This document shows positions 1 through 64,000 of a stretch of 64,000 nucleotides of DNA, piece by piece; positions within the stretch are counted from its first letter, which is position 1, and every line of letters begins with the position of its first letter. The notes below the pieces were generated by a model. The model saw only the letters and a program-made list of their open reading frames with translations. It ran no database searches and was not told where the DNA came from. The DNA comes from Trichosphaerium sp. ATCC 40318. Lineage: Eukaryota; Protista; Tubulinea. Position numbers and translations under genes: made by a program. The stretch covers positions 124,001-188,000 of the forward strand of contig JALMLS010000255.1 of assembly GCA_038496445.1 (NCBI GenBank). The letters are read 5' to 3'.

Positions 1-2378
1 CTTCATTTTTTAGCTTATTTTGAGCTTAGGTCGAGCATCAATTAAAAATAAATAACTTATCGGATTGGTATAAAGTCATTCCTAGAGATCTTAGACGATT
101 AGGTGGTACTAGCCTTTTACAGTATGTCAAAATGATTCCCCCTTTTTTTCTTTTCTCAAAAAAAGTGTAAAACGTAGCGACTTACGCAATCAACAGGCAT
201 TATGGTCAATCAGTGCATGAATTATTGAAGGACGTATATCCAGATCAAGTATGGGATATGTCTGAATACTCTAAAACTCTTACAGCAGTACCTCCAAACT
301 ACTGGAGTCGTAAAGAAAACAGGAAGAATTTTATGATTGAAGCTGAAAAACAGTTGAAAATACAGGATCTATCTGATTGGTATCGTGTTTCAGAGCATCA
401 TATAGCCATGTTAGGTGGAGGTAGTATACGTTATCACTGGCCCGAGGTTGTAAGGGAACTACATCCAGAGGTATCATGGGATATGGAGAGGTTCAAACAA
501 ACAGATAAAAAATCAACTCAAAGGTATCGTTCAGCTTTCGTTTTTTGGTTCTCGTTCTGGTTCTTTCTTATTCGAGTTTAGATGGCTTTTACTTTCTCTT
601 GAAGAAGTGTTAGATGGATATGATTTAGTAGAGGAGTATAAACTTGGAGTAGAAAAGAGTCAAGTTATAAAATCTATATCTCTTGATATTTTTATTCCAC
701 AACTCAATGTTGCTATTGAATATCAAGGTCATCAACATTATTATGATATTCATGGTACATATGGCCCAGCTTCGGTTCAAGAGACAAGAGATCTAAACAA
801 GAAACAACTTTGTAGCGAATACGGTAACAACCATACATCAACTCTGTTTTTGAAAAAAAACCCGCCCTAACCGAATATCTTTATCTTTCACGTGCTCACT
901 GCTGACATGTGATAGGTATTACAATTATTCCTATTCCTTTCTGGTGGAATCCTACTGATAAAGAAAGTCTAGCTGCTACTATAGATTACTACTTGTACGT
1001 AGCAGAATACTGTCAACAAACCAACTTGTAACTCTTTTAGACCTGATTCGAATGCGACTCGTTTTCCTTACCCAAAGAATACACCACCTCTTCTTCTCAT
1101 GCCTGATTCAGTATCTCGTAAAGGTAAGAAAATGCAGACCATTAATAAAGGTAAACCAATCTCCGTAGTGAGGAAAAAGGAGAAGATGACATTGCTTAAA
1201 CATTATGATCCAAAAAAGGATTACACCGGTTGGTATGCTTGTCAGCTATTTTGTAGACTGCTTTTTGTTGATTTGTGTACAGGATGATTTCTGAGAAGCT
1301 TGATGGTATACGTGCTTTATGGGATGGCGTTGATTCGTTATACTCAAGATCTGGAAAGCTCATACCTGCACCAACCGAGATATCTAGCCTTTTGCCAAAG
1401 AATATTTCACTTGATGGAGAGTTGTGGTATGTATTATCTTGCTTACACGTGATTTTTTATTTCTTTAAAAGTTTATTTCTTTTAGGCTTGGTCACAACAC
1501 ACGAGAGACCTTACATGGTCAGTTGTATAAGAATAAACCAGATTGGAACGGTATGTGTTCTGAAGAGCATTGGTTTTTTTTTTTTTCATTCCAAAGTTGT
1601 AATGTTTTTGCTTTGTAGGTGTCAAGTTTATGGTGTTCGATGTTGTGATACCCAAATTACCTTTCAAAGGTGTGGTTTTAAAGTATGATTTCTTTAAAAG
1701 TAACTCGAGATAGAACGCTATGAACGCTTAAAGGAAATTATTAAAGAGTTAAACTTGCCTTGGGTTCAATGTGTTCAGGAGCAATTCTGTCACTCTCGCT
1801 CGCATGTATCGCAGCACCTAAGTTCTGTGACTTCTATAGGTGGCGAAGGAATAGTATTAAGAGATCCGCAAGGGATGTACATACCAGGTCGTCATGAAGG
1901 CATTCTAAAAGTAAAAGTGAGTGAAAACTTTTTTACAGTCGTTGCTTCTTTTTCTGCTTCTGTACCTTTCTTTGCCCTCCTAACATTTGATATCTTCAAA
2001 GCCATACTACGATATGGAAGTTCGTATGCTACGACCTCACTCAAGTGGATATCTGTTATGTGAATTGTATGTCTTTCTTTTTTTAGTAAAGCACAAGAAC
2101 TACAAAGATGGTTAACTTAATGAACACATAGGCCTTCTGGAGACAACATATTTGTGCGGTGTACAAAACAAGAACAAAGGGATCCACCTGCACAAGGCAT
2201 GGTACTAACTGTAAAACACGAGGTACATACGATATTTGTCATTGTGTTTGTTACACAACATTAAAATTGTTTTTTTTTATAGGGTGTTAATAAGAATGGT
2301 AAGCCCAGATTTCCCTTCTATTTCAGTTGTAGACTTGATATGACATGGCAAGATGTTGTCAACGCTGTAAAGGATTAA
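1..2378 (+). CDS. 5'-partial multi-exon gene: helical repeats + Vsr/DUF559-like PD-(D/E)XK endonuclease + ATP-dependent DNA ligase with OB domain
   Basis: GT-AG splicing gives one frame. Repeats: 'EHQLKINNLSDWYKV..LGGTSLL' and 'EKQLKIQDLSDWYRV..LGGGSI'. Nuclease: 'LDIFIPQLNVAIEYQGHQHY...RDLNKKQLCSEYGITIIPIPFWW'. Ligase motifs: 'WMISEKLDGIRALW', 'LDGELW', 'FMVFDV', 'GGEGIVLR', 'ILKVK', 'GKPRFPFY'. Stop TAA at 2376-2378. Confidence 0.88.
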
Positions 2379-2861
2379 GATGTACATAGTGTTGTGACAA
2401 CACTTACACCAGAATAAATACTTTTTTGTACAGTAAACACTGAGTGGTAAGCAAATTGTGGTAACGATTGAAGGGTATGAAACTTCCTCTGGCGATTACA
2501 GCATATCCCCTACATGGTATAGACTTGAAGTCCTTAATATCTAGCAATGTAGGATAGAAAGAAAACGTATTTCAAGAAGATGCAGCACGTTTTCCTGTTG
2601 TTTTGTTAGACGCTAGCTGGCTGTTACGTGACTGCCAAAAAATCACTTACGATGAATACTGGAAGGTTTCAGCAACTGAGATACGGCAGCAGCCACATTT
2701 TGAACTTGCATCAATGAGCCAACTAGTTTAATATGATCAACTCTTAATACACCAGGGAGATCTTATTTTGGGAACAAGCTACCATCCTTCTTTTTGTTGA
2801 CATTTAACTAGCCTTGATCAAAATACTGTGAGTTATTAATGCGAACTGGAATTTTATGTAG

Positions 2862-3539
2862 GCATTCTTGATGGCCGTTACAAAGAATGGGACACATCAG
2901 GTAAATTGCAAGTAGGCACAACAAGAAAAAGTGACAAAATTATTGGTCGCTACAGACAATGGTTTCTAACTGGTAATTTATTTATCAACACAACCTATAA
3001 TGATGAAGGAATCAAACATGGAGAAGAAACAAAATACTACTTAAACGGTTCCCTAAAGGAGAAAAACCAACTTTGAGAATGGGAAAAAAAATGTGCCTTA
3101 TCAAAAATGGCTAACCAAATGGTACTTTGATTAACTCAAGTATGCTTAAGGAAGGTAAGCCTGTAGGCACTTCAAAAGTGAGTAAAGACGAGGGAAAGAC
3201 ATATTACATTACTAATTATGTTGATGGGAAAGAGAATGGTAAAGCGTCAACAGTTGATGATAATGGTATATCCTTTTGTCAGAATGTTTTATGAAAGATG
3301 GTGCACGATGTGGCGTTTATAAGGAGTTTTATCCTGACGGAAGTGTCAAAATGGATGTTGAATATAAAGGTGGTTTAAGACAAGGATTTGAAACACAGTA
3401 TGACGTAAAAGGGAATGTGACAAATCAAGTTGATTTTAAAGACGGTGCTTTAAAATTCAAATCTAAGTTTACTTTTACTCCATCACCAATACAAATTGAT
3501 GAAAAGAGTCAATTTAACTCAGTAGTTGAACTTAGCTAA
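2862..3539 (+). pseudogene. MORN-variant (YwqK-like) repeat protein, frameshifted
   Basis: Repeats 'GRYKEWDTSGKL', 'GRYRQWFLTGNL', 'GEETKYYLNGSL', 'GVYKEFYPDGSV', 'GFETQYDVKGNV'. The frame breaks near ~3065, ~3112 and ~3272 with no splice signals, so this is a pseudogene or sequencing error. Confidence 0.65.
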
Positions 3540-4348
3540 ACCGTTCTTTTTCTTCGAAAAAAAACCTAAAACCAAATATATCAAAACTGATGAGTTCTCA
3601 CTCTCTTGTCTTCTTTCTTTCTATCTTGACCTCTCACACTCTGGTTGTGACTGTTTATCTCTCTTTTACCACCACTGCCCTTTCCATCACGTCACCACAG
3701 AAGCTTATCTTCTTTGTAAACATAACTAATAAACCTGCACGTCTTAAAAAACAATTCTGGTCTTTTTAATATTTATCTTGGTAGTGAAAAGAAAAAAGGA
3801 TGAATTACAACGTCTTGACCACCTAGTGCTGTTGTAAGCCAGGCTTCCCACTCCTATACATCTTGTGATTTGTTGATTGTACAAAGAAACAAAATGAAAC
3901 GTGACTTAGAAATAGCAAAGAGCATCACGTGACATTGTTTCGTTTTAACTCCGAAAAAATACCAAGACTTTGTTGAATATTCTATTCTATCGGTATTGGT
4001 GATTCAACAAGTATTGTGCTTGCGTCCCCTGAAAGCCCAATGCGCGTGACCTCAAACAAAGTGCAAAGGCTATTTTGGTTCTGTGTCAAGCAGCTCAGAA
4101 CATACCGCAGTTGACAAACATTTGAAATGGGTTGGTTTCATGTGAAAGTTTTAGCTAACAATTTGGGGTTCCTTTCAGGAGTTCAATGTTGAACGCAAAA
4201 AAAAATGTACATAGGCCCTTCCATCAAACCTATAAATGCATTGATATAAGGATCCGGAATAAATTTAATGTACGAACAAAGTGCACATGTGCACTTTTTT
4301 TAAAATTCTGTATGAATTCAGGAAGACCAAAAAAACTAAAGTAACTTG

Positions 4349-5497
4349 ATGGCAACACCTCGCTTTATCTTCCTATCCCTTGTATTTTTTGGCATAGTAC
4401 ATGCGTACTGGACTCCCTTTGCTGGAAATGCAGCACCTACCCATATCACTGCAAAGAGATATGACAACATGTTCTTCTCCTCAGGTCCCTTCACAGTTGA
4501 ATCATGGATAATCCAACCTGGAGACAAATTCATACCGATGGAATGGTTGGGTCATACCCAAGTAGCCTCTTTCACTCTCTTCATCAAACCCGGCCAAAAG
4601 TGGATGCTAGCGTGGTTAGACAGGGACGGTAATTGGAGATATCAAGCAAAAGGCGGACGAACAATTGGAACCTGGTATACGTCTTCTACCGATCAATATG
4701 TTTCAGGAAGCTTCAGAGGAAGACTTGAAAAAGACTTGCTCATTTCAAACCCCGATGGTCGCTATGCTACGTTTCAACTAGACATTACAATAGACAATAA
4801 CAACGGGATGTTTAACTACATCTTCAACTTTGTAACACTCCAGTACGCTTCGAACGCAAATGTTCAAGCCACTGACAAACTCCTCGCTGGCTACTTTGAC
4901 CATACTCTAACACCAAGAAAAGAGTACGTTGTATTGATCAAGTCAACCGGGTACTACGTAATGACGTTTAACACGGTAACAAACAACTGGGATATTCTCT
5001 CGAGCTCAAGCAACGGACAGATATACTGGTGGGTTATTAATCTGTCGAATGACAAGTGCATTGTCGGTGGATTCGAAACACGATCACGTGATCTCCTACT
5101 TTGTATTAATCCAAATGGATGGCATCATCTCATGAAATTAGACCCAGCAACAAATACCTTCCAGTTCATTGAAGGCGGCTCAAACGGCAAAGTAGGCACG
5201 TGGACAATCGGTCATCACAATAGATTTCTTGCTGGAAAATTCGACTTGGTTCAACCAGTAGGCGGAATAGATCCACATCACTTGCTCGCAATTGATCCAA
5301 GTGGTAATTCCCAAACACTTAAACTAGTAAATAACCAGTGGACCCAAGTAGCAACGAATAACGGAGATGGTAAGATTGCTGGCTGGCATATCGGTTGGGG
5401 AGATCACTGTGTAAGAGTTGAATCTTATGACGATGACCGCTATAGAATACTAGCACTGAACAATGGCGGTTGGTGGAAAAGTATGCAACTGGCATAA
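4349..5497 (+). CDS. Intronless secreted beta-propeller-like protein (FG-GAP/VCBS-like repeats)
   Basis: 382-aa ORF with signal peptide (MATPRFIFLSLVFFGIVHA). Repeats of the form G-x-(I/V)-G-x-W...(A/S/V)G-x-F...LL-x-I-(N/D)-P-x-G. AATAAA follows the stop. Confidence 0.8.
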   Translation: MATPRFIFLSLVFFGIVHAYWTPFAGNAAPTHITAKRYDNMFFSSGPFTVESWIIQPGDKFIPMEWLGHTQVASFTLFIKPGQKWMLAWLDRDGNWRYQAKGGRTIGTWYTSSTDQYVSGSFRGRLEKDLLISNPDGRYATFQLDITIDNNNGMFNYIFNFVTLQYASNANVQATDKLLAGYFDHTLTPRKEYVVLIKSTGYYVMTFNTVTNNWDILSSSSNGQIYWWVINLSNDKCIVGGFETRSRDLLLCINPNGWHHLMKLDPATNTFQFIEGGSNGKVGTWTIGHHNRFLAGKFDLVQPVGGIDPHHLLAIDPSGNSQTLKLVNNQWTQVATNNGDGKIAGWHIGWGDHCVRVESYDDDRYRILALNNGGWWKSMQLA

Positions 5498-5969
5498 ATA
5501 AAACTGTTATGTTTTCCCTTAGCTTGTTTTCTGTTTTTTAACTTTGCGATGGATGTGTTTTAGTCGGTTTGTTGCTATAGGTTCGCTATCAAATGTATGG
5601 TAAATATGTTAAATAGCTCAGGGATATATGTAGTTAATGAACAGAGTTCCAGTAAACCGTCTTATTGTGTAGCAACTGTGTTGGACTTTGGCTGGAAAAA
5701 TTATTTGGACTTTGGGTGTAAAGTGCTGTAGTAATTTTTACGAACATGTTGTAGCTTCAAATCCGGTCCTTACGTATCACATACCTTCAACGTTATAATA
5801 CATTAAGCGCAATTAATTATGGAACAAAACAAGGACGTATCCAAAGCTGAAAAGCAACAAACACTGACAAACGTGATAGAACCGCAAACATTTATTCTTG
5901 CTGCACTACCAATTCTAGACTGCAATAAATAGGTATGATTTATTTTGTAAGATTATCAACTATTTAGCT

Positions 5970-8900
5970 TTATTGTATCTCGACATACTAATTTGTAAAG
6001 TCAACAAAAATGTAAATGAACTGAGGCCTTGGCGTACTTCTTTGTTTTGGGATTTGCAACACTTCTGTTTAAAAAATGGCTTCACTTTCTTGTAAAGCAA
6101 ATTACTTACAACACCAACGTTATATATTACTGTAAACATAAATAATATAGCCCCTATAATACCAAACTGTGTAAAAGGAGGTTCTTCATACTCAGTAAAT
6201 ATATCTGAGTTACTTTGTACATTGATAGTAAGCCTGTAAACAAAAAACGTAAGTTTCATAGTGAACAACATAAAGATGGACCTCCACGTGACAAAGTTCA
6301 AAACTCATCAAATTGGGAGAGGTAAAGAATAAAACAGAAAACCTTTACACTTAACGCAGTGAAGATCAGAAGGCTCAAACTTGAACCTCTTTTTCAGATT
6401 GTCCAAAAAAAAAAAAGAGGGTTACAAAAAGAAAAAAGGAATATACTTTGGTGGGGTTTCTGAATAAACGTCTGTGTCGTTGCAACATCTTTTTGCATTC
6501 CCAATCATACGTGGCTTTTTCGCTGTGATGCCAATGTATCCTTTATTGTTGTTAAATAGATGAGAGCATTGTGAAGAGTATTTTTCTTTAAACCACTTAC
6601 CGTCTATGTTTGCTCTGCCAGAAAGGTCTTTTGTGCGTCGTACAACACCTGTAGCAGTAACAGATACTTCATGACCCACTGAAGGTAAGTACTGATACTT
6701 TTGAGCAAAGATGTGAGCGGACAATGAAGTATCTAGTAAAAAGAAACTATGGTGAGACAACAAATAAGCACAGAAAAAAACAGTCGTACTGTATTTCTGA
6801 ATGGCGTTTACTTCAATTTCTATATGGCTATAGAACACAACACATCCATGGAGTTGTATATTATCAGGCGATCCATCGATAGAAGCAACAAAGGTATACG
6901 TGGATAAACTAGAAAAAGAGAGATTAGGTTATGTGAGGTTTTCTTTTTAACGTTACCTTGATGAGGTTTTATTCAAAATACTTGATGTTTCAACGTTGTC
7001 TCTTGTATGTATAACTTTGGGAATACAATCCGAAACAAATAACAAAAGGTCATACCTGCATTAGTGTTAGTGAAGATTTTCTAATCACGTGCAAAGAAAA
7101 AAAAGTTGTGGTACCATTTAACAGTAATCTCAATCTTTGCGACACTATTTTTGGCATAAGTAAGTATTCATTAACATTATAGAATTATCACGTGTTCACG
7201 TACTTTTTTAAATGGTCATAAAAGCCATCAATCCCATCATTTGAGATTAGCGCTTCAGCGTTTCTAGATGAACTTGTACGTTTAGCATTTTGAGTAATTA
7301 CAAAATGTGCTCGAGAAAAAGGTACAGGTTCATATTTAACATAAAGTTGAACCTCGGACAACGACCAAAATACAGAAACCAATCATCGCTATAGTAATCA
7401 AACCACCAACAATATCACCATGCCAACTGATATAAACAGGATCATGGTCAGCATGAAGAACCATTTGTTTGTTAATATCGATGACTTGTACAGTTTTAAC
7501 AAACCAACTGTGTTCACATCCGCAGTGTGTCAATATTACTGCTATAACACAGGCGGCAATAACACAAATACAAAGGATTATGAAAAGGCTAAAAACAAGA
7601 GGAGACTGTGGTGTTGTTATGCCAGAAAGAAACTGTTGTTGTAATGATTCAACAATAGTATCTTCAAAAGGGTAGAAAGATGATTTTGGTGCCATTGTAG
7701 ATGTATTTGTATGTGGTATAAACCGTGCTGTACCACCTCTGCATGATTGATTGTGTCGACAAGGTAAACATGAAGCTGATCCATTTTTTGGCTGAAAAGT
7801 TCCAGGACTACACAACAAGCAAATGCTAACTCCAATCTTGTTCTTATAGGTACCAGGAGGACATTGAATTTGTTTTCCGTTATCTGCATATGTAACACCC
7901 TTTGGAAGATTCAAGTCCCATGTTGTGAGCTCATATGTTATGTAATAAGGACGAGTTTGTCTATCATAAAGATACAACATGTCATCTACTGCTCTAACCA
8001 TTACAAACTGATCATTTGGTGCAAAAACAGTTGGAGAAATTGTTTTAGGTATCATATCAATAACATCTACTCTTACTATCTCTCTTAATGATTCTGGATC
8101 AGATGTCACATTTTGTATAAAAAATAGACACTCTGTATGTGGTAAAGCGTTTCCACAACTGCCTACAGACAAAGATTGATGGAAATTGAAGGAGTTATTG
8201 TTAGGACGATATAAGTCATATCCATTAGTTATTACGGGTATTACTTGTGCATAGTTGCCAGATATTACTAGCCCATTTTGGTTCCTGAAAAAGCTCCATT
8301 GTCCATTAAAGTGATCACTTGTAATAAAAACTGCTCCAAGATTAGTTCTACCATTGACCAAAGTTACACCATATGATGCATCATTGGCAGTAATGTTGCT
8401 ATTGTATACTTCATTCTCAAAACATATCTAACATGTGACTTAGTAATTAGACGAATTTGACAAGTGATAACATACAGATGCTAAGTGACCATTTGTCATC
8501 GCTGTTAAGGGGGGTCCACTGGGTACAGTGCTGTCGTATGCAAAAAAAGAGTATTCTTTCGGAGATAGTGTCATGTTGTATGTAAGAACACCGTTTGTTG
8601 TCGTAGCTATAAGAAAATACCTATTGCTTATAACAACACCATTGAAATGTCCTTTTCTTTCCTAAAAAAAAAACCAACATCAGTACCAAACAAACAACCT
8701 TGTTGTGTATCAATGACACGATTTTAAAAAAAAACCAAAAAAACTATGATATTGTGTACTTGATCTATGGTTAAAAATGATGTCTTATTAGTTTTCCAGT
8801 TATACAATGAAATTGTTGAATTATCTGTAATCATTGCAGATAATGAACCGCTTGCTGATATGACACGATACTCTGGTATTGGAGTATAGTCATGTGTTGC

Positions 8901-9220
8901 ATATGTTTGATTTTTCATTGTCCTGGTTTGTAATTAAGTCAGGCTCTTTATTAAGGGGTCAAAGCATTCATTGCTATTCGAAATGCAACCGTAAACGTAT
9001 TTAATTTAAGGCAAAGCATGCGTTTATATCGTACAACGTACCCGGAGTAAATATTTACGCCATTGGTAAAATAACCCTTATTTAATGCATTATATGTCCC
9101 ATCACTTGATATATCAAAGAAATCTCCTGGACTGAGTGCGCTAGGGATTTGGCACCCAACAAAGCAAGTGTACTGCATCGTAGCGACAATAATTAGCAGT
9201 AATATACGATATACAACCAT
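5970..9220 (-). CDS. Multi-exon membrane protein with signal peptide, ephrin-receptor-like/GCC2-GCC3 Cys repeats and several TM helices
   Basis: Signal MVVYRILLLIIVAT; 'CPPGTYKNKIGVSICLLCSPGTFQPKNGSASCLPC'; hydrophobic segments at ~7530-7600, ~7370-7410 and ~6110-6170. Last exon 'YVEIQ*'. Confidence 0.75.
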
Positions 9221-9517
9221 ATTTATGACGTCTTATGCTGTTTGACTGTATCTTGTCCTTGCTGCTGCTTAAGTAACAAGTTAAGCCGCTGTTGAACCAG
9301 CGGTTGGTTCTAATTATCTAAACAACTAGTTCTCGGGTAGCAAAAGAGGAAGACAGTATTTCTTGCTAGTTTTTGTGTACCACAACTACCGTTTGTTATT
9401 AGGTTATTCTCAAACAACTTGTTGTGCACTCTGGTAAACCGTTGCAGAGAATTTTAACAGAATGAGTCACTACAGCAATTTCGTGCTTATTTATATGCTT
9501 TAAACAAACTGTAACCG

Positions 9518-10759
9518 ATGACACAAGACCAAGAGATAACTATAAACTATCATAAAGACGCTGATTCGTTTTTAAACGCGTGTCAACATGTTTTGATGAA
9601 AAACGAGTTAGAAAATAACGTACGGAGCGTAGTTAAGCGTATTAGTAACAAAAAATGAGCTTGTATTGAGTTTAGCTATTCGTAGAAGAAAAAGCGGTTC
9701 AAAATCACCATGCACCTTTGCTGCCGTTTGTAAAGGTACCATTGTGGATTACAATAGTGTCATACCCTGAATTGCAGTTTACAGGCTTTTAGGTTCAAAC
9801 CTAGCGATAGCCGTGTATTATGAGGCAGCGGGGTATCCTATGACTCTTACAGCATTATGCATGCCAGACACTGAACCGTTAGAGAAATTCCTCAACAGCA
9901 TCATAGAAAACGGTCTAAAGCCTCCAGGTAAGTAATTCTACGCTCAGCCTACTATAGTATGTTCTAAAACAAGTTGTTAAGCTTTCGTTACTTCAAAACC
10001 AGTTGCGAAAATTGTAGATCAACTGTGGCGCTCTAGAACATTATGCAAACCTTCTTACTCACGTCACATGTCAGTAATGAGACTCACTAAAGAAACTATT
10101 AAGCCGCTTTCTTCAAAACCAGACGGTGACTTCCGTGAGGCAACAACTGAGGATATGGATGCCCTAGTAGCTTTGTCTCAGGAGTTTCATGCGGCAGTCG
10201 ATGTACCAGGTCCGTATAATGGATACCAACAATGGATAATAGCATTTCCGCAGAATCAACTCAATGTTGTTTAAACAGGTAGTAAGCCACCCACAGAAGA
10301 ACAGATTAAAGGTGGACTTACAAAGCTTATTGAAGATAAACATTTATGGGTATGGGCAACTAAGGATGGTATTCCTTGTGTTGTTGGATCATCACGTGCA
10401 ACGCCAAACTACAGGCTTATCACCCAGGTACGCTTTTGAAAAAAATTGTATGATTGAGCTGTTGCGCTTTGTTTCAGTGCTTTTGCTTTATTTTGTTTAT
10501 AATGCTGTAGGTTTGTACGAATAAGGCCTACCGTGGTAAAGGGTATGCGAGACATACTGTATCAAGAGCAGCCAAAGAAATATTGAAAGGTAGCCCACAA
10601 GTTGCTTTATTTAGAGATGAGGCTAATCCAAGTGCTGACTATGCATACAAGCAAGTTGGGTATGACTTGCAATGTTCTCTTATTTCGTTGTACTTATTGT
10701 TCTCTTCTTTCAGGTTTTGTCCAAGTGTAGACATGTCACAGTATGGGTACATATACTAA
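9518..10759 (+). CDS. GNAT family N-acetyltransferase (bacterial-type two-domain), multi-exon
   Basis: N-terminus 'DADSFLNACQHVLMKNELENN'. C-terminal acetyl-CoA motif 'VCTNKAYRGKGYA' and 'DEANPSADYAYKQVGF'. Confidence 0.82.
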
Positions 10760-11022
10760 TAAATTTACAATTGTTGTTTACATCTGATTTGAACTGAAGT
10801 ACACGTCTGAGAGCGCATGTATTTGTTAAATTCTAGATCCTTACCAATTCGTTCTCCTTGAGGCACGATATACGTACAAATCAGAGAGCTACAAGTTACG
10901 AAAGTTCCGTATTTCGGAACTGTGTTTAGAAAAATACTCACTTATTTTTGGAAAAGCTTTGAAGTTTTTATTGTTAAAAATATCTTGAAGTGTGCACGTT
11001 AGGAAGTAGTAAAAGAGAAATA

Positions 11023-12539
11023 ATGTATTGTTTGTACTTGGTAATGGTAATTTTCGGTATGTAGAACGTAACATTTTGACGGCTGTTTGAGTAATCTTTC
11101 TTATTTCATGTTGTAGTCGCGTCGGCTCTCTGTGGAGGTGGAGGCTGTTTCGATAATCCTGTTTGTGAAAAATGCGCTTGTGACGCTTGTAAGAGGAGGA
11201 TGGCACTAGGAGAGTGCCAAACAATATCATGTACACTTATCCGTGATAGCCATTTTATTTTTTTTTTTTTATGTTTGTTCACGTGGTTTTAATTTCTTTG
11301 TCGCTTATGTTTAGCTGGTGGCGGAGATGTACTTGACGCGAATTGCGTTATAATTACTGCAGCTGTCGGTGATGTTACTGGGACACCTTCAGATGATTGT
11401 ATCATCATAGGTGGTGATGGAATCAGTGTTGGAGATATTGATACACTTCAAGGGGACGATTGCGTGTTCAGTGGCGGTGGTAATATCAATAGCATCAACA
11501 CAGGTATTTATTATTTTCTGGATTTACATCATTTCCACCAAGAGTGTCAAGAAATAAACCGAAGCGTTAACAAACATACAGGAGATGGTGATGATTGTGT
11601 GTTATCAGAAGGCGGAACGACAGGAGGTGTGGTCTTAGGCGAAGGAAATGATGCGTATCAAGCATTTTTCACAAATCACGTCGGTTTCTCAACCATATTG
11701 GGCGGAGATGGTGACGACTGTATTCTCCTTTTAGGAGTGGGATCAAGTAACCGAATTAGTACGGATGGCACTAGGGGACGTGACTGCATTCAGGTCACAA
11801 ATTCAGTGAATGTAGGAATTGTTTCTGGTACGGCGAAAACCATTTGCTCTTTCTTAACTTTGATACGCGTAGGTGGTCATGATGATGATTTTATTTACGT
11901 TTCAGCTTCAGAAGTAGATATCGTAGGTGGAGGTGAACAACAAGACTATATCGAAGTAAAAGATGGGACTACAATGCAGAGAGATGCCAAGTACTGTTTT
12001 TTTTTTGTTTCACCATTTTTATGATTTATTGTTTGTCTTTTCAGTGGTGGCAATGGAGTCAATGAGTTTTATTTGGTTGATACAGTTGTTGGACGAAATA
12101 TTGTATGTTCAAATGAAGGTGATAAGGTTTTTTCGAAAAATACTGTTATTACCGGTGAGGTTAGAGGTGGTGACGGTAAGTACAGGATTTATCACAAGTA
12201 TTTTTTAATATGTTTCAGGGAATGACTTCATAGAGATGATTGAAGTTACAGTTACAGGATCTGGTGGTGTTATGGGTAATGATGGTGATGATGTGATCAG
12301 TGCTAGTAGAACAGATGCCGACATAATAAATGGAGGTCCAGGTGACGATAAACTATTTAACGTCTTTCCAAGTAAGTATTTTTCTTTAATTGTTTTTCTT
12401 CTCTCACTAACAGAGAATAGGCCTTGTGCCAGGTTCTAATCCAACTTTGGATGGTGGTGAGGGTACTAATCTATGTGTTTTTGATGATTCAACAGCAATG
12501 GGTGTTAATTGTGAAACATGGAATCCAGTTTGTAATTGA
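11023..12539 (+). CDS. Secreted Cys/Gly/Asp-rich protein with RTX/hemolysin-type Ca-binding-like repeats (copy 1)
   Basis: Spliced start MYCLYLVMVIFVASALCGGGGCFDNPVCEKCAC. Repeats 'GGDGDDCI', 'GEGNDAY', 'GNDGDDVI', 'GGPGDDKL'. Stop TGA at 12537-12539. Confidence 0.8.
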
Positions 12540-12836
12540 GCTAGTACAAAATACCATGCTTTCAAACATTCAGTATATAAATAAAGAAGTGGTGTATACT
12601 CATAAAGGTACTGTTGGAATTAATAATGTATCTCAGATAATTGATATTGGCTGCAATCCCAGACTTAGCGGTTCATGTACATTTGCTACACTTGTATGCT
12701 TTTTACCACGTGCAGGTTTTTAAATTAGATGGTGCTTAAGGCACTACAGATGGTCGTTTTTGGAAGAGCTTTTAAGTTATATTTCCAAAAAATAAAAATT
12801 GAAGTGTGCAAGCTGGCGAGATACTGAAAGGGAAGT

Positions 12837-14386
12837 ATGTATTGTTTTTACTTGGTAATGGTATTTTTCGGTATGTAGAACGTAACATTTGGACGAGTAT
12901 TTTCTAAATTAACACGCTCTAGTCGCGTCGGCTCTCTGTGGAGGTGGAGGCTGTTTCGATAATCCTGTTTGTGAAAAATGCGCTTGTGACGCTTGTAAGA
13001 GGAGGGTAACATCAGGCGAATGCGTACCAATGTCATGTACACTTATCCACGTGATAGACGTTTAATTTTGTTTTATTGTTTGTTCACGTGGTTTTAATTT
13101 CTTTGTCGCTTGTGTTTAGCTGGTGATGGCGGAGATGTACTTGACGCGAATTGCGTTATAATTACTGGAGCTGTCGGTGATGTAACTGGTACAGCTTCAG
13201 ATGATTGTATCATCATAGGTGGTGATGGAATCAGTGTTGGAGATATTGATACACTTCAAGGGGACGATTGCGTGTTCAGTGGCGGTGGTAATATCAATAG
13301 CATCAACACAGGTATTCATTTTGTGGATTTTACATGCTTCAAGAAATAAAGTGAAAGCGTTAACAAACATACAGGAGATGGCGATGACTGTGTGTTATTA
13401 GAAGGTGGAACGACTGGAAATGTGAACTTAGGCAGGGGGAACGATGCGTATCAGGCATTTGACTTAGGAATGACAGGAGTAACTGGCGGAGCTGATGGTG
13501 ACTGTATTCTCCTCCTACAGGTGGAATCGGATGGACTATCTCAAGTGAGTGGTGGTAGCGGAGAAGATTGTATCCAAGTCACTAATTCAGTTGACATTGA
13601 TAGCGTTTCTGGTAGGCCAAACAATAGCGTTTGTTCTTTTTTTTTTTAATAGTACTTTGTAGGTGGTGGCGATGAAAATGATTTTATTTTCATGTCAGCT
13701 TCAGATATAAGATTTGTTTTTGGAGGTTCAGACTATATCGAAACAAAAGATGGGACTACAATTCAGACAACCTTAGGGTAGGTGCATGTTTTTTATTTAT
13801 TTTTGTTTCTTTATTGCCACGTGGTTGGTAAGGAAAAGACAATATTTCTTTGATTAATTTTTTTCTTCGTTAGTGGAGGATTAACACCAAATCAATTCTA
13901 TGTGATTGATACAGTTGTGGGAGGAAGTCTTTCTATGGGTGATAGTATTTATGCAAAAAATAGTTTTGTCGGTGGTGACATCACAGGTAGTACTGGTACG
14001 ACTGATTCCTTCTTAAAGAAATAATTTTTTTTTAATTTGTTTCAGGGAATGATGTCATTGAGCTGATTGAAGTAACAGTTACAGGATCTGGTGGTGTTGT
14101 AGGAAATGCTGGTGATGATGTGATTAGTGCTAGTAGAACAGATGTAGACATAATAAATGGAGGTCCAGGAAACGATAAGCTATTTAACGTCTTTCCGAGT
14201 AAGTATTTTTTTCTCATTTTTTTTTTTTCCTCTTTTATGCTCAGTTTTTCGATAGTGATTTCGCAAGGTTCTGCTCTTGCACTTTTGAATGGGGGCGATG
14301 ACATGGACTTATGTGTTTTCGATAGTTCACAAATGAGTGTAAACTCACAAAATTGTGAGGAGTTTTGGGATCCAATATGCCTTTGA
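12837..14386 (+). CDS. Secreted RTX-like repeat protein (copy 2, tandem paralog)
   Basis: Same exon structure and near-identical 5' exons as copy 1. Repeats 'GRGNDAY', 'GGSGEDCI', 'GNAGDDVI', 'GGPGNDKL'. Confidence 0.8.
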
Positions 14387-15146
14387 GCTTAATAAAACAA
14401 CAAGTTTCTTGATTTCCTAACCTCAACAAGTTCTGGTAGTGTTATTAATTTATTATTTGACCCCTTTTTGTATCTTGAGTTGTACATACCACTCTTTAGA
14501 TACATTGCACTTCCCGCCAATCTAAATACTTTATGTGCAATTAGTTGTATAGGTAATACCCATCTTTCTTGGGTTTGTTTGATCAATAAGAGTTTATACA
14601 AAGTAAACAACCAAACGGCATAAAAATGGTTGCATCACACAAAAAAAAAAGATAAAGATTCTGGTTTGTTTTCAACTGACAATGAGAGCATACCCATCCT
14701 TTCCACTCCTTCGATTTACCATTCTTGTGGAAACAATCTTCGCCCAGGTTGACATAGTAACGCTTTGACAGACTGTGGCATAGTAAATACAGTAGCGTAT
14801 TGGGTGGCGTTTTGAGGTGTGAGAAAGATTTGTATTAGTTCACTGCCATCATTAATGTGACGGCCTTTTTGTAGTCAAATAAATGTAAGAAATCATGTGG
14901 ATTTACAATTTACACAACTCGTTATCCTTACCTAGTTTTACGCTCTAACATTAACAGCATGGAAATTCGTATTTGGCAATCCACAGCCAAGTTGTGGTGA
15001 TCAACTTGTTGGTGTAATTCACCGAGTAATAGCATCATGTGTATAAGTATAGAAGTGGCGTGAACTAAAAACATTGATATTTAAGTGGACATTAGAGATG
15101 TTAAGTTTACAAGTTGCTGCGTTTGCGCACACGTGTTGTGGAGCCA

Positions 15147-16693
15147 ATGCTGTTTCCTAAAAAATATTTACCACACATTGGCCTATGGCTTTGCGCTTGT
15201 ATAATAACGATCGCTTTATTGCATTCAGCTGTATTTACGCCATCAGGGTCGTATCAAGCGGCAGAAACACAAAATACGAAGGTACACGCTTTTTTTCGAA
15301 AAATAGACCTAAAACGATTAAAAGATACATTATTCATAGATATGAACACGTGACAAGCGTATTTTTAACACTTTTTTGAAATAATATAATCAGGTTGAAT
15401 CGAATGGTGAAGAAACTTCCGTCTTTCGAGTTGAGAAACGAGCGGCTTGGGTTACTGTTGCGACGGATGTTCATAACTTACGTGCTATATTATCGTTAGC
15501 CCACTCATTGAGAAGAGTAGACACAGAGTTTGATATGTACGATGTTTTAATTGCAATTCTGTTTTTTGGTTTTTTTTTCGAGAATTGGATTTCATCTCAC
15601 TTCGACTATGTAGTGTTTTGCTCGCAAAGAAGACTCTTGAAAAACATGAAACTATGTTATATCAGTTATTTGATAAGATACACTACATAATTGATATTGA
15701 CATCACTCTAAAAAACGCACCAGAGGAGCCAGAGGAGAGTAAATGTACGAAAAAAAAACAGTAGTAGAAAAATGTGGTTAACATTACATGCGCTCTTTAG
15801 CATTCTGGCTTAAATTCCATGCACTCAATATGGTTCAATATGATGTCATTGGACTTATAGATCACAATACTATTTTTTTTAAAAACGTTGATCGTGTAAT
15901 GGGTTGCCCTTGTCCTTGTGGAGTTTTTGATACAAAGTACTGTTTAAGAAACAAAGTTTGCAATTCATTGATTGTCTGTTTTAGGATCTTTAATACTGCT
16001 AAATCCCTTGGTGCCGTTACTGGATCTAGCTTTCTAGTATTGGCACCAGATACCAATGAGTTCAATAATATAATTCGATTTGTTGAGAACGATGTTGCAC
16101 ATGAAAGGTACAACCTCGCTTTTGTTCTTAATGTTTTGAGTTAATCTTGTTTTTTCTAAGCCTAGGCAACATGAGAGACTCTAAAGAAAAAGAGATAGGT
16201 GGTTGGGATCAAGCTGTATGGAATGCTTACTACGGAGAACGAATGACTAATATAGCACCGTATCTTGGTATGTCAAATCGCCAACACAGAAATATAAATA
16301 ATTTTTTCTTTTCAGGAGGCATTCAATTGATGCCCGTGCTCCGGAAACCAGATCTATGGTAAATCTTACTAGTCTCATTTTATATTTAATGACTTTTAAA
16401 AGGAATCCGAGCGTACAAGTTCCATTGGTTCACTTTATGAATGACTTAAAACCATGGAATATAGTGGATGTTAAACATACAATTGTATTGTTGAAATAAT
16501 CTTTGTTGCACTATTAGTTTCATCAAACACATCTTAGATATACGATCACTGGATTTTACGTGATATATACATTAAGGCTATGGAGGTTGTGAACGACTTG
16601 ATAGAAAATGGATTATCAAAGGAATACAAGCAACTTTTCTATCAGTACACGTTTAAAAAACAGTTTTGCAAGATTGCTTATGGTTGTACCTAG
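15147..16693 (+). CDS. Glycosyltransferase family 8 (glycogenin-like), type II membrane
   Basis: N-terminal TM helix; 'AAWVTVATD..LAHSLRR', 'WLKFHALNMVQYDVIGLIDHNT', 'FLVLAPD', 'GWDQAVWNAYY', 'VHFMNDLKPW'. Confidence 0.82.
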
Positions 16694-16730
16694 ATTTCCT
16701 CCAGAGAGGACTAAATATTCTCACAACTTA

Positions 16731-17146
16731 TGTCAATGGCATTGCAAAGTAAGTGAATAGAAACAATGTCCTTAGTGTGCTTATTGTGAGTAGGAAATAC
16801 CTCAAGTAATTGACACTACGTACACGTTTGTGCTAGACTTTGAAGCAACTATCTAAGTTTTTGTAGTGACTGGCGTGCTGTTCATAATACATCAATTCTA
16901 CTCTGGATAGATCATTTTGAGCACGTGATTTAAAAAGAAAAATCAGTTTTGGTTTTTTTGAAACTATTTATAATACTGATTGCCCAAGTGCTTAGGAATC
17001 AACTCAAAGAATTTCGTGAAAAGAGAAAAATAAAAAAATATGAGAATCAAAAACACGTTGTTGAGGCACAAATAACAGACTTGGAGCTATGGAAACATTA
17101 CTTAGAGAATCAAAAGCGAACACTCGAAAGTTCCATGGCAGATTAA
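16731..17146 (+). CDS. Small coiled-coil hypothetical protein (start uncertain)
   Basis: Exons splice to 'EIPQVIDTTDWRAVHNTSILLWIDHFENQLKEFREKRKIKKY...ESSMAD*' using a GC donor at 16921. The first exon is unresolved. Confidence 0.45.
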
Positions 17147-17364
17147 AAGACATATGCTCCAACGTAGTAAGCATTGACATAAATGAGCACAATGATATCA
17201 CAAACCTTGTACAAACATTGCGAACAATTTGTTTCGTTTTTTATTGCAATTACCATTACATTTGTACATCCCTACAGAAGCTTATAACATTCATAAAACT
17301 TAACGCTTTTGTTGCACCGGTCCAAGCAATTCTTTAACAAGTATTCCTTCCCACAAAAGGCGTT

Positions 17365-18757
17365 ATGGCTACATGCGAAATAGACGAGGTGAGGAAAAGT
17401 TGAATGCGTATACATAGGTGTTTATAAAGAACTATGAATAGGGAGCGTTACTAAGAAAGCAACAAATACCAAAAAACAAGCCTCTAAAGGCTAATAAAAT
17501 AAGACAAAGGGTAAAAAACAACGAAATAGCGTATGGGCATATGGTTCTAGAGTTCGCTACTAGAGGTATTGCGCGGATACTTGATGTACGTTATTAAAAT
17601 GAAAAACTTTCATTTTGAAGTTGTTAAACATACAAACCACGTGAAGAAAACGTGTCAGGAAGAGTTTAAACCACAAAAATATTTCTGACGACATTTCAAG
17701 GCTACACCTGCCGATTTTGTTGTCATAGATATGGAGCATAGGTGCGTTTAGTACTAAATTGGGTTTTAAAGGTATTAACCGAAATAGTGGCTTTGGTATT
17801 GACAAGGTTCACGATCTTCTTTCTTGGTTTTCAGGTCAACATAAAAGAAACACTCCAGTCTTCTAAACATCCTTAGGTGTATCGATTTCGCCCATCGTGA
17901 GAGTACCAGATACACAATACGACTTTATAGCGAGAGTATTAGATGCAGGTGCTCAAGGTAAGCTTTCCCATAGAAAGATAGATTTGAAAATAGAGTTTGA
18001 ACTTATCACAAATAGGCATCATGGTTCCAAACGTTAAGAATCCTGAACAAGCCAACAAAGTTATTGAGTATGCTAGATATGCTCCTAAAGGTATAATATT
18101 AATCCGGGAGTATATACTCACAACAGTATTCAGGAAAGCGAGGATTGGGACTAGGCACTGCACATAATGTACAAAGAGTATTAATTACTCTTTTAAGTAA
18201 TTTGTTTTCAGGACTATATGGCGCCAGTGAGTGCATCTGAGTATCTCAAAGAAGCAAATAATAATAACTATATTATCTGTCAAATAGAGAGTGGTGAGGC
18301 AGTGTCTAAAATTGAGGAGATAGCAAGCATTGACGGTAACTTTCTTAATATAAAAAAACGCTTATAAAAAGTGAATTTTACTTTTTATCAAGACGTACTA
18401 CTCACGTGATTTAAAAGGTGTCGATTGTATCTGGATAGGACACTTTGACCTTTGTAGTGATCTAGGGATCCTCCAAAAGACAGATGATCCTTTCCATCAT
18501 CCAGAATTTGTTGACGCTTTAAAGAAAGTTGTTGCTGCTGGAAAAAAATACAAAAAGCAAGTCGGTATTCAACCTGGAACTCAAAAACAAGCTAAAGAAT
18601 GGATAGATATGGGGTACAAAACATCATTTAACTGTCTCAACAACTTACAAATCATATTAGATTCGATGTCATCTCATTTGGATGCGATTTTGGTGTTTAC
18701 AAAACTGCATTGACACAAAACATTTCTTCTTTGAAAGAGTACAAATCAACTTGTTGA
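17365..18757 (+). CDS. HpcH/HpaI aldolase/citrate lyase family protein, multi-exon
   Basis: 'IARILDATPADFVVIDMEH', 'PIVRVP', 'RVLDAGAQGIMVP', 'CQIESGEAVSKIEEIASIDGVDCIWIGHFDL'. Confidence 0.88.
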
Positions 18758-18935
18758 ACTCTTTGCCAAGTACCATAACAATCACAACCCTCATAATAAA
18801 CATCAGCATTTTCCTCGTTACAGTATACTCGCCAAGATTAATAAAAGAGCATTCCACACCCTGGTCCGAGGTCAAAAAGTGTCAAACATATTCACTTAAA
18901 ACAGCTTATTTTTAGTTGCAACTAACGGACAAAGA

Positions 18936-21200
18936 ATGGCAGAGCCTAGCTGGATACCAAATGATCCAACAGACGTCGGTACATTATAGAGATGTAGTTC
19001 AAGCCATTATCTAATGAAATAATAGAGGTTTGGTACGATTATCTCAAAAACGATACTTTTAAGACTGGTACGTACCTCTCACGCACTTGAATTAACATTG
19101 GAGAAGTGTTTGTGCCTCTACCGTTAAAAACAACGTTGGCTTTGTTAAACCATCACGGTAAACGAACGACGTACGCCTCTGTACGTAGAAAATCGTCTTA
19201 CAACCCTTTTAGAGATGAAGAAAAGAAAATACTCAACGTTTTAAGCTCAAACATGTACAAAAAGCGTTTTATAGTAACTGCCAGCTATAAATTAACGCTG
19301 TGAACGTAGTGATAAGGCTATTCATTCATTTAAAAACAAAGCAGCGTTTATCCGCTTGTCAACAATTTCTCCAAAAGGTGCTTTCCTACGGGACTGTTTT
19401 TGTCGTATTGATTTTTAGTGTCAATTTGAAAAATTAACACTTTTCTAGATGCTGTCAAACAAATGCACACAAAGCTCATGACAGTACTTTAATTGGGTTT
19501 ATATGATTCCTAAGAGTTAATAGATTTAATATAGATCCTTGAGGATGAGCTTGAGAGTGTACCGAAAGGAGACGAGCCAGGTGAAATTGTGGCAATTAAT
19601 AGGTAAGTAACCTTTTGTTTACTTTTTCTTGTGACCACCACTCTCTTTCCTGTGCTAAGCTTTTTCCTCTTTAGAGCCGTATATAAGGCGTGTAAAGTTA
19701 ATAGTGGCGACGAAGCATTAGAATTATTTCGTCTTAGCGACAGGCACGTGACTGAATCACAACAATAAAAAATTAATTGGGTTGTTTTAAAACAGAGTTG
19801 CGAAGCATCTGAAGCATAGGACAGATGGTGTATCTGAAGATAAATGGAACATGAATATTGTAGTAAGAGAGTGGAATGAAATACTACCAGAGTTCGAATT
19901 TAGAGCATACGTAAAAGATAAAAAAATGAGCGCTTTGTCACATTACTATAAATCGCTTTATGTAAAAGGCACGTGATTCCATCTATTTTTTTCTCGCTTT
20001 CGCGCTTACCTTTTTTAACAGAAATCGTTACATGTAAGGATGAGATAGAAGATATGATCACCAAATACTTTTCATCAAAAATAGTCGGTCTGGTACCTTT
20101 GAAGGATTACATTATTGGTAAGCGACTTTTTTTCTTGGCAATAACTGATTTTTTTGCAGATTTTGTTGTTGACCTTAAAACAAAAAGTGTTCGTGTTATT
20201 GAGCTCAACCCATGGTAACCTCTTGTTTAATAGATATAAGTAGTTCATAACATTTTATTAATAGGTCTGAGGCGTCAAGTGCATGTTTGTTTTCTTGGGA
20301 AGATGACGAAGATGTGCTCTTTGGAAAAAAGCCTTTTGAGTTTCGTGTTATGAAAAATCCAAAAAGGTACGTCTCTCTTGTACCCCTGTGATAATTTTTG
20401 AACTTATAAATACTTTCAAGGACGCATTGGAGTATATATCTACGCCATTAAGATATATGGTTTATATTTTCAGACCAAGAGATGATGCAGGACGTGTTAA
20501 AAAACTTGTTGATTTAACACAAAATCTGTTTGGTAAAATAACAAAGAAACTGACGTACAAGTACAAGCCACTCTTTTCAAATACGACTTCTTCATATACA
20601 TTAGCTTCTAGTATAGAAACAGTACGTTATGTATAATCATTCATCGCCAAAATACATATCATTAAAGCCTGTCACAAAGAGCTACTTCTTTGCTCTTAAC
20701 TCCTTTTTTTTTATTTACAATTTCTTTGTTTGCAAGTTGAAGTTTTCTATCTTGGCCACGTGTACTCATATTTTCTGTTGTTTTAGAATTTCTCGATGTT
20801 GAGTGCTTTGTGTAAACCTTTTGGCGATTACCAGTGCTACTGGAGAAACACAAAAAAACTATTTGAACAGCTTGAATGTACAAAGAAATTATACTCATCA
20901 CAAGAAGATCCTTTTGATTACACTACTGAGACTGTAATGTTACTAGTTATTCTTGAGATAAGTATAAGAGATAAGAAGCTTCAAGGAACAGCAATTGATC
21001 ACAAGAGATATAAAACTCAAGCTGTCAAGTAAGTAAACAAAAAAGGAAAAAAAGTTTTCTTCAGTTGTTTATTGGTTTTTTTTAGGGCGTATGTTTACAT
21101 TTATGACAAGTTGAAATGTGATCAGTCAGCTATAGATATTCTTGTACATAATACTTGCAATGTTATGACAAGTCAATTGAAGCTATTAAATCGAAAATAA
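18936..21200 (+). CDS. Cdc123/D123-like ATP-grasp (R2K) protein with C-terminal helical extension
   Basis: 'AFIRLSTISPKDA', 'VREWNEILPEFEFRAYV', 'SALSHYY', 'DFVVD..RVIELNPW', 'SACLFSW', 'FEFRV'. Confidence 0.85.
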
Positions 21201-21443
21201 AAGATGAGTGGAAACAAGAACTCACACTTGTTTTTTGAAGGAAAATAAAAAAACTAAGTTAGTTACTTTCAAACCATTGCTCTTGGACAATTATGTTTCT
21301 GGTTACCACCAAAACTTAGATCTTTGTATATTGTGATAAATAAACTTAGGTTACTTGTTTAAAACTGTTTGGAGTGACACGTGTCCAGAAACATCCTTTA
21401 TTTTAGTTTTTATTTTTAACAGTGAAAATGGTTACTATTCTCT

Positions 21444-24400
21444 CTAAATTACAAGGGTACTCTTTGCTATCAAGTCTGTTACGATTGCATCCAGCTTTTT
21501 CTCTATGCGAAGCAAATTTTTCAGCGTCAATTCTTTTGTTACAGCCCTTGAGGAAGTTAAAAACGAAAGCACTACTAAAAGTAAAAATAAAAAATATGTA
21601 CCTTTGTGCTTTCTTTGCTAGTAGGCTCCACATATCCTCAAACTGCGTAAAATGCTTTTTCAAATATGCAATCACAAACAGAGTTGTTAATAAATGCACA
21701 TGAACAACATCAATCCTTGCAGAATTAAGTCCTACCGTCAATCTCTTTTTGTCAAGTTTAAGCAGTGTTTCGAATTCTTTGCTAACAACAAAAAACCCTA
21801 GGTACCCTTTGTAAGAACAAGATGACATTACAGTTCTCTACCTGACGCGTTTTGAAGGTTGCATATAGCACTGACTAACTCAAGTCGTGTTGTAGGGGTA
21901 GGAGTATTTGCAATGGAGCTACGACTGAAAGAACTAGAGCTAGGTGAAGAGCTTTGTTGGCTGCCAACTGGAGATGGATTCCAAAACCATGACACTACAC
22001 GCGATAGTATACCTCTTCTCTGGTACTCATGAGCTGCTTTTAACTCCGTAACAGCACTCGCAACTTTACAGTTTGAGCAATCAATATCAGCTTCTATTCT
22101 ATCTATCTGTGATCCTTGCGCAACTACCACACAATTGATCTAGTACAGGTTACAAAAAACACTTTTTTTTTTTTTGTTTGTGTTCCAGTACGTCGTTAAA
22201 GATTTCGTTTATCTCCTTTACTTGCATTTCTATATTGGCAATGACTATGTTTCGTTGCTTGATTGTATCTTCTGAATTAGAATAAACGTCTTGTTGTGAA
22301 ACACCCTTTTTTGTAATTTCGTTAGTTTCAAAGAAGGAACTATTGTCAGGCATTTTCGAAACGTAATATCTACACAAGTACCTCTGTTATGGTCTTCATT
22401 TCTGCTTGGGCCTTTACTTGTTCTCTTTTCTCTATTACAACAAGTGAAGTACTTTTTGTTACTAAGTTCCATCTAGAAATCGGTTAAAAACATCCAAACT
22501 ATCATGTGATTTTAAAAGAAAAAACGTGCTTTTTAGCAAGCTCGATTACAACATCCTCGTCTTCTGTTTTGTTTATATATTGAATAGCTGATAACCTATG
22601 TATACTAGATCCTTTAATTGTAACATTATCTAATGCCTAGAGACAACAGAAAGTTAAAACAACGAGAAATGTGTTAAGTGAAATAACATCAAACTTGCCT
22701 TAACTTCAAATCTCCATGGCTTGTTTGCAACTGTTGCCGTTATCTTAATACTTTGATTGTTTTCACCTTCTTTTATAGTGTTATAGGATACTATACGCTC
22801 TCCATGGAATAATACTGGATACAACTGTTTCTTCCCACCCCAGTTAATCATGACATCTTTGAGTGTTGGTTTAAGTGCATCGCTCATTTGTCTCATAACT
22901 TTTGAACTTAAATTCATGTCATTCTTTGCTAATTCTACTCTTCCTCTTCCAATACTACCCATTTTCTTGAGTAAATCAACACTCGCTTCTGCGCCAATAC
23001 CAAACGGAAAAACACGTGTTGACGTTCCGATATTTGACTTCAAAGTGGAAATAATCTGAGAACGAAAAAAAAAGAATTAAAACTAGTTCACTTGAAACGA
23101 AAGAAAAGCCATCCACGTGACTTTGTAATATTTGAACGTACTTCTTTTTCATTTGAATCCTCTCCATCAGTCAAGAAAAAAATTTGTCTAGGAACACTAG
23201 GATCTGACTTTTGTTTCAAAATGTGGTTAAGTGGTTTTAGAATATCAGTCCCACCAAAACTCTATTGACGCACTTGAGTACTGAATAATCAAAATAAAAA
23301 GACACTTACGGCATTCATTGATTCCACGTGATCTTTAGCTTTTTTAAAGCTGTCTTCTGAATAAGGAACACTCGAGTTAAATAATGAACTAAAGTCTGTG
23401 CCGAACGAGACAATATTGAATAATGCTGTTTCTGGAAGTGCACGTAGAAATAATTGTAGAGCACATTTTGCGCTTTTCATCCTCGATCCAGACATCGAAC
23501 CGCTCCTATAAGAAACGAAAAAAATTAAATATAAGCTTATGAGGACATCAAACAAAAAGTAAACTAAAAAAAAAGTGATTTGTCTTAAATCGTCGTTTCT
23601 CGTTTCTTTGAAAACCGCTGATTGAGGGTACCTGTCTACAACAAATATGATCTCACATGTATCTGCTATTTCAGTGTCTTCAATATGAGGGTAGAAAGAA
23701 AGCATAGCTACACGATTCTTATCTATAGGTGACTCTTCAAAAACAAGAGAAGGCTCATGCATTTTTTCTGTTCGAAAGAAAATATTCAACTGTCTATTGT
23801 GAAGGTCTTGTCCATTTAAATGTAACGTTTTCTAAAGAACTCAAGTATCAGCATGTCATGACTACCAGATATTACGTACTTTATCGTTTTGGATATCAAG
23901 TTTATCATGAGAGTTGCTTTCAATAGCGATAATTGGATGTGAAGTAGTAAAGGTTACTGTGACATTTGATTCTTTTGTGGATGGAATCCTTGACGTTATT
24001 GGTAAAATAAACTCAACCCAGTTAGAAGCAGATAATAGTTCTTGAACATAAACAATCTTAAGGAGAACCCAAGTAAGTACAAACATCACAACATAGAAAA
24101 AAAAAAAACACAACGAAAAACTTTACACTTACAGTCACTTCACACTTATCCTTTGGTTGCAAATTACCGACATTTAACCTCATTCCTGTATCCGATATTT
24201 TTTCAGCAAGATAAGCACTATTTCCGCTAGCGATAGCATCATCATAATCTACAATAAAATCACGTGATCAACTTTTTTTTTTTCATAAAACAATAAAGAT
24301 GCCTTTGCAACAATAGTACTGTTATTTAGAGTTTACCTTCAGCAGCTTCATTTTTTTCCTTGCAAACACCAATAAAAGTTTTTCCATCTCGCTTAACCTC

Positions 24401-24686
24401 AAAATAGTATAAGTGAGCTCGAGGAATGTCAAAGTTGAACCTAATCGCATGTTTAACCAAATAAAGCGCCTTGATGTTAACAGTACAAGACGTACATCAC
24501 TTCAGTAGGATTATCAGAGTTGTTTGATAAAGAAAAAGTTGTTTTAACGTTGGCAGTCCAATTTGTTACTTCAGCGTTGATAGAAACGTTTTGCATTGGT
24601 AAAGGACGTCGAGATGAGGAAGAAACGCCAAACTGGCATGGTTCAGTGCCATTTAACTCTGGAATGCGTTGAATACGCCCTGTCAT
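21444..24686 (-). CDS. VWA5A-like protein (VIT + vWA domains) with internal Qa-SNARE motif
   Basis: VIT region 'NVSINAEV..FSLSNNSDNPTEV'; MIDAS 'IFVVDRSGSMSG'; 'FNIVSFG'; 'FFLTDG'; 'VFPFGIG'. SNARE motif at ~22015-22265. C-terminal 'LQNASG', 'WSLLAKKAQ'. Confidence 0.88.
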
Positions 24687-24929
24687 GATACACTACAAGG
24701 TTTAACTGCTAGCTGATGCTTAGTTATTATTGCAGTTTTCAAATAAAGTACGAATCAAGAAAGTTGCTTAAGCCACTTCACATTTGATTACAAGCTCGCT
24801 GCATAGCTACTGAGTGTACCCAAAAAAGATGAGACGATTTATTACATGAACACGTGAGTGAAGGCAAATTCAATTAACAACAAAGTTGTAAACGTGGACA
24901 ACAAGAAGAAATACAAACAATACTTGTTA

Positions 24930-26257
24930 CTACTTTATTTCCTCTACAATGATAACAACATTTTCTAGTTCTGCTTCTTCTATTGTCTGGTTTTCATTAA
25001 TTTCCTTTGAAGGTACACCAGTAAGTAGTTTATATGGACCATCAACCATATCAGCTCTGTACAAAGTTAACAAGGTTCACACATGTGAAAATAAAAAAAA
25101 CATACTCATCAATAAATTTTCTAATCTCGGACACTTTCTCATCTAGTCTGAACTCGCATGGTAGTGTGAATCCTGAAGTTGGGTTAAAAAATGTGTACAA
25201 CGTGTATTAGTAGGTACCATCTGGGAAACGTAGCGTTAAGCTACTCTTACCATAACTAGGAGGGGTGCTTGTTTTTTTTTCTTCTTCTATCTTTGCTTGT
25301 TCTCTAACCTTCTTAAGTTCCTCTTTATCTGTAACTTCAATCTTTCCTTTCAAGAACTCAGGAAGTTCACCTTGATTATTTGCCAAATGAACAAGTGCCT
25401 AGAAAACACGTGGTAAGTAGAAAAAAAAACAAGAAAAGACACCAACAAAAAATCAAAAAAAAAAAAGCAAAAAACAAGGTGCAAGACTTCGTTGTTTTCA
25501 GGCATCTACTAGGGCGTACCAATGCTGCTGTTAATTTCTTTATAGGACTTAGGTTTTTAATCATTGCATTTGTACACTATTGATAACGTCACAAAGGCAC
25601 AAGATGAACATAAAACTTGGGTTCTTTTTTACCTGTTTTTTTTTATGTGGCAATAAATTTGATAGCAATGATGGCTCGCTTTGCTCACGAATGACCCATA
25701 TAGGTATTTGCTTATCTAATACGCGCAAGCACAGATCATTTGCAAAGTGATTGGATGTCCTAAAAAGGTGTAAAGCGCTGAAAACAGTTTTGTTTCTCAT
25801 AAAACGTCAATTCGATTTTAAAAGCGTTTAAAATCATCCAGAATGGCTAGAATACGCGTCGTGTACCTTGTTGCAATGTTATAACCACTTCCTAGATACT
25901 CAAGTGCTAAATCCTTTATTATTTTCTTTATTTGTTCTCCTGTAACGTTTGTGGTCCCCAATTCAATCGATTCTCTGCGTATTTGGTGTCAGTGTACATT
26001 TATTGATACAATGACGTAGTATTTGTTTTATAATGTCTCTGGAATACCTTAGAACCGCTGGGGCAACGATTTCTTTTGGTGTATGCTTTACAACGCCAAC
26101 ATCTTTGAAATACGTGTGTTCTTCGTCTTAGCGTTAATTCAAGCGATGTAAATACGAATTGTTTAATACCTTTGCCATCTATTTCAACTCCACAATGATA
26201 GCACGACGGCTGAGGTAACTTATAAACGTGAAGCACAACTTGCTTTGTTGCGGCCAT
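24930..26257 (-). CDS. PPPDE/DeSI-type isopeptidase fused to C-terminal UBX-like domain
   Basis: 'VVLHVYKL..YHCGVEIDG', 'YNIATR..SNHFANDLC..IPIW'. C-terminal 'LTLRFPDGFTLPCEFRLDEKVSEIRKFI...YKLLTGVPSKEINENQTIEEAEL'. Confidence 0.75.
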
Positions 26258-26475
26258 TTAAAGCTATTTAACTGATATTTTTAAAGGTTTTCAGTTAAGC
26301 CAACCTAAAGGTCATTGAAAAGACCCATTGTTACTATATATTAATTGCTATATGCACATTACGCACCAAGAAAGGTTCGACAAGGGCGTAGGCTACAATA
26401 GATCGCTTAACGACATTAAGTTAAGTGTACTAGTACGTTTTCTTTTTTTTTTTGATAAATCTGTACTCCGAAGAT

Positions 26476-28734
26476 ATGAAACTCGTCGCTCTCAGTAAAG
26501 CTCTCGTTAGCTTTATTATTCTATCAATAGTATGTTGTGTCCGTAGCGAAGATATTGGCGCTACAGAGTTTCTACGAAACGGTCCAAAGTCCTTAGAAGC
26601 CTTTGCTGACACTTTTGATAACTGGCTCATTGTTGAAGCAGATTTTATCGATAGCGTACCTGACACGTGTTCTTACAAGTGTAATGCTACCTCGTACGTA
26701 CTTTTTAATGTCATGGGAGTATCTTATGTTGTTCTCCACCTCGTTTTTTGAGAGTTTATTTTCTTTTAGACCCACGTGCGTTGGCGAATACACTTGTGAT
26801 ATTGGCAAACAGAAGTGTATCAAGAATGTGAGTGTATCTTTTTCCTATTCCTTTATAAAAGAAACTTACTGTCTGCCTAGTCGTATATCACTGAAGTTGG
26901 TGGCTCTTGTGGAGGTGCCGTTCAGTACGTTTTACTTTTTGTTTTTCTGTGGGCTTATTTTTTCTGTAAAGATGCGGCCCATCAATGAGTTGTTATGAAG
27001 GAACATGTCAATTTAACGAAGCTTCTTGTGGATGTAATGAAAACGTGACATGTACTTCAGGTTTTCAATGCGTTAACGGCACTTGCTTGGGTATTAAAAA
27101 TCGATCGTTAGCCATATGTTTGTTTTTAACTTTTTCTTAAAGAAATGGATTTGTATCAAGGAGAAGCCTGTGAGAATGACATACAATGTGTTACAGGAAT
27201 ATGTAGCTCTGATGAAGGAGTATGCTCTGGTAAAGAAGATGGAGCCGATTGTAACATTGACAGCGACTGCTTGTTCCCAAAGATATGTAATGAAGGCAAA
27301 TGTCACACGGGAAAAATCAAAGTACCTACTTTCCTCTTTGGTTTTATTTGCCTAATTCTTCCTCAAAGGGAGAAGCCTGTGATGAGACAGATCTATGCCA
27401 AGCAGATATGATATGCCAAGATAGTAAATGCGCGATATCCTTCTCAAAAAATAATGGCCAAACCTGCGTGGAGTCCAAGGAATGCAAGAGCGGTCTGTGT
27501 ACTGGTCCAACATCCAACTCAACAGGTACCTCTCATTGGTTTTCTGTCACGTGTTTCATTCCCTCATGAAATTATTACAGGACAATGCGTGATGGCACAC
27601 AAGCTACCTGGTGAAAGCTGTACCTTCGACGTGTACGTCATCATGTAAACAAAAATTGCGAAATATTGATTTTTGTTTTAGCGAATGTGCTTTCCTCAAA
27701 TGCGCAGCTCCTGGTATTTGTATAGATCCATTTACAAGAAAAGAAACACAAGTACGTACATACTCATAGCTACTTCATTAAAAAAATCCAACTTGGTTAG
27801 ACATGTGAATGGGAACTTGATTGTGAACCACACTTACATTGTAACGCAGCTGGTGTTTGCGAAAACAGAAATGCTTGGTAAGTAAATCATGAACCTAAAA
27901 AAGCTGGTTACTTTTTTTCTTACTTTCTTTAGGCCTTGTACGTCGCATGATGATTGCTCGCAATCTGGAATTAATGGAGCCATGTTTTGTGGATGTGATG
28001 GAGACGTTCAACCACGTTGTTTCCCTAAAGAAGTTCCTGTTGTTAGAAGAAAAGATGTATTGGAAGAATACGCAAAATGCAGAAGAGAATTCATTGTACG
28101 TCTTGTCACTTTGTACCACGTGATTTCAAGCGGTTTTATATTCATTTTTTTGAATGTACTTTGAAGTTACCCCTAATATTTCTAAATAGGAGAACCTTTA
28201 TGGAAGGAATGATTGCTGGCAAGACTTGACTTTCCCAAGTGTTAGATCACCTGCAGCCAAGCAGCAATGTTCGAATTTCGTTCGAGATTATGTGCGTTTT
28301 TCTTCGTTTTGATGATAGTTTTGGTGTTGTTTTTTACTGACATTTTATTGCTTTAGGAATGTTGTACTTTCTTTGCTGTTGAAGATTACGTTGACGCTTA
28401 TGAAATTCCTGTTTTTGCAAAACGAAGAATTGGAAAAATATGCGAAGCGGAAAACTTTGAATTAAGTCATCATCTCTGGCTCTTTGAGGTACTTCTCTAG
28501 CGTTCTACATGTATAAAAATAGCATCACGTAATTAACCTATTTTATAGACAGATAAAGCGTGCTGTTATGGAGATAGCAGGGAAGAATCTTGTCCATTCT
28601 ATGAATCTGTAAGTGTTTTTATTTTTGTTAGTTTTACTGACTTGTTGTTGACAGTACACGTATTCTTTGTTTATTACGCTATTCATATTTTTTGTTTTTA
28701 GTACTATGATTCTTATATGGTTGGCAGCAACTAA
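26476..28734 (+). CDS. Secreted cysteine-rich repeat protein (Dickkopf/EB-like G-x-x-C-x4-C repeats)
   Basis: Signal peptide MKLVALSKALVSFIILSIVCC. Repeats 'GEACENDIQC', 'GADCNIDSDC', 'GEACDETDLC', 'GQTCVESKEC'. Confidence 0.75.
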
Positions 28735-29436
28735 GGTACGATCATATTTAACTTTAGCAACAAAACCTGCTAAGAGATAAAAGTTAACAAAACGCAACTA
28801 TTTCCTTTTCCTTTTTTTTATGTACTCTTCTCTGGCTAGGTAACTTCTTGAATATTACCTTCTGATTGCGTCCTAGGCTAATATGTAATTCACTTGGTCA
28901 AGATACCTTAGTATACGCTTGTATTAAAAGCCATGTGTTGCTATTACAAAACAAAATAAACCCTTTCTACCTCAAACTGTGAACTGCAATTTTCTACGAT
29001 GCATTGCATTTTTGTTTTTTTTACACAGTAACTTTAACCCCTTTACACATAGGATTAACGACTCATCCTTTTCGGGTGTTGTTTTATTGGCCGTGACTAT
29101 AAATAAACAAAGGGTCTTAGTGACCAAGCAGTCAATCTATGAGAGGTTCTCCTAATAGCTGTCGTTGGTTTTAGGAGTGCACGTGACAGTGGACAATAGG
29201 ATCTAATCAGAACTAGCTCTGTGAGTGTGCAACGTAAGCAGTGATTCTAGAATTCATAAGTGCATACGTGATTTGGCAATATTGCCATAACCTGCACAAT
29301 CGATTTAACCTTGTTCATTTTTGTTAGTTGAAAAACGATGAGTTTTCTGTACAATTTCTAAACGTTTGTTGAAATTACTGCAAACGTTTAACTTTGCTAT
29401 TAGCGGAGTTAATAATACAAAACAGTGGTAATTATA

Positions 29437-30951
29437 ATGGGTACGATCCTTTTTACATACTTGTAACCAATAATTACTTTCTTTTGTAGCAAACGTATCA
29501 GAGCTTCCATTGGAGTTAGTTTTACGTATATTTGATCAGGTTAGCTATGGCTTACCTGTTAAACAGTTTATTACAATTCTACAACCGCTCGCGCTTGTAT
29601 CAAGGCAATGGTATGATGGTTATTAGCAATTAAACGCGTTTTAATTATAATAACCCACAATTTAGGTGTTTAGTACATATTTACACTAGGTATCGCGTGC
29701 ACAGGCGCATTCATGTATATTAATACTAATTTAGACGTGATTCGGCTACTGCTTATAACAATCTTGGTAAAACATGCTTCAATCGGTAAGTAAATTACAC
29801 CAGCGCTTATTTCCGGCGTTGAACAGCTTTTTTTTTCCAGTGTCAAATGTTGAGTTTTTAACTGTTTTCGTCGGACTTAGAAAGCAGTACTTCTCTGCAG
29901 GGAATCACTTCACGTCAGCGATACAATTAGACCCATACAATCACACTTATTGGGGGTACGTTTTGAGGTTTGTTAACACTCACCGATAAGAATAGAAGAC
30001 GAAATTTTGGTTCAAAGCCAAATTTAGCATAAATATTTATCTTTAACTTTTTTGGGAGCCGAAATAACTTGTAACAAATTCAATAGAAATAGATCTATCA
30101 CACATGAAAAAAACCGTAAATATAGCCAGGCTTTAAAGGATCTGAAAAAAGCAATAATACTTGATGGTCTATACATTAAAGTACAAACTTTGTTTAATTA
30201 AAATAGATAAAGTTGTTGACATTGTTTAGGGTTACATGAGACTGGGTAATCTTTATGCAAAGTATGGAAAATGGGAAAAAGCGTATGTAGTCTTTATGAA
30301 AGGGCTCGATGTAGACCCTGATAATGAGTACATGGACAAGAAGAGCAGCATTTGTAAAAACAAAGCGGAACTAAGGTAAATTTTATTTTAAGCTCTTTTT
30401 ACTTGTGGTGTTAATCAGTTCGTTATTAGATCTGCAGGTCAAGGAGGCTTACTAGATAAGACTTTTATAAACGCTGTAAAATCTAAGAATATCAGAAAAC
30501 TAAAGCGGTATCTACGTAACAACGTACCTTTAAACAGGTAACACTATTTTTTTTTGAAATGCATTCGAAATGTCAAACTCCGTTCCTTTTATTTTCTTAC
30601 TTTATATCAAGGAGAGATCTCTCTGGACGTACTGTCGTACACCATGCAGTAGAAAGCGGATCACATATAGCACTTCAGTATCTGATTGAAGCCGGTGCGA
30701 ATGTACGTAGGGCAAACCTTTTAAAACTACTTTTTTAACCATTTTTATTTAATCAGCTTTCCATTCCGGACTTTTCAGGATCTAGCCCTTTAGACCTATT
30801 GCTAGCTCTTCATGTTGGTAGAGAACCTGGAACAATTAAATGTATGCGATATGAGATTATTTTAAAGCTCATGACAGCAAACCTACGCCTCGGACATTCC
30901 TTTATTACAGGCAGACGTCGGAAACAAGTCACCATCGAGGAACTTAACTAA
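29437..30951 (+). CDS. F-box + TPR + ankyrin repeat protein
   Basis: F-box 'SELPLELVLRIFDQV...LALVSRQW'. TPRs 'ATAYNNLG..FTSAIQLDP', 'NRS..ALKDLKKAIILD', 'GYMRLG..GLDVDPDN'. Ankyrin 'GRTVVHHAVESGSHIALQYLIEAGAN'. May continue into the next model. Confidence 0.8.
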
Positions 30952-31042
30952 CAACAATGACACAATCATAAAGCTAGAACGATAACCCTTAGTGGCATTG
31001 GATGAAGCAGATCAAGGAAAAAAAGAACCAAAACAAGATGAT

Positions 31043-32460
31043 ATGGAAGGTCTGATTCTCGCGCCAAAAAACACCAAAAAAAAATTGTGAGTAAAAAAAA
31101 ATCTAATTAAGGCATGCAATGTCACTTAGATAAAGAAATTGTTGAACTCATTAATTTACATTGGCATTCACATATATATACCATGTTGGTTACAAGGATG
31201 AGATCGACAAACTGCAGTCAACAGTTTCGAGCAAAGACTGTAAATTTCGAGCAAAACATGCGTCAAACGCAAAGCTACGTTGATGTGACGCGAAGATACA
31301 TCCCACCGCTTCCTAAGAAACGATTTGTTGTCACTTACATGACAGTGGACGATGCGGACGGTGAAAGTGCCAACAGCTGGAAAATTATCATTAGAGACCT
31401 TGATAACTCACCTCAGAGCGCTGAAGAAAAAATTTTCGTAAGTGATTTCACGTCTTATTAAAGAAACGAGAAAACAACCGCAAACTCTGTTTTGACTGTA
31501 TATATCGATATATAACATGCTTTTAACGTCAAAAAAGTCGTTTTAGTAGCGCTAAAAAGACAAGTAAGCTAATAATCTTTAAAGTGCCCGGATGGCCTCC
31601 TAAATACCCCAGAGTATATTCCTAACGTAAAGATAACTGTTGGAGAGATGCAATGGATGTTAAAGCGAGTTATGCCGTAAGTTTGTTTTTTTCTTGTCGT
31701 TTTTGCTCATTTATTACTTTAGAGGCAATAGCGCTCTTATAGAGGTAAATTACAGCAACGGATACTCTTTCTCTTGTTTTCTAGAAACACCTGAGCTGTT
31801 TTCTGACTTTATTTTTTTAGATTCAAGTAATCACCTCCTGCTACTTTCGTAGTTGTATTTTTGACCTTGAAGAGCTAAAAGATGTAATGGCTGAAATGGA
31901 ACTTATCACTAGATCATCTCAATCTCTTATGGTTCAGTTACAGTATGTGATAACGCAAAATTTTTTTTGAAACTTTTTTTTTCTGAGAATTTTTTTTGTT
32001 TTTGGTTTTCGAACTTTACTGGGATTTAATACCTTTCGTAATATTGTTAGTGCGTTTGTTATATTTTTTTATACAATATGTTGTTTGTACGACAACTTGA
32101 GTTTCCAGTCAAAAGAGTTGTGGCAAAAAAATTCACATTTTTTTCCGTTTTTAATTTTGATTTTCTCTTGGGCGCACGTGCTTCTTGTTAACGACTTATT
32201 TTTATTCTAGAGAGACACAAATGACTTGTGAGCGTTGTAGGGATATTTTCACAAAAGATGAAAAGCAATGGACTGAGACATTAGGAAAATCAAACATTTA
32301 CATTTTAAATAATTGGCTACCAATGGCGTTTTCTTATTTACAAAAGAAGATTTCCAAACAGGATGACAAAGTAAATCTTAATGAGATGGAAAGTCTATCG
32401 CTTTATTTCACATTTGCATTAACAGAAGAATTCGATAAACAAATGCAGAACATCCATTAA
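31043..32460 (+). CDS. Hypothetical protein (possibly the C-terminal part of the F-box/TPR/ankyrin gene)
   Basis: Exons splice cleanly from 'DKEIVELINLHW...' to '...FDKQMQNIH*'. No recognisable domain. Confidence 0.55.
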
Positions 32461-33406
32461 AACGAAATGAAGAAAGAAACAAGAAAAAAAAAAAAGAAAA
32501 AAAAATCACTCTAAACTCAAAAGAACCTTTCGCTTCTCTCCACATCACCTCCTCCCTTGGCGCATCAATCAATTTTTTTTTTCCCCCATGGCTTATGATA
32601 GACATGTATATAGTAGTGCCATTTGCCGCATGACCTGATGAAAAACGCTTATATTTAGTGAAGTGTGTGAAGTTGGATCTTGTTGTGCAGTGGCATGTAT
32701 TACAAAAAAAACCTTTAAATAATGTGAAATAACAAAAAACTATTATTAGTAAAATGTATACAATCTAAAAACAAACAGCCTCCATTGCATTTTTTAATCA
32801 CAATTCTATCGCGTCAATTCCGATTTTTTTGTACCCCAGAAAGAGCTGTACTTCCCCGAAAAAGGCTGGTAAGTGTTTTGTTATGACCTAACAAAGTCAA
32901 ACAACTGTACTGTTGTGTGCTCTAGCACATGCTGCATTTGTCATAAGACTTCTATCAAATGATTCTTGTTTGTCAATTGAGCGACCTTAGCGTTGACTAA
33001 GTACTCAGTCAAGCTCTTAAAACTAACAAACACAAAAATAATATGTGCTGTTTTATTTAAAATATTGTGCGGTTCAACCAAGGTAGCCTTTATAAATAAT
33101 TTATCAAAAATAGATAAATTAAGCAAAATATGATAAGTTTCCTTTTGCTACAGCGCTTTCAAGAGTTTTGACTGAAGAAAACACCTGACACAAGCGGCTG
33201 TCGCAGAAACTAGTGAAACTAGTGAAAACTATCACGTTATCAAAGTTATTTGGGTACTTTGGTTGTAAAGCACAATAATGGTCGTAATGTACGAACTGCA
33301 AACTACATACTAAAGGACACATGAAGTACAAGAAAGTATTATATAAAGTTAGGGCTAATTTATTTACTAAGTACTTCAATGACTACTTTAAGGACCTACC
33401 CTGCTC

Positions 33407-35104
33407 TCAAGCAGATGTAGAAAGAGTGTAGTGCCTGTAGTTCGTTCTAGCTACTGGCTTACATCCACGACAACATGCTTGGGTTGTTTGACAATAGCAA
33501 TAAACTGTACGTATATCACCAAAAGTCATCCATCCTCTGACAGTCGTTATCTTGTCTGTACATTCAGGGTCCATAGAAGCGAGCATTGCACACTCTGATT
33601 CGAATACTTGATCCTCCTTACGTCCATTAATCCTCAACTGCTTGTGACATGTTTTCTTTGTTTCTTCTGTACAGTTATGATGCTTGTTGTTTGAACCACC
33701 GTTCCACCAATTTCTAACTCCATCACAAGACACGTTTAATTGTGGTTCAGTAAGTTTTGGGATATTATCTGGTTCTACCATCTTTGGCTCCAAATCGCAG
33801 TTAATACAATCATCTGTGAGTGGCCATTTAGGTATGTTGTACAAGGACAACTCTCTGTTCTTGTTTATAGTATGACAATCAACACATTTCTCTCCGTGAC
33901 GCCAAGGAATTGACTTTTCAGTTGGTGCAACATATCCTGGGAATGTTCGGCCTGAGCTCTTCATATAACAAGTTGCATGGTACGCTGGATCATCTTCGTA
34001 TACGATCTCGCTTACTCCGAAGGTATCAGACGGTTCTCGGGCTACTACGTTGAAACACACATAAACCTCATCTGCAGGTTCAGTGAGTGCGGAGATGTTC
34101 AAGTGGTCGAAGCAACTTGGTTCGATCAATCCGGCGTGGTCGATGTATCGTGAGTTTGCTACAGTCAAAGGCATGACAGCAATACCGGCACAACTACCTC
34201 CTGGCGTACAACTTCTGGCGCAGTAGGACAAGTCATTAAAGATTCTCGAGCAAGCTAGAAAAAAAGCATATTAGAAAAAAACAAACTAAACAAAAAAAGT
34301 TGTTTCGAAACTCACCATATGCTCTTAATAAGTGCACGGAACCAGATTGTGCCGGTGCCTTTTGGTGGAGCAATGAAGGAAAGAGTAGAGCGAAGAGGTT
34401 TTAGAACAGCGCTGGAATGCATGACAGTTTGTCTACACATCGTGTTATTCTCTCCCCAAGGTAACTGAAAAAAAGCTAAAACAAAAAGTAAGAAACACGT
34501 GATTCTTAACTAAAGGTCAAGAATTCCAAAAAAAAAAGATTACCTGGGAAGTCTTTATCTATCTTCCACTCACCCACGTGATTTTGATTAGAGTCTTCGG
34601 CGTATCTAAAGTATTTAATAAGTAAGTGACATAAAACATTCGTAGATTTGTTGTGAACGTACAGCATAAGCCCGCGGTATTTGGCTTGATAAAGCGTTAC
34701 TAAAATTGTAATATCAATAATGCTACCAGGCACATATGATGTTTGTGGTGAGTCTTCCTCTCCTGCGAAAAGCAAATACTTATCGGTCCTTACTGTATTT
34801 GTAGCCCAAAACATGAGTGGCGTAGGTACAGTAAGACATTTTCTTCGGTCTTGTGTGAACGTAAGCATCGAAAGTAGAAACAAAAAAGACCAAACAAAGA
34901 GCAGTCAATATGTGTACCTGGGACCATTACTTTTATACCGTCTCTGGTGACTTCTTTTAGCTTATATTCCTCTGTACGACATCCCCAGTTTGTAGCTGTA
35001 GCGTTACAAGAGAAAACAGTAGCAGGGTTTGCGTTTGAGGCACATTCTGAAAGCGAAAAAAATAGAATGAAGGCAATAGCCAATCCAATGTTAACAGACA
35101 ACAT
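33407..35104 (-). CDS. Secreted Reeler-domain, cysteine-rich protein
   Basis: Signal peptide; Reeler 'YVPGSIIDITI..YRGLMLYAED..VGEW...VMHS..FIAPPKGTGTIWFRALI'; Cys-rich terminal exon of ~280 aa. Confidence 0.78.
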
Positions 35105-35597
35105 TATTAGGGAACCTTTACAACAAAGTTAGAAATTATCTCTAATTTCGCCAGAATAAACGAAAACAAAACGAAAAACAGTTTGTCCGGTAGCGAAGAG
35201 GGCTTGCCAGAGAGACCAACTCTACCAAGCGTGCGTCACCTCGGTTTTTTAAATACCCCGCAAATGGGTTTTTTAAAGGTGTCATTCAATATCACGTGCG
35301 TGCTTACCTTAGTATGTTCAATACGCTTTTTTTAATTTACGTGTAGTGGTAACCCGAGTTGTGCTTGGTTGTTATTGTATTGTGTTCGCTGCGCACGACA
35401 GAAATTAGCCAAATTTTAGGACATAAAGGATTCGCTAGTTTTTAATTAGGGTTTTGAAAAGGATTTGAGAGAACTCAATGTACTAGGCATGTACAGTGCT
35501 TATAGAGCAATCCTAGTTTTTTATAAAACACAAAAACATGACTTGGCAGAATAGTCGGCCCTGTATCACGTGATTCAACATGGGCTTTACGTAGACA

Positions 35598-35792
35598 ATG
35601 ACCGATGTAGTTTATCCGACACATACTAAATTTAGTCCATTTTGGAAAGCGACAAAGAATGCGCTAGCCATAAAGTGGGCTGCTAGAACCCGATGTCAAA
35701 CCACGGACATACCAATAGGCGTGCATTCACAACGGAATTTTATGACGGGAAATGAATGGTTCCGCTTACTTGGTTACACCGGTCGGACCTAG
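35598..35792 (+). CDS. Possible small hypothetical protein (64 aa)
   Basis: ATG-initiated ORF, less AT-rich than its flanks, convergent with the RimI-like gene. No motif recognised. Confidence 0.25.
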   Translation: MTDVVYPTHTKFSPFWKATKNALAIKWAARTRCQTTDIPIGVHSQRNFMTGNEWFRLLGYTGRT

Positions 35793-35849
35793 TTAACTTG
35801 TAGAATAATTGAAACATGTTTATTTTACATTCTTTGACAATTCTTTCGT

Positions 35850-36742
35850 TTAGTAGTAATATATAAGACAATAAGCATCCCCTGGTTCATAGTAGTCCTT
35901 ACTGAAGTGGTCTATGGTAAATCCAACGCCTTCCCTTTTGTTAACATTGAGAAGTACACAGTGCACTGTGTTTTAAAATGGCTTACCTTTGTACAAAGCC
36001 ATAGCTCCTTTATTATCAACTGCGACATGTAAAGTAGCTCTCCATATTCCAAAAGCTCTTAAATAATCCAAAACATGTTCCAACATAACTCTACCGATGC
36101 CCTAAAGGAAAATACATGTAAAACTTTCGCTTCAATGTGTCACATCTCACACTTTGAAAAAAAAAAAGGATTACCTTGCGCCTGTGAGAAGGACTAACTG
36201 CAACATTAGTAATATCGACTTCGCTTCCCTCCCCTTCCATGCTATAAATGACATGGCCAACCACTGTCCCATCCTAAAAAATGACACTAAATATTAAATA
36301 TCACGTGCTATAAAAACCAAAAAGCACGTGCCTGTAGAACAGCAACTATAGCCCCACCCTCGTTCATAGCTGAAACAAAACGTTCAGGAGTACTCCAAAA
36401 CTCCATCGAAGACACATCGTAAGCAGCAAAAGCTGTCTAAATGAGAAAACTTGAGCACAATTTGTTGAAACTGTTAACAGATGAGAAACTTACGTTAGTG
36501 AGGGAAATAATAGTTTTTAAGTCCGTTTCGCTATGAGGTGAACGAATGGTTATCTGCAAGGTGTTTTGCGCTAAATTCTTCTCTACTGGGCAATATACGT
36601 GTCCGTTATACATTAGGGCTGGTCTTGGGCGTATTGGCGTCAGTGGGCGTTTATTTGGTTGTTGCTCGGGTATAGTGTCGTCAGACAGTATCAAATCGCC
36701 CATATACTCAGATAAATCATCAATATCATCGTTTCTGGCCAT
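35850..36742 (-). CDS. RimI-like GNAT acetyltransferase with acidic N-terminal extension
   Basis: 'DGTVVGHVIY..EVDITNVAVSPSHRRKGIGRVML', 'LHVAVDNKGAMALYK..GF..RTMN..DAY'. Confidence 0.82.
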
Positions 36743-36842
36743 CTAAACGTTTTTGATTAAAGCGTTCACAGAAATTGAATACAGACTGTTTTTAAACAAT
36801 GATAGCGTTGTATGCTTTGTTTAAACGCGTTGCAGACATACC

Positions 36843-39800
36843 ATGTTAAGGTTGGTTGAGGTAGAACTTAAAGGGAGGCATTATCTTAACCGGGAAGACG
36901 CCTTTTTTAGTATTTCCACCCAGTCCGCTGCACGTTAACACAGTCTACCAGGTCTATTGGTTACTGTTATTTATGGCTGCACGTAACGATCTAACTCAGT
37001 AATCATCTTTTTTTGTACTTATTCAAAAAATTAAACATTGTTTACGTAGGCAGTTACCTCTCCTTATTGCTACATTAGCGGAGCGCCTAAAGAAACCACA
37101 ATTTGGTGCGTATGATTAATATTCTATGTTTTATGTTTTTTTACCTATTAAACCGAATTCTAACTGATCACGTGATTGTAGTTAAAGCGCCAGGTCTATT
37201 TATACGTGGTAATGGTGATAAAAAGTCTGCTAGAAGAATTAAAGATAAACTACTAAAAGGTATTATAATAAATGGACACGTGATATTTATCACGCGATGG
37301 AAGATACTTCTATAAACAGATTTTTTATTTTCTTTTGGTTTTTTGAGATTTATAACGTCATATCGTAGGTAAAACAGAAAAACTAAACAAATGTACAGGT
37401 AAAAGATACTTTCTCGCTTTTTTGTTTTTTCTGATGTTTTCTTTCAGACCCGTACACAATGGGGCTTGTGCTTCGTATGGCCCTAGAAGACATGATAAAG
37501 CCTGTTATTTCGCATGATTTATACGATTGCTTCATGGCTGCACAAGGTGAGAAGAAGACAAAGCTCCGCCGTTTTTTATGGTCACAACTCATCTGTTTGT
37601 ATGTTTTTAGGCGTTCCAGGTTTAGAGGCTCGTAAGGAGAGTGTGAGAAGAGCGCTAGATATGCTTGCTCCTCTGGATGCGCTTGTTTGGGAATACTTGT
37701 GCTCGTTATTTTATGTAGTTCATCAACACTGCGTCGTTAACAAGATGGACGCGTTTACAATATCCAAGGTTTTTTCTCAATACATTTTGAGAGCTCCAAA
37801 GGCCATAAACGGAAGGAAATCAAAGCCAAAAACAAAGGTATTGTTTCTGAAGCAGAAGAACAACTAAAATATTACAGGAGCAAATGGAAGTGGAATTGAT
37901 GAAAAGAGAGCAAGCTATTACAGTATGAACAACCACGAAAAGAAAAAAAAAATCACATGTGATTTTAATGAAGCGCTAATCTTGTCTTTGTTAGGATATG
38001 ATTATCCACTACCCATTCTTTTTTGTACGTACAGAATTTTACTGAGTTTTTTGCTAAAATTGACAACATACACGTGATGGAGTCAGTTGTTTCTAAATTG
38101 TATCATTTTTGTTCTAATTTTTAACACAGGAGAATAAAGAAATAAGATCTCTTTCAAAACGGAAATGCATTGATCAAATGGCTAGTGGTATGCTTAACAA
38201 TATTATTTATTATTTGCGTAGTATTTTATCTTATTTATATTAGCTGCTTTGGATGCAACAGCAAGGATAGTTATAGACAACGGAAGTGCATTTGTAAAGG
38301 TGACACAAACCATTTTTCTTCTTCTCGTTTTTTTCTCTTCCGTTTGGCTGACGCTATTGTTTAAAGATTGGGGTCAGTGGTGATGATCACCCTATGTGTC
38401 TTATACCTAGTCTTGTTGCACTAAAAAAAGGAAAGAAGAAAGGCATTGTACAGTGTGTTGGTGACGCAGTATATAAAAACGACATAACAACATCTCAACT
38501 TAAATATGTTCTCTCTCCGGAACAAGATAAATTTAACTATGATCACGTGCAAGCAATATGGGACCTAGGCATGAAAAATATAAAAGCAGAGGATATGGAA
38601 AGCCGTGGTGTTCTCCTTACAGAACTACCTGATATGTCAAGAGCACGTGGTACTTATTTTTTTCTGAAACCTGACAAGTACTTTCAAGGTTTCTTCTGTC
38701 AAGATGATGGAGATTTGGTTCGAGGAGTATGGCGTTCCATACATGTACGTATACCTTAACACAATATTTACTGATTATTATTCAAGGTATATAGCGCAGT
38801 CTGCCCTCATGACTCTTTATGGTTTAGGTCGTATTAATGGATTGGTGCGTTTTTTGTTCCAAGTGTTTATACATATGGCTTATATGTTTGAGTAGGTTGT
38901 AGATTGTGGAAATAGACTGCAAGTGATGCCTGTACGCTTGTATTATAAATTATAACTTAGTCTAATTCAAACAGGTGATAAGGGGATACGTAAACCACAA
39001 TGCATCGGTAGGCAACATCCTTTCGCAGAAAACAAGAAAATTTATTTTTAATTAGGTGTATCAACGAAATGGTATTCATCAATTGACGCCCTACTTTAAG
39101 CAATTACTTACATTAAAGGTAAATAATGTGTTAGGTGATTTTATTTTAGTATTGATCAAAGGTAGGGTGTCCATTATGGAGAAACAGTTGGCGAATTGGA
39201 AAAAGTTAGAAAATTGAAAGGTAAGAAAATAAAAAACCGATAACCTTTTGCTAAGTTTTTACTTTGCAGAGGAGTTATGTAGAGTTTCGCCAAAACCTTT
39301 ATCCTCAAAACCTAAACTTGAACATATTAAACATGTGACATCCGATGGAAAGACGATTGAACTTGAAGAAGACCGATATCAAGTTGGAGAAGTACTAATC
39401 TTTTTTTACAATTTCTTTAGTACTAACATTTTCTCTTTAGGCGTTGTTTGATGTACGCTTCACTAATCCTTTTGTCAAACTAATTTTACGGTGAATAGCC
39501 ATCACTATTAGGAGTAGACGTTCCAGGTGTCCACAAACAGATTTATGACGTTGTGAAAAAGTCTCCAATCGATGAAAGAAGAATGTTATTATCCAATATT
39601 GTTCTCAGTGGAGGTACGCTTAATTGGTTTTTACTTGCCTTCAACCACTTCATTGCTTTTATTGAATATCTTATTTGAAATGGTTGATGTGTTGTTTAGG
39701 TAGTACAATGTTTCCTGGATTCGGAGAGCGGTTGAAAGAAGAGTTGTGGTCTTTAATAAAAAAAGATAGAACATCAACACTTCAACTCAGAGATATTAAA

Positions 39801-40069
39801 TTTGCTAAAACAGGAGACCAAGGAAATCTCGGCTGGTATGGTGGATCAGTATTTTCAGAGTTAGATACGTTCGAGGATGTGTGCACGTGGCAATCAGGTA
39901 ATACAGTTTTCTTCAAAATGTGTCAAGAGTTTTTTTTAAAATTTTTTCTTTCTGAACACACAAGCCTTATTATGAAAATCTATTGATTGTTAACGTTTTA
40001 TTTAAAACTATAGATTATGAAGAAGTAGGAGCAGATAATTTAGTATCATATTTGTACAAGCCAGAATAA
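36843..40069 (+). CDS. RhoGAP-domain / divergent actin fusion protein (start approximate)
   Basis: RhoGAP 'LPLLIATLAERL..PGLFIRGNG..DPYTMGLVLRMALEDMIKPVI..NKMDAFTISKVFSQYILR' splices in frame to actin 'IVIDNGSAFVKIGVSGDDHP', 'LLTELP', 'VVDCG', 'NIVLSGGSTMFPGFGERLKEEL', 'WYGGSVF', 'DYEEVG'. Confidence 0.85.
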
Positions 40070-40202
40070 ATAAAACAAAAAACAAAAAATAATTTTGAGA
40101 AAAAACAAAGAAAGCACAAAACCTGTTGTGACTTTGTTGGTTTTAAGTAAATATGATTAACACTCTACTATGTTTTAGAAGGAGTTGTTTATTTGGTTAC
40201 CG

Positions 40203-40952
40203 TCATTTACAATACAACTTAGCAATTGTTTCACTTGCAGGAAGAATAATCGTACTAAACTTACAAATCTCTTTAGCTTCAGCATATCTTCGTTGTGATT
40301 TGAAGAGTATAGCTTGAAACACAAGGTTTGTTGCACCTTGTCCAGGTATATTTTGAGCTACTTCAGCTTTATTTATAAGTGTTTGTCCTCGTTGTATTTG
40401 TGACGTGTGGTACTTGAGCATTAATCCAAAAAAGAAATTCACAAAAGGATTTTTACCATCAGTCAAAGAAATAGCTTTCTCATAGAAAGGCAAAGCCTCA
40501 TCATACTTCTGAGCAATGTTCGACAAATACGCCCCATACTCATACTGAGGCCATACGGTATCTTCTAGTTTCAAAGCTGCTTGAAAAGCAGCTGTAGCTA
40601 TCGATGAATCAAAGAGAAGTGGTGTTGAATACAACCAACCCTTGAACAGTTGTGTATTGGCGTATGAGTTGTTAAGACTGAGTGAGGTGTCTAATGCTGT
40701 GCGAGCAAGTACCCAATCTAGCCCATAGAATATATTATACTTTGCCCTTAGTGACCATAGCAAATAGCTGTTTGGATACTTCTCAATCGAAGCATCTATG
40801 ACAGCGTTCGAAGCTTGAAAAGCTTTCTCGGTTCCATCAATTTGAAGTTTGTTTGCAAGTTCGAAGCATTCTTGTTCAGAGGCGCACTCATTTTGAGCGT
40901 AAACGATAAGATACAATGTTAGAAATGAAGATATTAATGCTTGTAGATACAT
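40203..40952 (-). CDS. Intronless secreted TPR-repeat protein
   Basis: 249-aa ORF with signal peptide. TPR-like segments 'YEYGAYLSNIAQKYDEALPFYEKAISL' and 'ARTALDTSLSLNNSYA'. Confidence 0.75.
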   Translation of the reverse strand: MYLQALISSFLTLYLIVYAQNECASEQECFELANKLQIDGTEKAFQASNAVIDASIEKYPNSYLLWSLRAKYNIFYGLDWVLARTALDTSLSLNNSYANTQLFKGWLYSTPLLFDSSIATAAFQAALKLEDTVWPQYEYGAYLSNIAQKYDEALPFYEKAISLTDGKNPFVNFFFGLMLKYHTSQIQRGQTLINKAEVAQNIPGQGATNLVFQAILFKSQRRYAEAKEICKFSTIILPASETIAKLYCK

Positions 40953-41475
40953 TGCGATAGATGAGTGCTTTAGGAAGTATGGGTTAAGTTTTTATGTTTG
41001 AACCTAAATTTATAGGTATTGTTTGCCCGTTGGTAGTGCTTCACACGTGATATTTTGCGATAAGTTATGAATTCGTAGCTAGTCTACGAATTCAGTTTGT
41101 TTTGTACTTCACTGATACACTAGTTTTGCAATGAAATAAAAGAATAATATGGAGCTACCTGACTTCTCTGTATCTTTCACATTATAAAAACCATTTGCTA
41201 CTAACTTTGTGCTGTGTGCTTGATAAGGTCAACAAATTAACATACAAAACTATGGCATCTTTTGCCAGCCGCGTCCTTACAAATGTTACTATTGTTGGCG
41301 AAAATAAAATAAAGAGCTATCTCTAAGCGGATTTGGGATTTGTTAACTCAAGTTCAAATGTTGATACTGTCGACTGTTATCCAACGCTTTGTAAGCACTG
41401 TGTCCGGGTAGTGGATGCAGACCAACAGTTGACTAAATATAATGATTCCACTGTTTCTTAAAGCGCGTGACATCA

Positions 41476-43477
41476 ATGCCTGATTGGGGTACTCATAATA
41501 AAGAAAATTTAGGTTTAATCTACGTTCTAGATAGCTGGTTTGCTTATTCAACGGCTAAAGTTGTAGAAATACGCGATTCAAAGCTAGGATTATTATACAA
41601 CCTTTTTCTTATCGGTATAGTTGTCTACATCGTCGGTATAACAGTAAGACTTTATAATACAAAGTTATAAACAAGTTTTTTTTTAACCTAAATCACGTGA
41701 TATAGGTTGTGTATGAGAAGCGTTATTTATACCTAGAGAACCCAGTAGGGTACGATTCTAGGCGAAGCATAGCATCGTAAATTCATACTTTCCTTAGGTC
41801 AGTTCGTTTGACACTTCAGTCTCCAGAAAATGCAGACCAACCAAAGAATAGAACTAATGCTGCTATGGTACGAAAAGTTTAGCTTGTGAAGAGGTTATTT
41901 GTTATAACCTTTGTTCTTACCGTTGTTTAGCTTCGTTATTGTAAACAAAACAGCTCAACAATTGATACTGGTGGAAAAATACTAGATAATAACGAGCACG
42001 TGATTTATTTAAAACTGTTGTGTTACACAACGCTTGCTAATGTTGTGGTAGGTGCGAGTATTGGGATGAACAACTTGCTGTTTTCCCAGTTGTTGAGGTG
42101 ATGTTATAACACTTACTTGAAGCGGCTAAAAAGCAATGATAGGACCACGATATGTTCATTACAACGCGCGTCACTATAAACACACAACAGGTGCCTGACG
42201 ACTGCACTTTAAAAGACTTTGGTACGAACATAATCAAACTTCCTTAGTTGTTTGGAAGAATCTAAGATCACGTAGGTTGCAGGTTCATAACAGATAATAC
42301 CACTCAGAATCTCTATATCGCAGGAATTGAAGAGTTTACAGTACGTTTTACTTGTTTGGTGTGCGCTCATAAGAGTCAGATACTTGTTGATCATACAATG
42401 TTCACACCTGTTGTTAAATTACAAAGAAATGCAGTAGAGATTGCTGGATATATCGTTGATAGTGATGGTAATGAGATGACTGTTAAAGAACCTTCACAAA
42501 TAGGAGAAGTTGGTAAATTTGATATTTTAACTCTTGGTACTTTGCTACAAGCTTCAGGAGTAGACCTTGATACAATAGCTCAAACAAATAACAACAGAAC
42601 AAAAAGAACTGAGGTAAGTTTTTGCCGTTTAAAAACACGTGATAATATTATTTTTTGCTTACACCATGGCATTTAGGGTATTGTTGTTATAGTGTTCATT
42701 ACTTATAGTAATACGTACTCGTATAATACTGGGAAGATTAGATACGAGTACAAAGCTGTAACACTACAAAACGCAAAATTTAAAGCAGAACAACCTATCT
42801 TTACCAAAGCACGTGTTTCACACTTACACTACCAACGTTTTTCTTACACCCTCATAAGAACTACTATAGCCGTGTGATATTTAACAGGCATGGTGTGCGC
42901 GTCATTGTGCTCCAAGTTGGAGAAATTGGAAAATTCGATTTCCAGGTAACAAACAACTGCGCAGTATTTTAACTTAGAATTTTGTGTAGGTCCTACTTCT
43001 CACTCTGGTTTCTGGTCTGGGTCTCTTAGCTGTGGCTACTGTAATTGTAGATATTATAGCGATGTATATTCTGCCATCAAAGAAAGGTAAATCCTTGTCA
43101 GTGTCATCCCGCTAATGTGAGCGTTCTAGTCTATAAAAAGTACAAATTTCAAAAGACGCCGTGTGCACACGAAATTGCAGGGTACAACGACTTGGAAGAA
43201 TCATCAACATCAAGCGATTCTCCTGGACATGTTGTGACAAACAGCGCCGCCAAGTAATAAACAACAAACAATCAAATGAAACTCACATTCTCATTTTTTT
43301 CTTTCTTCTCTTTTTTTTTTTTTTTACAGCCAGACAATTGAGTGTGTTAGTGTAATTTTTTATAGAACCGTGATATCTGTTCAAAAAGACGATGAAGAAG
43401 CAGTATCTATTAACTACAAGAAAATGGAGCCTGATAAATCATCTTGGCAGTTGGCAACTGCAGACTATGATACATAA
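41476..43477 (+). CDS. P2X receptor (ATP-gated cation channel), Dictyostelium-like
   Basis: 'DWDSWFAYSTAKVVEIRDSKLG' (YxTxK) followed by TM1; 'GSVRLTLQ'; 'RHGVRVIVLQVGEIGKFDFQ'; TM2 'LVSGLGLLAVATVIVDII'; C-terminal YxxxK 'YKKYKF'. Confidence 0.92.
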
Positions 43478-43632
43478 CTTAACTGTTCATGTTGGCAACA
43501 AAAAGCAATGTTTTTTGTTTCTCCTCAGTGTATAAAATAATTGATGAAGTTAATCACGATTAACAATAACCATGTTGTAGTCAATGCCAAATCTTGCTAA
43601 TAGCTTTTTGTTTTAAAATCGTTTTATTTTAC

Positions 43633-45186
43633 TTAGTGTCCAGGTGTTCCCTCTGCTAATGCCTTAATCCTCCAAACATGAAATGGTCTCTTGGATTCTA
43701 TAAAACTAAAAATAAAGTTACACAAACCTTGAGAAACCTTGACAATGCTTAAGTGTACCTTCGCGATTGCATCATTATATTCGGAATTGATGAGTCTGTA
43801 AAGTATAGCCAACTATCTGGACCAAAACTAGACATGTGTTGGCGTTCATTAAGTAAAGGAAAATATGTGAAACTTGCCTTAAACCATCTGGCCAAACCCA
43901 ACGTTCGTCTTGTACAAGTGTTGACAGTTTACCGTTCTTATCAAGAACAGATATAGCTCCGTGTTCGATTGCTGTAATGTATATATTTCCCTCCTCATCT
44001 AGAGAAATACCATCGCTCTGTGGTTTAGAACCAACTGCCTCGACCTTCCAGCATTATTAGTTTTTTTTCTGCAGATGATTAAATGTACCCTCTTTGAGAT
44101 TTGTTCGTATGCAAGTTCCTTGTTAATCAAATCAGCTACCTTTACTCTAAACATTGTCTCATGCGACATTGGAGAGTAATACAGGTATTCACCCTTATCA
44201 TCAAGAGCAATAGAGTCAATAGCCGGATGCATACTAAAAATACCTGGATTAGAAACTTGGATAAGAAAACACATGTCTTACTTGAATAGACCTCCAAAGA
44301 AAGACATTATATGGCCTTTAGTCTAAAGTTTGTTACTTAATTACTAAATAACCTAGAGTATCACACGCACGTTAATAACGTAGTGTTTGTCAGTGACAGA
44401 CTCGTGATTTTGTAACACTCTTCTTGCAGTTTTGGATGCAATATCATAAACAATAATAGTTGGACTTAAATTGAACACGCCAATATCTGCAATAAATGCA
44501 TATTTACCATCATTAGATATAGCAAAATCTTGAGCGTATGATCCATAACCAGCAACATCTGTATGTTCAAACATTAGCAAACAAATCAACTTTTAATCGA
44601 AAAAAAAAAGTTCACAAAACAACGAATTCGTTTTCTTCTAGACAACACGTGATGTTGTTGGGTACCTTTTGGAATATCCCAACGATGTACAAGTTCTTTT
44701 GTGGCGTAATCGAAGGCTAAAAGACGTGGTTGTCGAACACCATGAAAGCCTGTATCCAAAGTCCAAAGTCGGCCTTGTCTATCAATACGCAAACTGAAGA
44801 CAGCGTCAAAGTACGGTTCATCTCCTCCACGTGCGCTTTGCCATTCGACGTTAGGCCAAGGAACAGGCTTACCATCAACTATTTCCAGTACTTTCAGCTC
44901 TGGATTGCCTACAACGCGTGAAAAAAGGCCAAGAAGACTGAATTGAAGGAATACCTTCTGGGTGGTAATTAATGAACACTCTTCCTTCTTTAGACACTGC
45001 TATATTGCCTGGGGCTTCTTGTAATACAGCGACTACCTCTGCTTGCACTTCTTCGCTGGTTTTAAGCGGCTTATCGTGTTTTAACGTAAAAGGCGTCGTT
45101 GGACCTCCATAGCGGTATTTTACAGCGCCCAAAAGCAACGCAATCAGTAGAAATACAACTGTAGCTCCGCTAGTGAGGTATCCCAT
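43633..45186 (-). CDS. Major royal jelly protein/Yellow family (L-dopachrome tautomerase-related) beta-propeller with N-terminal anchor
   Basis: 'PGNIAVSKEGRVFI', 'LRIDRQGRLWTLDTG', 'YAFIADIG', 'IDSIALD..YLYYSPM', 'KPQSDGISLD', 'WPDGLSFGPD'. Confidence 0.85.
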
Positions 45187-45639
45187 CTCTGACGAAAATA
45201 TCCAATGATTCCTTTCCAAGTCAACTAAAAAAGCAACCAATTTTCGGGCAAACTTTCCAGATTAAATCACTGAAGCGAGGATCAAAAACTTGTTCGAAAA
45301 GTTTACATTCGTTTGAAAATATGCGAGGGTGGGTCTCCGACCTATATCCAAGCTACTAGAAACTACATAGTCATTTTATGGATGTCCACAACCAAGTATC
45401 CACACAAACAAAAAGAACGATCATAGGCTGCTTTGCAGCGCCTAATCAAAGTTTATATAGAGCTTTTCCCTAACGGCAGAACTCACCTCTATATCGGACC
45501 TTATAATTTTCTTGGCCCAGACCGAGTTCCTAAGTTAATTACGTGCTACTTACGAGGACATGCTGGCTAATGTAACGATTCAAGCTTTCACACTACGTCG
45601 GATTAAGATGGAACTTTGTCAATTCCACCTCGCACTGCA

Positions 45640-46345
45640 TACACCCACTAAGCTAGACGGAGGACTCCCTTAAATATTTTCGACCAAATGGCTAGGAAGC
45701 CCCACGCGTGGTGCACACACTGCAACTACTACAATTTATTAACTATTTTCGTTTCATTTTATACCCATAAAAGCCACTCAGAAATAAATTGTGGGATACA
45801 GACTGCACTTCACTGAAAATTCTACTGTAAATACTCAAATATGGATAATGCACATTTCAAAACGCTACTAAAGGCTTGTATAGGCTGTTTACATACGTGA
45901 AAACCTTATCGGCAAAGTTTTGTTTCAAAAAACGTGCAACTAAACGAGAACTGCTTTTTCTGGCTGTATTGTCGCCACTTCACTGAAACATCTAATACTC
46001 ATATATGGATAGCGTACTTTTGAAATGGCCATAAACCTGTGTGATAGCTGTTTTCGTGCGTTGCGAACCGTTTCGGCAACGTTATGTTTCGCTAAATGTG
46101 CAACTAAGCGAATACTTATTTTTTCCGCTTGAACGCGCAACACATTAGATGCTGCTATTAAAACGCTAATTTAACATTAAATAAATCGTCCTTTAGCCAT
46201 GATCCACATATTAAAGCCAACAACAGCTACAAATAGCAATTCTATTATTAGAGTGACAAAGTGCAAGAATGTCAACAACTTGTGACAATATGGTGTGTCC
46301 AGCGAATACGGTCCGGTTCCAGTGTATGTTTTCAGTACTGACATA
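45640..46345 (-). CDS. Possible hypothetical membrane protein gene (structure unresolved)
   Basis: ORF with a TM-like stretch (46177-46345), minus-strand GT donors, and a repeated peptide 'YPYMSIRCFSEV' / 'YPYLSIYSRIFSEV'. Confidence 0.3.
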
Positions 46346-46447
46346 ACTTTCTTGGAGCATTGCGAATAGTACTTTGTCCGTTTACTGCACACAAGACTTA
46401 ACGTTTGTTGCCTTACATTTATTTGTGACAAATCTCTCTGTTAGCAA

Positions 46448-47371
46448 ATGGAAAACAACAAACTAGAAGCTGCAGCGCAATTCCAAAAGGAAATTGAGTT
46501 CCTACGTACGTTTTTAGCAACGTACAATTACTTCCTACTTACATTGATTAGAAAAGCGCAAAGAGAGTCTAGAACAGCATCTAACGCGCGAAAAAGACAA
46601 CACCCAGCTACAATTAGAGTATAACGAGCTGTTACAAACATTATCATGGTATGCGGAACGAGTTAAGGAGACTGGATTCTCTGATGCAGTAAAACATAAA
46701 GGTACCAACGCAAGCAAACGCTTTACAGGGTATTTAGCATTTTGTAGATTTATTGACACTTGATGCAATGGGTAACCATACCCGACGCCAACAGACAACC
46801 GTATCAGTACCATACGTACGTTTAATAGATATTTTATGAAATAAGAAACCGAAAACCAGGTTTTTTGTCAATATTTTTGATTCACACTTTTTAGGGTCCT
46901 GATGAAAGGCCTACCTATGGACTACCACCAGATATGCTTGGAAATTCAGACTCTAGTGTAAATTCTGACTCTAGAGGAAGCTTGGTTCCAGTAGTACCAC
47001 AAGTCCCTCAGCCTAGACCTCCAAGTCCACCTAGAGTGGACTACGGGATACCACCAGATAGTTTGTCAAATAGCCTAGACCTTGTAGAACCAAGATCGAT
47101 TGAGGAGGAAGTGTCGTGCTATGGCCCACCTTCTTTCTTTAATGACGAACCCATGCTTGTACCTATTGCAGCACCTTTGTCTCCACCTGAGGTAGTAACG
47201 GTAGACCAATTTCCAGCTGAACTAAAGCCAACAACAAAACCTAAAAAGAAACCACAAAAGGTAGAAGTAGAAGAAGGGGAAGAAGAAAAACAAGTTATAA
47301 AGCCAAAAGTGAAAAAACCAAAGAAGAAAAAAAAAGATAAAAAACGGAAAAAGAAAAAAGACAAAAAGTAA
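46448..47371 (+). CDS. Hypothetical protein: N-terminal coiled coil, Pro-rich middle, Lys-rich tail
   Basis: Spliced 'MENNKLEAAAQFQKEIEFL..LEYNELLQTLSWYAERVKE...PQPRPPSPPR...KKKKKDKKRKKKKDKK*'. Confidence 0.65.
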
Positions 47372-48391
47372 TTTGATTTGCTGCTCTTTGTATTTCAAAG
47401 AATTACATTATTAATAAAATTCATGCAACTACACCAGATCCCTTACCTGTTAAGCTTGCATTCCAAAAGCCCTCAAGCCCATTGAACTCACAAAAAAGTC
47501 ATAAGAGCAACGAAAAATAAAACGTATAGCAAACCAGTTTTTTAGGAAAGCGCGTTCGAAAGCGCTAGAACAACGACCCACTAGTTCATCACCAAGGATC
47601 TTCCCAACTGTAGGTCAACACCATCTTACTACCTCATAAAACAAAGAAGTTCTGCATTTCACTGTTTCATCAAACTTATACTAACAATCACGTGACATCA
47701 TGATTTGAGAAGTCTCGTAAGAAAAATATTGTCTGCTACCGCTATTTTGCAAAAAACTAGCAAGTGTAGAGACTGAAATAAGAGTGATCAGAAGTGGTAC
47801 TACTCATGTTCGCCCTGCCAGCTATCTAGCAGTATGTTGTTGGCTACTTTATGGTTTTTTAATTCTTTGTTTTCGGGCTACTAACAAAATACCAAGATGC
47901 AGTTGAACTCTAGCTACTTTACTGCTGTACGAGAAGTTTATCTTTAACGAACATATTGTTAAAGTGCTAGATTTCTTTAGCGGCTTGAGTCACGATATAA
48001 AGAGCACAACCAAACGATTCAAAAAAACTATTCCGAAAAGACTCTTGAAATTAGGGCTACGATCTTTGGTGAATCAGTTTGGCATGATCTTTTGTGAATC
48101 ACTCACATTAAAAACTAACCCTTCGGTAGTTTTAAAAGCGTAAATACACGTCCTTAATAATCCAAGTGTTGTTATTCCGCACGTGCCAGTATTGTAACTT
48201 GGAAGAATAAGAATACTCACACACGAATCGTACCTTATCCTTGACAAGTTGGCATGGAGAAATGAGAAAGTCAAACAATTCTAAAAAAAACCGTTAAGCC
48301 TACTTTGTGGTTGCCAGTTAAGTTTTACCGTTGATTTACCTAATTCTAACACTATGACTACCATTGGCATCTAAGAATACTAACTATATCA

Positions 48392-64000: not shown

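Follow-up and report, generated by a model that had tools for sequence, protein, structure and literature searches.

A predicted Trichosphaerium gene joining helical repeats, a Vsr-type nuclease and a Lig E-type DNA ligase

Lig E ligases, Vsr-like nucleases and RAP proteins

DNA ligases of the Lig E type are enigmatic enzymes. In bacteria they are periplasmic, display a nucleotidyltransferase plus OB_2 core with motifs I-VI (structures 4d05, 6gdr and 8u6x; NCBIfam model PRK09125) and seal nicks unaided (PMC7470946). Lig E is already known in eukaryotes as well, where it functions in DNA repair (Nicolas et al. 2023, PMC10665377); what has been characterised to date is a radiation-tolerance factor gained by horizontal transfer, and in bdelloid rotifers and Mortierella the core is encoded in the nuclear genome, carries PBZ zinc fingers and PST repeats as extra domains and acts in the nucleus (PMC10665377). 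Among Vsr-like nucleases, the homing endonuclease I-Bth0305I places an N-terminal binding region before a C-terminal Vsr-like domain, and a composite E-D-x-H-D residue set has been described for Vsr-like homing endonucleases in general (PMC3239194). A C-terminal Vsr-like domain is also typical of the RAP proteins (FASTKD1-5, OPR-RAP, HPR-RAP), which combine it with a presequence and helical repeats of 37-38 aa and have expanded into many paralogues. According to a published survey, RAP is undetectable in Amoebozoa (PMC8190603), and neither this survey nor the other literature searched contained a RAP protein fused to a ligase. Finally, bacterial Lig D (phosphoesterase, primase-polymerase and ligase) likewise unites end or nick processing with an ATP-dependent ligase in one chain (PMC7470946).

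Here, a window of 64,000 nucleotides from Trichosphaerium sp. ATCC 40318 (GenBank assembly GCA_038496445.1, contig JALMLS010000255.1, positions 124,001 to 188,000, forward strand) was analysed, at the beginning of which very probably lies an intron-rich eukaryotic gene encoding helical repeats, a Vsr-type nuclease and a Lig E ligase in one protein. This protein shares the nucleotidyltransferase domain and motifs I-VI, and probably the OB_2 domain, of bacterial Lig E, which is also the best sequence match for its ligase exons, but differs by its N-terminal repeats and nuclease, the loss of the GKGKYxG hairpin, the lack of a signal peptide, its eukaryotic intron-bearing gene and its position in a separate fused clade (support 99). 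Compared with the rotifer and Mortierella enzymes, to which it is similar in being a nuclear-encoded eukaryotic Lig E with extra domains, it ends directly after the OB domain without PBZ, while nuclease and DWY repeats have been added. With Vsr, I-Bth0305I, DUF559 and DUF2726 proteins it shares the fold (Z 9.8-10.6, obtained with a homologue's model) and the Asp-His-Asp pattern, and its repeat module precedes the Vsr-like domain as the binding region does in I-Bth0305I; its N-terminal module, however, consists of 72-76 aa DWY repeats instead of NUMOD or HTH elements, and it is eukaryotic and ligase-fused. RAP proteins resemble its family in presequence, helical repeats, C-terminal Vsr-like domain, paralogue expansion and structural matches, whereas the repeat unit here measures about 74 aa and five helices, the Vsr-type histidine is retained and the Pfam RAP profile barely matches. 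The resemblance to Lig D is an analogy only, since ligase subfamily, nuclease fold and pathway (Ku-dependent end joining in case of Lig D) all differ. No description of a repeat-nuclease-ligase architecture was found in the literature searched.

Gene model and domain assignment

Within the window, the predicted gene covers positions 30-2378 on the forward strand and comprises 12 exons separated by 11 GT-AG introns of 44-92 nt each. In the predicted splice model, the joined exons yield an uninterrupted frame of 1647 nt coding for 548 aa plus stop. All features lie on the + strand:

1-29, +: 3' part of an intron that begins upstream, rich in pyrimidines and closed by the acceptor AG at 28-29; in frame 3, stops occur at 21-23 and 27-29 and the frame is open from 30
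30-121, +: exon a, central part of DWY repeat A (…QLKINNLSDWYKV…LGGTSLLQ); repeat HMM, aa 1-57, 5e-17
197-523, +: exon b, remainder of repeat A (until about 275), repeat B (288-500) and nuclease start (504-523); repeat HMM
582-823, +: exon c, nuclease core; family alignment and library protein matches
631-633, 685-687, 718-720, 736-738, 790-792 and 799-801, +: exon c codons of the invariant residues E157, D175, E186, H192, D210 and K213, respectively; G189 is a further invariant of this exon
916-994, +: exon d, final nuclease strand and helix (ITIIPIPFWW…ESLAATI) with invariant P228; alignment
995-1040, +: nuclease/linker intron of 46 nt; open reading frame 909-1031
1041-1232, +: exon e, basic linker, then the beginning of the nucleotidyltransferase domain of the ligase (…LLKHYDPKKDYTGW); splice model and alignment
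1283-1426, +: exon f, motifs I (SEKLDG, catalytic Lys codon 1296-1298), Ia (SRSG) and III (LDGELW); Lig E matches
1486-1550, +: exon g, ligase stretch between motifs III and IIIa; Lig E alignment
1619-1669, +: exon h, motif IIIa (FMVFDVV); Lig E alignment
1714-1916, +: exon i, motifs IV (GGEGIVLR) and V (ILKVK), end of the nucleotidyltransferase domain; Pfam, NCBIfam and PDB matches
2002-2066, +: exon j, opening strands of the OB domain; Lig E alignment
2132-2222, +: exon k, OB domain in which the GKGKYxG hairpin known from bacterial Lig E is missing; Lig E alignment
2283-2378, +: exon l, motif VI (KPRFPFYF…R.D), C-terminus and stop TAA at 2376-2378; Lig E alignment
2413-2418, +: AATAAA, a possible polyadenylation signal 35 nt past the stop, suggested by the letters only

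The order of the protein is at least two DWY repeats, PD-(D/E)XK nuclease, basic linker and Lig E-type ATP-dependent ligase; the 5' part of the gene and hence the N-terminus of the protein lie upstream of the window. At each of the 11 splice junctions, alignment with homologues shows a conserved motif to be rejoined, and independent proteins can be aligned with the entire spliced model over its whole length (E values of 1e-83 to 1e-102), a match far beyond chance; P0302 (E 9e-102) and P0194 (E 4e-87) are aligned over all domains. The original prediction of at least two helical repeats of about 75 aa, a nuclease and a ligase in one spliced frame is borne out by this model, and all four elements sit where it had placed them. 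Two further products are conceivable at this locus. Retention of intron 995-1040 would lead to a stop at 1029-1031 and to a nuclease-only product with the usual C-terminus of the family, whose members mostly terminate soon after the last nuclease helix (the ITIIPIPFWW…ESLAATI region), and an in-frame ATG at 1099 is a possible start of a ligase-only product.

Using an HMM built from the family, two DWY repeats were detected in the window protein, at aa 1-57 (5e-17) and aa 62-132 (3e-23), the former being partial because it begins upstream of the window. Across the family, one to 11 of these five-helix units occur. The structure search gave no PDB match for the repeats, and hence none indicating DNA binding, and searches of Pfam and NCBIfam with single exons returned no match for repeats or nuclease. 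An identification of the repeats as SAM or (HhH)2 five-helix domains was considered and is not claimed, its basis being merely weak Pfam noise. Neither the repeat region (net charge -1) nor the nuclease region (-8) is basic, whereas the linker (aa 251-295) carries a net charge of +10; this linker could equally serve as nuclear localisation signal.

For the nuclease, the motif quoted in the original prediction (LDIFIP...IEYQGHQH) is present, and the window protein retains nine of nine invariant positions of a 46-sequence family alignment, among them E157, D175, E186, H192, D210 and K213; exon c alone is matched by 572 library proteins at E<=1e-3. These invariants fit the E-D-x-H-D set of Vsr-like homing endonucleases (PMC3239194). 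D175, E186, H192 and D210 are invariant in the family, their equivalence to Vsr D51 and H69 being drawn from the motif pattern and not from superposition. The fold was assigned via predicted structures of homologues, with P0055 and P0062 as stand-ins (both pLDDT 91, 33-41% identical to the window domain), while the window protein itself was searched in pieces. The homologue model matches DNA-bound Vsr (1cw0) and I-Bth0305I (3r3p) with Z 10.6 each, DUF559 protein 3hrl with Z 9.8 and the RAP domain of FASTKD4 with Z 9.5; Foldseek probabilities of the homologue models for Vsr-like structures are 0.93-1.0, and their core has the order alpha-beta-beta-beta-alpha-beta. In sequence-based searches, the Pfam cut-off of DUF2726 is passed by P0052 and P0014, and weak DUF2726 matches occur in 17 of the 46 family members, the window exons being without match. 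Pfam lists Vsr (PF03852) and DUF559 (PF04480) for none of the members, the RAP profile (PF08373) matches four of 46 at a best E of 0.061, by which the family is not assigned to RAP, and both the nuclease exon and the 46-sequence profile lacked a convincing match among PDB sequences. By predicted structure, the nuclease has a PD-(D/E)XK fold and is placed within its Vsr/DUF559/DUF2726/RAP branch. The structure search on the homologue's model (Z 9.8-10.6) confirmed this fold for the nuclease region and with it the earlier Vsr/DUF559 assignment. Judged from the kept invariants, the nuclease is apparently active. A different situation is found in inactive FASTKD4, where Asn stands in place of the histidine (PMC11879112).

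In the ligase, motifs I, Ia, III, IIIa, IV, V and VI are intact and can be aligned with bacterial Lig E without any frame problem at the exon junctions; the SEKLDG site and downstream motifs proposed originally are accounted for in this alignment. Among PDB sequences, exon f matches Lig E structures 4d05 (5.6e-5) and 6gdr (6.7e-5), and the best matches of exon i are 8u6x, 6gdr and 4d05, all three Lig E. PRK09125 is the top NCBIfam model for exon f (3.3e-12) and exon i (5.1e-12) with a lead of 19-33 bits, and exon i alone passes Pfam PF01068 (30.6 bits, cut-off 26.2). Motif VI (PRFP) of the OB domain aligns as well; OB exons j and k are too short to score against OB_2 (PF14743), for which homologues P0055 and P0194 reach 20-22 bits at a cut-off of 28. 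At least 295 aa (repeats, nuclease and linker) precede the ligase, a layout other than the minimal signal-bearing one of Lig E. With Lig E on top in both PDB and NCBIfam searches, the ligase is assigned by sequence to the minimal bacterial Lig E type and not to LIG1/3/4; a likeness to minimal bacterial/viral ATP ligases had been proposed originally. In a ligase tree calculated without Lig1/3/4 outgroup and without rotifer sequences, the window ligase groups with Lig E, and 16 fused rows plus five others stand opposite 82 Lig E rows with an SH-aLRT support of 99; fungal and oomycete Lig E (P0186, P0219, P0188) lie across this split from the fused clade.

Distribution and origin of the family

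Database proteins include approximately 27 fused clusters or proteins with repeats-nuclease-ligase architecture. Uninterrupted fused ORFs are present on eukaryotic contigs of 838 kb (P0055, 588 aa) and 198 kb (P0153, 788 aa), a complete fused Trinity ORF comes from Cavostelium (P0194), and the same design occurs in transcripts of Arcella and Amoeba proteus and in MMETSP entries. Since this layout recurs in genomic and transcriptome ORFs alike, the fusion is, at sequence level, not a gene-model artefact, and the single polypeptide of the original prediction is supported by other species. The fusion family is conserved, as far as the sequences tell, in amoebozoans (Arcella, Amoeba, Cavostelium) and other protists, being kept between distant amoebozoans at less than 40% identity. 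In all ten fused proteins aligned, the core six nuclease residues (D, E, G, H, D, K) are present. In three fused lineages the ligase lysine (KxDG) is gone and the nuclease invariants are still kept; P0201 and P0305 consist of presequence, one DWY repeat and ligase without nuclease.

Apart from the fusion, repeats and nuclease together form a large paralogous family. Of 69 family members extended at the N-terminus, 32 show an acid-free basic presequence (e.g. MLRLYPPIIQKICLASF…) according to a crude filter applied without control set; fused P0055 and P0302 are among the proteins with such a mitochondrion-like presequence, and P0198, P0201 and P0305 have similar N-terminal starts. Judging from these N-termini, the family is probably sent to mitochondria. 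A tree of the nuclease domain (173 rows, 115 columns) lacks resolution, with 13 changes needed for the fused label and many 'nuclease-only' rows being incomplete contigs; that the fusion arose once is neither favoured nor contradicted by it. A descent from bdelloid rotifers was rejected, as PBZ is absent and the related proteins are amoebozoan, and Rfam gave no match.

Beyond eukaryotes, the nearest structural kin of repeats plus nuclease are modular nucleases of giant viruses and phages, and the nuclease core was found in more than 417 viral loci. None of the best 80 viral loci has DWY repeats or a fused ligase. Only phage-like L064 among these 80 has a nearby ligase ORF, as a separate gene; its nuclease is a stand-alone protein of this type amid DNA-metabolism genes. 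A viral origin of the whole module was rejected on the lack of DWY repeats and fused ligase in these 80 loci.

Possible functions of the fusion protein

As a tentative reading, to which we give slightly less than an even chance, the protein would act as an organellar DNA nick-and-seal enzyme. After import into mitochondria, the DWY repeats would keep it on organellar nucleic acid, the nuclease would nick or cut DNA to leave 5'-phosphate and 3'-OH ends, as Vsr-type and other PD-(D/E)XK enzymes do, and, once a polymerase or other factors had processed the ends, resealing would fall to the tethered ligase. One polypeptide could in this way supply both the opening and the closing step of a patch repair or recombination started by a nick in mitochondrial DNA. 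The substrate of the ligase would be the product of the nuclease, giving a futile cycle unless other steps intervene. The three lineages without KxDG but with nuclease invariants suggest that sealing is not always needed. It is quite unlikely, though conceivable by analogy with TALE and PPR proteins, that the DWY repeats form a modular recognition array with one repeat per site and the fusion a single-chain, sequence-guided mitochondrial nick-and-seal enzyme; if true, organellar DNA editing or repair would have a machine of a new class, and programmable nickase-ligases a possible scaffold.

The main rival is an RNA-processing role, which the likeness of the family to helical-repeat RAP proteins acting on organellar RNA makes a serious alternative, albeit an unlikely one. 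The DWY and Vsr-like parts would then be the amoebozoan counterpart of FASTKD, OPR-RAP and HPR-RAP proteins, binding or cleaving particular mitochondrial transcripts, and the task of the ligase would be to join or retain RNA, or a hybrid of RNA and DNA. A model of two repeats plus nuclease has its best PDB match in a RAP protein of the T. gondii mitoribosome (E 2.6e-4), the FAST1-FAST2-RAP module of FASTKD4 is also among the PDB matches (RAP Z 9.5), AFDB cluster representatives are auto-named 'RAP domain-containing protein', and FASTKD5 is an active RNA endonuclease (PMC12242768). The paralogue number, the variation from one to 11 repeats and the mitochondrial-looking presequences fit as well; a large presequence-bearing family of this kind is more reminiscent of organellar RNA-binding families (PPR, OPR, HPR-RAP). 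However, what is fused to the nuclease is a DNA ligase, of the Lig E type and with a probable OB_2 domain of the DNA type, the histidine and the acidic residues typical of Vsr never vary in the family, in contrast to FASTKD4, Pfam RAP is found in four of 46 members (E >= 0.06) compared to 17 of 46 for DUF2726, and viral DNA nucleases come closest outside eukaryotes. The mitochondrial Lig K of kinetoplastids offers a model for another reading, judged improbable, by which the ligase is the working part in organellar or nuclear replication and repair and the DWY-nuclease portion merely targets or anchors it without cleavage. Intact ligase motifs, the nuclease-free proteins P0201 and P0305, the repair function of eukaryotic Lig E and the discussion of Lig K as a relative of Lig E (PMC10665377) are in line with such a role, but the nine of nine invariants of the window nuclease and the core six in every fused protein aligned are not; moreover, these residues are retained in lineages lacking the ligase lysine, which speaks for selection on the nuclease site itself.

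A selfish or defence element, i.e., a domesticated homing-endonuclease-like gene from giant viruses or phages that attacks foreign or target DNA and whose ligase limits self-damage, is very unlikely. Although the nuclease has the fold of homing endonuclease I-Bth0305I (homologue model), repeats plus nuclease are common to Nucleocytoviricota clusters, viral loci with the nuclease core number in the hundreds and L064 has its stand-alone nuclease beside DNA-metabolism genes, the gene carries 11 spliceosomal introns, has host-like composition and ordinary cellular neighbours, and is conserved as a fusion among distant amoebozoans (<40% identity) with mitochondrion-like presequences, whereas DWY repeats are missing from all best 80 viral loci and a neighbouring ligase ORF, encoded separately, occurs in only one of these (L064). 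Still less probable is that separate nuclease and ligase genes were merged by the splice model, or that the locus is an unexpressed pseudogene. In none of the 20 RNA runs listed under the species label was the stretch found, and no contigs from the four largest aligned to it; these results, the stop encountered when intron 995-1040 is retained and the in-frame ATG at 1099 could be taken that way, but 12 open exons with canonical sites restore a conserved motif at each junction, all catalytic residues of both enzymes are intact, and in homologues the same fusion is encoded by ORFs free of interruption.

A Lig E core appears here joined to a repeat array and a Vsr-type nuclease that is apparently active, in a family kept across amoebozoan lineages and probably sent to mitochondria. 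Should this be borne out, the protein would be a candidate mitochondrial DNA ligase and repair enzyme for one of the major groups of eukaryotes, the RAP-like proteins "missing" from Amoebozoa would exist in divergent form, and a compact natural enzyme coupling DNA nicking to sealing would be open to ordinary biochemistry.

Gene structure and surroundings

Three-frame translation of window positions 1-2700 gives coding segments that switch frame at GT...AG boundaries. Joining 12 exons yields an open frame of 1647 nt (548 aa followed by TAA), and this gene model is present once in the 64-kb window.

Exons of the repeat-nuclease-ligase gene (splice model)
30-121, 197-523, 582-823, 916-994, 1041-1232, 1283-1426; + strand; exons 1 to 6
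1486-1550, 1619-1669, 1714-1916, 2002-2066, 2132-2222, 2283-2378; + strand; exons 7 to 12

All 11 introns are of the GT-AG type, 44-92 nt long, with a G+C content of 22-39%. The end of another intron occupies window 1-29, so that the gene extends upstream and its 5' exons lie outside the window. The exon joins (marked by a slash) rebuild GG..LLQ/HY in a repeat, KKSTQR/WLL and CSEYG/ITIIP in the nuclease and, among others, DYTGW/MISEKLDG, LDGELW/LGH, PFK/ERYERL and KVK/PYYD in the ligase, and alignments with homologous proteins require no indels at the junctions. Retention of the 46-nt intron 995-1040, located after the nuclease, would lead to a stop at 1029-1031 and thus to a nuclease-only protein with the C-terminus usual for the family, while an in-frame ATG at 1099 could begin a ligase-only product; alternative isoforms of both kinds are possible.

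Downstream, window 2880-3540 (+) contains a number of short ORFs that are spread over different frames and weakly match the MORN repeat variant MORN_2, probably representing an intron-split MORN-repeat gene. Four further loci with long exons are ordinary eukaryotic genes, and Rfam matches were not found across the whole window.

Long-exon loci in the window
7336-8361; - strand; Ephrin-receptor-like/TNFR cysteine-rich repeats
23289-23789; - strand; VWA_3 domain
58006-59157; + strand; leucine-rich repeats
59560-60273; - strand; Aa_trans amino-acid transporter

Repeat, nuclease and ligase domains

Based on a family-built profile, the part of the protein encoded in the window has two copies of the DWY repeat, the first being partial as it starts upstream of the window (aa 1-57, 5e-17) and the second spanning aa 62-132 (3e-23). 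Across the family, this repeat has a period of 72-76 aa, occurs in 1-11 copies per protein and roughly follows the consensus GYW..EN...FL...KLNL...EDW..I...QI...GG..LL..Y....LL...YPE..W.F (720 copies). The nuclease domain (aa 134-249) keeps all nine positions invariant in a 46-sequence family alignment (Q139, E157, D175, E186, G189, H192, D210, K213 and P228) and is connected by a 45-aa linker of net charge +10 to the ligase (aa 296-548). The latter can be aligned with its bacterial Lig E counterparts over motifs I (SEKLDG), Ia, III, IIIa, IV, V and VI. In contrast to bacterial Lig E, the short OB hairpin GKGKYxG is absent from all fused members aligned, i.e. the window protein and its homologues P0055 and P0302. 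Taken by themselves, two of the ligase exons have the three crystal structures of Lig E as their top PDB matches and PRK09125 as top NCBIfam model, and pass the Pfam PF01068 threshold.

For the nuclease, sequence profiles are weak: DUF2726 scores above the Pfam cut-off in two homologues and matches weakly in 17 of 46 family members, and the RAP profile matches four of the 46. An AlphaFold model of the P0055 nuclease domain (residues 147-263, pLDDT 91) displays an alpha-beta-beta-beta-alpha-beta core. A second model, covering two repeats and the nuclease of P0062 (residues 161-428, pLDDT 90.9), likewise a homologue of the window protein, was compared with 48,161 PDB chains, and Foldseek concurs with the resulting matches.

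Structural matches of the P0062 model
Vsr bound to DNA, 1cw0; Z 10.6
Homing endonuclease I-Bth0305I, 3r3p; Z 10.6
DUF559 protein, 3hrl; Z 9.8
Toxoplasma mitoribosomal RAP protein, 9g6k_Li; Z 9.6
FASTKD4 RAP, 9gek; Z 9.5

By pattern, the invariant E, D, (E), H, D of the family agrees with EDxHD, a composite signature described for Vsr-like homing endonucleases (PMC3239194). Catalytically inactive FASTKD4 carries Asn at the histidine position (PMC11879112), whereas the nuclease family, in a residue mapping likewise by pattern only, keeps the histidine. The original prediction was thus correct in calling a Vsr-like nuclease, given the fold matches of the homologue models, and a minimal ligase, now of Lig E type according to motifs, PDB matches and PRK09125.

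Fused relatives and the wider family

None of the 20 RNA runs listed for the species contains this stretch, and no RNA contig from four of them could be placed on it; the reality of the fusion was judged from the sequences of relatives. When the 80-aa nuclease exon was searched exhaustively, 572 proteins matched at E <= 1e-3, and further fused relatives were recovered with a profile built from fused members. About 27 clusters are fused. The window protein aligns from the repeats to the ligase C-terminus with P0302 (E 9e-102), P0194 (4e-87), a complete Trinity ORF of Cavostelium apophysatum, and P0055 (2e-83). Both P0055 and P0153 are encoded by one ORF without interruption, on eukaryotic contigs (838 and 198 kb, respectively) with different coverage and with neighbours such as RasGAP, TCP-1 and RGS. 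Arcella intermedia, Amoeba proteus and MMETSP provide other fused sequences. With the 12-exon open frame and homologues aligned across all domains, the earlier observation of repeats, nuclease and ligase in one frame is confirmed; at the level of sequence, a single polypeptide that unites a Vsr-type nuclease with a Lig E ligase, the catalytic signatures of both being intact, is demonstrably conserved as a unit.

In the ligase-domain tree, a branch with SH-aLRT 99 separates 16 fused rows and five others from 82 Lig E sequences of bacteria, fungi and one oomycete. Four of these five additional rows are two distinct sequences, P0201 and P0305, which have the ligase and one DWY repeat, begin with a mitochondrion-like presequence and lack a nuclease domain. 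A long-branched Physarum row lies outside the fused side. The tree of the nuclease domain, being too short, separates no groups. P0192, an 881-aa Physarum polycephalum transcript, begins in the last nuclease strand, followed by a His-rich linker, a divergent ligase and, at the end, five DWY repeats, reflecting either a different domain arrangement or read-through of two adjacent genes. P0245 (525 aa, 42.7-kb ENA contig), in which a PDDEXK_1 (RecB/Cas4-like) domain precedes a Lig E-related, ATP-dependent ligase, is by its sequence an independent nuclease-ligase fusion.

The commonest layout among relatives is repeats plus C-terminal nuclease without ligase, and AFDB cluster representatives are automatically named "RAP domain-containing protein". 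A published survey found the RAP domain undetectable in Amoebozoa (PMC8190603). According to the ESM Atlas, the family occurs mainly in Tubulinea, similar repeat-nuclease proteins exist in Nucleocytoviricota, and looser kin occur among the modular nucleases of phages (e.g. DUF723, NUMOD, DUF559). The nuclease core is present at more than 417 viral loci, the best 80 of which lack DWY repeats. On one phage-like viral contig (L064, 3845-6913), the gene order is stand-alone nuclease (131 aa, DUF2726-like, a member of this family), dUTPase, ATP-dependent DNA ligase, T5orf172; the nuclease looks like a free-standing homing-endonuclease-type gene amid DNA-metabolism genes. Bacterial AFDB entries A0A2E3GYQ3 and M5RIS0 structurally match only the repeats (residues 1-148 and 1-172 of the query; 23-24% identity); hence, the DWY repeat may extend beyond eukaryotes and their viruses.

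Possible function of the fusion

Of the 69 members that have both an initial Met and additional sequence ahead of the first repeat, 32 carry an acid-free, basic presequence, as would be typical of mitochondrial import; fused or ligase-bearing members with such a mitochondrion-like presequence include P0055, P0198, P0201, P0302 and P0305. Cut ends left by Vsr and other PD-(D/E)XK enzymes can be sealed by ligase. The protein would be a candidate for import into mitochondria, where the repeats would provide binding, the nuclease would nick DNA leaving ligase-sealable ends, and the tethered ligase would reseal the nick after intervening processing. The cut-and-seal function originally proposed may be called reasonable, and such DNA nicking and sealing is given a little under an even chance. 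The main argument against it is that a large helical-repeat family with presequences resembles organellar RNA-binding factors. A role on RNA and a protein acting solely as ligase with a passive N-terminal module are each rated as fairly unlikely. These ratings follow from the likeness to RNA factors together with three fused lineages (P0062, P0052 and P0040, all long-branched in the ligase tree) which lost the KxDG lysine of the ligase (SRHLAG, SEYREG, RQRL-G) and kept all nuclease invariants.

Published eukaryotic Lig E proteins bear PBZ fingers (PMC10665377) in place of the repeats and nuclease seen here, and in the literature searches no comparable fusion, whether of Lig E or RAP-like, was found to be described. 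The domain architecture is new, with Lig E and a Vsr-like nuclease as known components next to an uncharacterised repeat, and is conserved in amoebozoans. The fusion merits experiment, but does not demonstrate a new kind of mechanism.

Follow-up and report, generated by a model that had tools for sequence, protein, structure and literature searches.

To our knowledge, SNARE helices occur almost always in dedicated fusion proteins, and they fold only through zippering into four-helix bundles. The syntaxins (Qa-SNAREs, for example the endosomal syntaxins 7, 12, 13 and 16) have a motif of 16 layers with a glutamine at the zero layer and a membrane-proximal end made of YQ and basic residues, together with an Habc domain and a transmembrane anchor. 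Some SNAREs are anchor-less, as are Vam7, SNAP-29 and syntaxin 11. Tomosyn and amisyn are soluble proteins with one SNARE-like helix of the R type at the C-terminus, and they form fusion-incompetent complexes. Pieces resembling a SNARE or another host target are also found in proteins outside the fusion machinery, namely in bacterial SNARE mimics (the Legionella LegC proteins, Chlamydia IncA) and in the integrated decoys of plant NLRs. The VWA5A or BCSC-1-type proteins (and, for the VIT-vWA pair, PARP4 and the ITIH heavy chains) consist of a VIT domain, a VWA_3-type vWA domain with a MIDAS, a linker and a C-terminal helical region, and they have no signal-peptide-like N-terminus; as far as we know, they are widespread and their molecular role is poorly defined.

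The gene described here has the VIT and vWA domains of a VWA5A-type protein, a C-terminal helical region that may correspond to theirs, and likewise no signal-peptide-like N-terminus, but its linker holds a SNARE helix. This helix shares with the syntaxins the 16-layer motif, the zero-layer glutamine and the YQ-basic end, and differs from them in having neither an Habc domain nor a transmembrane anchor, in being internal to a VIT-vWA protein, and in a Pfam score below the cut-off. Tomosyn and amisyn offer a comparable arrangement, in that an unrelated larger module likewise bears one SNARE helix and there is no membrane span, a likeness that predicts competition or docking instead of fusion. 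Their helix, however, is R-type and C-terminal, whereas the present one is Qa-type and internal, and its module is VIT-vWA. The resemblance to SNARE mimics and NLR decoys is conceptual, as we are dealing here with a eukaryote's own spliced gene, which has no known immune signalling domain. We found no paper on an architecture joining VWA5A or vWA to a SNARE, and from our single-exon searches, whose power is limited, we class the joining of a VWA5A-type scaffold and a Qa-SNARE helix in one protein as an apparently new combination of domains of known kinds.

Organisation of the gene

The window, that is the whole stretch of 64,000 nucleotides that was analysed, is eukaryotic, with about 36% G+C and numerous short introns. 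It belongs to a genome of 70 Mb in 642 contigs, in which profile searches find more than 30 VIT loci. The gene and its parts, in window positions, are as follows.

24686-21444, minus strand: whole VIT-vWA/SNARE gene, about 14 exons, ATG at 24686 and stop codon TAG at 21446-21444, from reading of the exons
23883 to 24686 (approximate boundaries), minus strand: VIT-domain exons, with PF08487 matches
22699 to 23831, minus strand: vWA exons (23831-23632, 23505-23310, 23261 to about 23100, about 23055-22699), with a PF13768 match and the MIDAS residues
22382 to 22636, minus strand: exons 9 (22636-22530) and 10 (22472-22382), post-vWA region of VWA5A type, with matching segments in a paralogue
22192 to 22305, minus strand: SNARE exon A (exon 11), 38 codons, phase 0-0, a 14-residue lead-in and then layers -7 to -3 (motif part 22263-22192)
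22140 to 22191, minus strand: intron of 52 nt, GT..AG, falling between layers -3 and -2 of the SNARE motif, absent from the contigs of both runs
22014 to 22139, minus strand: first 42 codons of SNARE exon B (exon 12), layers -2 to +8, with the zero-layer Gln at 22118-22116 and the membrane-proximal YQRR at the end
21842 to 22013, minus strand: remainder of exon 12 (22139-21842), in the same open frame as the SNARE half
22013-21966, minus strand: SWF-NPS stretch, conserved in a second copy of the gene
21965-21888, minus strand: Ser/Thr/Pro-rich linker, in exon 12 after the SWF-NPS stretch
21887-21842, minus strand: start of the C-terminal region, at the end of exon 12
21444 to 21797, minus strand: exons 13 (21797-21602) and 14 (21546-21444), C-terminal helical region and stop codon

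The product is of the VWA5A type, with a VIT domain, a vWA domain whose MIDAS is intact, a C-terminal region and the embedded SNARE helix. The VIT profile PF08487 matches at 24447-24596, 24338-24448 and 24127-24249, which together cover profile positions 1-110, and exon 1 gives weak hits with the VIT and VIT_2 profiles. The boundaries of the 5' exons, before 23880, are approximate and were read from the DNA; when the possible ways of splicing these VIT exons were enumerated, the solutions ran into the thousands. The vWA exons score 38.2 bits with PF13768 (VWA_3), for a cut-off of 27, and the MIDAS can be read directly as DRSGS, which spans the 23632/23505 junction, then GGTD and then TDGE (DxSxS, GGT, TDG). 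The C-terminal helical region resembles by eye the C-terminal segment of a paralogue on contig C60; Pfam has no model for this region, and a genome search with exon 13 returned the gene itself as the sole match. By hydropathy, the N-terminus of the product is hydrophilic and has no stretch resembling a signal peptide, and in the exons scanned with Pfam no known signalling or death domain was detected. By exon lengths and phases, a single frame links the vWA side, the two SNARE exons and the exons of the C-terminus. The introns on either side of the SNARE cassette (exons 11 and 12) are short, 76 nt before it and 44 nt after it.

The embedded SNARE motif

The motif, of Qa type, is 66 residues long and is carried by two dedicated exons (22305-22192 and 22139-21842). 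Counted in 3-4 spacing from the glutamine at 22118-22116, all 16 layers from -7 to +8 are present (I I V I F I V Q I I I S V A L A); 12 of the 15 non-zero layers are I, L, V, F or M, the three others being A, S and A. Within-exon shuffles reached this layer score about five times per million (about 5e-6), and every other register gave at most 8 of 15. The largest 19-residue Kyte-Doolittle mean is 0.53 in exon 22139-21842. It is 1.53 across all the exons tested; this peak, which is below the usual transmembrane level, corresponds to a C-terminal helix shared with the paralogue. Hydropathy thus reveals no transmembrane anchor behind the motif, and the frame continues into the hydrophilic Ser/Thr/Pro-rich linker. 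Nor did any scanned exon give a Syntaxin-family Pfam hit indicative of an Habc domain; the exons upstream are those of the VIT and vWA domains, and the intron preceding the motif has 76 nt.

An earlier note, made from the letters of this DNA, had described a complete Qa motif with heptad layers and a zero-layer Gln, lying in frame between the vWA and C-terminal regions and followed by no transmembrane helix. Each part of this description holds. The peptide singled out there consists of residues 15-38 of exon 22305-22192 and residues 1-42 of exon 22139-21842, the 52-nt intron having rightly been removed; the layers and the shuffles bear out the completeness of the motif, and the hydropathy of its second exon the absence of the helix. 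One open frame runs through the region, and contigs join exons 9-10-11-12 and exons 12-13-14. The note had also envisaged that the SNARE exons might be skipped or belong to a separate transcript, and the same contigs, which join exons 11 and 12 to exons 9 and 10 on one side and to exons 13 and 14 on the other, speak against this (a minor skipping isoform would still be compatible with them).

Transcription and splicing

Two public runs were used, X1, whose contigs are mostly at least 99% alike to the gene, and X2, which comes from a related organism and is 95-99% alike; the comparison was made with contigs, not reads. The spliced contigs remove nine introns exactly, seven of them GT..AG and two with GC donors (after placing of the ambiguous cuts). 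We took both runs as RNA, since such exact removal is hard to explain otherwise. The GC donors belong to introns 22698-22637 and 22529-22473, upstream of exons 9 and 10, respectively. Joints were seen in the vWA part (23831/23880, 23505/23632, 23261/23310 and 22636/22699), at both ends of SNARE exon A (22305/22382 and 22139/22192, in runs X1 and X2) and among the C-terminal exons (21797/21842 and 21546/21602). In X2, one contig of 512 bases covers 21858-22139, 22192-22304, 22381-22472 and 22 bases of exon 9, and in X1, contigs join 22003-22139 to 22192-22303, and 21601-21796 to 21841-21950. Since both runs have spliced contigs in which the SNARE exons continue in frame into their neighbours on either side, the motif belongs to the mature mRNA. 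A single expressed gene unites a VIT domain, a vWA domain with MIDAS, a C-terminal helical region and, in the linker, a Qa helix devoid of both anchor and Habc domain.

Both runs also have an in-frame insertion of 3 nt after 21959, in the Ser/Thr/Pro-rich linker. Within the motif, eight differences are listed for the X2 organism, of which five are synonymous and three are replacements, none of them at a layer position. This pattern fits purifying selection, as far as a very small sample of sequence differences can indicate it.

Similarity of the motif to syntaxins

The SNARE profile PF05739 matches the second SNARE exon with 16.4 to 16.8 bits (E 0.009, profile positions 2-33), and the curated cut-off is 26.8. 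This profile begins after the zero layer, and the third of it that lies nearest to the anchor finds no equivalent in the present gene, where the anchor region is missing; the scans were run on single exons, and joining the exons would add little to the score, because the profile starts past the zero layer. Of the 15 hits of the exon-12 part among solved structures, 14 belong to syntaxin 1A or 13; their alignment keeps the register and extends from the -1 layer as far as YQ (E 0.13-0.8). For calibration, the equivalent half-motif exons of two canonical syntaxin genes of the genome were scored with the same best anchor-less chain and gave 18.6 and 27.6 bits, against 15.7 for the embedded motif. 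The weak scores would thus reflect the short length of what is matched, rather than a lack of SNARE character, and the C-terminal half of the motif appears, weakly, syntaxin-like by sequence. The ESM Atlas clusters nearest to the second SNARE exon are SNARE clusters, with scores at the level of a lead only. With the first SNARE exon alone, the search of solved structures returned no syntaxin, the only hit being a chance one to spectrin. Among the SNARE loci of the genome, the best match of this exon is the N-terminal half of the syntaxin motif on contig C7. The alignment (33% identity over 36 residues) keeps the register, and both sequences end with the same IF-D.

The motif shares only about 30% identity with the syntaxins of its genome. 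The best two matches are the genes on C7 and C69, which, from their signatures, we take to be Stx16-like and Stx7/12-like, respectively. The introns of these two genes lie at positions other than that of the motif's intron 22191-22140. Intron positions shared with the genome's syntaxin genes, as a sign of recent copying at the DNA level, were looked for in the two canonical genes examined, and none was found. From the low identity and the different intron positions, we infer that the cassette is either old or fast-evolving. At about 30% identity to any syntaxin of its own genome, no cognate SNARE set can be named for it.

Two expectations of the earlier note fared less well in this respect. 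Its assignment of the motif to the syntaxin 7/12/16 subtype is not borne out, as the matches to the C7 and C69 genes are so distant and as syntaxins 1A and 13 stand level among the structure hits. The classification by SNARE profile that it called for succeeded in part, the PF05739 match being partial and short of the curated cut-off. The note's further proposal, a soluble decoy or adaptor that couples the MIDAS vWA module to endosomal or phagosomal fusion, is conjectural as regards these compartments.

Structure prediction was of limited help. The second SNARE exon folded alone has a pLDDT of 41. A complex of layers -2 to +8 with a SNAP-29-like Qb helix, a Qc helix and a VAMP-type R helix of the same genome scored 0.33, for a mark of 0.34, and one control scored 0.27, values that weigh on neither side of the question of binding.

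Beyond the genome, the second SNARE exon was compared with 1.84 billion representative proteins, a search in which half a motif has little power. Its single hit, an fn3 protein, was rejected as spurious since it was matched through the Ser-rich linker. A word search with the same exon, which covers only proteins of 55-173 residues, gave nothing, and the single-exon searches found no orthologue beyond the two closely related organisms.

Paralogues and other SNARE-bearing VIT-vWA loci

By its vWA exon, the closest full paralogue in the genome is on C60 (46% identity), and its segments follow one another in the order seen here. Where the present gene has its SNARE motif, after the post-vWA segment and before the C-terminal region, this paralogue has a charged helix and low-complexity sequence, which supports the earlier note's remark that a VWA5A-type protein normally has a low-complexity linker at this place. 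In a second copy, on C114, the VIT exons and the two SNARE-like exons are kept and the intron position is unchanged. The vWA exons are all missing from it, a two-residue gap breaks its heptad register, and it has a stop at the end; we read this copy as a probable decaying partial duplicate. The remainder of exon 12 (the 22013-21842 region) is 40% identical to it over 50 residues, and the SWF-NPS stretch that follows the helix is its best-preserved part.

We also set the matches of three SNARE-family profiles beside those of VIT in the genome, retaining pairs on the same strand and at most 5 kb apart. Four loci have a SNARE next to a VIT in this sense, where chance alone would give about 0.085 (our own arithmetic, from about 36 loci of SNARE type and 33 with a VIT): the Qa gene described here, a Qb locus on C19 and two R loci, on C28 and C62. 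The last three were examined by profile matches and reading. On C19, a V-SNARE_C match of 35 bits, above the cut-off, lies in a 285-residue frame between the VIT/vWA and the TPR exons, which are followed by Ras-family exons. On C28, a VAMP-like R helix follows the long acidic frame of a VIT-vWA-TPR gene, and on C62, a Ykt6-like longin with an R helix stands immediately upstream of the VIT and vWA exons. These three loci, including the Qb and Rab gene of C19, resemble the present gene in having a SNARE helix without its normal anchor, on the same strand and in or adjoining a VIT-vWA gene. They differ from it in that their helices are Qb or R and in that two of them have a bacterial-type VIT-vWA-TPR-DUF2135 scaffold, while the present helix is Qa and its scaffold is of the VWA5A type. 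With at least four VIT-vWA genes of this genome carrying a SNARE helix, the link between scaffold and SNARE is recurrent and not a one-off accident.

Discussion

The best explanation that we can offer is that the embedded helix is a putative soluble, fusion-incompetent handle for SNARE binding, a reading to which we give somewhat less than an even chance. Because SNARE helices fold only by zippering, this helix would most likely find partners among the Qb, Qc and R helices that the cell's SNAREs provide, or be bound by factors that recognise syntaxin helices. Having no anchor, it could not drive fusion. The resulting fusion-incompetent complex might then dock the VIT-vWA module onto the SNARE machinery, or else withhold partners from this machinery in competition with the real syntaxin, in a mode that would be analogous to that of tomosyn and amisyn with their R-type helix. 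We counted in favour of a handle the in-frame splicing in two runs, the 16 layers, the syntaxins among the structure hits, the absence of a transmembrane or signal-like stretch, the partial Pfam match, the SNARE clusters of the Atlas, the replacements that avoid the layers, and the four SNARE/VIT loci against the small number expected. We counted against it the Pfam score below the cut-off, the N-terminal half without a syntaxin among its structure hits, the identity of about 30% to the genome's own syntaxins, the absence of a distant orthologue, the tiny polymorphism sample, and the C114 copy that seems to be decaying.

The main rival is a displayed bait, or integrated decoy, in which the helix would mimic a host syntaxin and draw a pathogen effector or protease, the VIT-vWA scaffold reporting or absorbing the attack. 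It is a repeated feature of the VIT-vWA genes of this genome that this linker contains parts of core cell proteins (three SNARE types and Rab-like exons), and the cassette stands in a low-complexity, presumably flexible linker. The gene, however, has no known signalling or death domain, an identity of about 30% to any syntaxin of the genome is odd for the mimic of a host target, and we found no paper describing such a system in protists; we consider this reading rather unlikely, although the present data do not separate a bait from a targeting module. A generic coiled-coil, by which the VIT-vWA protein would only associate with itself, with no heterologous SNARE partner, seems distinctly improbable. 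Isolated syntaxin H3 helices can indeed self-associate, the heptad pattern is strong, and the charged helix at the same place in the C60 paralogue suggests that a helical element there may be ancestral. An ordinary coil, on the other hand, would have no need of the polar zero-layer Gln and of the surrounding syntaxin-specific residues that are kept here, and the sister genes carry Qb and R helices instead of further Qa-like coils.

It could also be argued that the cassette is a neutral relic, a fragment of a syntaxin gene captured as exons and without function. The C114 copy, with its missing vWA exons, its register broken by the two-residue gap and its terminal stop, would be in keeping with such a fate, as would the failure of the single-exon searches to find a distant orthologue. 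Yet in the full-length gene all the layers, the zero-layer Gln and the frame are intact despite a divergence of about 70% from any syntaxin, the replacements of the related organism avoid the layers, and both organisms splice in both exons, so that we regard a relic as very improbable. Hardly credible, finally, is an artefact in which the SNARE exons would come from another transcript or from misassembly. It is true that the nature of the runs as RNA is a guess and that contigs were compared rather than reads, but the X2 contig spans exons 12, 11 and 10 and 22 bases of exon 9, those of X1 span exons 11-12 and 12-13, all with the introns exactly removed, and flanking introns of 76 and 44 nt leave no room for the promoter or the Habc exons of another gene.

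Coming back to the handle for SNARE binding, the presence of a syntaxin helix, intact but anchor-less, within the linker of this VWA5A-type protein leads to the testable hypothesis that the scaffold contacts the fusion machinery, a hypothesis strengthened by the Qb and R helices of the sister genes. The gene would then offer a natural example of a soluble competitor or adaptor of the Qa type.

One might speculate more widely, in what we regard as an unlikely extension, that the VIT-vWA scaffolds of this genome are display proteins for Qa, Qb and R helices and for other pieces of core proteins. They might act in surveillance, or as decoys against the effectors of intracellular pathogens; alternatively, the bearers of Qa, Qb and R helices might zipper with one another into a multi-scaffold complex. 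Either version, if true, would give SNARE helices a role outside membrane fusion that has not been described. Amoeba-like protists naturally harbour intracellular bacteria and giant viruses, and a display function extending to the whole family would point, in these organisms, to a new kind of cell-autonomous sensing.

Introns, allelic variation and neighbouring gene

Of the nine introns confirmed by RNA in the VIT-vWA gene carrying the Qa-type SNARE helix (window 24686-21444, minus strand), two have GC instead of GT donors (22698-22637 and 22529-22473, minus strand; donor sequences GCAAGT and GCACGT). The public run X1 shows allelic variation at two sites past the helix. At window 21959 the Ser-rich linker gains 3 nt in frame, an insertion also present in run X2 from a related organism, and at window 21983 a Trp-to-Arg change affects the SWFW stretch. 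The same-strand upstream neighbour lies at about 24930-25990 (minus strand), and its exons, judged by eye, resemble a peptidase region of the PPPDE/DeSI type and, after it, a UBX-like domain.

Related loci on other contigs

A truncated copy of the gene, a SNAP-29-like SNARE frame and further SNARE-bearing VIT-vWA genes lie elsewhere in the genome:

L017 (G000:C114:47000-53000), about 3050-4400, minus strand: second, truncated copy of gene 24686-21444
L023 (G000:C122:104700-106000), 320-904, plus strand: SNAP-29-like frame
L016 (G000:C19:174000-182000), minus strand: bacterial-type VIT-vWA gene
L021 (G000:C28:88500-97500), minus strand: VIT-vWA gene with R-type SNARE helix
L019 (G000:C62:124500-130500), plus strand: VIT-vWA gene with R-type SNARE helix

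The truncated copy retains the VIT exons as well as the two SNARE-like ones, but it lacks vWA exons. Its SNARE register is disrupted by a two-residue gap, after which comes a TAA stop, and its most conserved part is the SWF-NPS stretch past the helix.

The SNAP-29-like frame, in which two NPF motifs precede a Qb-type SNARE helix, was used as a canonical partner in the complex prediction for the Qa helix. A Qb-type motif is also found in L016, within a 285-residue frame (2786-3640; V-SNARE_C, 35 bits) that continues into Ras/Rab-family exons; further on, the same strand carries a hydrophobic frame as well as TPR and DUF2135-like exons. As for the R-type genes, a 477-residue acidic frame is followed by a VAMP-like helix in L021, and the VIT and vWA exons of L019 have a Ykt6-like longin with an R helix directly upstream of them.

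What the first reader, a model, noticed from the sequence alone, without database searches (positions are those of the whole stretch)
36843..40069. RhoGAP domain fused to a full-length divergent actin
Seen: four consecutive GT-AG junctions (~37837-38370) carry the frame from the RhoGAP C-terminus ('KPKTK|EQMEVELMKREQAIT|DMIIHYPFFF|ENKEIR..QMAS|AALDATARIVIDNGS') into an actin fold with both phosphate loops and the adenosine motif. The D-loop is replaced by a short basic 'KKGKKKG'. The GAP arginine finger reads GLFIR rather than GLFR. Known: actin-domain fusions are rare (e.g. Dictyostelium filactin); I know of no characterised RhoGAP-actin. Inference: a direct physical link between Rho/Rac signalling and an actin-like nucleotide-sensing or filament-end-binding module, with a possibly inactive GAP.
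Basis: partly seen in the sequence, partly recalled or inferred. Interest (0 to 1): 0.82.

Follow-up and report, generated by a model that had tools for sequence, protein, structure and literature searches.

The report
RhoGAP fused to a divergent actin
One 22-exon gene in this intron-rich protist makes a single 594-residue protein: an off-switch domain for Rho/Rac GTPases joined to a very divergent actin, a combination I found nowhere else, and what it does is still only inferred.

Summary
The fusion is real. A public intron-less transcript contig (L001, 1892 nt) and an independently assembled spliced RNA contig (X1, 1805 nt) both run from the RhoGAP exons through all four linking junctions into the actin exons. 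They carry one open frame of 594 codons, window 36973-40069. Pfam finds RhoGAP at residues 12-159 (58 bits) and Actin at 221-584 (216 bits).

Across strains or relatives, 15 of 16 variable exonic sites are synonymous, so the gene is under purifying selection.

- The start codon is 36973, not 36843.
- Only phosphate loop 1 and the adenosine motif are actin-like. Phosphate loop 2 is degenerate (DCGNRL-Q against DSGDGVTH).

Confirmed details:
- The GLF-I-R insertion before the arginine finger.
- A conserved RhoGAP Asn replaced by Thr.
- A shortened, lysine-rich D-loop.

The actin half is about 30-36% identical to conventional actins and fits no ARP class by the tests run. An internal Met (residue 214) sits where stand-alone actins begin, which suggests a RhoGAP gene captured a downstream actin gene.

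No second RhoGAP+actin protein turned up in four database searches or in the literature library. Function is inferred, not shown. Unchecked notes from this scan report other actin fusions in the same genome.

The parts
36918..36972 (+). 5' UTR, at least this much, contiguous with exon 1
   Evidence: L001 bases 1-57 align here. There is an in-frame stop upstream of the ATG in the cDNA.
36973..36998 (+). Exon 1, start codon (MAARNDLTQ); donor GTAATC, 51-nt intron
   Evidence: P0001/L001.
37050..37837 (+). Exons 2-6 (37050-37105, 37182-37259, 37369-37398, 37448-37546, 37611-37837): RhoGAP domain, residues 12-159, plus a basic tail GRKSKPKTK. The finger motif GLFIRGNG lies in exon 3.
   Evidence: Pfam RhoGAP 58.4 bits, E 1e-15. 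Junctions seen in X1/X2/X4. ARHGAP20 alignment.
37878..38187 (+). Linker exons 7-9 (37878-37922, 37995-38024, 38130-38187), residues about 173-216. Contains the internal ATG at 38178 (Met214).
   Evidence: L001 alignment. X1 record arithmetic and junctions. No stop in frame against 4-5 in the other frames. Synonymous variant at 38156.
38244..40069 (+). Exons 10-22: actin-fold domain, residues 221-584, and stop codon TAA at 40067-40069. Exons: 38244-38299, 38367-38642, 38689-38744, 38787-38844, 38896-38931, 38975-39007, 39056-39118, 39166-39220, 39270-39391, 39441-39452, 39499-39613, 39700-39897, 40014-40069.
   Evidence: Pfam Actin 216.5 bits, E 6e-64. All junctions listed. Top 60 PDB hits are conventional actins. 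Exon table.
38643..38688 (+). GC-AG intron (donor GCACGT, inside a CACGTG hexamer)
   Evidence: Junction 38642>38689 marked GC..AG in X1, X3 and X4. No GT donor gives the right phase.
39441..39452 (+). 12-nt microexon encoding ALFD
   Evidence: 11 letters CGTTGTTTGAT lie between junction sides 39392 and 39499 in X1, X2 and X4. The model closes the frame.
38412..38432 (+). Lysine-rich replacement of the D-loop (KKGKKKG), within a low-confidence subdomain-2 segment (residues 250-289)
   Evidence: Gaps against actin. pLDDT under 50.
40070..40122 (+). 3' UTR, at least this much
   Evidence: L001 bases 1785-1892 align to 40012-40122.

Best explanation
SHOWN: window 36973-40069 (+) is one protein-coding gene of 22 exons. 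Its fully spliced mRNA encodes a 594-residue protein with three parts: an N-terminal RhoGAP domain closest to the ARHGAP20 type, a linker of about 60 residues, and a C-terminal full-length actin fold about 30-36% identical to conventional actin. The gene is expressed and under purifying selection.

INFERRED, origin: a RhoGAP gene captured the actin-like gene lying just downstream. Exons 7-9 were recruited from former intergenic or 5'UTR sequence. The old actin start codon survives as internal Met214, which lies within 4 residues of where stand-alone actins begin.

INFERRED, mechanism: the actin fold no longer works as a normal ATP-hydrolysing, self-polymerising actin, because phosphate loop 2, the aligned catalytic Gln/His and the D-loop are all altered. 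It serves instead as a targeting module. It would bind actin filaments, their ends, or actin-monomer-binding proteins through the better-kept subdomain 1/3 face. The actin N-terminus lies on the outside of the filament, so an N-terminal RhoGAP would stay exposed there. It could then switch off, or at least bind, Rho/Rac-GTP exactly where actin has assembled. That would give a built-in negative feedback from F-actin to the GTPase.

My odds: single fusion protein about 0.9; GAP catalytically active about 0.5; the actin fold is what targets the protein to the actin cytoskeleton about 0.5. The overall confidence given for this explanation (0.55) reflects the untested mechanism, not the fusion itself.
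For: - Transcript contig L001 (JGI sample 3300016894, 1892 nt) aligns to all 22 exons and holds a single long ORF with an in-frame stop upstream of Met1.
- X1, a Logan contig of 1805 nt, carries the same exon chain. Every inter-piece distance matches the model.
- X2 and X4 support many of the same junctions.
- Pfam finds RhoGAP at 58 bits and Actin at 216 bits, both above gathering thresholds.
- All 6 CDS differences between L001 and the window are synonymous. In X2/X3, 11 of 12 exonic differences are synonymous. That makes 16 distinct sites, 15 synonymous, spread over the GAP, linker and actin parts.
- The linker frame is open while the other two frames hold 4-5 stops.
- The arginine aligns to the ARHGAP20 finger.
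- The DNGS loop, the LSGGSTMFPG motif and residues aligned with Y143, G146, R147, G168 and Y169 of actin are kept (numbering from L002 as proxy). Phosphate loop 2 is DCGNRL-Q and the D-loop is shortened.
- AlphaFold models residues 222-590 as an actin fold at pLDDT about 70-93, except for subdomain 2. Foldseek's best matches are actins, TM by hit 0.76-0.78.
Against: - No protein-level evidence exists.
- Both full-length RNA contigs probably come from the same or a re-filed data set, since X1 and X4 share size and variants, and they are short-read assemblies.
- The X4 assembly breaks between exon 7 and exon 9. X2 holds low-depth unspliced pieces over intron 7. Isoforms that end after the GAP, or that start at Met214, therefore cannot be excluded.
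- The RhoGAP half is modelled at low confidence because the alignment held no homologues for it.
- The finger insertion and the Asn-to-Thr change may abolish GAP activity.
- Subdomains 1/3 are better conserved than 2/4 in other divergent actins too, so that pattern is no specific support for end-binding.
- No orthologue was found in another lineage, so conservation of the architecture is untested.
Confidence: 0.55

Rival explanations
1. These are two adjacent genes: a small RhoGAP gene, and an actin-like gene starting at ATG 38178. Transcriptome assemblers merged them, or they are joined only in rare read-through transcripts.
For: The genome is very compact: about 175 bp to the divergent upstream gene and about 80 bp to the convergent downstream one. 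Met214 sits where actins normally start. The X4 assembly breaks between exons 7 and 9, and X2 has unspliced pieces over intron 7.
Against: The fully spliced message has no stop codon after the RhoGAP domain, so a GAP-only product needs intron retention. Exons 7, 8 and 9 are spliced, in frame and free of stops, while the other frames hold 4-5 stops. Two assemblers give the same continuous contig. The X2 contig that crosses 38187>38244 holds at least 52 nt of exon 9, so it reaches at least about 43 nt upstream of ATG 38178. The one variant in the linker is synonymous.
Confidence: 0.08
2. The fusion is real, but the RhoGAP half is a pseudo-GAP that only binds active Rho/Rac. The protein would then be an effector that brings an actin-like seed or cap to membrane sites of active GTPase. 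[quoted passage not shown]
For: There is a one-residue insertion directly before the finger arginine, and the conserved Asn of the NLA motif is Thr. There is precedent for an inactive RhoGAP-like domain fused to an actin-assembly module (PMC2386819).
Against: The arginine itself is retained, and HMMER aligns it with the ARHGAP20 finger. The Lys-position residue is a conservative Arg (my reading of the exon 5 sequence). Pseudo-GAPs such as ARAP2 (PMC2386819) lack the arginine, whereas p85 lost GAP activity while keeping it.
Confidence: 0.25
3. The actin half is still a working actin. It would co-polymerise with conventional actin and decorate filaments with GAP domains along their length, as filactin is thought to behave.
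For: The domain is a full-length actin fold. Phosphate loop 1, the adenosine motif and a hydrophobic plug-like LLGV are kept. Its best matches are conventional actins, not ARPs.
Against: Identity to actins is only about 30-36%. Phosphate loop 2 is degenerate (G to R, D to N, one deletion). The aligned catalytic Gln and His are changed. The D-loop is shortened, basic and of low model confidence. Filactin's actin domain, by contrast, is described as extremely homologous to conventional actin (PMC2441452).
Confidence: 0.15
4. It is a young, lineage-specific chimeric gene that is transcribed but has no function.
For: It is a singleton in all the searches run. Unchecked notes of this scan claim many other actin-domain fusions in this genome.
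Against: 15 of 16 variable exonic sites are synonymous across at least two diverged sources, and they cover both halves. The UTRs and introns carry substitutions and indels. The 594-codon frame is intact across 21 introns.
Confidence: 0.05

Closest known systems
Filactin (Dictyostelium discoideum Fia; also reported in Physarum)
   Same: [quoted passage not shown]
   Different: Per the literature as I recall it, filactin's extension carries Ist1-type and other domains, not a RhoGAP. Its actin domain is described as extremely homologous to conventional actin. The domain here is only about 30-36% identical and has a degenerate phosphate loop 2 and D-loop.
Plant class III formins (RhoGAP-like domain + FH1/FH2)
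   Same: A RhoGAP-family domain is physically fused to a module that acts directly on actin. The proposed role is to tie membrane-bound Rho GTPases to the actin cytoskeleton (PMC2386819).
   Different: The partner there is a formin FH2 domain, not an actin fold. Those domains have lost the finger arginine, which is retained here, though displaced by one residue.
ARHGAP20-type RhoGAP domain (PDB 3msx_B)
   Same: It is the best solved-structure match to the GAP half (E 2.6e-10). The finger region and the following KS.R.(I/L)K(D/E)KL stretch are shared.
   Different: ARHGAP20 is a metazoan multidomain GAP (PH and RA domains, from my own knowledge) without actin. The domain here has an inserted Ile before the arginine, and Thr for the conserved Asn.
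Conventional actin and the ARP classes
   Same: A full actin fold. Pfam Actin scores 216 bits over profile positions 3-403. The DNGS phosphate loop 1 and the LSGG.TM.PG adenosine motif are kept.
   Different: About 30-36% identity. Phosphate loop 2 reads DCGNRL-Q. The D-loop is shortened and lysine-rich, and there is a 7-residue insertion near residues 530-540. It is not assignable to an ARP class: the top 60 PDB hits and top 30 Swiss-Prot structural hits are actins or actin fusions.
Other natural actin fusions: POTE-actin (human), ubiquitin-actin
   Same: They show that N-terminal fusions to an actin domain recur in evolution. POTE members appear among the structural hits. Ubiquitin+Actin proteins appear among the sequence hits (P0006 and P0030).
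   Different: Their N-terminal partners are unrelated (ankyrin repeats, ubiquitin). Neither links actin to a GTPase regulator.

Membership tests
RhoGAP domain family (Pfam PF00620) | Sequence match to the family profile above the curated threshold, over the whole domain | tested here: met
   58.4 bits against a cut-off of 24.5; residues 12-159 cover profile positions 1-147 of 148. Exon 6 alone scores 27.7 bits.
RhoGAP domain family (Pfam PF00620) | Catalytic arginine finger in the G-[LI]-F-R motif | tested here: inconclusive
   The motif reads GLF-I-R. HMMER places the Arg opposite the ARHGAP20 finger by opening a one-residue gap. Whether the arginine can reach the active site cannot be decided from sequence.
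RhoGAP domain family (Pfam PF00620) | Conserved Asn of the N-L-A motif in the last helices (Asn194 of p50RhoGAP; numbering from my own knowledge) | tested here: not met
   NKMDAFTISKVF aligns with NQMTAFNLAVCV of ARHGAP20 and NKMDSSNLAVIF of ARHGAP11A. The Asn is Thr here.
RhoGAP domain family (Pfam PF00620) | Stimulation of GTP hydrolysis on a Rho-family GTPase | not testable with these tools
   Needs a biochemical assay.
Actin family (Pfam PF00022) | Full-length match to the actin profile and an actin fold | tested here: met
   216.5 bits; residues 221-584 cover profile positions 3-403 of 410. PDB actins match at E 1e-53. In the AlphaFold model, TM by hit is 0.76-0.78 to actins.
Actin family (Pfam PF00022) | Phosphate loop 1 (D-N-G-S-G) and the adenosine motif (S-G-G-T-T-M-x-P-G) | tested here: met
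   IDNGSAFVK (one change, Gly to Ala) and LSGGSTMFPG.
Actin family (Pfam PF00022) | Phosphate loop 2 (D-S-G-D-G-V-T-H) and the catalytic Gln/His | tested here: not met
   DCGNRL-Q: Asp to Asn, Gly to Arg, one deletion and His to Gln. The Gln of I-Q-A aligns with Ser.
Actin family (Pfam PF00022) | Polymerisation into filaments; an intact D-loop | tested here: inconclusive
   The D-loop is about 5 residues shorter and reads KKGKKKG, with pLDDT under 50. Polymerisation itself is not testable here.
Defined ARP classes (Arp1-Arp11) | Closer to one ARP class than to conventional actin | tested here: not met
   All 60 listed PDB hits and all 30 Swiss-Prot structural hits are actins or actin fusions; none is an ARP. 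No reference phylogeny could be built, because ARP reference sequences were not obtainable as ids.
Filactin | Ist1-type N-terminal region plus a near-conventional actin domain | tested here: not met
   Pfam finds only RhoGAP and Actin. The actin domain is highly divergent.

The most novel reading that the evidence does not exclude
A GAP-bearing actin-like subunit. The divergent actin fold docks onto filament ends or sides, or onto actin-monomer-binding proteins. Each docking event would then place a RhoGAP next to membrane-bound Rho/Rac-GTP. This would hard-wire, within one polypeptide, the negative feedback from F-actin to the GTPase that other cells achieve with separate F-actin-binding GAPs. 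It would be a new class of actin-fold protein, one used as a targeting device for a signalling enzyme.
Probability: 0.25. Interest if true: 0.8.

Novelty: new variant of a known kind. Interest (0 to 1): 0.55.

Why it matters
Rho-family GTPases control actin assembly, and assembled actin is thought to feed back on them through recruited GAPs. That link is normally made by separate proteins with conventional F-actin-binding domains.

Here evolution has joined a GAP domain to an actin fold itself, and has kept the product under purifying selection. If the actin half still recognises filaments, filament ends or actin-binding proteins, the protein offers two things:
- a natural, minimal experiment in coupling cytoskeletal state to GTPase inactivation;
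- a ready-made design for synthetic actin-targeted regulators.

It also adds a well-documented case, with cDNA-level support, to the short list of natural actin fusions (filactin, POTE-actin, ubiquitin-actin). The retained internal start codon shows how such a fusion can arise in a compact genome.

The value is limited for now. The protein is a singleton from one poorly known lineage, and no function has been measured.

Tried and rejected
1. The transcript contig shows exon 1 ending at 36998 and an ORF starting at 36973.
2. A GT donor for intron 11: none gives the right phase. RNA shows GC-AG.
3. Search of 1.84 billion cluster representatives with exon 11: it returned only the protein itself plus three low-complexity false hits.
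4. Word-indexed search of 5.8 billion proteins, with the full protein and with residues 1-215. The first gave 28 actin-only relatives at 28-31% identity and no second RhoGAP+Actin protein. The second gave only the protein itself. This search sees only relatives that share exact 5-residue words, so distant fusions could be missed.
5. Two scans of JGI metagenome contigs. The first gave nothing. The second gave five actin-like loci (L002-L006), none with RhoGAP similarity in its flanks.
6. P0005, the best sequence hit: it is a stand-alone 358-aa actin-like protein with an upstream in-frame stop and only 33% identity. It is not a clear orthologue.
7. ESM Atlas look-ups gave only generic actin and MreB clusters.
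8. Literature searches for RhoGAP with filactin, actin-related protein or actin fusion found no such protein.
9. Per-subdomain identity as support for end-binding: dropped, because the same gradient appears among ordinary divergent actins.
10. Structure of the RhoGAP half: pLDDT was mostly under 50 because the alignment held no GAP homologues, so no structural conclusion was drawn.
11. Organism identity: not established. Rfam and tRNA scans of the window were empty, and the long ORFs of the window carry only weakly informative domains.
Full report
WHAT IS THERE

The region lies in an AT-rich (about 36% GC), intron-dense eukaryotic genome. I rebuilt the gene by hand from splice signals and reading frame. 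I then tested the model against RNA.

Laying four public runs on window 36000-41000 gave one spliced contig in run X1 of 1805 nt. Its listed pieces cover RhoGAP exons 3, 5 and 6 and actin exons 11, 18, 20 and 21. It shows the junctions 37837>37878, 38187>38244, 38299>38367 and eleven further ones directly.

Two of the four linking junctions (37922>37995 and 38024>38130) fell among the nine junctions the tool did not print. The record coordinates still settle them. They leave 186 nt between the exon 6 and exon 11 pieces. After the stated boundary shifts this is exactly 45+30+58+56 nt, the lengths of exons 7-10. The same arithmetic holds for every other gap in the contig.

INDEPENDENT CONFIRMATION

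A search of cluster representatives with exon 11 returned P0001, a 594-residue protein. It had been predicted on a 1892-nt JGI contig (sample 3300016894; locus L001).

- L001 has no introns. It aligns to the window exon by exon, including exons 7, 8 and 9.
- Its ORF is residue-for-residue my spliced model.
- The cDNA has an in-frame stop upstream of Met1 and only one long ORF.

X1 and L001 may derive from the same sequencing data, but they come from different assemblers.

X4 shares X1's size and variants, so it may be the same data filed again. X2 and X3 come from a slightly diverged source. They support junctions on both sides, including 38187>38244 with 52 nt of exon 9.

CORRECTIONS TO THE OBSERVATION

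- The start codon is ATG 36973. Exon 1 is 36973-36998, followed by a 51-nt intron. The transcript is unspliced from 36918 to 36998, so the frame opened by ATG 36843 would hit a stop.
- Intron 11 is GC-AG.
- Exon 19 is a 12-nt microexon.
- The 21 introns measure 40-116 nt (with exon 1 corrected).

DOMAINS

Pfam on P0001 finds RhoGAP at residues 12-159 (58.4 bits) and Actin at residues 221-584 (216.5 bits), and nothing else at E up to 1.

The GAP half:
- It is closest to ARHGAP20 among solved structures (E 2.6e-10).
- HMMER aligns GLF-I-R with GIF-R, so the finger arginine is present but preceded by an inserted Ile.
- The conserved Asn of the NLA motif is Thr.

The actin half:
- It matches conventional actins best. 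The top 60 PDB sequences score E 1e-53 to 1e-50.
- By my count from the printed alignment, identity to Plasmodium actin-2 is about 36%. Foldseek reports 29-33% for whole actin matches.
- Phosphate loop 1 (DNGSAFVK) and the adenosine motif (LSGGSTMFPG) are kept.
- Phosphate loop 2 reads DCGNRL-Q against DSGDGVTH.
- The Gln of the I-Q-A motif aligns with Ser.
- The D-loop is about five residues shorter and lysine-rich.
- A 7-residue insertion lies before the last strand-helix unit.

AlphaFold was run with an alignment of actin relatives only. It models residues 222-590 at pLDDT about 70-93, except for residues 250-289 (subdomain 2). The GAP half and the linker are helical but of low confidence.

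IS IT A LIVE GENE?

- L001 differs from the window at 6 CDS sites, all synonymous. One lies in linker exon 9. The UTRs carry substitutions and indels.
- The X2/X3 contigs differ at 12 exonic sites, 11 of them synonymous. Two sites are shared with L001.
- Altogether, 15 of 16 distinct variable sites are synonymous, spread over the GAP, linker and actin parts.
- The linker frame has no stop, while the other frames have 4-5.

This argues for a translated, selected fusion. It argues against both a pseudogene and a fortuitous read-through.

ORIGIN (INFERENCE)

Met214 (ATG 38178) lies 14 residues before the DNGS aspartate, within four residues of where stand-alone actins start. The simplest history is that a RhoGAP gene lost its stop, or spliced onward, into the adjacent actin-like gene. 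Exons 7-9 would then derive from the former spacer or 5'UTR.

Retention of intron 6 or intron 7 would restore a stop, after 10 codons or 1 codon respectively (read directly from the sequence). X2 holds low-depth unspliced pieces over intron 7, and X4's assembly breaks there. GAP-only or actin-only isoforms therefore remain possible alongside the fusion.

FUNCTION (INFERENCE)

The actin N-terminus is on the filament surface (general knowledge). Filactin and POTE-actin also show that N-terminal extensions are tolerated on an actin domain. The RhoGAP could therefore be displayed from whatever the actin fold binds.

The altered phosphate loop 2, catalytic residues and D-loop argue against normal ATP-driven self-assembly. 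Several residues of the subdomain 1/3 cleft are retained: Tyr, Gly and Arg of the L-Y-x-x-G-R stretch, G-Y of the W-loop, and L-x-T-F near the C-terminus. That leaves room for binding a filament end or cleft-binding proteins.

I tested whether subdomains 1/3 are unusually well kept. The same gradient appears in ordinary divergent actins, so it is no specific support.

Whether the GAP is active is open. The arginine is present, but its loop is lengthened and the Asn is lost. The effector-type rival, with an inactive RhoGAP-like domain as in class III formins (PMC2386819), is a serious alternative.

NOVELTY

No second protein with both domains appeared in any of these:
- the representative search with exon 11;
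- the two word-indexed searches;
- the two metagenome scans.

No paper in the library describes one. Each of these searches has stated blind spots, and a true domain-architecture query could not be run.

Unchecked notes of this scan say the same genome holds several other actin-domain fusions, including a filactin-like one. The RhoGAP-actin gene may therefore be one product of a lineage with a habit of fusing actin folds. The organism was not identified.

VERDICT

This is a real, expressed, selected RhoGAP-actin fusion gene. It is a new domain combination within the known kinds of actin-fusion proteins and multidomain RhoGAPs. Its mechanism is plausible but untested.

Noticed in passing
window 1-64000; inside the gene at 37169, 37277, 38071, 38544, 38644, 39884: The palindrome CACGTG occurs 72 times against 9.8 +/- 2.6 expected from dinucleotide-preserving shuffles. 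Several intronic copies read (A/T)CACGTGAT, and one copy forms the GC donor of intron 11.
   Followed up: partly
window 38643-38688 and 39441-39452: There is a GC-AG intron and a 12-nt microexon in the same gene, both confirmed by RNA contigs. Donor sites in this gene are often GTACG or GTGCG.
   Followed up: yes
window 37903-37997: Two low-depth contigs of run X2 lie unspliced across intron 7, with small indels. This could be intron retention, which would end the protein one codon after exon 7. It could also be DNA carry-over from a diverged strain.
   Followed up: no
window 36331-36780 (- strand): A divergently transcribed neighbour gene starts at ATG 36742 (spliced contig in X4). Only about 175 bp separate it from the 5' end of the RhoGAP-actin transcript. 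The convergent downstream TPR-like ORF (40203-40952, - strand) ends about 80 bp from the transcript's 3' end. Gene spacing is very tight.
   Followed up: no
P0006, P0030 (hits): Ubiquitin+Actin fusion proteins from JGI and other metatranscriptomes are among the nearest sequence relatives of the actin half. They are another natural N-terminal actin fusion.
   Followed up: no
L003 and L006 (metagenome loci): These actin-like ORFs have in-frame stop codons at conserved positions. That fits organisms that reassign stop codons, such as ciliates.
   Followed up: no
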